Shown piece after piece: positions 1 through 64,000 of a stretch of DNA of 64,000 nt (positions are counted from its first letter, which is position 1; every line of letters starts with the position of its first letter). The position numbers and the translations under genes were made by a program. Location of the stretch: the NCBI RefSeq assembly GCF_006345805.1, contig NC_043021.1, positions 13,888,001 through 13,952,000 of the forward strand. The letters run 5' to 3'. Source of the DNA: Octopus sinensis (taxonomy: Eukaryota). Under the pieces are notes generated by a model. The model was not told the origin of the DNA. It searched no databases and worked only from the letters and a program-made list of their open reading frames with translations.

Positions 1-27
1 TTTTGTTTCATATATATATGTATATGT

Positions 28-86
<59 letters not shown>

Positions 87-789
87 AAATGTATATGTAT
101 GTATGTGTGTTATATTTAAAATGTGTGTATTTGTATATGTATGTATGTGTATACATAAAATGGAAATGTGCATAGATATAAGTGCAAGAACAAAAATAAG
201 AGTAAGAGAAAAAAAAAAGAGAAGGCAATTGGCCGCAGATGTTGTTATGATTGTATAGTTTGGAAGATCACTATTATGTGGTCCTGAGTTCAGTCCCACT
301 GCAAAGCACCTTTGGCCAGCATCTTCTGCTAAAGCTTTGGCTCAGCACTAGTTTTGTGAGAGAAATTTGGCATAGAAAATCATGCAGGATCTCACCAAAT
401 AGAATGTACCAGTAATTTAATGGAGGGAAGCCTTGTCATGCATAATGCCATACTGATCCTACCTCACAGTTGCATTAAGAGTAAATGTGTGTGTGTGTGG
501 GAAAAAGTCTCAGGATTATGGTAAGAGTACACATGTCTGTGGAATACTCGACCACTTTAACTATGAACCAAGGGAGGCTGTGTATGTTATTCAGTGGGCT
601 AACCCTATCATATTGATTCTAACTGAAAGATTAATTACAGGGTGCACATCCATGAAATATTCTCAGGATTTCACTGTGGAATACACGGCCTTTTTTACAA
701 CAGTATACACACACACACTCATCCAGCAGGTGTCTATTTGGACTATTAATTACACATCCATTTGTTTCTTCCAGTGTAATCTTATTCAG

Positions 790-1116
790 TGTAGGCACAT
801 AGCTAAGTGGACAGGGTATTCAGCTCACGAGTGTAAGGCTTCAAGCTTGATTCCTGGTGACACATTGGGTCCTTGAGCCAGCTACTTTCTTTCATGTTGC
901 TCCTGTCCACTCAGCTGGCAAAAACCAAGTTGTGCATGTATTTCAAAAGGGCCACCCTTGTCACATTTCTGCGTCACGCTGAACCTCTTCTGAGAAGTAC
1001 ATTAAGGGTACGCGTGTCTGTGGAGGGCTTAGCCACTTGCATGGTAATTTCACGAGCTGGCTGTTCTGTCGGGTCGGATCAACTGGAGTCCTCATTGTCA
1101 TAACAAACTGAGTGCC
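790..1116 (+). mobile_element. tRNA-headed SINE, family C (central domain resembles Nin/Deu-type SINEs)
   Basis: tRNA-like head, then gtccactcagctggcaaaaa...agccacttgcatggtaatttcacgag...gatcaactggag. A homologous copy lies on the minus strand at about 63640-63960 and a fragment at about 28500-28650. The family name is recalled, not searched. Confidence 0.6.
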
Positions 1117-1481
1117 AACCAATCATTCGACAAATCTCTCCAGTAATCAACAAAGAATCAGAAACACCATGTTTTATCTTCTCCTTTTATGTTTATGCAT
1201 ATTTCCATTATACTTGTATATGCGTAAATTAATCAGTGTGTGTGTGTTTGTGTCCACACACACACACACACACACACTCACACATGCAGTATATTTATTC
1301 AAGTATAATGCAAGAAATTTAATCCAAGACATCAGGACTCAAAAGTGCTGGCTGACATTATACTGAAGTGTCAATAGAAAATGAAAAAGTAAAAAGAATA
1401 AAATAAAATAGAATATTGATTTTCTTTTTTTTTATCAGAAGTGTGGGTTCCACGGTGTTTGAGATTGCATTGAAGTTGAGT

Positions 1482-1524
<43 letters not shown>

Positions 1525-1539
1525 TGTGTGTGTGTGTGT

Positions 1540-1582
<43 letters not shown>

Positions 1583-1816
1583 GTGTGCATGTATGTATGT
1601 ACACACATAATTTGAAAAAATTGTGTTTGAACAAAACGCTGGTTACTAAAACATCATTATGCCTTCACTGTTGTTGTTATATATGTATGTGTGTGGGTGT
1701 ATGTATGTCTGTATATATATACACACACACATTTTAAATAAAAATTATATATATATATACACACACACATTTTAAATAATAATAATTATATATATATATA
1801 CACACACTTTAGATAA

Positions 1817-1856
<40 letters not shown>

Positions 1857-1963
1857 GAAGTAAATATATGGCACAACGAAGTACCGATATATTTACTTCT
1901 ATGTATAATTTTCCCTCACGGGCTATTCTTTACTGGAAAGGCAATACTCTCGTATTGCATTAC

Positions 1964-2030
<67 letters not shown>

Positions 2031-2055
2031 TTTAAATAATAATTATATCTATATA

Positions 2056-2090
<35 letters not shown>

Positions 2091-2334
2091 CATTTCAAGT
2101 AATAATTAAAACAGTTGTTTATCATGTTAAGTTGGTTGGTTCTGTGGAATGTGGTTTGTTGTTGTCTTTCAGCATCAAGATTAACCTTAACTGAGCATAC
2201 CTGTCATTTGAGGAATTCCACCCCTGACCATCCCATCCACTTTCTCCTATCCAGTCATCTAGCCCTGCATTATCCAAATGCATTCTTGTGTATTTAAGGG
2301 TTTTCTTTTTTTTTTTTTTTTGCTATGTAAGTAA

Positions 2335-2515
2335 GACTCAGTCCACTCTGTAAAGTCAGTGTTGTTAGGAAGGGCATCCAGCTGTAAAAACCCTGCCAAA
2401 ACAGACAGTGAAGACTGGGGCAGTGTTCTGCCTAGCCAGCCCCTGTCAAACCATCCAACCCAAGTCAACATGGAAAACAGACGTTAAATGATGATGATGA
2501 TGATAATAATAATAA
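2335..2515 (+). mobile_element. 3' part of an abundant SINE with (gat)n tail (family D)
   Basis: ggaagggcatccagctgtaaaaacc...catggaaaacagacgttaaatgatgatgatg; related pieces at about 9660-9800, 12660-12850 and 15480-15560. Confidence 0.6.
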
Positions 2516-2957
2516 TGATGGTTTCCTGTTGTTCTTTGCTGGTTTATTTGCAATTCAGTTTGCTAGCCTCCGACTCCCTTTAGGCACAGGATTTATTTAA
2601 GCTTTAGACAAGAGTCACTGGTTTATGTGACATCAGGACACATCCACACCCTGGTGGCCCTTTCCGACACATGTCTGTGGGCCATTCTTCCTCTGAGTCA
2701 TAGGACCATCTTTTGCTACTTGACCCATAACTTAAGAGGCACTAACTAACACCCTAGTCCTGAGCAAAGCTGGAAGTAGTTGAGACAAGGGAATAACTCC
2801 GTACTCTCTAAAACCACTGAAATGGGACCACACCATCAGATACAATTTTTTGAGTCAACTAGGACATTCATTTATTGTTCATGTTTGTCCATTTGAGTGA
2901 TGAGGGCCATCTAATCATTCTAAGAACTGATGACTTATGAGATGCCTTTATTTAAAA

Positions 2958-3202
2958 CAGTGGTTTTCACCCAGGGTGGCCATATTGGGAGCCCATATAA
3001 GATTTTGTTGTTCAACCTTAAATGCAGTAAATTACTTCTACAATGCACAAAATATTTTAGCAATATTTTTATACAATTCCCAATAATATTTAATTATAAA
3101 AATATAAAGGGATTTTGTTAAACATCTAATGGTTATGGGGGTCCAGTAGAATAAATTATGAGTCAAAGGGGTTCATGGACAAAAAATGGTTAAGAGTCAC
3201 TG
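2958..3202. mobile_element. hAT (Charlie-like) MITE
   Basis: Ends cagtggttttca... and ...ggttaagagtcactg; 8-bp flanks atttaaaa / gtttaaag resemble a degenerate hAT TSD. Confidence 0.55.
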
Positions 3203-4611
3203 GTTTAAAGTGAAGAAGTGTTGTGTACTGTCAGCTTCACTCTCTTGTCTGTCACCATTTTCCGTCCAGTGGCAAGACCAGATCAAGATGACAGGAGATG
3301 GAGACAGATGCAGTGGATGAACAAGATGTCTTACTTGACTCATCTTGCTCTCTGCACTCTCTGATGCATGGTTTCAGCTGCTTTCCTCTCTATTGAACCA
3401 TGAAAGTTTCTTCCGCAGAGTTCACCAGACCCAGTCTTCATTACATAGGTAGGCAAGCCCTAGTTTGCTAATTAACTCATAGCTGGAGCCCTGACAGGTG
3501 CTACTGCTCCAGGTAAGAGTAGACCTGGGAATATTTGTGGCCAAGAGGTGGTTCTATGATCCTTAAAATCCCAGAATTACCAAATGAGAGCCCCTCAACT
3601 GGATGCGATTCAAAGTCATACCCAGGACACAGTGCAGTGTAATTACACTGAAGCCCTCAACAATCTGACAATCTTCATTAACTCTGGAACTCCTGAACCA
3701 AGGCCCCATTGCTGAAACGATCTCCATTAACATTGAAAAAGTCATTTTCTCTCTTTAGTTTTAACCTCAACCCCCTCATTCCACACCAACCATCCATTCT
3801 AAGTTTGTCCACCTACTTTCATTGAACAGAATAAATAAAGGATACATAAATAAGTAAAATAAACACAAAAACAAACATACACGAAGAAGTAATGTTGGTT
3901 TTTAAAATTTTTAAAAACTTATTCTTGTTTTTTTTTTGTTATTGTCTTAACAATAATACAACACCCCCCCTGCCATTTAATTACTCATTATCTGTATTTC
4001 TCTTATAGTTCTTTCTCTCTCTACCTTTACTTTGATGTTTTGGCCAGATTATTATTATTATTATTATTATTATTTTGTTGTTGTTATAGAATGGTGTATT
4101 GGCAGTAACTGGCAGTGTTCCCACAAAATTCATTGTGGTATTCAGTTACATCCCTTTAAGTTTTGAGTTCCTGGCATTTTGTTTTTTTATGTCTGGATTC
4201 CCTTATCAACTGCCACTTCACAATGTAATATAAATGAAATGAAGCTAATATCCACATTCTTCTACCTAATGACTTTATCATCACACTTAACTGTCTTGAA
4301 GTAGATAATGCAATAATCTTTTCTTTTTTTTTCTTTTTCTTATGTGATACTCATAAATACCACAAACCCTGATTTAAAAAAAATAACTAGCTATAACAGA
4401 AATAAAAAAAATTATAAACCTATGAAAATATTGCAATTAAACTGTAATAAAACTGAATCAACACACACACACACACGTGTATATTTGTGTTTGTGAGTGT
4501 GAATTAGTTAGGAGGAAGATCAATGCTGCTGATGCTCCATTCCATCTATGCAAGCACACAAAAAAGTGGACATCAAAATGATGAGGAAGAGGAGGTATTT
4601 ATTCCATTGAA

Positions 4612-5023
4612 GGCGGCGAGCTGGCAGAAACGTTAGCACGCCGGGCGAAATGCTTAGCGATAGTTCGTCTGCTTTACGTTGTGAGTTCAAATTCCGCCGA
4701 GGTCGACTTTGCCTTTCATCCTTTCGGGGTCGATAAATTAAGTACCAGTTACGCACTGGGGTCGATGTAATCAACTTAATACCTATGTCTGTCCTTGTTT
4801 GTCCCCTCTGTGTTTAGCCCCTTGTGGATAATAAAGAAATAGGTATTTGGTCCGCCGCTACGTTCTGAGTTCAAATTCCGCTGAGGTCGACTTTGCCTTT
4901 CATCCTTTCGGGGTCGATAAATTAAGTACCAGTTACGCACTGGGGTCGATGTAATCGTCTTAATACCTATGTCTGTCCTTGTTTGTCCCCTCTGATTTAG
5001 CCCCTTGTGGGTAATAAAGAAAT
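4612..5023 (+). mobile_element. Young tRNA-type SINE (family A), dimeric insertion with 19-bp TSD
   Basis: Head ggcggcgagctggcagaa, B-box-like gagttcaaattcc, body duplicated; aggtatttattccattgaa at both 4593-4611 and 5024-5042. Confidence 0.85.
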
Positions 5024-5113
5024 AGGTATTTATTCCATTGAAATATCTGTCAAGCATAATTAAATTATGGTTTATTAGTCAAGTCTATGATTTCTCTGCT
5101 TGATTTTATATAC

Positions 5114-5483
5114 AACAAGAGTGCTCAGAGAGTGCAAACCTCTGCCAAGGCAACACAAACTTCCTCTCAATGATTACCAGAGATGATTTTTAAAATGAGA
5201 ATATCTGAAATAAACTCGACTGTTCTCACAAACGGGATATTAAAAATGAACCTGACCACTCTCAAAAATTGAGTAAAAAAAAAAAAAACGGAAAAATAAT
5301 CCAGAATCCTTGTCCAGTACTGGATTGATCCCAAAATCTAATCAGTTTGTGCCGGTCACTGGGCCAAACATCCCTGAAAGTTTCAAATGAATCCATCCAG
5401 CAGTCCTTGAGATATCTTGTCAACAGACAAACAAAGAAACAACTGAAAACAATACTGCCACCTTAGCAAAGGTGGAGGTAATT
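5114..5483 (-). mobile_element. Helentron-associated (HINE-like) non-autonomous element
   Basis: Minus strand begins attacctccacctttgctaaggtgg (hairpin plus subterminal repeat), carries (gttt)n, and ends ccttggcagaggtttgcactctctgagcactcttg. This matches the recalled attacctccgccaagg...ccttggcggaggt HINE layout. Confidence 0.55.
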
Positions 5484-5636
5484 AATAATCTGGTCTGATG
5501 GCTTTGATTGCAGATGTTGAGTGACAGCACACTAAGACATATAAAATATGTACAGAAAAACATCTCCATCTTCTTGCTTCTGCATGCGCACTCTCTCTCT
5601 GTCTCTCTCCCTCTTTCTTTCTCTTGCCCCCTCTCT

Positions 5637-5670
<34 letters not shown>

Positions 5671-5998
5671 TCATGTGTGCATGCACACACACAGTGAAGG
5701 AATCAGTGAAATTAGTATATTTTGTCACTCCACACCCTTCATAACAACAACGGCTGTATATTAATAATCATAATAATAATAATAATAACAATAAAATTGT
5801 TTCTGTTTCTATTTCAGGTCTACTGTTGTTGTTGTTGTTGTGATTGTTAATGCAACATATTGATGATAATGTTACTAATGATGATTTTCTTTGCTGCAGT
5901 TTAGATGAGGAGATAGAATTCCTCTTCAGCATCCTCTCTTTTCCTCCTTCCTGTGTTTTTGGCCTTTCTCAACATCCTTTCTTCATTTGCTTCTTCAT

Positions 5999-6250
5999 CT
6001 TCCACCTCCACTCATACTCTCTGCCTACCTCCATTCTTCCTCCACTCATACTCTCTGCCTACTTCCACTCTTCCTCTGTCTACCTCCACTCATATGCTTT
6101 ACCTATCTCCACTCATTCTCTCTGTCTACCTCTACTCAAACTCTCTACCTCCACTCATACTCTCTACCTCAACTCATTCTCTCTGTCAACCTCTACTCAA
6201 ACTCTCTACCTTCACTCATACTTTCTGCCTACCTCCACTCATACTTCCTC
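5999..6250 (+). repeat. Pyrimidine-rich minisatellite, about 23-25-bp unit (cctccactcatactctctgccta)
   Basis: About ten degenerate tandem copies visible directly. Confidence 0.8.
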
Positions 6251-6730
6251 CTTTCACTTCACTTTATTTTGCCCCTCCCCCAATAAACAACAAACTGTTT
6301 CCACAAAACACACCAGTTAAATCTTGCTGAAATTTCACCTGGCCATCTCAATAAAACCAGGACAGGGTCCAGTCCCTGTTGCAGTGTGGTGCCTTATGTG
6401 CCAGTGGAGTGCATAAGGCCTCTTATGTTAGACCAGTCAAAAAATAAAGGCTAGACCAATATGGACTACCCCATACCAGTACTCCTATTTAGATAAAGAA
6501 AAAGCAAAATTAAAGAACCCTTTGATGACAAAGTCAAAACTAGCAAGGCTTTGGACCCTAGAGTTGAGAAGTCAAGGACAATGGAGAAAAGTCATCAATG
6601 GTCTCTGCTTCGTAGGGAGCAAAAGGCTTAAGTAAAACCTTTAAAAAGGGCTGGACACTTAGCATAATGTTATCCCAAATTTACTGTCTTCATAAAAGGT
6701 GGAGTGTTCAAAGATGCAGGTTTACTTGTA

Positions 6731-7230
6731 AGGCTGCGAGCTGGCAGAATTGTTAGCATGCCAGGTGAAATGATTAGCATTATTTCATCTGCTGTTATTA
6801 TCTAAGTTCAAATTCCACCAAGGTCGACTTTGCCTTTCATCCTTTCGGGGTTGATAAAATTAGTACCGGTTATGCCCTGGAGTCGATGTAATCGACTTAA
6901 TTCCTTCCCCCAAACTTGGAGCCTTGTGCTTCCAGTCAAAAGCATTACTAGATTTACTGGTAAGACGACAAGCTGGCAGAATCGGTAGCTTACCAAACAA
7001 AATGCTGAATGCCATTTCATCCCTCTTTACATCAAGTTCAACTTTACCTTTGAGCTTTTCAGATTTGATGGTCAACCCAGGGCTATAGTAGAAGACACTT
7101 GCCAGGGGTGCCTCACAGTGGGACTGAACCCAAGACCATGTGGTTGAACTTAGTACCAGTTATGCACTGGGGATCGATATAATCGACCCACCCCCCGGAA
7201 TTGTTGACCTTGTGTCTAAACTTAAAACCA
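6731..7230 (+). mobile_element. Two family-A SINE copies, the second interrupted by an antisense family-B SINE fragment (about 7070-7146)
   Basis: Family-A head and body motifs resume after an inverted gggctatagtagaagacacttgcc...cagtgggactgaaccc segment. Confidence 0.65.
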
Positions 7231-8726
7231 TTTTTATATTTACTGGGTTAAGGCTGGCTTATGGTGAAACAACAAGGAGGAAAGGTAATGTGGTCTTAAA
7301 CTTGTTGTCTGCATAAAAAGTTAGGGTGTTCATGGATGGAATGTCTTTGGTCATAAGGCCTACTGGATCAAGATTGACCTGTGGCTAAACAACAACAAAA
7401 TAACTCCAAATTCTATTATTGCTACAATATGATGTTTTTCTTTGCTATGTGGAGAGGTTGGGTGGATTTTGGTGTTGAATGGGGTGTCAGTGGGGAAGCC
7501 AATTACTTAGCTGAACTTTGTGTCGCCTTGGGTAGCCCTTGGGTACCTTGTCTTCACTCACCAGGCTTTTACAAAAAGTACAACATATTGCAGCACAGTG
7601 ATTTTTTTCCTCTTAAAGTTATATCTCAGGTGTGGATGTATAGTTAAAAAGCTTGCTTCCCAACCATGTGGTCTTGGGTTCAGTCCCACTGTGAAGCACC
7701 CTCGGCAAGTGTCTTCTACTGTAGCCCTGGGTTAACCAAAACCTTTGGTTGATGGAAACTGAGAAGAGTCCATAATGTGTGTGTATGCCCACCACAATCA
7801 CTTGACATTTAGTGTTGACCTGTTTATGCTCTCTGTAACCTAGTGGTTCAGCAATAGAAACTGATGGAATAAATACTGGGTTTGATTCATTCAATATAGT
7901 TCAGTATATTTCTGGCCATTGCAAACCCATGCAAATGAATGGATGGAAAATGAGATAGGAGTTTTGAAATGAGTTTCTGTAAAACTATTTTTTAAACATC
8001 AAATAGCCATGGGGCTCCACCAAAAACAGGGATCAAAGGGGTCCACGGATGAAAAAAATGGTTAAGCACCACTGCTCTAAATGGTTACTCCACCGGCTAC
8101 AAAAAGCATCCATATCACTATTGTATGACACTCTATGCTATGTCTGAATCAAGGGTGAAGGGGTCACATCGTTTCATAGGCCAAGTGGATAAGGGCTAAG
8201 CTTGGGGTTAAACAACTATATATAGCACCACCATCACCACAGCTCTCATTCTTTTTATCTTTTCCCTTTCCTCTTCCATCCTTGCCCATCTATCCTGTTC
8301 ATCAACCACACATCATGCACCCCTGTGGCAGTTTCTTTAATCTCCCTTTGTTTCAGCAGCAGAAAAACAACAACAAGCCCAACAAATGACCACCACCACA
8401 GTTGTCACCTACCACAACAACGATGGCAACTGTAACACTGATGCAAACAACAACAATAACAACAGCAACAACAACAATGATATCAATGATGATGATGATG
8501 ATGTTAATGATGGATTTCCAATGTTTTTTTTTTCTTTAATTTAAATTGTTTTCTCCCCTTGACCATCTTGAAACTAATTCTCTCTTTTTTTTTTCTCTTC
8601 TCTTTTCTCTTCCCCTCCCTCTCTCTCTCTCTCTCTCTCAAACTCTCTCTCTGTCATGCACACACACACACATACACACGTGAACATCCACTCACACCGA
8701 TATCAATACCGTGTGTGTGTACTCCT

Positions 8727-8757
<31 letters not shown>

Positions 8758-8897
8758 CATATGTCTCTCTACATATCTCTCTGTCTATCACTCTCTCTCT
8801 CCTATCTATCTATCTATCTATCCTTCTGTGTTTTGCTCTGTCGCTGGGTCTTCCTGCTCTCCCCAACCGTCCGTCCGCCCGTCCGTCTTGTCACCAG

Positions 8898-9006
8898 TAT
8901 TCTACAATATCACGTAAATTTGTTGAAGTCATGAATGATTACAACACAACACAGATAGACTACAGGGACCGGTGTAAAGCACGCATAAAGAGGCAAATGG
9001 AGATAA
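8898..9006 (+). CDS. Syx1A: Syntaxin-1 exon 6a (divergent alternative Hc-helix exon): [36 protein letters not shown](T)
   Basis: Acceptor gtcaccag|TAT and donor ATAA|gtaagg; 109 nt, phase 0 to phase 1. The translation matches the syntaxin-1 segment [36 protein letters not shown], and the exon has the same length and phase as the vertebrate STX1A exon. Confidence 0.9.
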
Positions 9007-10620
9007 GTAAGGCTACAATAGATTTGGATTTCACCTTCTTCTCTTTTCTCTTCACTTTTAATTCACTTTTTTCTTTCATTCTTTCTTCACGTCACCTAGC
9101 TGTAGACTACTTTCTCTAGATGGATGTCCAAGCGCGTGTGGATACGTATGTGTGTCTGTTTGATATGGTGTGCATATGACTCTGTGTGTATGTATATATG
9201 TGTGTGTTGGCGTGGGTGTCCAACCCATGCCAGTATGGAAAATGGACATTAAATGATAGCGTGCGTGTGTGTGTATATGATGCTTAAATATAAGCTTGTG
9301 TGTGTGCAGGTGTATGTATGTGTATTTGTGTATACCTACTGGTATAACACATGCCATATACAATATGCCCAATAATAATTAAGAAGTACAGAGTATTGAA
9401 AAGATTCAGGACCTTTGTTCTGTCTTTGTTGGGAGGGGCCCCACATATATCTGAAGTAATGGGGAAACAAGAATAAACTAAAACCAATCCTTTCATTATA
9501 ATAAGGGACCAAGAAACAGAGACTTTGATAAAAGCTGGAGAATGATGGATGATTAAATATCTTGTGAGATTTCTTTTTATGTCCCTCTATGTTATAAGTT
9601 CAATTCCTACCAGGACTGAGTTTGTTTTCTATCCTTGGTGAAATAAGATAGCAGCATTGTGGGCCTCGTGGAGGCGATGGCAAGTGACCAAGATTAGCAG
9701 TATACTGTGCTTGAGAAGTGAAATTGCGGTTGTGGCTAATGCCAGTGGCACTTAATTAACACCTGTGCTGATGGCATGTAAAAAGCACCCATTACACTCT
9801 CTTGAAAAACCGTATCTGTGAAAATTCAAGGATGATAGTGAGAACAATCAGGCTGGATGTGAGATGGCCGTCATCTGACAAGATGAGGCAAACATCATTA
9901 ACACACAATTCTCCATCTGAGATTCTTAGGTGAATAGGTGCACGCACTCGGGTGCATGCAGCAACAGCTCGACCAACACACCAACTCAACCACATATTTA
10001 CAAACACCGGGAATTCTCATAACTCAAAATGTATTGTCGCTTTGTTAATAACTGGCTTGAACTCTCTCAAGTCAAAGAAAAATCATACATACCAGCCAAT
10101 TCACCCAAAAATCACCATCAGATCATCCTACCCTCTACTATCTTATTCGGTAGTGTGATTCCTGAACATAAACACAAAAGATGGGATGGCCACGATTTAT
10201 GAGTCTTTTAGATACAAGCCTGATCTATTAGTGCTGATCTGGGACTCAACAAGGAATTAAGAATTGCTCTGCACAGAGTTCTGAAATGCAAATTAGAGTT
10301 ATCTCCCTTAGATTATAAACCTTTTCTCCCTGCAACAAAGCCTAATTCATTCTCTGTACTTAATGAATCACACACACACATGTACATCTTTTTAAGTACA
10401 TATATTCGTACATATGTATTTGTGTGTGTGTGTGTGTATGCGTGTTTGTGTTTCTTTTCTCTTACACCATTTTTTTCTCTTTTTTTTTCCTTTCACTTTT
10501 TCTCTTCTCACGAAATATAACTTGGCAATATACCTATTTATATGTTTTTATACTAACGTACACACACACACACACACACACGAAAATACCTGTATCTATA
10601 TATGCAAAGCTCTGTGTGCT

Positions 10621-10662
<42 letters not shown>

Positions 10663-11314
10663 CATATACATACATACTTACATATATATACACACGCACA
10701 TACACTTGCACAGCCAAACATTCATATATGCACACATGTTTTAGCTGTGGATCTCCTATATCACTCTTCTGTTATATATGTGACTGTTTAAACATGCATG
10801 TTCACACATACACATACTCATGCATTTTATTAATTACTGCATTTCATTATCATCATCATTATCATCATCACCATCACGTTATTTCTATTTTCCTACAGCA
10901 TTTCTATTTGTGTGTGTGTGTGTGCATGCAGCACGCACACACACCTAAGCATTTGTACATGCACATACAGACACCTTCTCACAGTTTCTTATGATTCTGT
11001 TTGTAGCGGTCACCAGTGTCCAGACCCCGTCCATCTATCCATCCTCCCTCTATATCAGAGCCACTTCCATTTACTTCCTTATTCTTGATGTTAATCTTCT
11101 TTTTCTGATTTCTTTTTTACCACTTTTTTTTTTTTTCACTGACTCCACATGGAGAAAAAAAAGAGTCTTTAATTTGAATGCCTATTTTGTTGTAATTGTT
11201 GTTGTTACTATTATTATCATTTTTACTATCGTTATTATCATTATTATTATTAGTAGTAGTATTATTTTATTACTATTATTATTGTTGTTGTTTGCTGGAC
11301 TGATAACTTCATTT

Positions 11315-11357
<43 letters not shown>

Positions 11358-12056
11358 CATTTAGGTAGATAGTTATTTCATTTGTGTTTATGTTATTGAC
11401 AGTAACTTTGAAGTTTAGAATAGTAGAAAGGAGAGGGGGCAGGGTGGGGGAGAGAAATCTGTTCAAATGGGAGATGGCAGTGCCATAGATTTAGTATCCA
11501 GAAAAGTAATATTAATAACGACACACAATTTGTCAGTATTTTATTTGGGATGGATGTGAGTGTAAAGTAGAAGAGGTTTATGGATGGAGTTAATGCTAAA
11601 ATGGAGATAATTCGGAGAGGTGGTTAAAGCATTTGGGGTGTGTCTGAAGGGTGCAATAATTTCTCTTCTGAGATAAAGCACGGTGCATTCATTGCAAAAC
11701 TCTATCCACTTAATACTCTACAAACCCCTACCTGTTAACTTATTGCACACTTCAGCTGCCCTAAACCTCCACCTATCTCATCTTAATTGTTAACCCTTTC
11801 TCCTAATTCCCTCTTTCTAGACAGATGCATAAACTTCCACCTGAAATTGCTCTCTCATTTGGATTCAGTTTCTCCCCTCTACAACATAGAATGAATACTT
11901 AGGGTTTGCCTTAGACCCAGCTTCCAAGTTGCTGTCAATAGATTTTATCATCAATATTAGACTACACTTTTGTATTGGCTTCTTTATTCAAGCAATACAC
12001 ATTGTTATTCTATGCATATAAAGATACTTATTTTCAACTATATATATGTATATGTA

Positions 12057-12112
<56 letters not shown>

Positions 12113-13461
12113 TATATGCATATATGTGTGTACATAAGGTGTAAGTTGTATCAACAAAGAGGTATGTCTCCCTTCTTTTTTCTTTGTTTTATTTTTAATT
12201 GTTTTTATTTTAATTTGAGATTATATTAATTTTTCAGTTTAATTTAAATATATTTGTGGGTATTTATACATGTGTGTGTGTGTGTACAAGAGAAAAGTTT
12301 CTTTTTTTTTTTGTAGTGGAAAGACAGGAAGTTTGCTTAATATAACCTTATGTAAGAAATGTGTAGTGTTTGATAGTTTTGTCATCTGTTAAATAAACAG
12401 GTTTAGACATCTGGTCATAGTTTCTGGCAGTCAACCCCTTGGCTGACTGTATCTGCTCAACAACTGTACTCAGATGATGAGAACAGGTAAACCTTATTCT
12501 ACTATAGAGATATTGTTGTTGTTTGTGAGTTATTTTTTTTTCAGAGGGTTTTTATTTTAGATGAAAATAAAATCCTGCCCAAAATAGAGGGTTTTTTTTT
12601 TTTGTTATTATATTAGGGGGTGTTTTGTGTTCTTTTCTCATCTTGCAAAATATTTGGTGACCCCACTAGTGCCCGTGACATGAAAAAAAGCACCCAGTAC
12701 ACTCTGTAAAGTAGTTGGCATTAGGAAAGGCCTGCAGTGACAGAAACCAAGCTAAAGCTCATATTGGAGTTTGACACAGCTCATAGGATGCTGTCAAACC
12801 ATCCAATCCATGTCAGCATAGAAAATGGAACACTAAATGATGATGAGGATGTGGTGCCCGTATGACTGCTTTTTACATGGCACACCAACATGGGTGCTTT
12901 CTATGTGCCACTGGCATGGGTGCTTTTTATATGGCACCAGTATCAGCTGGTTCACCAAGTAACTTGGAAAACAAGGACATCTCAGCTGAAAGAGGAAGAG
13001 GAATGGGAAGAAATGGCCATGTGCCAGGTGAGAGGTTTGGGTAAGAGAGACGGTCAGGGTTAACTGTCACATATAATTCTTCACATTTCTAATACAAGGA
13101 TGTATTGAGTACATTTCTAGTTTTGTACAGTGTGTGTGTGTGTGTGTGAATGTATATATGTGTATGTTGTATACCCACATACGTTTTGATACATGCAATA
13201 CACTCTACAAGATTTTATTTTTTGTTTAATCCAGGATTTGTTTTATTTACTTCTCCCTCCATAAATCCTTTTTAATAACTGACCTTCCCGCCTCCCACCT
13301 TGTTATTTCATTCCCTCGATTTCACAACCCCCACTACGCTGCCAATGTTTCCTCACCTACATATGTGTGTGTGTGTAATATTACATGGAACTCTCAGTGT
13401 AACTTATGTAACTATAAGTAAATGAAAAGTTTAGTGTGTATAATACACACACACACATTAA

Positions 13462-13545
13462 TAGCTCTGAAGAGGCTATAGAGGGTGTTGCACAAGCACT
13501 CAGCTCCAGTGCACTGCTTCTTATAAAAGAAACAGCTGTAAGCTA
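13462..13545 (+). ncRNA. Degenerate Penelope-type minimal hammerhead motif
   Basis: Stem I UAGCU/AGCUA, CUGAAGA (13467-13473), long poorly paired stem II, GAAA (13529-13532), palindromic stem III CAGCUG, then UA. Confidence 0.35.
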
Positions 13546-13865
13546 ATGAAATTGATTATGTGGCTCCTGTTCCTTTATCATTCAGTAACTGACATAGTCA
13601 CATGAGTGTGTGTGTGTGTGTATATATCTATCTATCTATCTATCATATATATATATAGAGAGAGAGATAGATAGATAGATATAGATATAGATGTAAGCAT
13701 GTATGTATGTGTCTGTACACACACACACATATACACATATATACACTCACACACATAACCACTTATTATAATGATGCTCTAACTCATCCTCCCTCCCTCC
13801 CTGCCTCCCATCTTAGTGCCCAGGCTTTTTCTTTTTTTTTCATTTTCCTTTCTCTCCTGCTCCAG

Positions 13866-13974
13866 CACGCCACTCTTTCCCGTAAGTTTGTCGAGGTTAT
13901 GAATGATTACAACACTTGTCAGATAGACTACAGAGAGAGATGCAAGGGCCGTATACAACGTCAATTGGAGATCA
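13866..13974 (+). CDS. Syx1A: Syntaxin-1 exon 6b (canonical-like Hc-helix exon): [36 protein letters not shown](T)
   Basis: Strong polypyrimidine tract, ctgctccag|CAC acceptor, ATCA|gtaaga donor; 109 nt, phase 0 to 1; near-identical to the conserved syntaxin-1 sequence. Confidence 0.95.
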
Positions 13975-14082
13975 GTAAGAGATATTGGAACAAACTTTCA
14001 TAAACTGTTTTACTCTCTCTCTATCTATCTATATCTCTCTTTCTCTTGCTCTGCCACCATCCCCACCTTCTTTCATATATGC

Positions 14083-14128
<46 letters not shown>

Positions 14129-14274
14129 TATTGTATGTTCATCCATAATCTAAATGTATGTCACTTTGGTGTTATGTGTATATGTATGTATAAGAGTAGG
14201 TTTGTGTATATATGTATAAAATGTGTGTGTTTGTGGGTATGTTTATATGCAGCTATGTGTGTGTTTTATATATC

Positions 14275-14670
14275 GGCGCAGGTGTGGCTGTGTGGTAAGA
14301 AGTTTGCTTCCCAGCCACATGGTTCAGGGTTCAGTCCCACTGCATGGCACCTTGGGGGCAAGTGTCTTCTACTATAGCCTCAAGCTGACCAAAGCTATGT
14401 GAGTGGATTTGGTAGACAGAAACTGAAAGAATCCCATCATATATGTATATATATTTATGTGTGTGTTTTTGTGTTTATGTTTGTTCCTGCCACCATTGCT
14501 TTACAATGTTGATGTGTTTACATTCCATAACTTACCAGTTCGGCAAAAGAGACTGATAGAATAAGTACCAGGCTTACAAAGAATAAGTCCTGGGTTGACT
14601 TTTTTCGACTGCAAGGCAGTGCTCCAGCATGGCTGCAGTGAAATGACTAAAACAAGTAAAAGAATAAAAG
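14275..14670 (+). mobile_element. tRNA-type SINE, family B, near full length
   Basis: ggcgcaggtgtggctgtgtggtaagaag...ggttcagtcccactg...ggcaagtgtcttctactatagcc...gactaaaacaagtaaaag. Further copies at about 7625-7880(+), 22400-22610(-), 23025-23380(+), 29168-29505(+), 35425-35755(+), 48320-48600(+) and 52680-52985(-). Confidence 0.8.
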
Positions 14671-14883
14671 AATATATATATATACATATATAAATCTGTT
14701 GATTCACCAGAAGTGATAAATTACAGGACTCAATACAAATGCGAAAATACTTGCTTCAAGCTTTTGATTTCATTTCTGGTGTCATTCACAAAGGTTTTCA
14801 AACAGTAGAACATAAGGATCAGCATTTCCTTCAAATTTTCATTCCATATTTCAAAAAATATTCAGACAATGAAAACCAGGCTC

Positions 14884-14932
14884 GGTTTATCAGCTGATGA
14901 TTGGAAACGAGAAACTCTGAGTACTAGAAATC
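14884..14932 (+). ncRNA. Candidate type I hammerhead ribozyme motif
   Basis: CUGAUGA (14894-14900), stem II UUG-GAAA-CGA, GAAA, stem III CU-CUG-AG, then UA (putative cleavage after 14923). Stem I ggtttatcag/ctagaaatc is imperfect. Confidence 0.4.
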
Positions 14933-16339
14933 AGAACCTTTCATTTATAATGTATTATATATATATATATATTATACAGTAATAACAAGAACCCTTGGAT
15001 GAAAATTCTTAAATCTTTTAATCCATTGCTACATATGTTTCCACAAACCACGTTTTTTTTTTTTGTTTTTTTTTTTTTTGCTGCATTCCCTATCCATATA
15101 AGTGCACTCAAAAACGTTTTACATAAATGAACTTAAAGGATATATGAGGCAGAATGGTTAAGAAGATTGCTTCCCTACCATGGGATTTTGTGTTCAATCC
15201 CATTCTATAGAACCTTTGGGGAGTGTCTTCTGCTAGTCTCCAGCCATCTGATATCTTGTAAGAAAAGATTTGGCAGATGATAACCAATTGAAGCACATTG
15301 GGTATACATGCATGTGCGCGTGTGTGTGTGTGTGAGAGAGAGAGAGTATGTTTGTATCTCTTTGTCTTGACGTCATGTGATACTTGTGTCACTGTCATAC
15401 AAGCAATATCATTCATTTTCCAATATTCTGTGAGAACCTGTCTGGCCATGGGGAAATATTACCTTGCTTCAAGACCAGTGAGGGTTGGTGACAGGAAAGG
15501 CAACCCACTGTAGATGCCCAGCTTATGCAAGCATGGTAAAATAGATGTTGAGATGATGATGCTGTGTATGTATATTTTTATATATAACCATGCAGCATAT
15601 TACTTGTCATCGCATACGACTTATCAGAATGTTACTGTTGTTCTTGTGTGTGTGTATTATATATATATATACACACATTTATATATTTATGTGTGTATGT
15701 GTGAGGTTGTTTATACGTTTGTGTATATTGATGTATGTCTGTGTTCTTTATTATTTCATTTTATGAAATATGTGTAGCTATATGTATATCACGCATGAAG
15801 TGTATTTGTATTATATATTTGTGGGATGCATATACACATACATTCATACTCTCACACACCTGTACACATGTTGTATATTACAGTGGAATCTCCCATTGGC
15901 TTCAGTGTATGAGGGTCCAAACAGTCAATATTATAGCTGTAATATTATAGTGGTTTTCACACTTTCGGCGCAATTTAGAAATGTTGATAGCTAACTGGTA
16001 GACTGAATGTGCATCCTGATAGCAAATCAGAAATTCCCATGCATCCATATATATATATATATATAGATATATATGCCATGTAACTGGATGGTTGTTAATG
16101 TTTCTGAATTCATCCATCCTTTGAGGGATCTTGTTCTTGATCCTGTGGAATGTCCCAAAACCATTCTACTTATGAAGCAAAAGCAAGCTTGGTGATGTGG
16201 CCAATTTAAATGCTAACAGCACATCCATGCAATAAGTTGCACTAGGTTACATGTTACCAGTACATATATACATGTGTATATATATATATATATATATATA
16301 ATGTTGATGGTAATTCTTTGTGCCAGAAGAAGAGTTCAA

Positions 16340-16462
16340 AGCCCTCGAGCAGCTATGTAAACCAATCCTTGTACAACAGGCTGTGGCACACATGGGGCAA
16401 ATATGTAGGCTTTGGTCAGCTGGGGCTGGTGTAGCAATGACTCCTTCTTTGGCATTTTTCAT
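16340..16462 (-). mobile_element. RTE-clade LINE C-terminal zinc-finger remnant
   Basis: Minus-strand translation HICPMCATACCTRIGLHSCSR resembles the RTE ORF2 terminal motif CPxC...RIGLxSH. Confidence 0.6.
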
Positions 16463-17009
16463 GTGCTACAATTGTTCTGGCCCCTTCTGTAGGTTGCATA
16501 TATACACATACACAAATGCATATATATATATATTTATTTATATGTGTGAGTGTCAGCATGTGTATATACATTTTGTGCTCTTCCTACAGCATTAAGAGTA
16601 TTTTAGCTCTTATTTCTAACAATGTTGGTGCTCAGCATCCTTAGCCATACTTGGTGACGTTTGAATTTTTCCTTAATGGCATCACATTGCACCTGACTGT
16701 TTATATTAATTTTTAGTTTATATACACACATATTTACATATACACACCCCTATAGATATTTTGTCTGCCTGTTTTGTTGTGATCGTCAGATATGTGTTTT
16801 TTTTCTCGTTTCATCCACATTTTCCCTTCCAAATCTCATCTGTCCTCTTCCGGTGGTAAGAGTAGAGAGTTACCAAGTCCGCCTTCCTCTCTCTTGTCTC
16901 TCGCTTCAACAATTGTACAGTCTAACTGTTTTCTGGCGGTGCTTTTATGTATGTCGCTTAATAATCATATCTCCCCACTTTTACTAAACCCCTCCTGCCT
17001 TTCTCTTCC

Positions 17010-17600
<591 letters not shown>

Positions 17601-17689
17601 CTGTCTTCCCTTCCATCCCTGCTCAGCATTGTTTTTTGTTTTGATTTTGCATGGAACTTTGAAATATTTATTTATCATTTTCATCAATA

Positions 17690-17720
<31 letters not shown>

Positions 17721-18620
17721 TTGGCAATCTTTCGTTTTGACTCAGAATAAGTAAACAATGGATTCGGTAGTTTCCTTGACCATGTGTTGTCTTGTCAACT
17801 GGCAGTTGACAATGGGAAGAGAAAGCTTATGAGTTGTGCGTGCTTGTTCCTCTGTATGTATGTGGTTTTTGTTTGCGTGTGTGTGTGTGTGTGAGAGCAC
17901 GCATGTGTGCGTACTTGTTCCTCTGTGTGTTTCACACTCACACATACAAACGAGAACAAGCATGCATACACAGCTCACTTAGCTTTTTCTGTCCTTTGTC
18001 AACTGTCAGTCATGGAGACTACCGAATCCATTGTTTACATTTTTCAAGCCAAAATGAAAGATTGCTGTTATCATTTGTTATCTTAGGTAGAAGGCCTGAA
18101 ATGTATCAATATCTTCAGGACGTGACTCATACTGCTTTTTCTCTGATCCCGGATGGATGAAAAGCAAATAGTGGACCTCAGCAAGATGTGAATTCAGAAC
18201 AAAGAATCGTAATGATTACCACACACCTTGTGGTGTTTTCTTCCAGTGCTTTACACTACAGTTCGAATCCTGCTCTGGTTGGCTTAAGCCTTTAATCTCT
18301 CCTCGGTCAATAAGATACAATTCTAATGAAGTACTAGGGGCAGCTTAGTTGTCCATTTCCTTGTCTTGAATTTCAGATCTGGTGCCCCTATATCAGACAT
18401 GAGCTGGCAGGATCCTTAGCTTGCTGGAGAAAATGCCTAGTAGCATTTCACCTGTCTTTACATTCTGAGTTCAAATTCCGCTGAGGTCAATTTTGCCTTT
18501 CATCCTTTTGGGGGTTGATGAAATAAATACCAGTTTAGCACTGGGGTCGAAGTAATCAACAAGCCACTTCACTCAAAATTTCAGGCCTTGTACCTATAAC
18601 AGAAAGGGTTATTATTATTA

Positions 18621-18651
<31 letters not shown>

Positions 18652-21600
18652 CATTTACATTATTATTTATATTATTATTATTATTTTGATTATTACTGTT
18701 ATCTTTATTATTCATTGTTTGAGAAATACATCGATTGTTTCCTTTCATTATCAATTATTATTATTTTTATTATTATGATTTGTAATATTATAATTGTTTC
18801 ATTAATGAAGATTTCTAATCAAAATTAAATTTATACTAATTTTTAAAAAACTCTAATTCGTGATGTAGAGACATTTCAATTGGTTGTTTTTTTTGTGTTT
18901 AATTATTTAATATTTTTGTTGTTTTTTTTTATATTCACAAGTTATTTTTGTAAATTAAGAAAATTATAAAGAAAAAAACAATCCTTTATTTTCTTTTATA
19001 TTTCTTTATTCATAATTCTTTTTTTTCTGTTATTTTTTTCAACTTTACCAATTTTCAAACATAATTTTTCATACTTTCACCTTCTCTCTCTGTCTTCCCA
19101 CTCCCCCATTCACACCATATGACATCATTGTTATCCCCCCTCCCACAACTCTACCATCACCCAGCTTTGCTTCCAGGCTCCACTATCACAATGGGAATCC
19201 CCACAACTCCTGCCATGACCACTACCACAAATCACCGCAACCATTATGATTTTCATCATCACAACCACCAGTCATCATCATCATCATCAACATCGTTACC
19301 ACTGCTGCCATCAGGATTATCATCATCATCTCCATGAGTATCATCATCATCATCACCAATAATACCACAAAGTCTGTGAGCTGGCAGAATTACTACCATG
19401 CTGGAAAAATTGCTTAACAGCGTTTCTTCCGTCTTTATGTTCTGATTTCAAATTCTGCTGAGGTCAACTGTGCCTTACATCCTTCTGCGGTTGAGGCCCT
19501 GTGTCTATAGTAGAGAGGACTGTCTATAATACAAATGCTATTGTCATGACCACCACCACTTCCCTCATCATCATCATCATCAGTGTATATTCTTTCAGTT
19601 ATTGGGATTTTTGCCTCTTCATTCGATCACTTTCCTTGAATCCCTTTTTATTTTCTGTCCCTATCTATTTGCTTACTGATCCCTTTACATTGCATAATCC
19701 CACTGCATCTTTCACTCTTCCCCCTCCGCTCTCACACACTCTCTCTCTCTCTCCTGACCCTTGGTATTTTCCATGACCAGTCATTCCTACTGTTGAGTTG
19801 TATTCTGTGCTCCCTGTCCATTTCTTATGGACCGAGGGGTGTAGTTATATTTAAACCTGACATGTTGTACCTTATATATGCTATGTACAGACCCAGTCTA
19901 GCACCTCAGCATCCCGTCTCCCCACCCCATCCCAGTATCCCTGCTGTAACTATCATTGATCAATTTCAGTGATTGATTGATTCTTTAAATGAGACTAATA
20001 TAGGTTCTTTAATGTTTAATAATGACCAGTTCCTCTCTCTCTCTTTCTTTCTCTCTCTGAGTTCCCAAACTATCCCTACCTTTTTGTCTTTATTTTTACA
20101 CCCCACTCTATCAAATCTTTCATATAATATGCTAATACTAATAAAGGATTACTTAAATACTATATAATTTATTATATATGTATTTTTAAATATTCTCACA
20201 CGCAAACACACTCATGACCGAATATCAATGCTAAATCTTATTATTTTAATCACATTCTTCTGAATTTCAGTTTTTCTATATTTGTCATGATAAAAAAAAA
20301 GTAAAGAAAAAGAAGCAACAATATAAATATATAATATTGCTCATGTTATTTGAACCTCAATCTTTTGATTTACATAACCATTTTCCCACACACTTTGCTT
20401 TCCAATTTTTACTTTATGAAATTCTTGGAATTTCACCTTTCACTTTTAAATTTTTAGGTCTATTTTTTCATTCTCTATAGACATGGTGGGTTCGTGGCAG
20501 AATTGGTAGAGCCTCAAAGTACTCTGTAATATTTCCCCTTATGATTTGATTCAAATCCTACTGTGACCAACTCTGTCTTTTATCCTACTGAGGTCTGTAA
20601 GATGATAAATAACAGTAAAATTACTCTATATGCAGCATTCAAACCCTTGGCTAGAAAGTTCAACCAACTCTTCACATAAAGGAGATGATCTAGTATGACC
20701 TTGGCCCAAAGACTGAATATTTGAAATATTTAGCTACAATATCTCTTTGTATTCTGAGATCAAATCTCATAAGGGCCAACTATAACTTCCACCCTTCTGG
20801 GGTTAATAAAATAAAGTACCAGTCAAGATGAGTTAACTATTACTTAACTTGTAACAAAAATTCAAAAAGAAGTCAAGTGACTTCTACTATAGTCTGAAGA
20901 TGACCAAAGGTTTGTGAGTGGATTTGATGGATGGAAATTGTTAGAAGCCTGTTGTGTGTGTGTACACACAGACACACACACACATATATTTGTGTACGTT
21001 TGTCCTCGAGGGTTTTGTAATTTTTTGCTGAATGGACTGCACAGATGATTTGTTTATGGTGATTGAATGTTTGTGTTGTACATTACCTCACTCCCCCCAT
21101 CAAATTGATATTAGCTGTACAGAGGCACAATGTGCCACAAATCAGATCACAGTGATCACAAAGCAACATGAGGTGAAGGGTTTTGCTCAAGAACACAACA
21201 CACCATCCAATCCAGGAATTGAAACCATGATCTTGCAATCATGACTACAACACCTGAAACACTAACCTCTAGGACATATGTATGGATATATGTACCACAC
21301 ACATGTGATTTTCATATACAACAGACCAGAGCACTCAGTGTCAGCTTTGTGGAGTTTATTAAACTATAGTATAATACAGTCGACAGCAAATTCTATGATG
21401 CTATGAATCATTCTGTTAGGTTACGTCATTATTCTGTAATTCACTTATCAAGTAGACAGATATCCTGTGAGTGCTTGAAATAAAATTGAAGTTTCTGAAT
21501 TTCCATTTTTGTTCAAAACTGTTCATAAGCTATTTGGACACCAGATAAGTGAATTATACATTTATGTCGCAATGTCATGAAATGGATTCCAGTATTCACT

Positions 21601-21825
21601 ATTGATTGAACAGATATATATATATATCTATAAAATTACATTTGTTTTTATTCTGAGCTGATGCTTCCCTCTGTTGCTACTCAATTTTCATAATTATTTC
21701 AGCTTTGAATAAATTTATAAGACTCTAGAGGTCTAAAGAACATCTAAATATGTACAAAAAGCACAACGAGATAAAATTCAGAAATGAGACACATTTGCAA
21801 TATTTGTGCAAAGTTTTAAGGCAGC

Positions 21826-22035
21826 AAGCTGGCAGAAACATTAGCACACTAGGCGAAATGCTTAGCGGTATTTTGCTTGTCTTTACGTTCTGAGTTCAAA
21901 TTCTGCTGAGGCCGATTTTGCCTTTCATCCTTTTGGGGTCGATAAATTAAATACCATTTGCATACTGAGGTTGATCTAATCGACTGGTCCCCTCCCCAAA
22001 AATTTTGCGCCTTGTGCCTAGAGTAGAAAAGAATA
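21826..22035 (+). mobile_element. Family-A SINE (representative dispersed copy)
   Basis: Same head, B-box-like and gcctttcatcctttt motifs; other dispersed + strand copies at about 18410, 19376, 25655, 26765 and 30128. Confidence 0.8.
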
Positions 22036-23424
22036 TTTGTATAAATATATATATATATATATGTAACATTGCCAAAAGACAAGCAGACAGAATGAGACAT
22101 TGGTTAATGTTATTCATTCCTAGAACTCTGTTACTTTGGGTCCCCACCACCAGGAAGAATAATTGTGAGAAATTACTGACTCTGACTGCCCACACCACCA
22201 CCACCACTACATTGTCAATTAACCTATTTCCCCTCACCATCACACTGTTTCCTACAAACATTTCTTCTTTCTGTGGACAAATGGTTATGTTTATATCATT
22301 TTTTTCATTTCCATTTATATGTAAAACGTGTATGTATTGATGTATATGTATGTATAGAAGATGGCCCCAAAATGTGGATCCATAGGAAGTTTGCCATATA
22401 TGTATATATTCTTTTACTTGTTTCAGTCATTTGATTGTGGCCATGCTGGAGCACCAGCTTGAAGGGGTATTTTTTAGTCAAACAAATTGACCCCAGGACT
22501 TATTTTTAAGCCTATTATTTATTCTGATGACCTCTTTTGCTGAATTGCTAAGTTACAGGAATGTAAACCCACCAACACTGGTTGTCAAGGAGTGATGGGG
22601 GAGACAAACACAGACACAGAGAGAAAGGAGGGAGGGAGGGAGGGAGAGAGAGGAACATTAAAATGTCTGATATTAAAAAAGGTGAGAATCAAGTCAATGA
22701 TGCCAAATAGGCCTCACCAGAATGTTTGTGCCAAAATGTTTTACAGCCACATGGATCAAATGTTTCCATGAAGCTGTATCAAGAGATAAGCTATGTTGAA
22801 TGGTTATTTCAAATCTCTGGACTTTAATTAAATGCATTTTCATCTAATATTTTCCCCCTTGTGTTTGGTAGACAATAATCTACCAAGTCAGTAGTTTGCA
22901 GGAATCAACCCAGAACCCAGAATTATTGGTGCACTGAAAGAGGTAGACATATCCACTTGCAACGGCATGAGTATATAGGAAAAGATCAAAAGTTACTAAG
23001 TCAATGGGCTTGAAAATATTCAGATAGTAGCTTGCTTACCAACCACATGGTTCCAGGTTCAGTCCTACTGTGTGGCACCTTGGGCAAGTGTCTTCTATTA
23101 TAGCCTCGGGCCGACCAAAACCTTGTGAATGGATTTGGTAGATGGAAACTGAAAAGAAGCCCGTCATGTATATGTATATATATGTGTGTGTGTTTGTATG
23201 TCTGTGTTTGTCCCATCAACATCACTTGATAACTGATGCTGGTGTGTTTACGCAAAAGCGACCGATAGAATAAGTACTAGGCTTACAAAGAATAAGTCCT
23301 GGGGTCAATTTGCTTGACTAAAGGCGGTGCTCTAGCATGGCCGCAGTCGAATGACTGAAACAAGTAAATGAGTAAAAGATGTCAAAGGTCACCAATTTGA
23401 GAACTTAATGTAAATTTCTGAAAT

Positions 23425-23652
23425 TTAACTCTTCAGTGTTCAAATTATTCTGCCAAACGTAAAGCTTATTTAATTACATTGCTTAGAATTAATGATACAT
23501 TATCTCATAGCATTGGAATTTCAATGATGTAGTCGTATATTTTTTGTAATACATTGTCGACAAGATGTGAGAGGCCAAATCTGGCCAGTTTGAGCATAAA
23601 AAAGGTAGAATATTTGGGCCAGATATGGCCAGTTTAAATGCTAAAGGTTTAA
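23425..23652. mobile_element. piggyBac-type MITE (degenerate)
   Basis: TTAA at both ends; body homologous to 25100-25327 and to the inverted copy at about 54538-54757. Confidence 0.55.
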
Positions 23653-25099
23653 GCAAATTATTTGTTCTCTTTTTATGGATTCAAACTTTTGAGCCATCTT
23701 GTTTACCTGTATGTAAACACATATATCTGATAGTATGTGTGTGTCTGTGTCTATTAGTTGCTTTTTGTACAAAAAAAAAAGAAGTTAAAAAAAATAAGAA
23801 ACTTGAGTATGCTTGGTATTTGCTCATTGTGCAGAATATTGTGAAGAAGTGTTTTTGTGCTTTGTGGTAACTACTTACAAATTGTGCTGTGCTGGGGACC
23901 AGTATATCAAAGAAGAGACCCAGTGTTTCCTCTGTGTGTCATAAACCACAACTAAAAGAGGTTGAGGTAGGATTTGCTCTCAGACTTCGTAAAAGCCTCA
24001 TCAGCAATGATTACCAACGCCAAACAGATCCATAGATTGGTGTGGGGAGGAGGTTATTGCCTGAGTAGTGCAAAAGTGTCATTTCCGAGGAATAGGGGAT
24101 TACTATCAAATGGTAGCTGCAGCAATGCACTGTTACAGCACATTCCCCCATACTACTGCTACTACTACTACTTATAAATTTTTCACTTAAATTTACCTTT
24201 CATTTACCAATGAGCGCAGCTCTCTCTACAAGAATGATTGTATAAATTCTTTGAGTTCAGACAAGTACAGTTCTGTATTGTTAGTGACCATACTCACATG
24301 TATAACATAGAAACATACATGTTTGTATGCATATGTTTGTGTGGTAACTTGTTACAAACTCCTGTAGTATATTTACTTTACTCTCACTGATGAGTGCTAC
24401 TATCTTTGTATGAAGCAGCTGAGTGTACAAAATCTTTAAGCATGATGGGGTTTGTGTCACTGCTTAACACACACAAAAGCTTACATACATGTGAGAGAGT
24501 GTAGTGGGTACTTTTACGTACCGCCGGCACGAGGCCACTCAGGCTGTTCTGGCAATGACCACGCTCAAAAGGTGTTTTTTGACAGTGGCTAAGAGGGTTT
24601 CTGCACTCCTCAGAACCCCAGAACTGCCTAAATAGGGCCCCAGTACCAGATGCAGTTAAAGGCATCAAACACATGCATACTTACATATATATGTATGCAT
24701 TCCTCCTATGAAGAGTTCATTTCTGTTTTGTTGTCATTAACATCACATTCTTAAGCATCCATCATCTTTCTGTGTTATAGCAAAACTACACTGGGGGAGA
24801 TTTTTTTTTTTTTTTGGTTTCTATTTCCGTTGGGTTGTGTAACCATACAATGGCTTCCTTGTTCCCAGGCTATGACAAGAGAGACTGAAACATGCTCAGA
24901 GTGGTGGTAATCAACCGACCAGGCAGGATTATTACAAATAAATTGTTTTATACTGCACCAGGTCATTCATCTGTTCCATAAATCTATTCATTCAGGGCTC
25001 ACCTGATTGTTAAAAAACAAATGATGACTTTGGAGCCAATTCACCCTTTCTTCTCCTCTTCATTGTTACTAAGAAGAAAATTATTAAATAGAAATCTGT

Positions 25100-25327
25100 T
25101 TAACCCTTTAGCATTCATATTTCTTTATAAAATGCAATGCTTGTTCATTCCCGTCATTTTGAATTAATCACAGATTATCTTGTAGCATCAAGATTTCAAC
25201 AGTGTGTTTGTTTATTTTGAGAATAACATTGTAGGGTAGGTGTGAGAGGCTGGATCTGAGCAGCTTTAATATAAAACAGGTGAAATATTTGGACCAGAGA
25301 TGGTTGGATTAAATGCTAAAGGGTTAA
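25100..25327. mobile_element. piggyBac-type MITE with TTAA TSD
   Basis: ttaa-ccctttagcatt ... aatgctaaaggg-ttaa terminal inverted repeats. Confidence 0.75.
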
Positions 25328-25407
25328 TGTTTCTCTGCTTTTCTCATCTTCATCATTGCATTAACAATGCACATCTGGTTGAGAATTCTTAGTAAAATTT
25401 TACACTA

Positions 25408-25636
25408 TTAACCCTTCTGTTATCAACCCGGCTGAAACTGTCTCTGGCTCTGAGTACAAATGTCTTGTTTTCATGAGTTTTGAACTAAAATCTTCCACCA
25501 AACCTTAGTCATAATTTATGTTCCTAACACTAACTTAATGATGACTAAGTTATTTTACTAAATTCTTTGTTATATTTAAAATTAATTGAAAGAAACACAG
25601 AGCATCTCAAAATAAATACAGTAACAAAAGGGTTAA
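25408..25636. mobile_element. Second piggyBac-type MITE family with TTAA TSD
   Basis: ttaa-cccttctgtta ... taacaaaaggg-ttaa terminal inverted repeats. Confidence 0.7.
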
Positions 25637-28600
25637 TGCTGATATAAAAGTGGCAAGCTGAGAGAATCATTTGCATATCTGACAAAATGCTGAACAGCAT
25701 TTCATCTGGTTCTTTACATCCTGAGTTCAATCCTGCTGAGATCAACTTTACCTTTCATTCCTTCAGGATTGATAAAAATAAAGTACCAGTGACATAATGG
25801 GGTCAATGTAGTCAACATGCCACCTCTCCTCTAAAAGAAACAATTTGCTGATCATGAATCCTGCCCTTTCAGCGCAGTGAATGTTGTGATCTTGGTTACT
25901 GACACACCACAGAGACTGGGTAACTGGCCCTGTGAGGCCTAGGGCTAAAAAAAAAAAGAAATACTGATATATTGCTTGTTCTTTTTTGTTGTATATTTTT
26001 GTGTTTTTCATTGTTCTTATTTTTCTCTTTCTCTCTTCCAATCCATTGTAAAAATTGTACATTTTGTTCCACAGCTTTTGTTCATTATTGAAATGTATTT
26101 CCCATTCTCCCCACCATCACCTTGTTTCTATGTTCGGCTCTGATATTGGTAAAATATAACCATCCTCTTCATTGTCACCCTCCTCCTCTTCATTCTCCTC
26201 CATGTTTGAGATGTTCATATTCCAATGTGGATAAATTTTGTTTTTCTTTCATCTCTGGTCTCTGAAGTGTTCATTTTGTTTTTGTTTTACACCCAATTTA
26301 ACTTTTGCTATTGTTGCTATAATTGCTTTTATTAATTAATAATTTTTTTGTCATTTTCATGTGGATGGGGTGGGGGTGCTGTTTCTTTTTTTAAAAAATG
26401 CTTTTGTTTTTAAGTCTCTCCCCAAACATCACTACCCTCCCTCCCTTCCATTTTGTATTTTTTTTTTTTTTACCTGATGCTGCTTTCTGTATCAGTGGTG
26501 ACCGCTAAGTGTGTGATCAGGTACCTGTTTATAGGCCACCCCTTTCTCACCCACATCAGACATTCGCCATTATCATTTTTTTTTTACTATTCAATATCAA
26601 AAAATACAATTTCTCTCTTCCCTTCTATCTTTCTTTCTCTCTCTCTCTCTTTCCCACCTCTGTCTTTCACCCCTGCTCTCTCTCCCTCCCACCTTCTCTA
26701 TCTTTTTCTTCCTCTCCCTCTCAAACCCAGGCTGTCTCACTGTAGATAGAGATCCTCTGGGCTGTTGAACTGGCAAAATTATTTCCATGCTGGACAAATG
26801 CTTAGCAACATTTCATTCTGACTCCTTCGTGTTCCGAGGTCAGATGCCACCAAGGTAGACTTTGACTTTACATCCTTTCAAGGTTGATTAAATAAGTATT
26901 AGTTGAACCCTGGGGGTTTGAAGTAATCAACTTGCTTGTCCCCTCAAGATTAGAAAGAACTATAGAGATTCAGTGATAAGCAATTTCTCCACTCCTTCCG
27001 TCTTCCCATCGTTCATTCCATGCCCTCCACTTACCTTCTGTCATATTCCTCAGGCTGAACTCTTCTTAACATCCTATCTTGCTTGTACTTGTGGTGGTAT
27101 TCACTCTGGGTTGGTTGAGTCAGCTGCAACCAAGGAGTACACCACATCCCTCCTGAATGATAAACATATCCAGTGGCTGGCCCTAACGTTCCAGCAGGCA
27201 AAGTAATGCTTCTGCCCGCACCCCAAAAATCCAGCTTACAAACTTGACAAATGCTACAGTGGGAGATCAAGTGCATTGGACAACGTGGACACCATAGCCG
27301 TAGTCATTCGTTGTTGAGGTGTAAGGTTCATGTTTGGGGTTTCAGGGTGATTACAAGCTCCTGTGTGGCCTCCAGTCACATGAATACACACTTTGGTATT
27401 GTGTGTTCCATGGCAGCTCATCATGCTGTCACAGAAAATTTGCTGACCAAGTCACTGTTGATTATTGGAGCAGATGTATCCTGGGTTTGAAGCAGGAGAT
27501 ACACATGCTAGTTAACCTATAACTGGGACCCTAATGGGCACTACTACTCCAGCTCAGAGTTGACCTGGGAACAGTAGGGGTTAAGAGGTGATTCTACATT
27601 CCTCAAAGCCCTGGGACTTCCATTCCAAAGACTTCTGTTACTATTTAGTGAGGAAGGAGTGTGATGCTGATGACCCTTTTAGGGTCTCTGAAACTAGTGG
27701 GAAGGAAGGTAGGTATCTCCCAAACTGGAGACCTGGACCATCAAATGCTTACAACAGAGTGCACTCCACTGAAGGAACCCAATGTGTTTGGGGGTGAGCA
27801 GGTGATTAAACCCTACGATCCAAATAGGTCATTGTAAGATTTTACCTAAGAACATAAAGAGCCTCAACAAATATTACAAGACACTCTGACCAATATTCTG
27901 CCATTTACTCCAGTTCATCACCCTACACACTTATTTATCAACCCCAGAAGGACAAATGAAGTTTATGTTGGGTGGAAATTGAACTCAAAGTGCAAGAACC
28001 CCAAGAATAAATACCACAAGGTATTTTGTTGAATGTTCTGTTACCAATCTCACCACAGTATTAGCAGCAGTCTCATGGTCTCCCTCTGCTGTAGTCACTG
28101 TCAAGACAGATAAGCAATCAGGATTGTGAATTGATAGGTAGTACAGTGAAGAAAGCATATTGTATTTTTCAGCATAAAACTCAAATTATTCAGACCAAAA
28201 TTTATAACCAAAAATGGTAGGTTGACTTCTACACTAAAACGGCTTTGGAGGACCAAAAATTCCATGTGAAAGGCAGCAGAATTTGGCAAGATAACCATGA
28301 TGTTTGAATGTTTACACTACATGTGAACACTATATACTATGTTGACTTGTGTGCCACAAGATACAGTGACCTGCCACTCTACACCCTATATGTTGTTGAT
28401 TAAAATGTTTTAATAGAAATATCAGCTGAATCTCCCTCAAAATAACACCCTGCTCTGTTTAAAGATAGAAGAAAGTTACATTGGCTGATATAGTCTTAAA
28501 CAGGCACTCCGTTTGTTCTGATGACTATGGTTTCAATTGATGTAATCAACAGAACAGTCTATTCTTCAAATTAATGTGCAAAGGACTGAACACTCTGAAG

Positions 28601-28721
28601 ACACGCATACCCTTAATGTAGTTCTCAGAGAGATTCAACATGACACAATCATGAGCTGAATACTGCAACCACTTAACTATGTATTTTCACTAAGGTAGTC
28701 TTATTCCCTTAAGGGATGAGT

Positions 28722-29039
28722 AAGGACTGGCCAACCTGAGGCCTGTGGCCTGCAGACTTTTATCTTGCAGCCCACTTGATACTTTCTTGAAATGCGTTTA
28801 TTTAAACAAACATTTAAAAAATTTTGTCAAAAATTAAAGATTGTGATGAAAAATATAAAACCAAAATACTACTGTTTTTTGCAATGATATTTCATGTTGA
28901 ATCAACGATGGTTCATTCATTATTGTAATAACAGCATGAGAAAGCAAAATGCTTTCAGTTCTGTTAGTATACAAGTGGCCCTCAAAAAACTTTCTGTGAT
29001 TAAAGTGGTCCACAATATATTTCGAGTTGGCCAGGCCTG
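28722..29039. mobile_element. hAT-like MITE
   Basis: Ends aggactggccaacc... and ...gagttggccaggcctg, with subterminal tggccc motifs. Confidence 0.55.
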
Positions 29040-30031
29040 CCTTAGCTCAACAACTGGCTTACATGTCAGTGTTAATAACCAAGGCTTATTGTCTGATTAC
29101 TTCACTGGAGTCAATCAAGAAACAACATATTTTATTATTGTTGTTGGCTAGCAGAATCGTGAATATGTCACAGGAGTGGCTGTGTGGTAAGTGGCTTGCT
29201 TACCAACCACATGGTTCCGGGTTCAGTCCCACTGCATGGCACCTTGGGCAAGTGTCTTCTACTATAGACTCGGGCCAACCAAAGCCTTGTGAATGGACTT
29301 GGCAGACGGAAACTGAAAGAAGCCTGTCATATATATGTACATTGCTTAACAACCGATGCTGGTGTGTTTACGTCCCCGTAATTTAGCGGTTCAGCAAAAG
29401 AGACCGATAGAATAAGTACTAGGCTTACAAAGAATAAGTCCTGGGGTCGATTTGCTTCACTAAAGGTGGTGCTCCAGCATGGCCACAGTCAAATGACTGA
29501 AACGAGCAAATCCTCACAAAGTTTCGTCCTCCTCCCTCAACCATCTTCCTATTCTCTTCTCCTCCACCTCAAACCTTGGTCCCTGATCACACACACACAC
29601 ACATACACACATCTATCTTCATATATTGCTGATGTTGTCATTGTTGTATGACTACATGTTTTATCTTTACAGTTTCTGTATTGTAAGTATTACCTGTTGC
29701 TTGACATCTAGATTTAGTTTCAAAACTCACCAGTCACAACCCAACACACACACACACACGCATACATATATACTCATACATATACACTCAATTATATTGA
29801 TCAATTATTGGTTCTTCTTAGAAAACTTGCTTTTTTTCACCCTCATATATGAATTATAGGTATGTATGCATAAGCACATATACATACAGACACATATGTT
29901 TATATATTTGCATGTGTCTATCTCCCTATATATGCTTTTATGTATGTATGTATGTATATATATATATATATATATATATGATATCTTTGTTTTGTTATGG
30001 ACATTTCCTAATTCTTGTTCTGTTCTTGCAG

Positions 30032-30105
30032 CTGGCCGTACTACAACTAATGAAGAACTAGAAGACATGTTAGAATCTGGGAATCCAGCCATTTTCACAC
30101 AAGGG
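30032..30105 (+). CDS. Syx1A: Syntaxin-1 exon 7 (Habc-SNARE linker): (T)GRTTTNEELEDMLESGNPAIFTQG
   Basis: Acceptor ttcttgcag|CT, donor GGG|gtatgt; 74 nt, phase 1 to 0, compatible with either exon 6 copy. Contains the conserved linker EELEDMLE, which carries the LE open-state site. Confidence 0.95.
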
Positions 30106-30519
30106 GTATGTATTTATTGTTATTCCTGGCAGAATCATTAGCACGCTGGGCACAATGCTCAGTAGCATTTCATCTTTCTTTACATTCTGAGTTCAAATTC
30201 TGCTGAGGTCGACTTTGCCTTTTTTTTCCTTTAGGAGTTGATAAATTAAATACCAGTGAAACACTGGGGGTCGATATAATCAACTGGTCTACTCCCACCA
30301 AATTTCAGGCCTTGTGCCATTAGTAGAAAGGATTATTATTATTATGTTTGCTAAAATGATGATCTGGCAGAATCCATAGCTCCTTTCTCACCACTTTGTC
30401 CCACATCTTCCTGGGTCTACTCCTTTCACATGTTCCCTCTACAATATCATCATTATTATTATCAAATGCTGCCAAGGTCAACTTTGAAAGGGTTATTATT
30501 ATTATTATTATTGAGTGAG

Positions 30520-31046
30520 AGAGCAGTGCATACCATCAAAGTGACACTGGGGTAAAATATACGAAGCCCAGTATACCCATCATGACTACCCGTCTGATAA
30601 GGGTACACCAGGCACATGCATCACAATCATATGTGCATGACATGGTGATCTCATATCAAGATAATCAGTGCATGACCTTGCAGGTGGGGGCCCAGTTAGA
30701 ATTTTCTTCAGGTCAAGTAGCCCATCACGTTCAAAAGGTCCCTGAAGAGGTTTGTTTGAGGATGATAAACGAAACACCCATTTCCAGAAGTGAATTATTT
30801 AAAGCCCAAAGAATCCTTCTCAACACATGGCTATGATGCTCCCCCACTACTTCTGCTCGTGATCAGAGATGCACATATCGTCAGCCACTAAGGGACATGC
30901 TCAACTGGTTACGGTCAAACAACTGACAAGCAAATCTGTGGTATTGAGCAGAATATTTGCTGTAGCCCATCTTTTATACCAAGACAAAACAATGTACATG
31001 ATAACACTTCCAACCAGTTAACATCAAAAGCCATGAGAGCCACTGC
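30520..31046. mobile_element. Interspersed repeat of unassigned class
   Basis: Non-coding, GC-richer block abutting an (att)n tract; recalled as a high-copy Octopus repeat. The ORFs inside it have no recognisable homology. Confidence 0.4.
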
Positions 31047-31406
31047 TTAGAAAGGATTATTATTACTATTATTATTATATGCTTAGAAAGGATTTTTTAT
31101 TTTTTTATTTTAATTAAAAATTTTTTTTTATTTATCATTTCATTATTATATGTAAACCCCCAAACTTTATGTCTGTTGCTGTATTGCCGCACCTAATCTT
31201 TCACCTTCGTGGCAAATAAATGAAATTATTATTATTATTAAATGCTTAGAAAGAGTTATTAGTGCACTGGACAAAATGCTTCGTAGCATTTCTTCAGTTT
31301 CAATCCATTTTGAATGCAATGAAGAATTTAGTAAAATAACTTTGTTGTTTGATGGTTTCTTGTAATCCTTGCTTAATTTCTGTTTCTTTTTGTTTCTCTC
31401 TTTCAG

Positions 31407-31544
31407 ATAATAATGGAGACCCAACAAGCTAGGCAGACATTAGCAGATATTGAGGCCCGACATGAGGATATTATCAAATTAGAAAATAGTATAAGGGAAC
31501 TACACGACATGTTTATGGACATGGCTATGTTAGTAGAGAGCCAG
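31407..31544 (+). CDS. Syx1A: Syntaxin-1 exon 8 (SNARE/H3 helix N-half): [46 protein letters not shown]
   Basis: Acceptor ctctttcag|ATA, donor CAG|gtaggg; 138 nt, phase 0; classic Qa-SNARE motif ending at the zero-layer Gln. Confidence 0.96.
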
Positions 31545-32725
31545 GTAGGGAAGTTTTTATATATATATATATATATATATATTTGTGTGTGTGTGTGTGT
31601 GCATATTAGCAGTTTTTGCTTATTGGGGTTGGCTACCATATTTTCCAGCATACAAGTCAGATTTTACTGGCCAAAATTTACAACCCCTTCATAAAACAGG
31701 TAAGCTGAATTATACACTAAGACGACTTTGGAGGACCAAAAAATCCCTGTGAAATGCAGCAGGATTTGGAAAGATGGTATTGATGCTTGAATGTTTGTAC
31801 TATGTTTACACTAAATACTATGCTGGCTTGTATGCTGGTAAATAGAGTTTATTGGTTGAGAGCCATGGAGAGCAGTTCATGCATACATACATATATGATG
31901 GATATCTCTCATGAACAACAAATAGGGGTTCAGTCATGTACTATGGACATGAATGTGTCTCTTAAGACCTGCTGGTGCCTTGCAATTTTTTGGCAAGGAG
32001 AACAAGTTCAAGACTTGGCTTGCTCTATTGTTTTTGGATCATTTACTATGTGCTCTCTTGAGTGAATGGCAAGGATGCTTTGCTTTGTGCCACAAAACCA
32101 CAATAGCATGTTAAGTTTCCATTTAGAGGAGCAATGTTTTACCAGCATGCCTTCATATATATATATATAGGGAGAGTTTATGAAAAAAACAAATGACGAA
32201 GACAGGTGGTGTACAAAACAAACAGATGCATAATGCTCTGGAACAGAAAAAAGTCTTTTACGTTTCGAGCCTATATATATATATATATATAATTTGAGGA
32301 CAATTATAATCCTCATTAACATAAACAGATAGTGCGAGAGAGTATGTGTGTGCAAGAAATATATTTTGTGGTCTGAGAACTTTAGAAACAACAGGCAAAG
32401 ATGTTTTTTTTCTCATACATGCTCACATATATATATGTATACATGCATGCTCCCACTTGTACAGATGCATAAACAGACACATACACACCCATTCAGATGT
32501 CTCTCAGAATTTGGAAAAGAGTTTAAAATGGACTCGGATTGTAAACAAAATACCTCACTCAAACAGATTGCTTCACTCAAGTGCAGTGTCCTGCTCCAAC
32601 ACAATGCCTCACTCATACAGAACACCTCTCTAAGACAGAATGCCTCACACAAACAAAAACACCCCAACACGACCACCACCACTAATATTTCATTCCTTCT
32701 TTTCTTACCTTTTCTGTAACCTCAG

Positions 32726-32836
32726 GGTGAGATGATTGATCGAATAGAATATAATGTTGAAGCAGCAGTTGACTATATAGAAACAGCAAAAATGGATACA
32801 AGGAAAGCTGTGAAATACCAAAGTAAAGCCAGACAG
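32726..32836 (+). CDS. Syx1A: Syntaxin-1 exon 9 (SNARE C-half and juxtamembrane): [37 protein letters not shown]
   Basis: Acceptor gtaacctcag|GGT, donor CAG|gtaagc; 111 nt, phase 0; conserved [11 protein letters not shown] and [10 protein letters not shown] motifs. Confidence 0.96.
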
Positions 32837-34416
32837 GTAAGCTCACCTTTTTGGTTTTTTTTCCTTCTTTCAGACTATCTTGTCTCTTCTTTCTATACTT
32901 AGAAAACTTTCTACTGCTCATTTTGTAATATATATATATATCTACAATATATTATATATCACATATATATAATATGTTTTCCCAATTTTGAAAGATTATT
33001 ATATTTATTACTATTATGCTCTTAAACAAACGTGTTAAGTTTCCATTCTTGCTCTTCTGTTTTTTTTACTTCAGAAAGTCAACTTCTAGAAAATTCTATC
33101 TTTTAATGTTTTAAATATTAGGTAACATAGATCTTTTTGTCTTGTCCCCTTTCTCTTATTTCTGTCTGTTGTATTTTGCTTCTTCATTCCAAAAAAGCAT
33201 TAATCTTCATCTTTAATCCTCAAGTGTTAATCATCATATTTATACTTCTTTGTGAAACATCATCTTTAATCTTCAACCTTATTCGTCATTAATCATCATG
33301 CTTAAACATTATCTTTAATCCATGTTTAATCTTTGACTTTTACCCTCATTTTTAAATAACTTTGTTGTTAATCTTCAGCTTTAATCCTCTTATTTAATCT
33401 TCATCGTTTATCCACATCTTTAATTATCTTCATTAATCATCACCTTTAAATCTCATCTTTAATCTTCAGCTTTTATCCTTGTCTTTAATCCTCATCTTTA
33501 ATAATTAATCGTCCTCTTGAATCTTTCCTGATGTGAGCTGATATTTTCCTTTCAAATATGTATCATTCTGTATCTTGTATATCTTTGTCCATGTCACCTG
33601 TTTTAACTATTAATTCCGAAATAACTGCGATGTTTGTTTACCTTAATCCCTCTAATCCTTTCTTGTTTATGATGAATCTCTAATCGAGTCAGTTTCCTGT
33701 TAATCCTTACCTTGTTATTGTTCTCTTCTCATCATACTGAGATTCTTGAGTTTTTTATATTTTGTTTTTTACTTTTTAAATTCTTTGACCATGTTAAAGA
33801 AATCGGACTTTCACAGTGGTCAATACCAATTCCTGTTGAAACTGTTAGGTCTGATGAATTTTGAGCTTTTGATAAATTCCTCCCAAAGGAGTCAGGGTGT
33901 TTCTGCATATTTTTGTATTCAGTTTGTAAGATTCTCAAAGTGAATTTGTATGTTGAAACAAATCTTCTGGTAACTAGGGAGGGTCGTTATGCCAGTAAAG
34001 ATTAGACACATGCACTGGTTCAGTACCACTTCTTTATTTTACCAACTAACTATTCAATGTTTTTTTTTCTTTTAATGTGTTGATTGAACAGCCAATCAGT
34101 TGTTAGTTTTCTCAGTCAGAGTCCTTTCATTGCTATTTGCAACCTCATTAATGACATGCCCTCACTCTTCAAGGTTATTGATGAGGTCACAAATAATGAC
34201 GAAAGGACTCTGACAGATTGATTGTTCAGTCAACACACTAAACAAACCATTGAACAGTTAGTTGGTAAAATAAAGAAGTGTTACTGAACCAGTGCATGTG
34301 TTTAATTTTTATTGACATAATGACCCTCCCTAGACACAAGATTTGTCTTTCCATAGTTGGCAAGAAATTGTAACCAAATCTCTCTCAAAACTCCCTCAAA
34401 TCTCACCTGTCTGTCA

Positions 34417-34454
<38 letters not shown>

Positions 34455-37400
34455 TACGTATTATATTATGCTGCCCAGGATGCATTGTGTAAAATATAAG
34501 ATAGGATGTTCATGGCTGTTGCATCTCTGAATTGTAGGTCTTCTGGATCAGGGCTGATGAGGGGCTAAACAGCAACAAATGACAATAAATGCATGAGCTA
34601 ATGAAAGCCCATTTATGTGTTTGCCAACTTGCTCAAAAAGGGATTCAAATGAATCACTCTCAAACCACACTCTATTAGCTTAAAAGAAAAGTTGATGATG
34701 TTGGCAGTTTCTACATGTCTGAAGATCATTAGGGTGGGCAGGGTGTCTTTAAGTGGTTATATAAACCAATCTTTGACACTGCATGACTTTTCTTAATGTC
34801 TTTGCTTAGTAATTTTAAAGAAAGAGTTAGTCCACACAATTTGATCATTGGAGGTTTGGCCAGAGTGGCTCAGCAGATTAAGATGGCTGTGGTGATCAGC
34901 AAGCTGTAGGTTTTACTTTGAAGTGGCTTTTCCTCTGATGAATTACCTTGTAGGGCTGGAGTTGCCAGAAGGGTGACAAAGAGGGCACTGGACTGCATGA
35001 GGACCTCTACTTCTTGGTTTGCTGTTGAGGTTAACTTCCTTAGCCTTTTCCCTTCTCAAGGCACTCATAAGGCAGTAAAAGTTTGTACTTAAGAGTTTGT
35101 CCCATAACATGCAAATTAACCCACAGCTGGGATCCTGACAGGTATTTCTACACCAGATCAGAGTAGGCCTTGGAACACTAGTGACTAAGAAGTGTTTCCA
35201 CACTCCCCAAAACCCTGGGATTTCTGAACCAGGACCGCACTACCAGATGAAGTTTAGAATCTTATTCAGGACAAAAAAAGTTAATGTCATTCTAAATACA
35301 ACAATTGAATAAAAGGCTGTCTTGGTAGCCATGTGAATAAAAGTGTTTGTACGCAATAACATACATAAAGGTGGAGGGTTCAATATCTGCTAGGAATTTT
35401 AAAAGAGTCTTAATTGTGTTAGGCACATGTATGGCTATGTGGTCAAGGAGCTTGCTTTACAACCATGTGGTTTGGGGTTCAGTCTCACTGTACAGCAACG
35501 TGATCCAGCATGCCAACCAATGTTTTGGGAATGAGTTTAGTTGATAGAAACTGTGTAAAAGCCCATTGTGTGCATGCTACCTACAGCTTCACAACTGGTG
35601 TTGGTTTGTGTATGTCCTCATGACTTAGCAGTTCATTAAAAGGGATGATAGAATAAGTGCCAGACCCATAAAATAAGTACAAGATTTGATTTGTTCCTTG
35701 AACCTTTCATAGGCGGTGGCCCTGCATGACTGAAACAAGTTAAAGATAAAAGATGTAATTACACCCTTAATATCTTTAATCATAAATCTACTAATCTAGG
35801 GCTGAGATAACAACAAATGAATTGCCACCACACCACCAACATCAACACTAGAAATATGGAACTACTACTACTAGTCTCTATGTAGTCACTCAGCCTACTA
35901 GATACAACAGTCAAATCTCCCTCAAATCATGCCCTATCATCTTCAAGAATAGAAAGAGACAAAATAATGAAATCCTAGATGCAAATTGTCTGCAACAAAG
36001 TTGGAATGGTCTTGGTTGGAATCTCTTTTATTACTGCAAGTCATTAACTGTATCTGGCCTGTTAATGGAATGATGTGGGTGAAGTTGAGATTTCTGAAGA
36101 CTGTTATGGTATAATGACCACCACTACTGAATGACTATCACTTGGTTAACATACATGGCCAACTGGTCATGAGCAGAACATTATGGGTTTGATTCTATCT
36201 TTGAGCAAGGCTCTCTATTTCATTTTGCTCTGGTGTACTCAGCTGAAATTAAGTACCAGCTGAGTACTGGTGCACTTCATTCTCTCTCTCTCTCTTTATT
36301 TATCTGTTCCCCTTCTCTCCCTATATTTTTCTTCTATCTCCCTCCCTCTTTCTTTTTCCTTTCCCTCTCTTGTCTTTTTCCTCTCTATCTCTCTCCCTAT
36401 TTCTCTCTCCCCACTTCTCTTCCTTGTCCTCTCCTCTCTTTCTAACAATCAAATCCACAATGTTCTTCTGGGACAAAAGTGGTAGAGTCCAAGAGGACAT
36501 CTATCTTTGTTCATGACTACATAGGCATCAACAACAGTTAGCAAAAGCATAGTACTTATGACTTAGTTATGCTCTCTTACCAGTGATGCTATGCTCTTTA
36601 TTTTAACTTTTACCCAAAATTCCATACTTATCAATTTCTACAGGAATCGGTACCTTCAGATCTTCAGGCTGATTGTGTATTGAATGAATCAAAAGTTCTA
36701 GCAAGAACAAATCTCATTTCCCTTCTCTCTTTTTTTATTTTTAAAGTTCTTTTCAGATTTAACTCCAACTTATATTAACAGACTGCTTGCTCTCTCTCTC
36801 TCGGTCTCTCAACATTCCAGCATTTAATCAGTTTATTTACTTGTCTCTGTCAGACAATGGCTTATAGTAGATTCTAGATATATATATATATATATGCATG
36901 CATACATATGTGTGTGTATGTGTTTACTATCTCAAAAGTTGGCAGTCCTCTTTGTGCTTTGCCCTGATCTGGGGTGTCAAATTGGCAGAGTCATGAGAAC
37001 ATTGGTTAGAATGTCATGTGTTGTTCTAGCTCTCTGCAGCCTGAGTTCAAATCATGCCTTTGAAGCTTGATAAATAAACTACAAGTTCAGGAGTGTGGAC
37101 AGGTAGAATGTTAAAATGTTGCATGAAAAGTCTTGTGATGCTTGCTTTGACTTTGTGCATTCTGAGTTCAAATGCTACTTCTTGTCACTGAGAGAGAACA
37201 AAAAAAATAATAAATAAACAGATTCTTTGAGATACAGCAAAAATGTTGATAGGTTTAGAATGTCCTAAGAATGTGCTCAAGTATTTCAGCTAATCACTTC
37301 AATACCATCACACCAGCTGGTCAGAGAGAACACATGAGGACTTTTGATCCTCAGCACTCATCAATTGAATATATATATATACAATGTAGTATTTTATAAA

Positions 37401-39242
37401 TAAGCTTGAGAGGAATAATATGGTGTGTGTCTTTTCTGATGATTGCTGGAATTATCTTAACTCCCAGAATGAAACCGATTGATAAAGTGTCTGATATGAA
37501 AATACAATAGTGGAGTCTATTAATAATAATAATATACCCACTCAATTAACCAGTGTATGAGTGTCTGTTTATTCCAACTTATGGAGTTTTAGATAACTGT
37601 GTATATATATACATACATAATATATATATAGTTGTATCATTTAATTTAAAGACAAGATAAAGTAAAGCTTACTAGTGATTAGATGTTAATTATTTTCATA
37701 TATTTAATCAGTTATGATTCAAACCATGGCTTTTTTTTTACCCTTTTAAATGATCAATGTTTAAACTCAAACATTTAAAATTATCTTAATGCAGTTATTT
37801 ATGGTATCAGTTATCACACTTCACTTAATTGAAGAATATTTTAAATACATAAAATTTCTCATTTGTAAATCATACTAAATGTACACACATTGTTAGAAGC
37901 CTTCATGTCTTTGGACTGTAAAAATTGTGAGGCAAAAATCTTTTCATATACATGTGTTAAAAACACAGTAAATATCAGAGTGAGATAAACATTGTTGCTG
38001 TAGACTCACAAGAATGACAGACATTTTTTATTCTTCTTGAGGTTTGTCAATGCAATTCACCTGATTGTCACCTGCTTAACAAAATTCATGTTTTGAGTAT
38101 ATAAGAAATAGTGAAAACATTCGCTGGTGTTGTGGGAGCTTGCTGGGCAACAGAAAAACTTTGTATACATAATTGAAACAGCATTAAATTAAAATTGCCA
38201 TCTATGTATTATACTAAATGTATATGCACTGTTGAAAAGGCATAATGCTGTTTAATTAAGATAAAAGTCTCTTCATTGACTTGTGTTAAAAACAATGCAT
38301 CTGTTGTTCTCATGAGTCACTGTGGCTATAATGTTTCTCTCACTACAATATATGTTGTTTTTAATACATGTCTATGAGGAGATTTTATCTCAAGACTATT
38401 CCACAACATCATACCTTCTAATGGTGTAATGTACATTAAGCACAATACTCAGATGCTTTTGTTAGCTTCTGATTACTCGAACACCAGTCTGCATTATAGT
38501 ATTTCTTTTGGACACTGCTCAAAACAACAACAGCAGTCATTTTCCTTCTCTTCAACAATATGCAGTGAATGTTTCAAGTCCATACTTTTAATAATTATTC
38601 TCAGCTGCCTTGACTTAGGGTGGTCAAATAGCCATCAATTTCACAAAAGCTGACCACAGCATGGTGACTAACAGTTACTGAGCATCCAATTTGAGTAGCT
38701 CTGGCTCAAAACTTACTTAACCTCAACTCTAATGATTGGCTTATTTCTTTTACTCATCATGACAGATCCAATGTTGAAATTAAAGTATTTTTTTCTAAAA
38801 TTTTCTTGAAAAATTAGGTGACATTCATTTTTGTAATTTAATTGGTACCGACTTTAATTGTATTATGCTAATTAAAATGTTTGTGTTTAAACTTACATCA
38901 CCTTAAGAAAAGAGCGAAATGTTTACTTTTCATTCATAAATGGTTTGAATTATTGAGTGATTAAATAAACAGAAATAATTAACACTTATTTATTGGCATA
39001 CATTTGTCTTTAAATCATATAGATGTATGCCTATACACACACAAACACACACATATATACATATATAAAACAATTGAATATATTATACATATATATGTGT
39101 GTATATATCACAACTAAATATGTTATATATATATTATTGTATGTATATGTGTATATACATGCATGTGTTGGGGTGTGTATACATACATAATTGTATGTTT
39201 GTGTACATATACATGTATTGTTTGTGTGGGTATGTATATGTC

Positions 39243-39292
<50 letters not shown>

Positions 39293-39859
39293 TATTGTAC
39301 ATAACTCATCCACACAGAAATGGACAGAGATAATTTAGCATTGTCAGATTTCATTCAAACTGTTGCTGGAGCACTCTTGCAAATTTGTCTGGTGGTTTGC
39401 CGATGCCAAATCTATAGCAGCAGCAGCTGTAGTCTGTTGCAGTAGCTACACTGGAATAATTCATGCTGTCATTGTAGCAACTACATCACTGCAACGGTAA
39501 TATTACCACCCATGTCCTTGCTGTTGTTCCTTTTTTAATTGTTGTTCTTTTCCTTGTTTGTGGGGTATCAATGCTTCTCTTGGCCAAAATTTTTAAGTCC
39601 TCAGCCTCCTGTTTCCTTTATATTCCTCAACAGAGTTTACTAACTCGACTGAACCACTTCACAGCAATTTCTAGTCAGGGTTTCAAATCCCTTGGCTTGC
39701 AGCTATCTACCCTTTCACACCTATACATACATATTTATATAATTATATCATCAATTGGAATTTTCTCATGAAATTATTTGTATTTTTTAAAAATAATTAT
39801 CTTTTACATCTTTTATTTTGTTTAAAACTGAGATGATTTCATAAAGACTTTTAAGTACT

Positions 39860-40700
39860 GGGGTGGCTTTCATTCCTCCCCCACCACCATACAATAGCTT
39901 GGGTGTGGGTCAGCTTATCCTTCCATTCTTTTGAGGTCACTAAAAGTTCAGGGGTTGCCTAGATCAATATACTGTACTCATGTCCCTAAATGTACTCAAC
40001 TTAGAAATTATTATTATTAAAGCTTAAGGCAGTGGGCTGGCAGTCATTAGCACATCAGGCAAAACGCTTAGCAGCATTTCATTTGTCTTTATGTTGTAAG
40101 TTCAAATTCCACTGAGGTCAACTTTGCCTTTCAGGTTTGATAAAATAAGTACCAGTTGAGGGTTGGGGTTGATGTAATGGACTTAGCTCCTCCCCCAAAT
40201 TTCCTATAGTAGAAAGAATTATTATTATTATTAAGGCGGCAAGCTGGCAGGATCGTTAGCATGCCGGACGAAATGCTTAGCGGTATTTCACCCATTGTTA
40301 CATTCTGAGTTCAATTTCCGCCAGGTCAACTTTGCCCTTCATCCTTTCAGGGTCAATAAATTAAGTACCTGCTGAGTACTGGGATCGGTGTAATCGACTA
40401 TTCCCCTCCTCCAAATTTAAGGCCTTGTGCCTATAGTAGAAAGGATTATTATTATTAAAGCTTAAGGCAGTGATCTGGTAGAACCATTATCATGTCAGAC
40501 AAAATGCCACTAAGCATTTTGTTGCTTAGTGGCATTTTATCAGTGTTTACTTTCTGGGTTCAAATGCTGCCAAGGTCAACTTTGTCTTTCATCCTTTCAA
40601 AGTCAATAAAATAAGTACCAGTTGAACTCTGGGGTTGATGTAATTGACTAGCCCCTCCCCACAAAATCGGGTTTTGTGCCTATAGTAGAAAGGATGGTTA
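39860..40700 (+). mobile_element. Head-to-tail array of about 4 family-A SINEs
   Basis: Each unit ends ...gtagaaaggattattattatt and the next starts immediately with aaggc(a/g)g...ctggcag. Confidence 0.8.
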
Positions 40701-41549
40701 TTATTGTGTCTTCCAAAAGTACTTTGCTTATCTTCCTACTTTTCCACAGATATTAATTTATGAGTCTTGAGAGGGAGTATCTATCAAACCACTTTTTACT
40801 GTCTTTTAATTACGAAGGACATACTGGATACACTTGTTCCTTGATGCACTTGTCTAAATAATGACAGTGATGTTCATAGATAGACTGCTTTTGATCAAAG
40901 GTATGCTTTGATCAGATCTGATCTGAGACAAAATAATAGCAACATTTCTGTGACTCCGTTTCTATCCGTCCATCTTTTCTGCCTACTATTTCTTGGAGGG
41001 ATTTGGCAGGGTGGAGTCCTTAGGCACTTCTTTCATAAGGTCCTATCAAAACTAGCCATCATTATAATTTTTGTAAACTGAAGATAGCAGATTCAACTTT
41101 TTAATTTTTACCAACCACTTTTCTTCAGAGAAATGGAATCTTGAAGCTGATTCCATCTCAGTTTTATGAAATCAAAATTTTTAAGCTCAAAAAAAAAAAA
41201 ATTAAAAAAATAAATAAATGAATAAAAAAGCAAAAACACTTGAAAGTAAAAATGGCTTATACCAAAGAAAATTCCCATTTGTTTATGTAAATAAATAAAT
41301 ATATCATCCTAACCATGGCTTGTCATGTTTCCAGCATGTCTGTGTTCCTAACTTTTTTTCTTTTTTTGTTTGTTCCTTAATATTTGTTCGGTGTTGTCTC
41401 ACTCAAATCTTTTTCTTTCACACTCTTCTCATTTGTTCATTCATTCGCTCATTCACTCATTATATAACCGTTTATTAAAAATATTTGAAATTTCCAAGGC
41501 TGTTAATCTCATCTTTACTGTGTATATTTTACAATATTTTCAACATCAC

Positions 41550-41910
41550 ATTTTCACTGACACAGCATCCAGTCACCACAAATGGGGTTCCTCCAAAGGA
41601 TCTCTGGACTAACATTACTCAAGTATAGTTCAGAGATCAGGGAGTCTCTCCATATCAAGCTGCTATTTCTCTGCTTGGAGAGGTCACAACTCCAGTACCA
41701 TGAACATGCCATTAGAATATTGCAGCAAAGAATTGCAAAACAAATTCTTCAAGCTGAACCAACAGGCAGGAGAACTAGGGGTAGATCAAGAACAAGTTGG
41801 TTGGATAATATCCATAGCTTCAACTGGTCATGCTCGGGAATCCAGCTAGAATGTGTCACGATGGTTCCTTTTGATTGTATCTTGAGGTACCTGTGGATTC
41901 TGCTCCTGTG
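41550..41910 (+). mobile_element. RTE-clade LINE ORF2 C-terminal remnant
   Basis: MGFLQRISGLTLL...SSEIRESL...LERSQLQY...PTGRRTRGRSRTSW resembles the RTE (Expander/Rex3-like) post-RT region EMGFLRRVAG...SSDIRE...ERSQLRW...GRRPRGRPRTRW. Confidence 0.8.
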
Positions 41911-42167
41911 ACTCACCCAGGAATAATTATGAAGAAGAGGAATAAATGATGGTTGTCTTATTCCTTGATGTACGTCTAGGCTGCTAAACTAAGAAGTTTT
42001 TGTTTTCTTATTAAAAGTACTAATGATCCTGACTGCTGACCATTCTACTTGGTTTAGATAAAAAGATCAGGAACCAGTTTTTGTATTAATGAATAACACA
42101 TCAGATTGCAATAGGTGATTATAGTGCTGATGTAAATATCATAACAAAAGAATAAAGTGTAGATATA

Positions 42168-42403
42168 CTGGGTTGGCCAAAAGTCAGCCGACAGTAAATC
42201 AAAATTCCATAAATACCTAATATTCAATTTTATTTATTCATTCCAATCATGAATGTTTATTAATTGAATGTTGTGAGTTAAAATCAGTTTTTTTTTTACA
42301 ACATTTGTCTATTTATTAGTGAAGTCTCATAAAATAATTTTTTGTTTTAATCTTGGAATTAAATGGTTTTGATTTATTGTCAGATGAGTTTTGACCATCC
42401 CTG
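42168..42403. mobile_element. Tc1/mariner MITE
   Basis: TA-flanked imperfect TIRs ctgggttggccaaaagtc / gagttttgaccatccctg. Confidence 0.6.
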
Positions 42404-42739
42404 TATAATGAGGTGGTGTAGATATATTATAATGGTGGGGGGTGGGGGCATAGTGTGAATATAAATATTATAATGATGGGTGCTATAGTGTAGATATATA
42501 TAATGAGGTGGGTGTAGATTACGAGGGGTGTAGATATAAATATTGTAAATATACACTATAAAAACCGAGGTCAATTAGTTTGGAAATTTACAAATTTATT
42601 GACCATAACTCATCTCAGACTTTTAATTATTTCTACTTGTTTAGTGTTGCACTTCTGGTTTGATATTTGCTGCTAATTGTTGTTGTTGTTCTCATTGTTG
42701 TTGCTTTTGTTGAACACTTTTTGTTGTTTTTCTTTAATA

Positions 42740-42770
<31 letters not shown>

Positions 42771-42779
42771 GTAATAGTT

Positions 42780-44305
42780 TAGTAGAATCATTAGAGTGAC
42801 AGACAAAACATCTTGCAGTATTTCTTCTAGTCCTTCACATCCTCAGTTCAAATCCCACTGAGGTTGACTTCACCTTTCATCGGCAATATAAAGTACCAGT
42901 CGGTCACTGGGGGATTGATATAATCACCTTCCCTCTCCTCCCCTTTAAAATTGTTGACCTTGTGCCAAACTTTGAAGCAGTTATTAAGGCAGCAAGCTGG
43001 CAGAGCTGTTAGCATGCTGGACAAAACAGCAGCAGTTTGTCCAGTCTTGTGTTCTAAGTTCAAAATCCACCAAGGTTGACTTTGCTTTTCAATCTTTCAG
43101 AGTCGATAAAATAAGTACCAGTTGAGTACTGGGGTTGATGTAATCGACTTAGCCCCCTTCCTCCAGAATTGCTGGTCTTGTGCTTACAGTCAAATGGATT
43201 ATTATTATTATTATTATTATTATTTCTCTTTTGCTCAGCTTCTAATGATGGAGATGTATTAAGGTGTTAGCTACCAGTGCACTGAAGTAACCCTTTATAT
43301 TTCAAGCACCTTCCAGAGTAATTGAACTGTTCCAAATACAGGTGTCTTCTGCAAGTGCACCATCTGTATTACAACCTCTTTATGTTTAATGAACTTTTCA
43401 AGATCTTGACTTACTGTTCCTAGGGCTCCAACAAAAAGTGGTTTTACTATCACCTTTTTCAGTGACCACGACTTTTTAACCTCCCAAGTTATCCAGTCAT
43501 ATCTATTGACTCATTATTATTATTAGGGTCATAAGTCAGCAGAATATTTAGTGTGAGACAAGATGACTTGTATTTTTTCCAGCCCCTTACACTCTGAAAG
43601 GTCAGTTTTGACCTTCATTCCTCAAGGCTTGATAAAATAAGGTACCAGCAAGTAATAGGGTTGATTTAATCAACAAACTCCTTTCCCAAATTCATTGTCT
43701 TGTGCCATTCTTAGAAACAACAAAGGCAGTAGATTGGCAGAACCATTAGAGTATTAGGCAGACTCTTGCTACTATTTCTTCTGGCTCTTCATGTTTTGAG
43801 ATCAAATCCTGCCAGGGTCAGCTTTGCTTCTCATCCTTTCAATGTCAATAGAAGAAAGTATCAATCAAGTAGCAGAGTTGATTTAATTTAACTAACCCCT
43901 TTCTTCGTGATTTCAGGCCTTGTGCCAGCATGTGCAAGAATTATTATTATTATTCTGCCAAAGTCAATTTTGCCTTTCATCTTTTCGGAGTCAATTAAAT
44001 AAGTACCAGTTATGCACTAGGGTCGATGTAATCAATTTAACCCCTTCCCCCAAATTTGAGGCCTTGTGCCTCCAGTAGAAAGGATTATTATTATTATTAT
44101 TATTATTAAGCATGCCGGACAAAATGCTTAGCAGCATTTCGTCTGCCTTGATGTTCTGAGTTCAAATTCTGCCAAGGTTGACTTTGACTTTCATCTTTTC
44201 AGGGTCAATAAATTAAGTACCAGTAAAGCAATGGGGTTGATGTAATCAACTAGCCCCCTCCCCCAAAATTTCAGGCTTTGTGCCTTTATTAGAAAGGATT
44301 ATTAT
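42780..44305 (+). mobile_element. Cluster of about 6 family-A SINEs, all on the + strand
   Basis: Repeated head, B-box-like and body motifs separated by (att)n tails. Confidence 0.8.
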
Positions 44306-44980
44306 CATGAAGATACTGTATTTGCAGGATCAGTGGAGCAACAGACAGAACACTGTACTGATATTCAAGACGTTTTATGTTTGAAAAATTGTTCATAAAC
44401 TGCAGTTTCTAGCTGCTAGATTTTTCTCGAGGCATTTCTCTATCCATGGCTGTAGTCAGAGATACCAACTGACAATGTCCATGCAGTGGGGGTAACCCCC
44501 AAACTATTTAGTTTCAAAGCAGACTTCTTAACTACGTGGCATAACTGCATGCACACACACACACTTATTGAAAAATGAATGCAAACTGTAGTGGGAAGGG
44601 AGAATAGTGAATTAACCTAATAATTCTATATTTTAATTGTTAATTAACTAACTTACTAATTAATGTTTCAAAATTTTATGTAATCATTGGTAAATATTTT
44701 GTCTGTCCATCAATCTATGTATCTATTTTTCTATCTGCCTCTTCCTACTTCAGTCTCTCTCTCATAATAATTTAGAAATGTCTTTATATTTAATTTTTTT
44801 TCATTTAGATTTAAATATTTTTTTCCATTTATTTTCACCTATTTTCAATGTTGCATGTAATTGTTGTAATTGATGTTGTATGCTATATATATAAATACAT
44901 GCACACACATCCACTCACATATGCATGCACACAGCACAGTATACAATTGCTCACACATGCACACAGACACAACATACACA

Positions 44981-45056
44981 CCCATTCATACGCAATAAAC
45001 ACAGTACACACATACACACCCATTCATACGCAATAAACACAGTACACACATACACA
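44981..45056 (+). repeat. Two tandem copies of a 38-bp unit (cccattcatacgcaataaacacagtacacacatacaca)
   Basis: Direct duplication, unit starts at 44981 and 45019. Confidence 0.85.
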
Positions 45057-45391
45057 CAGATGAGTAAACGAGAGAAGTCTCTACATTAATGCTCAGCATT
45101 GGTAGAAATAAGAGCCAAATCTCCTTAGAACTGTAACCTTGTGTCTTAACAAAAGGATGGACACATAACTAACTCCTGGATATGTGAAAAGATCACATAA
45201 CCATGATTGGAATGACTGGTTGTAGGCCTGCTTGATTTCAGTTGACCTGGGGTTAAATGCTTGCCAACATCCACACACATCCATATATGTATATACGTAC
45301 ATATACTCAAATGCAGACATTTACATGCATGTACACTTATACAGACAATTTTATGTAAATTATCAGATATTTTATTCATAACAAATTAAGT

Positions 45392-45442
<51 letters not shown>

Positions 45443-46074
45443 TGCATACAAAGGGTAGGAGGAGTTTTTGTCAAGGTGGCTCAAACTAATAGGTATGATT
45501 TCTGAGTGCTCAAATAGGTGTGCCTCTAAAATTCCGGTTTGAACAGCAATTGAAGTTGTGGTATGTGATTGTCTTGTTCAAAGAACTGCTAGAAGTGGCT
45601 TCCCCTTGAGTTGGTAGGTTAAAGTAGTGAGGAAAGGCAAACAACTAGGCAAGACTTAACAAAGACATTTAATTTGATTTAATTTAGCTGCATAACAAAT
45701 TGTCCTTATCATGTCTTGCCTAATTTGTTAGCCTTACCTCACTACTTTAACCTATACACACACACACACACACACATGAATACATGATGGAAAGCTTGTT
45801 TCTTTTATAAAAATTCATGCATACATATATTGTATGCAATGTATGTTGTGCATTAAATATAAAATTAATCATGCAAATGTACCCACACACATACATGTAT
45901 ATACCCACACATGCTCCCTGCATAAACAAACATACACACCAAAGTCACCCATATACATACATTCTCATACCATACATATACACAAATGCACAAACACACA
46001 CACACACAGTATGTATTTTAAAAGTCACCTGCTTTGTTTATATTTTATTTTATTTTGTTTTATTTTATTTTCAG

Positions 46075-46149
46075 AAAAAAATCATCATTATCGTCGTCGT
46101 AATTTTGTTACTAGGTCTTTTGATTGGTCTGGCCTTTGGTCTTAGCTAG
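46075..46149 (+). CDS. Syx1A: Syntaxin-1 terminal transmembrane exon: KKIIIIVVVILLLGLLIGLAFGLS*
   Basis: T-rich acceptor ttttattttcag|AAA AAA; phase 0 fits exon 9; KK followed by about 22 hydrophobic residues and TAG, typical of a syntaxin tail anchor. Confidence 0.88.
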   Translation, partial: KKIIIIVVVILLLGLLIGLAFGLS

Positions 46150-46489
46150 TCTTTCTTTGTGTCCTCATCTATCACGTCTATCTGCGCTCCTCTACACACT
46201 TCAATGAGGATTGCACCCGTTATCTGCACTGAATATTCCTACGTCTGTCCGACAACCCAGTGGCTTGCTGTCAGGCAGGCAACCTACTTGGTTACATGGT
46301 TACCTCGAAAACAATGCTATGTTTTGTTTTGTTATGTTTTAACTATTATGTTTGACCACCTCTGTCTGTCTGTGTCTCTTCTCATGTCTGTCTGTCTGAC
46401 TGCTTGTCCCTCTGTCTGTTTGTCCCTGTGTCAATCTGTTTACTATTCAATCATTTTGTATGATTGTACCTTTGATTGTTTTGCTGTGT

Positions 46490-48220
46490 GAGTGGATTGA
46501 TAGAATTGAAATAATACCTTGTGGTGTTTGTTGTGGCTTTTTATGTTCTGAGTTCAAATCAGCTGAGGGTCAACTTTACTTTTTATCCTTCCAGGGTTGA
46601 TAAAATGAAGTACTAATCAGGTATTGGGCTCATATAATTGACTGTTCCTTACCATTTATAAGAAAATATTATTATCATTATTACTAAGGCTGAAGGCAGC
46701 AAGCTGGCAGAATCATTAGCATGCTGGGCAAAATGCTTAGCAGTATTTCATCTGTTGCTACGTTCTGGGTTCAAATTCCGCCAAGGTCAACTTTGCCTTT
46801 CATCCTTTCAGGGTTAATAAATTGAGTACTGGGGTTGGTGTAATTGACTAGTCCCCTCCCTCCAAATTTCAGGCCTTGTGCCTATAGTAGAAAGGATTAT
46901 TAAGGTAGTGAACTGGCAGAATCGTTAGCAAGCTAAGCAAAGGGCTTAGTGGCATTTTGTCTGGCTTTATGTTCTGCGTTCAAATTCCACAGAGATCAAC
47001 TCTGCTTTCATCCCTTTGGGGGTCAATAGAATAAGTACCAGTTGAATACTGGGGTCAATGTTATCACCTAGTCCCCCTCCCCAAAAAACTTCAGGCCTTG
47101 TGCTTATAGTAGAAAAGATTATTATTGTTATATTTAAGGTGGTGTGCTGGCAGAATTGTTTAGCACATTGGACAAAATGCTCAGAAGTATTTCTTCCAGT
47201 GTTTTTACATTCTGAGTTCAATTTCTGCAAAGGTCGACTTTGCCTTTCATCCTTTCAGAGTCGATAAAATAAATACCAGTGAAGTACTGGGGGGGGGGGG
47301 GGGGCGATGTAATCAACCTCCCCCTCCTATCCATAACTGTTGGCCATGTGTCAAGATTTGAAACCATCATTATTATTTCTGATGTCATTAATGTACCAGC
47401 TGTTCTCTTCACTGTGAACTAAGATGGTATATTCTATTCAAGTCTTGACGGCTTTGCAGAGACTCTTTGCAATGCCAAGTGATGCTGTTTTCTGGATGTG
47501 CTCTGTTTTCATTTTTATGCCTGTCTTTTTCAACCAGTTTTTAATCTCTTTGCTTATTATACCTAAGGCACCAACTATTATTGACACTCTATATACACCC
47601 TATTATTATTGCTAAAGCAGCAAGCTGGCAGAATCATTAGCACACCAGACAAACTGCTTAACAGTATTTCTTCCCTCCTTATGTTCCGAGGTCAAATTCT
47701 GTGAAGGTCAGCTTTGCCTTTCATCCTTAAGCACAGGGGTCGATGTAATCAACTAGCTCCCTCCCACAAAATTTCAGGCCTTGTGCCTATATTAGAAAGG
47801 ATTATTGTTATTATTACTATTATGATAGCAAGCTGGTAGAGTTGTTTGCGCATTAGACAAAAGACTTAGCGGCATCACTTTAGATGTTCCGAGTTCAAAT
47901 GCTACCAAGGTCAACTTTACCTTTCCCTTCCAGTTAAGTTTTGGGGGCCAATGTAATCAACAACTCCTCTTAAAACTGCTGGCTTTGTGCCAAAAGTTTG
48001 AAAGGATTATTATTATTATTATAGAAGGCAGTGAGCTGGTAGAAATGTTAGCACGCCAGGTGAAATCCTTAGTGTTATTTTGTCTGTCTATACATTCTGA
48101 GTTCAAATTCCACCAAGGTCAACTTTGGCTTTCTGGGTTGATAAATTAAGTACCAATTATCCTCCACCTCTCTCAATATTTCAGGCCTTGTGTCTATAGT
48201 AGAAAGGATTATTATTATTG
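46490..48220 (+). mobile_element. Array of about 7 family-A SINEs just downstream of the syntaxin stop codon
   Basis: Units start near 46495, 46690, 46902, 47135, 47612, 47825 and 48025. Confidence 0.8.
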
Positions 48221-49936
48221 GGTGATTGGCAAAATTAGATACTAAGTTGAAAGTTTTCTACAGTGAAATTTACCTGTCATCCTCCTACAATTGACTTCAT
48301 CAACTGAACTCCATCTCACCCTGGGCCAACCACATGGTTCTGGGTTCAGTTTCACTGTGTGTCATCCTTGGCAAGTGTCTTCATCAGACCAACAAAAGCC
48401 TTGTGAATAGATTTGGTAAATAGAAACTGGAAGAAGCCATTTGTATGTGTGTGTCTACCACTTCCTGACAACCAATGTTGGTTTATGTTCCTTCATCAGC
48501 CTTTAAAAAAATAAGTACTGAGGTTGATTTGTTGAACTAAATTCTTTGAGGTGGTACTCCAGCATAGCTGCAGTCTAATGACTGAAACGAGTAAAATGAT
48601 TATATATACACACGCTAGTATTAAGAATGTGGACAACAAAGAGGGCTATGTACTAAATAGTGGATAAGATAAATTCTTGCTGTATTGAAATTATCTTCCA
48701 TTAGAGAGAAACTAAACAAACACCTAATGCTGAGCCTTCCCTGCCCTCTGCAACTTCTGTCTCTTATGGCAGCTGTCTTTCTCCTCTCCCTACCTCCTAT
48801 GTATATATTTTTCTTGTATTATACCCCCTCCCCCACATCTATATATCCCTGTGTTGCTAATGTACGTTTTGGGGCTACTAAGTTGTATGATTGTGTGCAT
48901 AAATGTATGTATGTGAATGTTTGTACTTGTCATACATATGTGTATAGTTGTGTTTGTATATATAAATGAATGCCTATTGCTTTCTGTTGTCTATATGTAT
49001 TGTATAATCACACACACACACACAGAGATTTCTGTGTGTATGTGTATCTATGTAAATGTCATATGCATGTATATAGTTTTGTGTATATATATAAATAAAT
49101 ATACACATATTACATTCTGTATTGTATAGTCACATTCTCATACACACAAATTTCTGTGTGTGTGTGTGGCAGGATTATGTTGCATGAAATTACCAATATA
49201 AATAAAATACAAATCTGGGGTGGGGGGAATCAAGACTATAATTAAAAAGTAAATTCTAACGACAAGCTTGAAAAAAACCCCCAGAAAATAACCCCTCCCT
49301 ACAACACTAAATGAATTCTTCCCTTTCCTTATTGCACACTACTTTAAATTATGTCAGCCAAATATCTACTAGAAGAAAATTTATGTGGAAACATTCTTGA
49401 AGTTAATATTCAGTGATCAATAACGAATGAGCATATACAGAATGCATTAGTTTATAATTAAAACGAAGGAGAGATAAAATTCAAATTGATGTTACAATTG
49501 TTTTAGTAATTGAACATTTTTATTCTATGCAACATATATAAATGTTGTATAGAATAAAAAATGTTCATTTACTCTAAACAATTGTAACATCAATTTGAAT
49601 TTTATCTCTTTTTCATTTTAATTATATATATCATTATTCGCTCTGCGAAGCATATTTTATGCCTGTTGGATTTATGAAAGACTTCCGTTCATAATCTATT
49701 GGAGTTTAACTGATGTTTATTCAGTTAACTGAATACAATACGAACCAGGTTCTTACATGAAGTGTTATTGAGGTGATAGCCTGGACTATAATTATCCCCT
49801 CAAATGTAGATATATATATATATGGTGGTTGTCTATTCCTTATGCAGAGTTTGACCACCTCCTGCACCTACACCTTAGCACCATCATGGCATCTGATGTG
49901 ATTGTTTTAAACCAGACAATGTTCTGAAAAGACACC

Positions 49937-50043
<107 letters not shown>

Positions 50044-52168
50044 CACACATAATTGTGGTCTTGCATACAAATACTCTACAATCTGCACCACTTTTTTTTT
50101 TAACAGAGGAGAGCATCCTCTATCTATCCACCCACCCACCACCAATTGATTTCCAGCAGAGAATCCTTACCTCTTCCCCAATATCAAATCCTTCTGGATA
50201 AGCAAGAATATCTGAGTAAAACACCCTCCCATAACCTGATTATTGACAAGTTAAATTTGCTTCTTTTTTTTAAGGAATTCCATGCAGTGGGATTGGTGGT
50301 GGGGGGGGATTGGGCATTTTTTAAGAAGAAAAGGGGTCATTTAAAAATAATATAAAGTAAAAAAAAAAAAGGTTTTTAATTGAAGAAATCCTTCCCCTCC
50401 TTCAATCTTTTCTCAAAATAAAAACAAAAAGAACAGCCTCAACAACGAGTACAGGAAAAGAAGACTTGGAGAGCAAGCAGGTAAACTTATGGAGAACATG
50501 AGTGAGAGAGATGGAGATGTTGATAGAGAGAGACAAGACTAAGTTTAACAGTTGAAACTTTGTTTTAGAAAAAAATCATTGACATTTTGTTTTATATATA
50601 TGTGTATATATATATATACACACACACACACATACATACGTGCACACACACACATATATTAGAATTAGTATACAGAAATGCATATATGCTTCTGTATATA
50701 TATATATATATGTGTGTATAGCTAAATAAGCAAATGAAGAGGTGTATGTGTGTGAATATATGGATATACCCAAATTTGTGTACGAAGAGAGTGTGTGTGT
50801 GTATGTATATATATAATGATAATATATATATACATATATGCATATATAGGTACAGGATGTCACCAACTGTAAACAACATGAAGTATGAAAACAAAGTTGA
50901 ATATGCAAACGAGAGAAAAAATGGAAAACAGGACAAGTAACACAAAGAACAACCCTTCATCAGTTGTCAGCTGTCTATCTACCCCTCATTTTGAGCATTC
51001 AACAACAATATGAGTCTTTGGAGACAGTTGGGTCGTTCTTTGTGTTACTTGTCCTGTTTTCCATTTTTTTCTCTCTCACTGTTTGCATAATCAACTCATT
51101 TGTTTTCATAATTCATGTTGGAAAACAGAACAAGTAATACAAAGAACAACCCAACTGTCTTCAAAGACTCATATTGTCGTTGAATGCTTGAAATGAGGAG
51201 TAGATAGACAGCCGATAACTGATGAAGGGTCGTTCTTTGTGTTACTTGTCCAGTTTCCAATATTTTTTCTCTCGTTGGTTGCGTATTCAACTCGTTTGTT
51301 TTTGTACTTCATGACATCCTGTACTCATACATGCATATATATATACACATATATTATTATTTAATTGAATGACACACATCTATTTCCAAGTAAGTTTACA
51401 TATACACACACACATTCATAATGAATGCATGCGTATGTGTTTGTGTGTTACTATATGTATGATTGCGTGTGTATCTACATATATGTAGATATACATTATA
51501 AATATAATGATAGATGCATATATGTAATGTACATGTAGTGAATGTGTATATAAATCCATATATATGCATATATATATATATATAATGAAATTATGCATAC
51601 TATATATATATATATATATGTGTGTGTATATGACTATGATGAATGTATACATGTGTCTATGATAAATTTGAAAGAAGAAAGTGAAGAAAAAATTTTTCAA
51701 ATAATAATTATAATTTATAAAATTGGATGAAATATTTTATGTGAATAAAAATTAACAAATAAAACATATGAAATGTGAAGTCTTTGGTTCAGTTTAAACT
51801 GGTTTGATCCGATTTGAAATCTATTTTGAATGAACTATTTTTGCTTTACCCATTTGTATTTTAATTCCCTTGTAAAAAAAAAAAAAGACTGTTAATCATT
51901 CCTTTTATGTGTGTGTTTTTAATTATTTCATTTTCTTAATAAAAACAATGCAAGTTTTAAAAACAGTACTTATCAATGGATTGTATTGGTACCATGTATT
52001 CCAGAATTAGGGCCTCTTCTTCGGGAAATTTTCTCCCTGGAATATTGAAATGCAGGGTATAAGTACAAACTATTGATCTGTATTATTATTATGACTTATC
52101 TTGTTTTAACTTTATGAAACAAAACAAATATATATCAGACATTGCTTCATGTGAACTATTAATGTATA

Positions 52169-52372
52169 CAGTGTGGGCCAAAAGTCATGCACCAATGCAT
52201 TTGACATTTTATTTATACAGCATTATCATTAGTTATTCACGTTTGTTCATCATGTACAAGTACATGTGTATTCATCATTATTTTATTTGTTTTATTGAAT
52301 TTTAGAAAATCTGAAGGAAGTTTTTGTTCTAGAGCATATTGAATTTTTGTGCATGACTTTTGGCCCACCCTG
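52169..52372. mobile_element. Tc1/mariner MITE with TA TSD
   Basis: ta-cagtgtgggccaaaagtcatgcac ... gtgcatgacttttggcccaccctg-ta, with only one TIR mismatch. Confidence 0.85.
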
Positions 52373-52834
52373 TATATATAATAAAATCTGTTAGTTGTCT
52401 ATGAGTCAGGAAAGAAGAACACTATCAAGAAATTTCAAGCAGTTACATTTTATGTATTCAAGAAGTCTATTCTGAATTATGGCATATAACCAGTGGTTTC
52501 TCATCTACTATTGCACTTGACAATAGTGAAGTAAATGTGTCCAAAAAGCCTTCTGGCTGGAAGCATGTAGCCTCTTTACTGATGGAGGTAAATATACAGT
52601 CTAAGTCAGTTTGATGGTGGGAGTCCTAAAAGTGACCAAGACTGTATTTTTACCTCCATTAGTAAGAGGACGTTAGTAAGAGCAAATCAACCCCAGGACT
52701 TATTCTTTGTAAATCTAGTACTTATTCTATTGGTCTCTTTTGCCGAACTGCTAAGGTACAGGCATGTAAACACACCAGCATTGTTTGTCAAGTGATGTTA
52801 GGGGGGGGGGACACAAACATATACACACACATGC

Positions 52835-52866
<32 letters not shown>

Positions 52867-53288
52867 GATGGGCTTCTTTCAGTTTCTGTCTACCAAATCC
52901 ACTCACAAGGCTTTAGTCAGCCTGAGGCTATAGTAGAAGACACTTGCCCAAGGTGCCATGCAGTGGGATTGAACCCAGAACCATAATGATTTTGCAAAAA
53001 GTACTTGATACAGTCTCAATATTTGAAGAAAAATTTTCTTGAAATAAAAAATTATTAAATATATAAAAAAATCTTTAAAAAGAAATATGAAATTAATATT
53101 TTGGAAGCAAGCTGTTGTATTGTCTGTTTATGGGGTAAAACCCTGTAACACTTGTTTGTAAAACCTGATAGCAAAAGCTCTTACACACACAATATGAAAA
53201 CCTCTTCCTAACAGAATATGTCTTTTTTCTTTATTATATAATTAATCATTTTTAGTTAAAAAAACATCTTTATATATTTGTGTATTTA

Positions 53289-53554
53289 TTGGGTTGTCCC
53301 ATAAATAATGCGGGTTTTTTTAATACTTTATTTGTTTTTCAAAGTTAAGATAAATAAAATTCTTTTTTACAATGCTCTTCTATCTGGTAGACTTGCAAGT
53401 CCCTCTTCCAAAATACACTTGTCCATGATGAAAAATACTCCTCCAGTACTGTTCTGATCTCATCTACAGAATTCATATTTTTTCCATCCAAATGATTTTG
53501 AAGACTACAGAATAAATGATAATCGGATGGAGCATTATTTATGAGATGACCCAA
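53289..53554 (-). mobile_element. Internally deleted mariner element retaining the transposase C-terminus
   Basis: TA-flanked TIRs ttgggttgtcccataaataatgc / gcattatttatgagatgacccaa. Minus-strand APSDYHLFCSLQNHLDGK...EEYFSS matches the mariner (YSPDL)APSDYHLFRSLQN motif. Confidence 0.85.
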
Positions 53555-53558
53555 TATA

Positions 53559-53602
<44 letters not shown>

Positions 53603-55459
53603 TATTTATATGTATATGTGTGTGTATATATATATATATACTGTTGTTAATAATGACATTAACATAACTATTTCATTCCAGTAGCAAAATCACCCTCAAA
53701 TTACACCCCATCTTAGAAATAGAAGTACTCATTGGATAATATAGTCCTAGATATACTATATCTAAATATAAAAGCAAAAAAAACCCCAAAAAACAGGTTG
53801 ATCATGGCTGGAACACTTTTGACCATCAATCTACCTGATCAGGGCTGAACTGAGCTAAAAAATAAACTATGATGGAACTTATAGATGCTCAACAACAGTC
53901 TGGATTGTAGAGAAAAAGAATGCATCATGCTCAGTCTTCCACATGTGGTATTACCCTGTTAAGCTACGACATATCAAATTATACAGAATGATATATATAT
54001 AGGTGGAGTCACGGCTGTATGGTTAAGAAGTTCACTTCCTAACCACATGATTTCAGGTTCAGTCCCACTGCATGGACAAGCATCATTTATGATATGTGCA
54101 TGGATGGGTACCTGTATCTCCTTCTCTTGATGCGACACAATAGTTGTAAATGAGCATCACATTCATACAAGCAGTAGCCTTCATGTCCAATCTTCCATGA
54201 AAACATGACTGGCCTTCGGGAAAAGGTGAAGGTTGGCAACAGGAATTCTTATGTATATCAGTGAAACATGTACACATTGGTGTGAACAACGAGAAAAATA
54301 TAAAGCAGTGCTCATCAAGTAAAGTCTTTTGTGATAGTTACTCTGCATTGAGTTACAGACACTTCTTGGAATGCAATGATCTAGTTGGAAGTTTGTCGTC
54401 AGCTAGACTGTTGTTTGTAAATTGCAAAATAGATACAAATACATGTTTGGTTCGAGTCTACCTTGTTTCCCACTTCCTCATCTGTAAAGTTCGTTGTGGT
54501 ATTTACTCTGCACCGAATTTGGTAGTATTGATCCATGAGCATTTAAACCAGCTATATCCATTCCAAACATATCTATCTGTTTCATGTTCAAACCAACCAG
54601 ATTTTGCCTATCCCACTGACCCTACAATGTCATTCTAAAAGTTAAACAATCACAGCATTGAAATCTCCAAGCTACAAGTTAATGCATGATTAATTCAAAA
54701 CAGTGAGAATCTATAAGCATTACATTTGACAGAGTAATCTGTATGCTAAAGGGTTAAACTGGGTCAAGTGCTTAGTCTACCAACAAAAAACAGGAACAAT
54801 TCCCATGACAAGCTTCCACATAGTTTTTATTTGCCAAATTCCTCTAAAAATTGCTTTGGTTTCAAGACTATGGTATAAGACTTTCTCAACATTCATCACA
54901 AGTGGGATATTGAACCCCAAACCACATATTTGTAAAGCCAACCCCTTAACTATCTGGCAATGTTCGTAATTCGGACTGAGTTCTAAGATTGAATTTTGTC
55001 TGACATTCTTCTTAAGTTTAATGTGAGGCTGCATGACCCAATGGTTCAAGTGTTGCACTCATGATTACAAGATTGTGGTTTCAATTCCCAGACTGGGAAT
55101 TTCCCACTGCTTCAGTCTGCTCAGCTGTAAATGAGTGACTCTGCAATGGACCAGCACCCAGTTCAGGATGGGGTGTCATCTTGATCACTTATATGCTGTG
55201 AAAACCAAATAACTGACCCTATGTGTTCCTATGACTTGCGACAGTTCTTGCTTATGTCTAAGGTTAATAAAATAAAATACCAGTAATATTCTAGTGTTTG
55301 ATATAAAAGACCTTACCTCCACCCCCAAAAATTCTGTCTTGAAATTGTTGATGTTGTTGTTTATATTGTTTTTGCTATTATTAATGTTCATTTCTTATCC
55401 TTGATATTATCACCATTGACTTTTGTTGTTAATGATTAATAAGTCATTTGTCATACTTC

Positions 55460-55522
<63 letters not shown>

Positions 55523-58510
55523 AATGTATGTGTATATATATAAGTAAATGTATGTATATATAGTTTTTCCTCCATCTCTAACGTCATGTTACTGCCATGA
55601 TATTGTGACGGATGGTCCAGGTACATTGTAACAATGAACAAGATAACGATGCAACCATAATAACAATGTAACAATCCAGCAATCAATATTCCAAACAAAC
55701 TAACCATCCGACACCTTCCAACTTCACTGCAAACTCAACTCAAAGTAACACACAAACTTCACTCTGACCGCTACTATTTATCATCACTTAATCCAGTCTA
55801 TTTCTCACAAGGGGGTGTTGTGACTCATCACAACATTATATATATATATATAGATAGATACATACACACACACACTATAAATGTTTTACTTTTTTTGCAA
55901 GTTTATATAAAAACAATTCAACATTAAATTGAAGAATTAAATTTTTCTTCTGTAGACAATATATTTATTATACTTCTACAAGATGAAGGATGACAGTGAC
56001 TTCAAAGTTTTGACCTGCTAGTCTTCATTAGAAGTTTAAAATTCACTTTCACCCCTCTTGTAAAAGCTTGATAAATAAACACACACACAATTTGTCAACC
56101 AGCTTCACAAGCCATTGGCAGTGGTAGTAGATAATTGCTCAAAGTCCTATGCAGTGGGATGGAACTTGAACTTACATGGTCACAAAGCAAACTTCATTCT
56201 GCTATGTTGTTTATAGTAAGCAGAAGAATCTGGGGGAAAAAAACAGGTGTTGAACTGTGTCAACAATTTGGGAGATATAAGCTGTTAATTAGTGAAATAA
56301 ATTGGTTTGTTGTGAGGGGAAAAGGGGAGGAGAAAGTCTATTGTTTCAGTAGTACTATTTGTTGGAGAGTAATGTTTTCTGATGGTACTGGATAGATAGA
56401 TAGATTGGGAATAGTGAAGAATAAGGGATTGAGAGATCACAAGATAACTGTTGCACAGCTGTTAAAGAAGGGAGATAATAAGAATTGTATCAATTTTTGG
56501 CACAAAGCCTGTAATTCTAGTAGGAGAGAATTAGTTGATTACATCATCATCATCAAAAACCCCAGGATATAACTGTCTCATGTCGTAGGACTGATAGCGT
56601 TGAATACCTGGTCTCCATGGGGTATGAGCAACTGAGATGACAACCTTCCTCATGGACAGGACACCAGTCCACTGCAGGGCTTATTTGCAATTTAATGAAC
56701 TGGAACAAAGTGAAATGAAGTGTTTTTGTCAAGAATACAATGCACCACCTGATCAGGTAATTGAAACCATAACTTTGTAGCTGAGTGCAACATCCTAGCT
56801 ACTAGGCCATGCACCCCCCATGATAAGTGATTACAAACTAAAATTTGACTTTAACTTCTGTAAGTGGGAAAAACTTTAAATAACATCCAGTGGTGAGCTT
56901 TAGCTTGGGATTTTAAGTTTTGGAGAGTATAAAGCTACCCTTTAATCACCCCTATTTCTAGATCTACCTTGGCTATGGGTGGTAGTGTCTGTCAAAAGCC
57001 CCACATGGGTGAAATAGCAGAAAATGGTCCTGTGGCTTTGGTATAAAGGATTCAGAGTAGAGCTGGTCCCTGGATGTGTTACATAGATCTACTGGTGTAT
57101 GGATATGCTTTGAATGTTGTGGTAACCAATCACCTTGCCTAAGCATTAAACAGACCCCTGTGCCCCAAGGGTAAGCCTGAGTGAGCACGATACTTGCAGA
57201 GAAAACTAAATAATCCAGCAGAAGGTGACAGGGAACCACTGCTGTATCTTTCTCGGAAAAAAGTAATCTTGAATTTATCTCCTTTACTTGGAGGTCCTTG
57301 AGCACTGACTCCTTTGCATGGCACAGAGAGTGAGAGGTGAGATGGGAAGGAAGGCAGAGAGGTGGGGGGAGACAGATGAGGAGGAAGGCAGAGAGCAGGT
57401 GAAGATGGGAGAAAAGGAGAGAGAGACATATTAACTGTCATTTTTGTCTATCAGTATTGCAGTTCAAATCAAGGGAACTATCTACTCATTGTATCAATAG
57501 CATAAGTGGCTGAGTATACCACACACATTTATACACTCTTTAACATAATCCTTAAGCAAAATCAGTAGCACAAGGCTGATTCTTTGGTTCAGCCTGCACA
57601 CTTTGTTCCATTTACCCAATGTCACATGCAAAGCTATTGAAGAAAACAGGGTACCATACAGTAAGATTGAACCTTTGAACTAATGACTGTAAAGCAAACA
57701 CCTTAACCATTTGGCCATATCTACACCTGATAATTTCCAATAACCAAGGCCATTGTCAGCTCAGATGGTCCACTTAAAATTAATGAAAATACATGACTTG
57801 GGTAGTAGTCTACTTTTGGCCATATCCCTTCATGATTGTTAAGCGTTGCCATTATTCTTCATCCATGGTTGAGAACATAAGTTTCAGACAAAGTGCTGGG
57901 GTTAATGCATCACTGACAAAAATTCCCTCAGTGATACCTTAGCATGGCTGCCATCCAATTACTGAAACCAATAATGGACTTACCACCAGTTGAGAGAGTA
58001 GAAGTTTAAAGCTTATTACCTGTGATCAGTCACACCTAGTGCCAAGATTTCATTCAGGCAATTTTTTAGTTTTGTTTTTAATTTAGTTTATGAAACAGCA
58101 GCACGAGAAGCTTAATTAATGAAGTAGGGAGTGACATTGCTGTACTTAGAGACATCTCTTTTTAAGGGAACAATTCTGCTCTTTGTCTCTCTGAATCTGA
58201 CAAAAATTTGCAGCTGGAGTATTGAGAGTGATCTAATTGAAGTAACCTATCTCAAAAATTTGTGCTTTTGGCTTTGTATCCTGAGTTCAAATTCCACCAG
58301 TGACCTGAAGGAACAGCCACATACAAATAGCTATTGGTTGTGACCGGTAGCAATGGAGGAAGTATATTTTTGGTAGGGACGGTTGAAGAATTTTACAGAT
58401 GTGAGAAAGCTTAAGAATGGGAATATTAAAAATAACAAGGAAAAATTTACAATCGTTGTAATGTATGTATCAGTGACATATATAATACACACAACACACA
58501 CATCATAGGC

Positions 58511-58566
<56 letters not shown>

Positions 58567-58780
58567 TATATATAGGCATATATATTTATACATATACATA
58601 CACACACACAAATATAAATGGTTGTATGTACCTGTATATACCTATCTCTTTATACATATATATATCCACATACACATAAATTATATTTAAATGTTCATCT
58701 AATCATCTAAATGTACTCATAAAACACACATATATACACGTGTGTGTATGTATGTGTGTGTGTGTGTATATATATATATA

Positions 58781-59650
58781 TAGGTTGTCCCAAAAGTCAC
58801 TGATGGGTTTCAACTTCTAATAACTTCCTTAACTTTACAAATGCATGCATGAAATTTCGATACAATATAATAAACATAATGGAAATTAATATGCACAAGT
58901 CAAATTTTGAAACACCACTACATCACATATGAAAAATTACATTGCTTAAATGGCAGCCATTTCAGCTTCACACACCCTTGCTCTTTTCAAAAATTGCACC
59001 ATAACACCCTCAAGAGTTTCAGACCCTACTTCTCTGATTTCTCTATTGATGTTCTCCTTCAGTTGCACCAGGGTCTATGGTTTGTTGACACAAACCCTCT
59101 CCTTCAGATATCCCCAGAAGAAAAAAATCCAGGCTAGTCAAGTGTGAGGAAAATGAAGGCCAGTTGACATTGCCATAGTGGGAGATTATTCTCTCTCCAA
59201 AGCACTGCTGTAGCAACTGCATTGTTTCTCGTGTGGTATGAACAGTTGCCCCCGTTTTGCTGGAACCATGTGTGAGGTCTACTTAGAATGGCCAGGTGCA
59301 AAAAGGTCTCAGCCATGGATACCTGAAAGAGAGGGTTTATGTCAACAAACTGGAGACCCTGGTGCAACTGAAGGAGAACATCAATAGAGAAATCAGAGAA
59401 GTAGGGTCTGAAATTCTTGAGGGTGTTATGGTGCAAGTTTTGGAAAGAACACAGGCATACAAAGCCGGAAATGGCTGCCATTTAAGTGATGTCATTTTTC
59501 ATATGTGATGTAGTGGTGTTGCAAAATTTGACTTGTGCATATTCATTTCCATTATGTTCTTTATATTGTATCAAAATTTCGTGCATTTATTTGTAAAGTT
59601 AAGCAAGTTATTAAAAATTGAAAACCATCAGTGACTTTTGGGACACCCTG
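58781..59650. mobile_element. Palindromic Tc1/mariner-superfamily element made of two transposase 3' ends
   Basis: About 330-bp inverted arms ending in (c/t)agg(g/t)tgtcccaaaagtcactg. The minus strand reads (with frameshifts) WFQQNG.ATVHTTRETM...NVNWP...LDFF.WGYLKERV; the + strand reads GYLKERVYVNKLETLVQLKENINREI. Confidence 0.85.
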
Positions 59651-59918
59651 CATATAATTGTAGTTACATATCAATGGCCTAATACAACTTTGCAACTCAC
59701 AAGACATTTACTTTATCTGGAGTCCCTCACAACTTTATCCAGATTCTTTGGGGGCATAAACTATAAGGATACAGATGTGTTGACCTCCACATGAAATATC
59801 CTGTAAGTTGCAAATGCCATGGAGGTGAAACAACTACCCATTGCTATTGAACACATTAATGCTTTATACTTTGCTGACATCTTAGCCTGTACTATTGTTG
59901 TGCGTGTGTATATACATA

Positions 59919-60296
59919 CACTACCGTCAGAAATTAATTAGCACCCTTGATTTGCTCTTCACTCAAGGTATGTGCTGTCACCTAGTGGCTATATCTCGAA
60001 CTATTGCTTTGTTGCGAGTTCACTGTTGCGCAGAACGATGACGTAACTTTGTTTGCAGAGCAGTTTGAGAGTCTACAGCCTTATGATGTTGACATAGCAG
60101 TGCAACAACTTGGAGTGCAGATGCAGACAAATCTTCCTTTGTTTAATAGATATAGGTAGCGCCTCGCAAGGACCGAAATCACACCATACTAAGTTTTCTC
60201 ATCGCGTAAGACGTTTTGAACAGCTCATAAGGTTAATTGATTTAACCTATTTAATGTAGAAATTTGAGAAGTGCTAATTAATTTCTGACGCAAGTG
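59919..60296. mobile_element. Tc1-like MITE with TA TSD
   Basis: ta-cactaccgtcagaaattaattagcac ... gtgctaattaatttctgacgcaagtg-ta. Confidence 0.8.
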
Positions 60297-60395
60297 TACA
60301 TATATATATATATATATATATAATGTATTTGCTTATATATTGTTTATATTTAAATGCATTTATACACACACACACATTCTAATGTTTCTTCATAT

Positions 60396-60442
<47 letters not shown>

Positions 60443-60526
60443 TAATATATGCATATATATATATACACACACATATATATACATATATATGTATACACAT
60501 ATATATATACATAAATATGTATACAC

Positions 60527-60568
<42 letters not shown>

Positions 60569-60620
60569 TATACATATGTGTGTGCACATATGTTAAGTTT
60601 CATATTCAGATACGTTCATG

Positions 60621-60652
<32 letters not shown>

Positions 60653-61736
60653 AAGAGAGAGGGAGAGAGATAATGATGCAAATAAACAAATGAATCTGCT
60701 TAGGCTAGATATACATACATGTATACATGTAATTACAGAGAAAACAAAGACTGGAAATGTTCAGACAATGAATATTTATGTATAAATATATAAATATTTG
60801 TATATTAACAGAGTAAAGTTACAAAGATACAGAAAACTAAGGGGAGAAGGTATGTTGTTACAGGTCTGACAGCTGTTTCTCCCTTTAATTTTCTGTCTTT
60901 GTTATTATATAAATATCTATATAATTATACAGGAATATTCATTGTCTGAATAGCTTCAGTCTTTGTTTTCTCTCTATTGTGTTTTTACATCTAGCCCAAA
61001 GGTTTCATTTGTTTATTTGCATCATTATCTCCAAATCTGCTCACCTGGATTTCTCATATACCCATCCTTTACCTCACAGACTTAGTACTTGGTTAAGATT
61101 TGAGAGTTAAGTTCAAATGATTTGAGCGCTATACAGTGTTTTCTATATTGAACATCTCTGGATCTCTCTCTCTCTTTATATATATATATTTATAAATATA
61201 TATCATACAAGCATGGAACACTTACATCCAGTACATGGATTTTCCTGCCGGTGTCAGATATCATTTTTTGTAATTTACAGCTACTGGTTGTTAGCTGTCG
61301 TACATGTCAATTACAGGAAAGGAACACTGTCAGTGCAACCTAACAAAAATTGCCAGGTCACCAAACCATTCACCTGTTGAAGGGGTACAACTCTACTTGA
61401 TTTAATTATGAGATTTCAGTAAAAGCAAAAATTGTTACATGGAGTTAAAATTAAAAATGAAAAAAAAAAACAACACATATATATTGCGGGGTTAAATACT
61501 TAGGGGTTACACTGATAGTGTTTTTTTTTCCTCTAGTAGACATGTATGTTAGCTAATGAACTGTAGTTGTAAATCATAAAAATTATCCGATGCTGCTGGG
61601 AAAATCCAAGAACTAGACATACATGTTCTATGCTTGTGTTACATATTAAATGTCATCCTTTATTCCAATGCTATTCTAAGTTTTGTAAAGTCTATTTCTT
61701 TTGTTGTTACACATGTGGTTTGTCGGCATGTATGTA

Positions 61737-61774
<38 letters not shown>

Positions 61775-61775
61775 C

Positions 61776-61806
<31 letters not shown>

Positions 61807-62379
61807 CATACACATTTACATAAAGTTAAATATATGCCCAGTCATAGAATGACCAATGGTTTCACATCCGTAAAACATTTAGCTTAATTGACGACTCAGA
61901 CTCTTATGATTGAGGGCATAGAATCTGACAAGTCGTCTATAAAGCCAAGAGCTTTATGGGTGCAAAACCATTGGTCATGCTATGACCATATATCTAACTT
62001 CATGTAAATACATTACTGCTCTAACTTTTAGAGTGTGCTACTTTTTCAGACACACACACACATATATATTTGTATGTATTGAAAAAAGCTCTTTTATACA
62101 GGTTCATTAAAAATACAATTATCCTCCAGTTTTATCTGTTTTTATTACAGATTTTTCATATTTTCATCTTAGTTTATTGTAGTTAGTTCAGAAAAATAAA
62201 GCTCCTCAATGCATATTCAATAATTTCAGACATTTACAGTTTCATTTGCAAGAATTGAAACAGACATGGTGTCCACATTACTTCTTATAGGCGGGTCAAA
62301 TTTTTGTAAACTTTTCACCACAAACAAGATCCCTTTACTTTCCATGTGCTTATATACAGTTCAGTAAAATAAAAACTAC

Positions 62380-63600
62380 AAAAACAAAACAACTCCCCCC
62401 CAGTTCATAATATCCCAAATACCTACACATTCAGTTCCTATGAAGAATACACACTAGAGAAATATAGTACAAGGTCATCTGAGGAATTCATACAGATTTT
62501 AGAAGAAACCAATACGTCAGATACCATCTCCTCTATATGTGTAGAAAGCTTGTTCACTAACGTCCTAGTGACAGAAACCATAGAAATAATATTGAAGAAT
62601 GTATATGAACTCCAAAAAAAATATAATAATTTAGGTATTAAAATATACTCAAGATGGGAACAACTGAAGTACCTTTTCACTACCTGTAAACTAATTTAAT
62701 CAAGCAAACAAATGGACTACCCATAGGTTAGCTTTTAGGACTTATATTTGTGGCATTCTGCTTATTCACAATAGAGAACAGAATAATAACAAAACATAAG
62801 TACATAATATACACAAACTATATATATTTTATTCTTGTGGTAATGGATACATTATAGGTTACTGAAAGACTAAAAGAAGACTCAGAAAACAACTCTGTAT
62901 TTAAAATATAACAGCCAGAATGATACAAATAAGACCCAGTTTTTAGTGAAAAGAGAAACAGATACATTGCTACAGTATACACCAAAGAATCAGACAAATG
63001 CATATAGCTGCTTAGAGAAAGCCTACACAACTATAAGATGTTAGTAGTAAAATCACTCCTAAAAAGAGCATTTAATTTCTCATTCACAAACAAAACACTA
63101 GAGAAAGAAATCCATGGAATAAACAAGCATTAATTACAACAATGGATATTTCAGATGATGCAAGAGAAGAATACAGGCACAAATACAACAAACACACAGT
63201 GTATGCTGAACAGATGTATACAAATCACACACAAAATTTATATGAATCAAATGCATAAGAAATATCAAACAGATAAATACATAATCAAAAACCTTGTAAT
63301 AATAGAACACAGAATGCATCACACTCAATCATAAATTAATGATTTACTTCCAGAACACACAAACCAAACTTTTCTTTATCAATAACACACCACAAGCATG
63401 TAAGCCTGAGAACAAGCTACTAATGACCAACATAATCTACAAATTGTAAACCTGGAAGTGGAGAACCTCGGGACTCCAGCTGTTACATTGGACATACTAA
63501 TATAACACTTTCTCTTAGACCTACCATGCATTTACAAGGAACAAATCACAACCCACTACGTCACAGACAGCAAAACAAAGTTGGATAAAAAAAAAAATCA
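62380..63600 (+). mobile_element. Decayed Penelope-like retroelement (RT plus GIY-YIG remnant)
   Basis: Frame-broken peptides STRSSEEFIQIL, SICVESLFTNVLVTETIEIILKNVY, QTNGLPIG, IFILV, VYTKESD, KSLLKRAF, TNIIYK and CYIGHTNITLSLRPTMHLQ follow the PLE order: RT motifs (SLDVESLFTNVP, Q..G..MG, YVDDIF), then GIY-YIG. Confidence 0.8.
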
Positions 63601-63639
63601 GAGGAGAATACATGCTTATTGTATGAACTTCCTCACAAA

Positions 63640-63960
63640 ACTAGCACTCTGTCGGTTACAATGACAAGGGTTCCAGTTGATCCGATTAACGGAACAGCTT
63701 GCTCATGAAATTAACATGTAAATGGCTGACCTGAGCACTCCACAAACATATGTGTCCTTAACATAGTTCTCAGGGAGTTTCAGCATGAGAAAGAATGTAA
63801 CAAAGCTGGCCCTTTTAAATACAGGTACTACTCATTTTTGTCAGCTGAGTGGACTGGAACAATGTGAAAAAAAAGTGTCTTGCTGAAAGACACATGTTGC
63901 TGGGAATTGAACTCACAGCTTTATGATTGTGAGCCAATTATCCTAACCGTTAAGCCATGT
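63640..63960 (-). mobile_element. Family-C SINE (antisense copy of 790-1116)
   Basis: Reverse complement shares the gtccactcagctg...aaagggccagc...aatttcatgagcaagctgttcc...gatcaactggaaccc motifs. Confidence 0.65.
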
Positions 63961-64000
63961 GCCTCACAAAAATAGAAGATTAATCACAGATGCCATGCTC

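Follow-up and report, generated by a model that had tools for sequence, protein, structure and literature searches.

The syntaxin-1 gene of Octopus sinensis carries two tandem 109-nt copies of exon 6, here called 6a and 6b, and strong purifying selection acts on both of them. We consider it very probable that the two are mutually exclusive, that the pair arose before the spiralian phyla diverged, and that 6a has become distinct; exchanging one copy for the other may shift the function of the protein. The 64-kb stretch of DNA analyzed (the window) holds the 3′ two-thirds of the gene, with exons 6 to 9 and one membrane anchor exon only (Table 1). The Octopus syntaxin-1 gene spans 213 to 303 kb.

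Anatomy of the exon pair

An earlier sequence-only reading of this DNA had proposed two 109-nt exons with AG/GT borders and phases 0 to 1, and these can be read directly from the window. AG stands directly before each copy and GTAAG (U2-type) directly after it, and the last base of either copy joins CT of exon 7 to form a Thr codon. The copies share 78 of 109 nt (72%) and 28 of 36 residues (78%). The eight residues that differ are exactly those listed in the earlier reading (Y/H, S/A, I/L, T/C, D/E, A/G, K/Q, and M/L). Both copies do retain the Cys that corresponds to rat C145. Within the 64-kb window, tblastn matched each copy to syntaxin-1 at E values of 1e-15 to 1e-17, so we regard both as genuine exon copies and not chance matches; no third copy of exon 6 was found there. 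Exons 7, 8, and 9 occur once each, downstream of both 6a and 6b. With equal lengths, equal phases, single flanking exons, and a place within one gene, the pair constitutes a tandem exon duplication.

We recognized syntaxin-1 by an Habc domain (Pfam Syntaxin, PF00804), a SNARE motif (PF05739), a C-terminal anchor, and close identity to characterized neuronal syntaxins. Octopus "syntaxin" proteins bearing PF00804 and PF05739 match the window exons at 100% identity, and the squid orthologue matched rat syntaxin-1A (3C98_B; E = 1.7e-116) and squid s-syntaxin (1S94; E = 5e-105), which places the gene among the plasma-membrane Qa-SNAREs as a syntaxin-1. Exon 6a is 100% identical to Octopus XP_029650843.1/XP_052832643.1, and 6b is identical to Octopus XP_029650844.1. 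The anchor B exon is 100% identical to XP_052832644.1 (Octopus bimaculoides, isoform X2) and XP_029650845.1 (O. sinensis, isoform X3); the other membrane anchor, KKIAILVCLIILVLVIISTVGGVFGG, is absent from the 64-kb window. Exon 6 encodes the C-terminal two-thirds of helix Hc, as far as the beginning of the linker.

Table 1. Features of the syntaxin-1 gene in the window
Feature	Position in window	Strand	Description
Exon 6a, syntaxin-1	8898..9006	+	109 nt, phase 0 to 1; 36 residues; equivalent to rat Stx1A residues 120-155
a-b intron	9007..13865	+	4,859 nt, GT-AG, microsatellite-rich
Exon 6b, syntaxin-1	13866..13974	+	109 nt, phase 0 to 1; 36 residues; like the single arthropod/vertebrate exon
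Exon 7	30032..30105	+	74 nt; common acceptor for 6a and 6b; linker helix with equivalents of rat L165/E166
Exon 8	31407..31544	+	138 nt; SNARE motif (H3), first part
Exon 9	32726..32836	+	111 nt; SNARE motif, second part; single copy in window
Alternative last coding exon	46075..46149	+	Membrane anchor B, KKIIIIVVVILLLGLLIGLAFGLS plus stop

Both isoforms occur in protein models and RNA

Messenger RNAs with 6a and with 6b both exist. Squid-like RNA contigs L007 to L009 (Logan SRR29271472/85/76) carry 6a, and contig L010 (SRR6517992) carries 6b with a 5′UTR identical to that of the 6a contigs and shared flanking exons; none of these assembled squid contigs (L007 to L010) contains both copies. 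The Octopus isoforms are known here from annotation models, the RNA contigs being squid. The Octopus models XP_029650843.1/CAI9740855.1 (6a) and XP_029650844.1/CAI9740854.1 (6b) differ only at the eight exon 6 positions; for the Octopus pair P0133/P0135, the eight differences fall within residues 123 to 156. Pairs differing only within exon 6 were also found in Mizuhopecten (P0164/P0156), Pecten/Argopecten (P0165/P0155), and Lineus (P0162/P0217), along with a transcript-derived pair (P0144/P0148). Mature mRNAs with exactly one copy are thus represented by both the squid contigs and the isoform pairs, and the only sequences with both copies (P0003 and P0251) are unspliced genomic read-through models. 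These data support the earlier proposals that one gene makes two isoforms and that the exons are used in a mutually exclusive manner.

The cloned squid neuronal syntaxin (PDB 1S94) carries 6a, and its 6b counterpart is known only from RNA-seq contigs (L010; P0145/P0146). Among the matches returned, the RefSeq entries of O. bimaculoides were 6a forms only. In the squid contigs, membrane anchor A accompanies 6a, and anchor D accompanies 6b. In the Octopus models, anchor A goes with either copy and anchor B with 6a, so coupling between exon 6 and the anchor is not obligatory.

Searches of the literature for mutually exclusive syntaxin exons, Habc splicing, and mollusc splice variants returned no description of the exon 6 switch. 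The suggestion that it was undescribed fits this result, but both isoforms already existed as automatic RefSeq models.

Enforcement of exclusivity

The prediction that inclusion of both exons, or of neither, would break the frame was upheld when the resulting stops were computed. Double inclusion gives a stop 6 codons into 6b, double skipping gives one at codon 10 of exon 7, and at least two exon junctions lie downstream of either stop. As 109 is not divisible by three, every productive mRNA would carry exactly one copy. Exclusivity would most simply be enforced by the reading frame; transcripts with both or neither copy would be expected to enter nonsense-mediated decay (NMD), and strict exclusivity is what the frame predicts. 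The choice of copy is presumably set by cell-type-specific splicing factors.

Steric hindrance and U2/U12 incompatibility were considered as means of exclusion and rejected, in agreement with the earlier reading. Steric hindrance calls for an a-b intron below the minimal spliceable length (roughly <60 nt). This intron was put at 4.86 kb and is 4,859 nt long in the window, and it measures 179 to 891 nt at the other loci with the pair. For U2/U12 incompatibility, we looked for a /RTATCCT 5′ site and scanned the last 40 nt of the introns for a TCCTTRAY branch site; all 5′ sites are of the GTAAG or GTATG type, and the U12 branch motif is absent from those 40 nt. No consistent pattern emerged when GCAUG, YCAY, CU-rich, and UGUGU motifs near the two exons were counted at five loci.

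Selection and phylogenetic spread

Between Octopus and squid, dN/dS is 0.011 for 6a and 0.019 for 6b. Within Octopus, the two copies differ by 20.5 synonymous and 10.5 nonsynonymous changes (Nei-Gojobori), giving a saturated pS of 0.98 and a pN of 0.12. An old duplication under purifying selection had been proposed from the window; this was right and even understated, as the pair is common to at least five spiralian phyla.

The a-then-b order, with all copies 109 nt long and bordered by AG/GT, recurs in Lingula (L003), in Lamellibrachia (L004), and in two spiralian-like contigs (L001 and L002). The latter were reached through a 42-amino-acid profile search of a 5.8-billion-protein set, which was confined to matches of at most ∼1.75 times the query length and returned genomic ORF fragments only. 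A profile search of 1.84 billion representatives added further 6a-type fragments and Schistosoma. Exons of the 6a type are present in proteins of Haliotis, Mya, Macrostomum, and Schistosoma. The Daphnia and Gordionus loci have a single exon 6, and the arthropod and vertebrate proteins listed are H-type only; absence of the pair outside Spiralia is read from these two ecdysozoan loci and the protein lists.

In a neighbor-joining tree, 6a and 6b form separate clades, and 6b groups with the outgroup exons. Four differences between 6a and 6b are fixed, at rat positions 120, 123, 137, and 153. The 6a signature consists of Y120, I123, A/T137, and M153, usually with S121, D143, and K150. Across phyla, 6a is the less conserved copy (mean of 7.1 differences, versus 2.0 for 6b). 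On these comparisons, the pair is judged to date to the common ancestor of molluscs, annelids, brachiopods, ribbon worms, and flatworms. The duplication would have preceded the divergence of the spiralian (lophotrochozoan) phyla, with 6b keeping the ancestral sequence and 6a gaining a distinct, conserved signature. A simple history of one duplication with 6a derived is complicated by a metazoan contig (L011), because its single exon has mixed features (H120, I123, and M153).

Possible consequences for Hc and the linker

The Habc/linker switch of syntaxin-1 is a control point for the gating of neurotransmitter release by Munc18 and Munc13. To our knowledge, it has so far been probed almost entirely via artificial mutants, such as LE and RI. 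The exon pair supplies natural variants that are distinct in at least five phyla, with 8 to 14 residue differences on the C-terminal half of Hc, and the variable residues adjoin those involved in holding the linker helix and in binding Munc13. Residues R151/I155 form the site of interaction with the Munc13 MUN domain (PMC8728020); E166 bridges to R142/K146, and L165 contacts K146 and residue 150 (PMC10895456). R151/I155 and R142/K146 are invariant between 6a and 6b, and the neighboring positions 143, 147, 150, and 153 switch.

Taken with the rat literature and helical-wheel arithmetic, this pattern suggests that the folding of the linker onto Hc is not the same in the 6a protein as in the 6b protein. 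The switch of neighboring residues would shift the closed/open equilibrium and the dependence of SNARE assembly on Munc18 and Munc13, and we infer that exon 6 may tune Munc18/Munc13 gating. A broader proposal, which we put forward tentatively and hold to be somewhat less than evenly probable, is that in all spiralians a ∼550-million-year-old switch yields two biochemically distinct forms of syntaxin-1. In this proposal 6b would be ancestral-like, and 6a would have a changed Hc surface where Hc lies beneath the linker helix and next to the Munc13 "RI" site. Certain neurons or secretory cells would thereby have their own closed/open equilibrium and probability of release. If true, the pair would be the spiralian counterpart of the vertebrate STX1A/1B/2/3 specialization and of SNAP-25a/b. 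Direct in vitro comparison of the isoforms is feasible, as is assigning them to cell types in octopus, squid, Aplysia-type, or planarian models.

Alternative explanations

If 6a were a dead or unused pseudo-exon and 6b alone were spliced into real mRNA, one could understand why the polypyrimidine tract of 6a is the weaker one in Octopus (0.75, versus 0.95 for 6b) and why 6a is less conserved across phyla. We consider this extremely improbable, given that 6a occurs in the cloned squid neuronal cDNA (PDB 1S94), in RNA contigs from three runs, and in RefSeq or annotation models of three Octopus species, Argonauta, scallops, Haliotis, Lineus, Mya, and Schistosoma. Further, every locus preserves the frame, length, and splice sites of 6a, and its dN/dS is the low value given above. 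The earlier reading had named two paralogous genes or an assembly artefact as possible refutations; a collapsed or duplicated haplotype would be an artefact of this kind. An identical second 6a-6b block does lie ∼2 kb downstream in the Lingula assembly, where it has the appearance of a duplication introduced by assembly. We give this explanation next to no credence for the Octopus pair: exons 7, 8, and 9 are single and lie downstream of both copies, the isoform pairs are identical outside exon 6, the same a-b arrangement appears in five independent assemblies, and 28% divergence with saturated synonymous sites means that 6a and 6b are not haplotypes.

Two further alternatives accept the exon pair and dispute its role or its mechanism. 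The switch could be regulatory, setting dosage via unproductive splicing or tracking promoter or 3′-end choice, with two biochemically equivalent proteins. The early stops produced by both or neither exon fit dosage tuning, and the anchor combinations of the squid contigs (A with 6a, D with 6b) hint that the choice of exon 6 may be linked to that of the 3′ exon. Nevertheless, we think this unlikely: the mixed anchors of the Octopus models speak against obligatory coupling, and four residues fixed between 6a and 6b in at least five phyla, under strong purifying selection, are hard to account for if the protein difference is neutral. Competing intronic RNA base-pairing (docking/selector, as in Dscam and 14-3-3 zeta) might be the main enforcer, beyond frame and NMD. 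In the Lingula a-b intron, a 9-mer, TACTGATTT, can base-pair with the sequence around the 5′ splice site of either copy (P of about 0.03 versus shuffles). Such pairing is probably not the main enforcer, however, as no comparable 5′ splice-site complement is present in the introns of the window, L001, L002, or L004, and L002 has zero inverted repeats across the cluster. The inverted repeats of the window a-b intron are low-complexity, and the Octopus introns are so repeat-rich that intronic complement matches there are uninformative. We favor a mutually exclusive exon pair, held to one copy per mRNA most simply by the reading frame, with 6a and 6b proteins that may differ in function.

Comparison with known systems

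Developmental regulation and knock-in phenotypes have been proven for SNAP-25a and SNAP-25b. Like vertebrate SNAP-25 exons 5a and 5b, exons 6a and 6b are tandem, closely related, mutually exclusive exons of a neuronal SNARE that stem from an ancient duplication, and in either case the encoded stretch covers a helix end together with the beginning of a linker. The copies also diverge to a similar extent, at 9 of 39 residues in SNAP-25 (PMC2581893) and at 8 of 36 here. In contrast, the affected region is the Hc helix of a Qa-SNARE rather than the SNARE motif and palmitoylation region of a Qbc-SNARE, and the clade is Spiralia rather than vertebrates.

Alternative C-terminal exons are known in the same family from Caenorhabditis elegans unc-64 (treated in PMC4946901), vertebrate STX2/STX3, and insect Syx1A; for instance, the Ostrinia isoforms P0019 and P0080 differ in exons 9/10. 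The window, too, has one alternative membrane anchor exon. Whereas those events alter the end of the SNARE motif or the anchor, the exon 6 pair alters only Hc and the linker start and was seen only in spiralians.

Squid s-syntaxin (PDB 1S94 for Habc; 1L4A for the SNARE complex) is orthologous to the window gene, and the 6a exon in its Habc sequence departs from that of Octopus by one substitution. Its deposition presents it as "the" squid neuronal syntaxin. Some caution is warranted here: because the squid structural syntaxin is 6a, and the mollusc 6b proteins found here (the Lymnaea genome-annotation model, for one) have the alternative exon, isoforms may have been mixed in comparisons across species.

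As in vertebrates with STX1A/1B/2/3, the result is several plasma-membrane syntaxins with subtle differences in regulatory regions. The vertebrate syntaxin paralogues among the matches all have the H/L/L (6b-like) signature. The vertebrate set arose by whole-gene duplication, unlike the single duplicated exon in one gene described here; spiralians would thus have diversified a core SNARE via exon duplication and vertebrates via gene duplication.

Organization of the duplicated exon in Octopus syntaxin-1

The 144-amino-acid translation of exons 6a, 7, 8, and 9 was 100% identical to an Octopus bimaculoides protein named "syntaxin-like," and full-length Octopus syntaxins (292 amino acids) also matched the exons in the window. 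The squid orthologue matched rat syntaxin-1A (3C98_B) with an E value of 1.7e-116; in rat numbering, exon 6 corresponds to residues 120 to 155. In assemblies of O. bimaculoides, O. sinensis, and O. vulgaris, the gene is 213 to 303 kb long. Exons 1 to 5 and the second anchor exon fall outside the window, which does not include the membrane anchor that the main isoform uses (KKIAILVCLIILVLVIISTVGGVFGG).

Exons of the syntaxin-1 gene located in the window
Feature	Position	Strand	Description
Exon 6a	8898-9006	+	109 nt, AG before, GTAAG after, phase 0, 36 residues (sequence read directly)
Exon 6b	13866-13974	+	109 nt, AG before, GTAAG after, phase 0, 36 residues (sequence read directly)
Exon 7	30032-30105	+	one copy; common to 6a and 6b
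Exon 8	31407-31544	+	one copy, downstream of 6a/6b
Exon 9	32726-32836	+	one copy in the octopus window, downstream of 6a/6b
Alternative last coding exon	46075-46149	+	membrane anchor KKIIIIVVVILLLGLLIGLAFGLS and stop; 13.2 kb past exon 9; used in Octopus isoforms X2/X3

The sequence-only reading had described two 109-nt exons with intact AG/GT sites, the same phase, and differences at 8 of 36 residues, and direct reading confirmed this exactly. The two copies, separated by an intron of 4,859 nt, are identical at 78 of 109 nucleotides and 28 of 36 residues, with saturated synonymous sites (pS, 0.98; pN, 0.12). Base 109 of either copy forms a Thr codon with the first two bases of exon 7. The accompanying claim that including both copies or neither shifts the frame also held, with a stop 6 codons into 6b in the first case and at codon 10 of exon 7 in the second. 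Window GC content was 35%. Dense GT/CT/ATCT/AT microsatellites adjoin both exons (8700-8880, 9160-9290, 13600-13780, and 14030-14130) and occur elsewhere in the window, where they swamp searches for repeats and inverted repeats.

Alternative use of the two copies

Several independent lines of evidence agree that 6a and 6b are used alternatively. The Octopus proteins XP_029650843.1/CAI9740855.1 (6a) and XP_029650844.1/CAI9740854.1 (6b) differ at 8 positions, all within residues 123 to 156, and pairs differing inside exon 6 alone were also found in Mizuhopecten (X2/X1), Pecten/Argopecten (X2/X1), and Lineus longissimus (X5/X2). Proteins P0144 and P0148, derived from ∼1-kb transcripts, were likewise identical outside exon 6. 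Among spliced RNA contigs, three (L007 to L009; Logan SRR29271472, SRR29271485, and SRR29271476) carry 6a in an unbroken 292-codon ORF, and a fourth (L010; SRR6517992) carries 6b with a 5' untranslated region and flanking exons matching the other three. The crystallized Habc domain of Loligo pealei "s-syntaxin" (PDB 1S94) contains the 6a exon, which places 6a in a cloned neuronal cDNA. Both copies occurred together only in P0003 and P0251, gene calls that read straight through unspliced genomic DNA. Thus, the isoform pairs, the one-copy RNA contigs, and PDB 1S94 support the proposal that the exons are mutually exclusive.

The 6b isoform was among the RefSeq accessions returned for O. sinensis and O. 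vulgaris. No 6b isoform was among those returned for O. bimaculoides, whose entries (XP_052832643.1, XP_052832644.1, and XP_014786390.1) all carry 6a; exon 6b is intact in the window. Membrane anchor A accompanied 6a in the squid contigs, and 6b occurred with a third anchor (KKICIIVIVTVVLAIILALIIWQLSS), a hint that exon 6 choice and anchor choice may be coupled. The squid contigs L007 and L010, which derive from different sequencing projects, differ outside exon 6 at four single bases (CDS nt 158, 716, 722, and 758) that could be polymorphism, a species difference, or A-to-I editing.

Distribution and age of the pair

A 6a-type exon followed by a 6b-type exon, each exactly 109 nt with AG/GT sites, was found at four further loci, from the brachiopod Lingula anatina (L003), the annelid Lamellibrachia satsuma (L004), a nemertean-like ENA contig (L001), and a compact-genome metazoan contig (L002). 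Annotated proteins of Argonauta, Haliotis, Mya, scallops, Lineus, Macrostomum, and Schistosoma japonicum also contain a 6a-type exon. Among the proteins listed, those of arthropods, nematodes, and vertebrates all had the H type alone; Daphnia magna has one exon 6, fused to exon 5, and in the nematomorph Gordionus a single 109-nt exon separates exon 5 from exon 7. In a neighbor-joining tree of 26 exon peptides, the 6a and 6b clades were separate and the outgroup exon grouped with 6b. Differences between 6a and 6b were fixed at rat positions 120 (Y/H), 123 (I/L), 137 (A/T versus C), and 153 (M/L) and nearly fixed at 121, 143, and 150. The 6b copies were far more uniform than the 6a copies (mean of 2.0 versus 7.1 differences), and octopus-squid dN/dS was 0.011 for 6a and 0.019 for 6b.

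With two ecdysozoan loci compared as outgroups (Daphnia magna and Gordionus), the pattern is most simply explained by a single duplication in the spiralian stem, 6b having kept the ancestral sequence. Because the pair is spiralian-wide, the old duplication suspected from the octopus sequence is far older than had been assumed. A caveat to a single duplication is a metagenome contig (L011, 4260-4367; JGI 3300033060; related fragments, P0261, P0262, and P0269) with a single, mixed exon 6, having H120 like 6b and I123 and M153 like 6a, which reflects either the loss of one copy or a clue to the ancestral state. The NCBI genomic ORF P0253 (related fragments, P0121, P0122, P0256, and P0257) has two tandem exon 6 copies, both of the L153 type, with NTVQIDHREKCKERIARQLEI in the second; they may have arisen by a separate duplication or be a pair that has diverged strongly. 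In Lingula L003, the 6a-6b block occurs twice (21469-22453 and 23913-24403, ∼2 kb apart) with identical peptides, as does exon 5; the repeat is probably an artifact of assembly, not a set of four exons.

Probable enforcement of exclusivity

Neither steric hindrance nor U2/U12 incompatibility can account for exclusivity, as the sequence-only reading had argued, because the intron between the copies ranges from 179 to 4,859 nt across loci and all splice sites of the region are U2-type. Across the five loci, no intronic complement to the 5' splice sites was recurrent (the sole match was a Lingula 9-mer), and no common splicing-factor motif pattern was found. The polypyrimidine tract in Octopus is weaker for 6a (0.75) than for 6b (0.95). 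The length of 109 nt is invariant in every species, which fits enforcement by reading frame: in mRNAs with two copies or none, translation would stop early, long before the later junctions, and such mRNAs are predicted to be removed by nonsense-mediated decay.

Exon 9, which encodes the end of the SNARE motif, is itself duplicated in L002 (11068-11178 and 11218-11328), and these copies lie only 39 nt apart, a spacing short enough for mutual exclusion by steric hindrance. Just upstream (8042-8925), the contig carries a paralogous syntaxin gene in tandem. Exon 9 also has two variants among Lineus isoforms, and exons 9/10 vary between isoforms of Ostrinia.

Possible function and comparison with known systems

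In Munc18-bound closed syntaxin-1, Hc extends to about residue 156, with a linker helix over Hc and H3; E166 bridges R142 and K146, and L165 touches K146 and residue 150 (PMC10895456). R151 and I155 bind the Munc13 MUN domain (PMC8728020). R142, C145, K146, R151, and I155 are invariant in 6a and 6b, and the neighboring positions 143, 147, 150, and 153 switch. On a helical wheel (100 degrees per residue, a simple arithmetic estimate from sequence rather than coordinates), positions 120, 123, and 137 line up with F127, Y134, and Y141 in the hydrophobic stripe, and position 153 lies on the face that holds R142 and K146. Since the variable residues neighbor R142, K146, R151, and I155 and position 153 shares the R142/K146 face, the switch would most likely shift closed-conformation stability or Munc13-dependent opening.

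We found no description of an Hc-exon switch in syntaxin-1 in full-text literature searches, which did not cover the 1S94 structure paper, in keeping with the earlier impression that the switch is undescribed. Both isoforms already exist among the gene models that RefSeq and ENA hold from automatic annotation; as far as we found, the sequence facts are public yet uninterpreted. Known splice variation in syntaxins otherwise concerns the exons of the anchor and of the C-terminal SNARE motif rather than Hc. The closest analogue is SNAP-25 exon 5a/5b, which the sequence-only reading had named as an analogue. Its tandem exons, with differences at 9 of 39 residues, cover the end of a helix and the start of a linker (PMC2581893).
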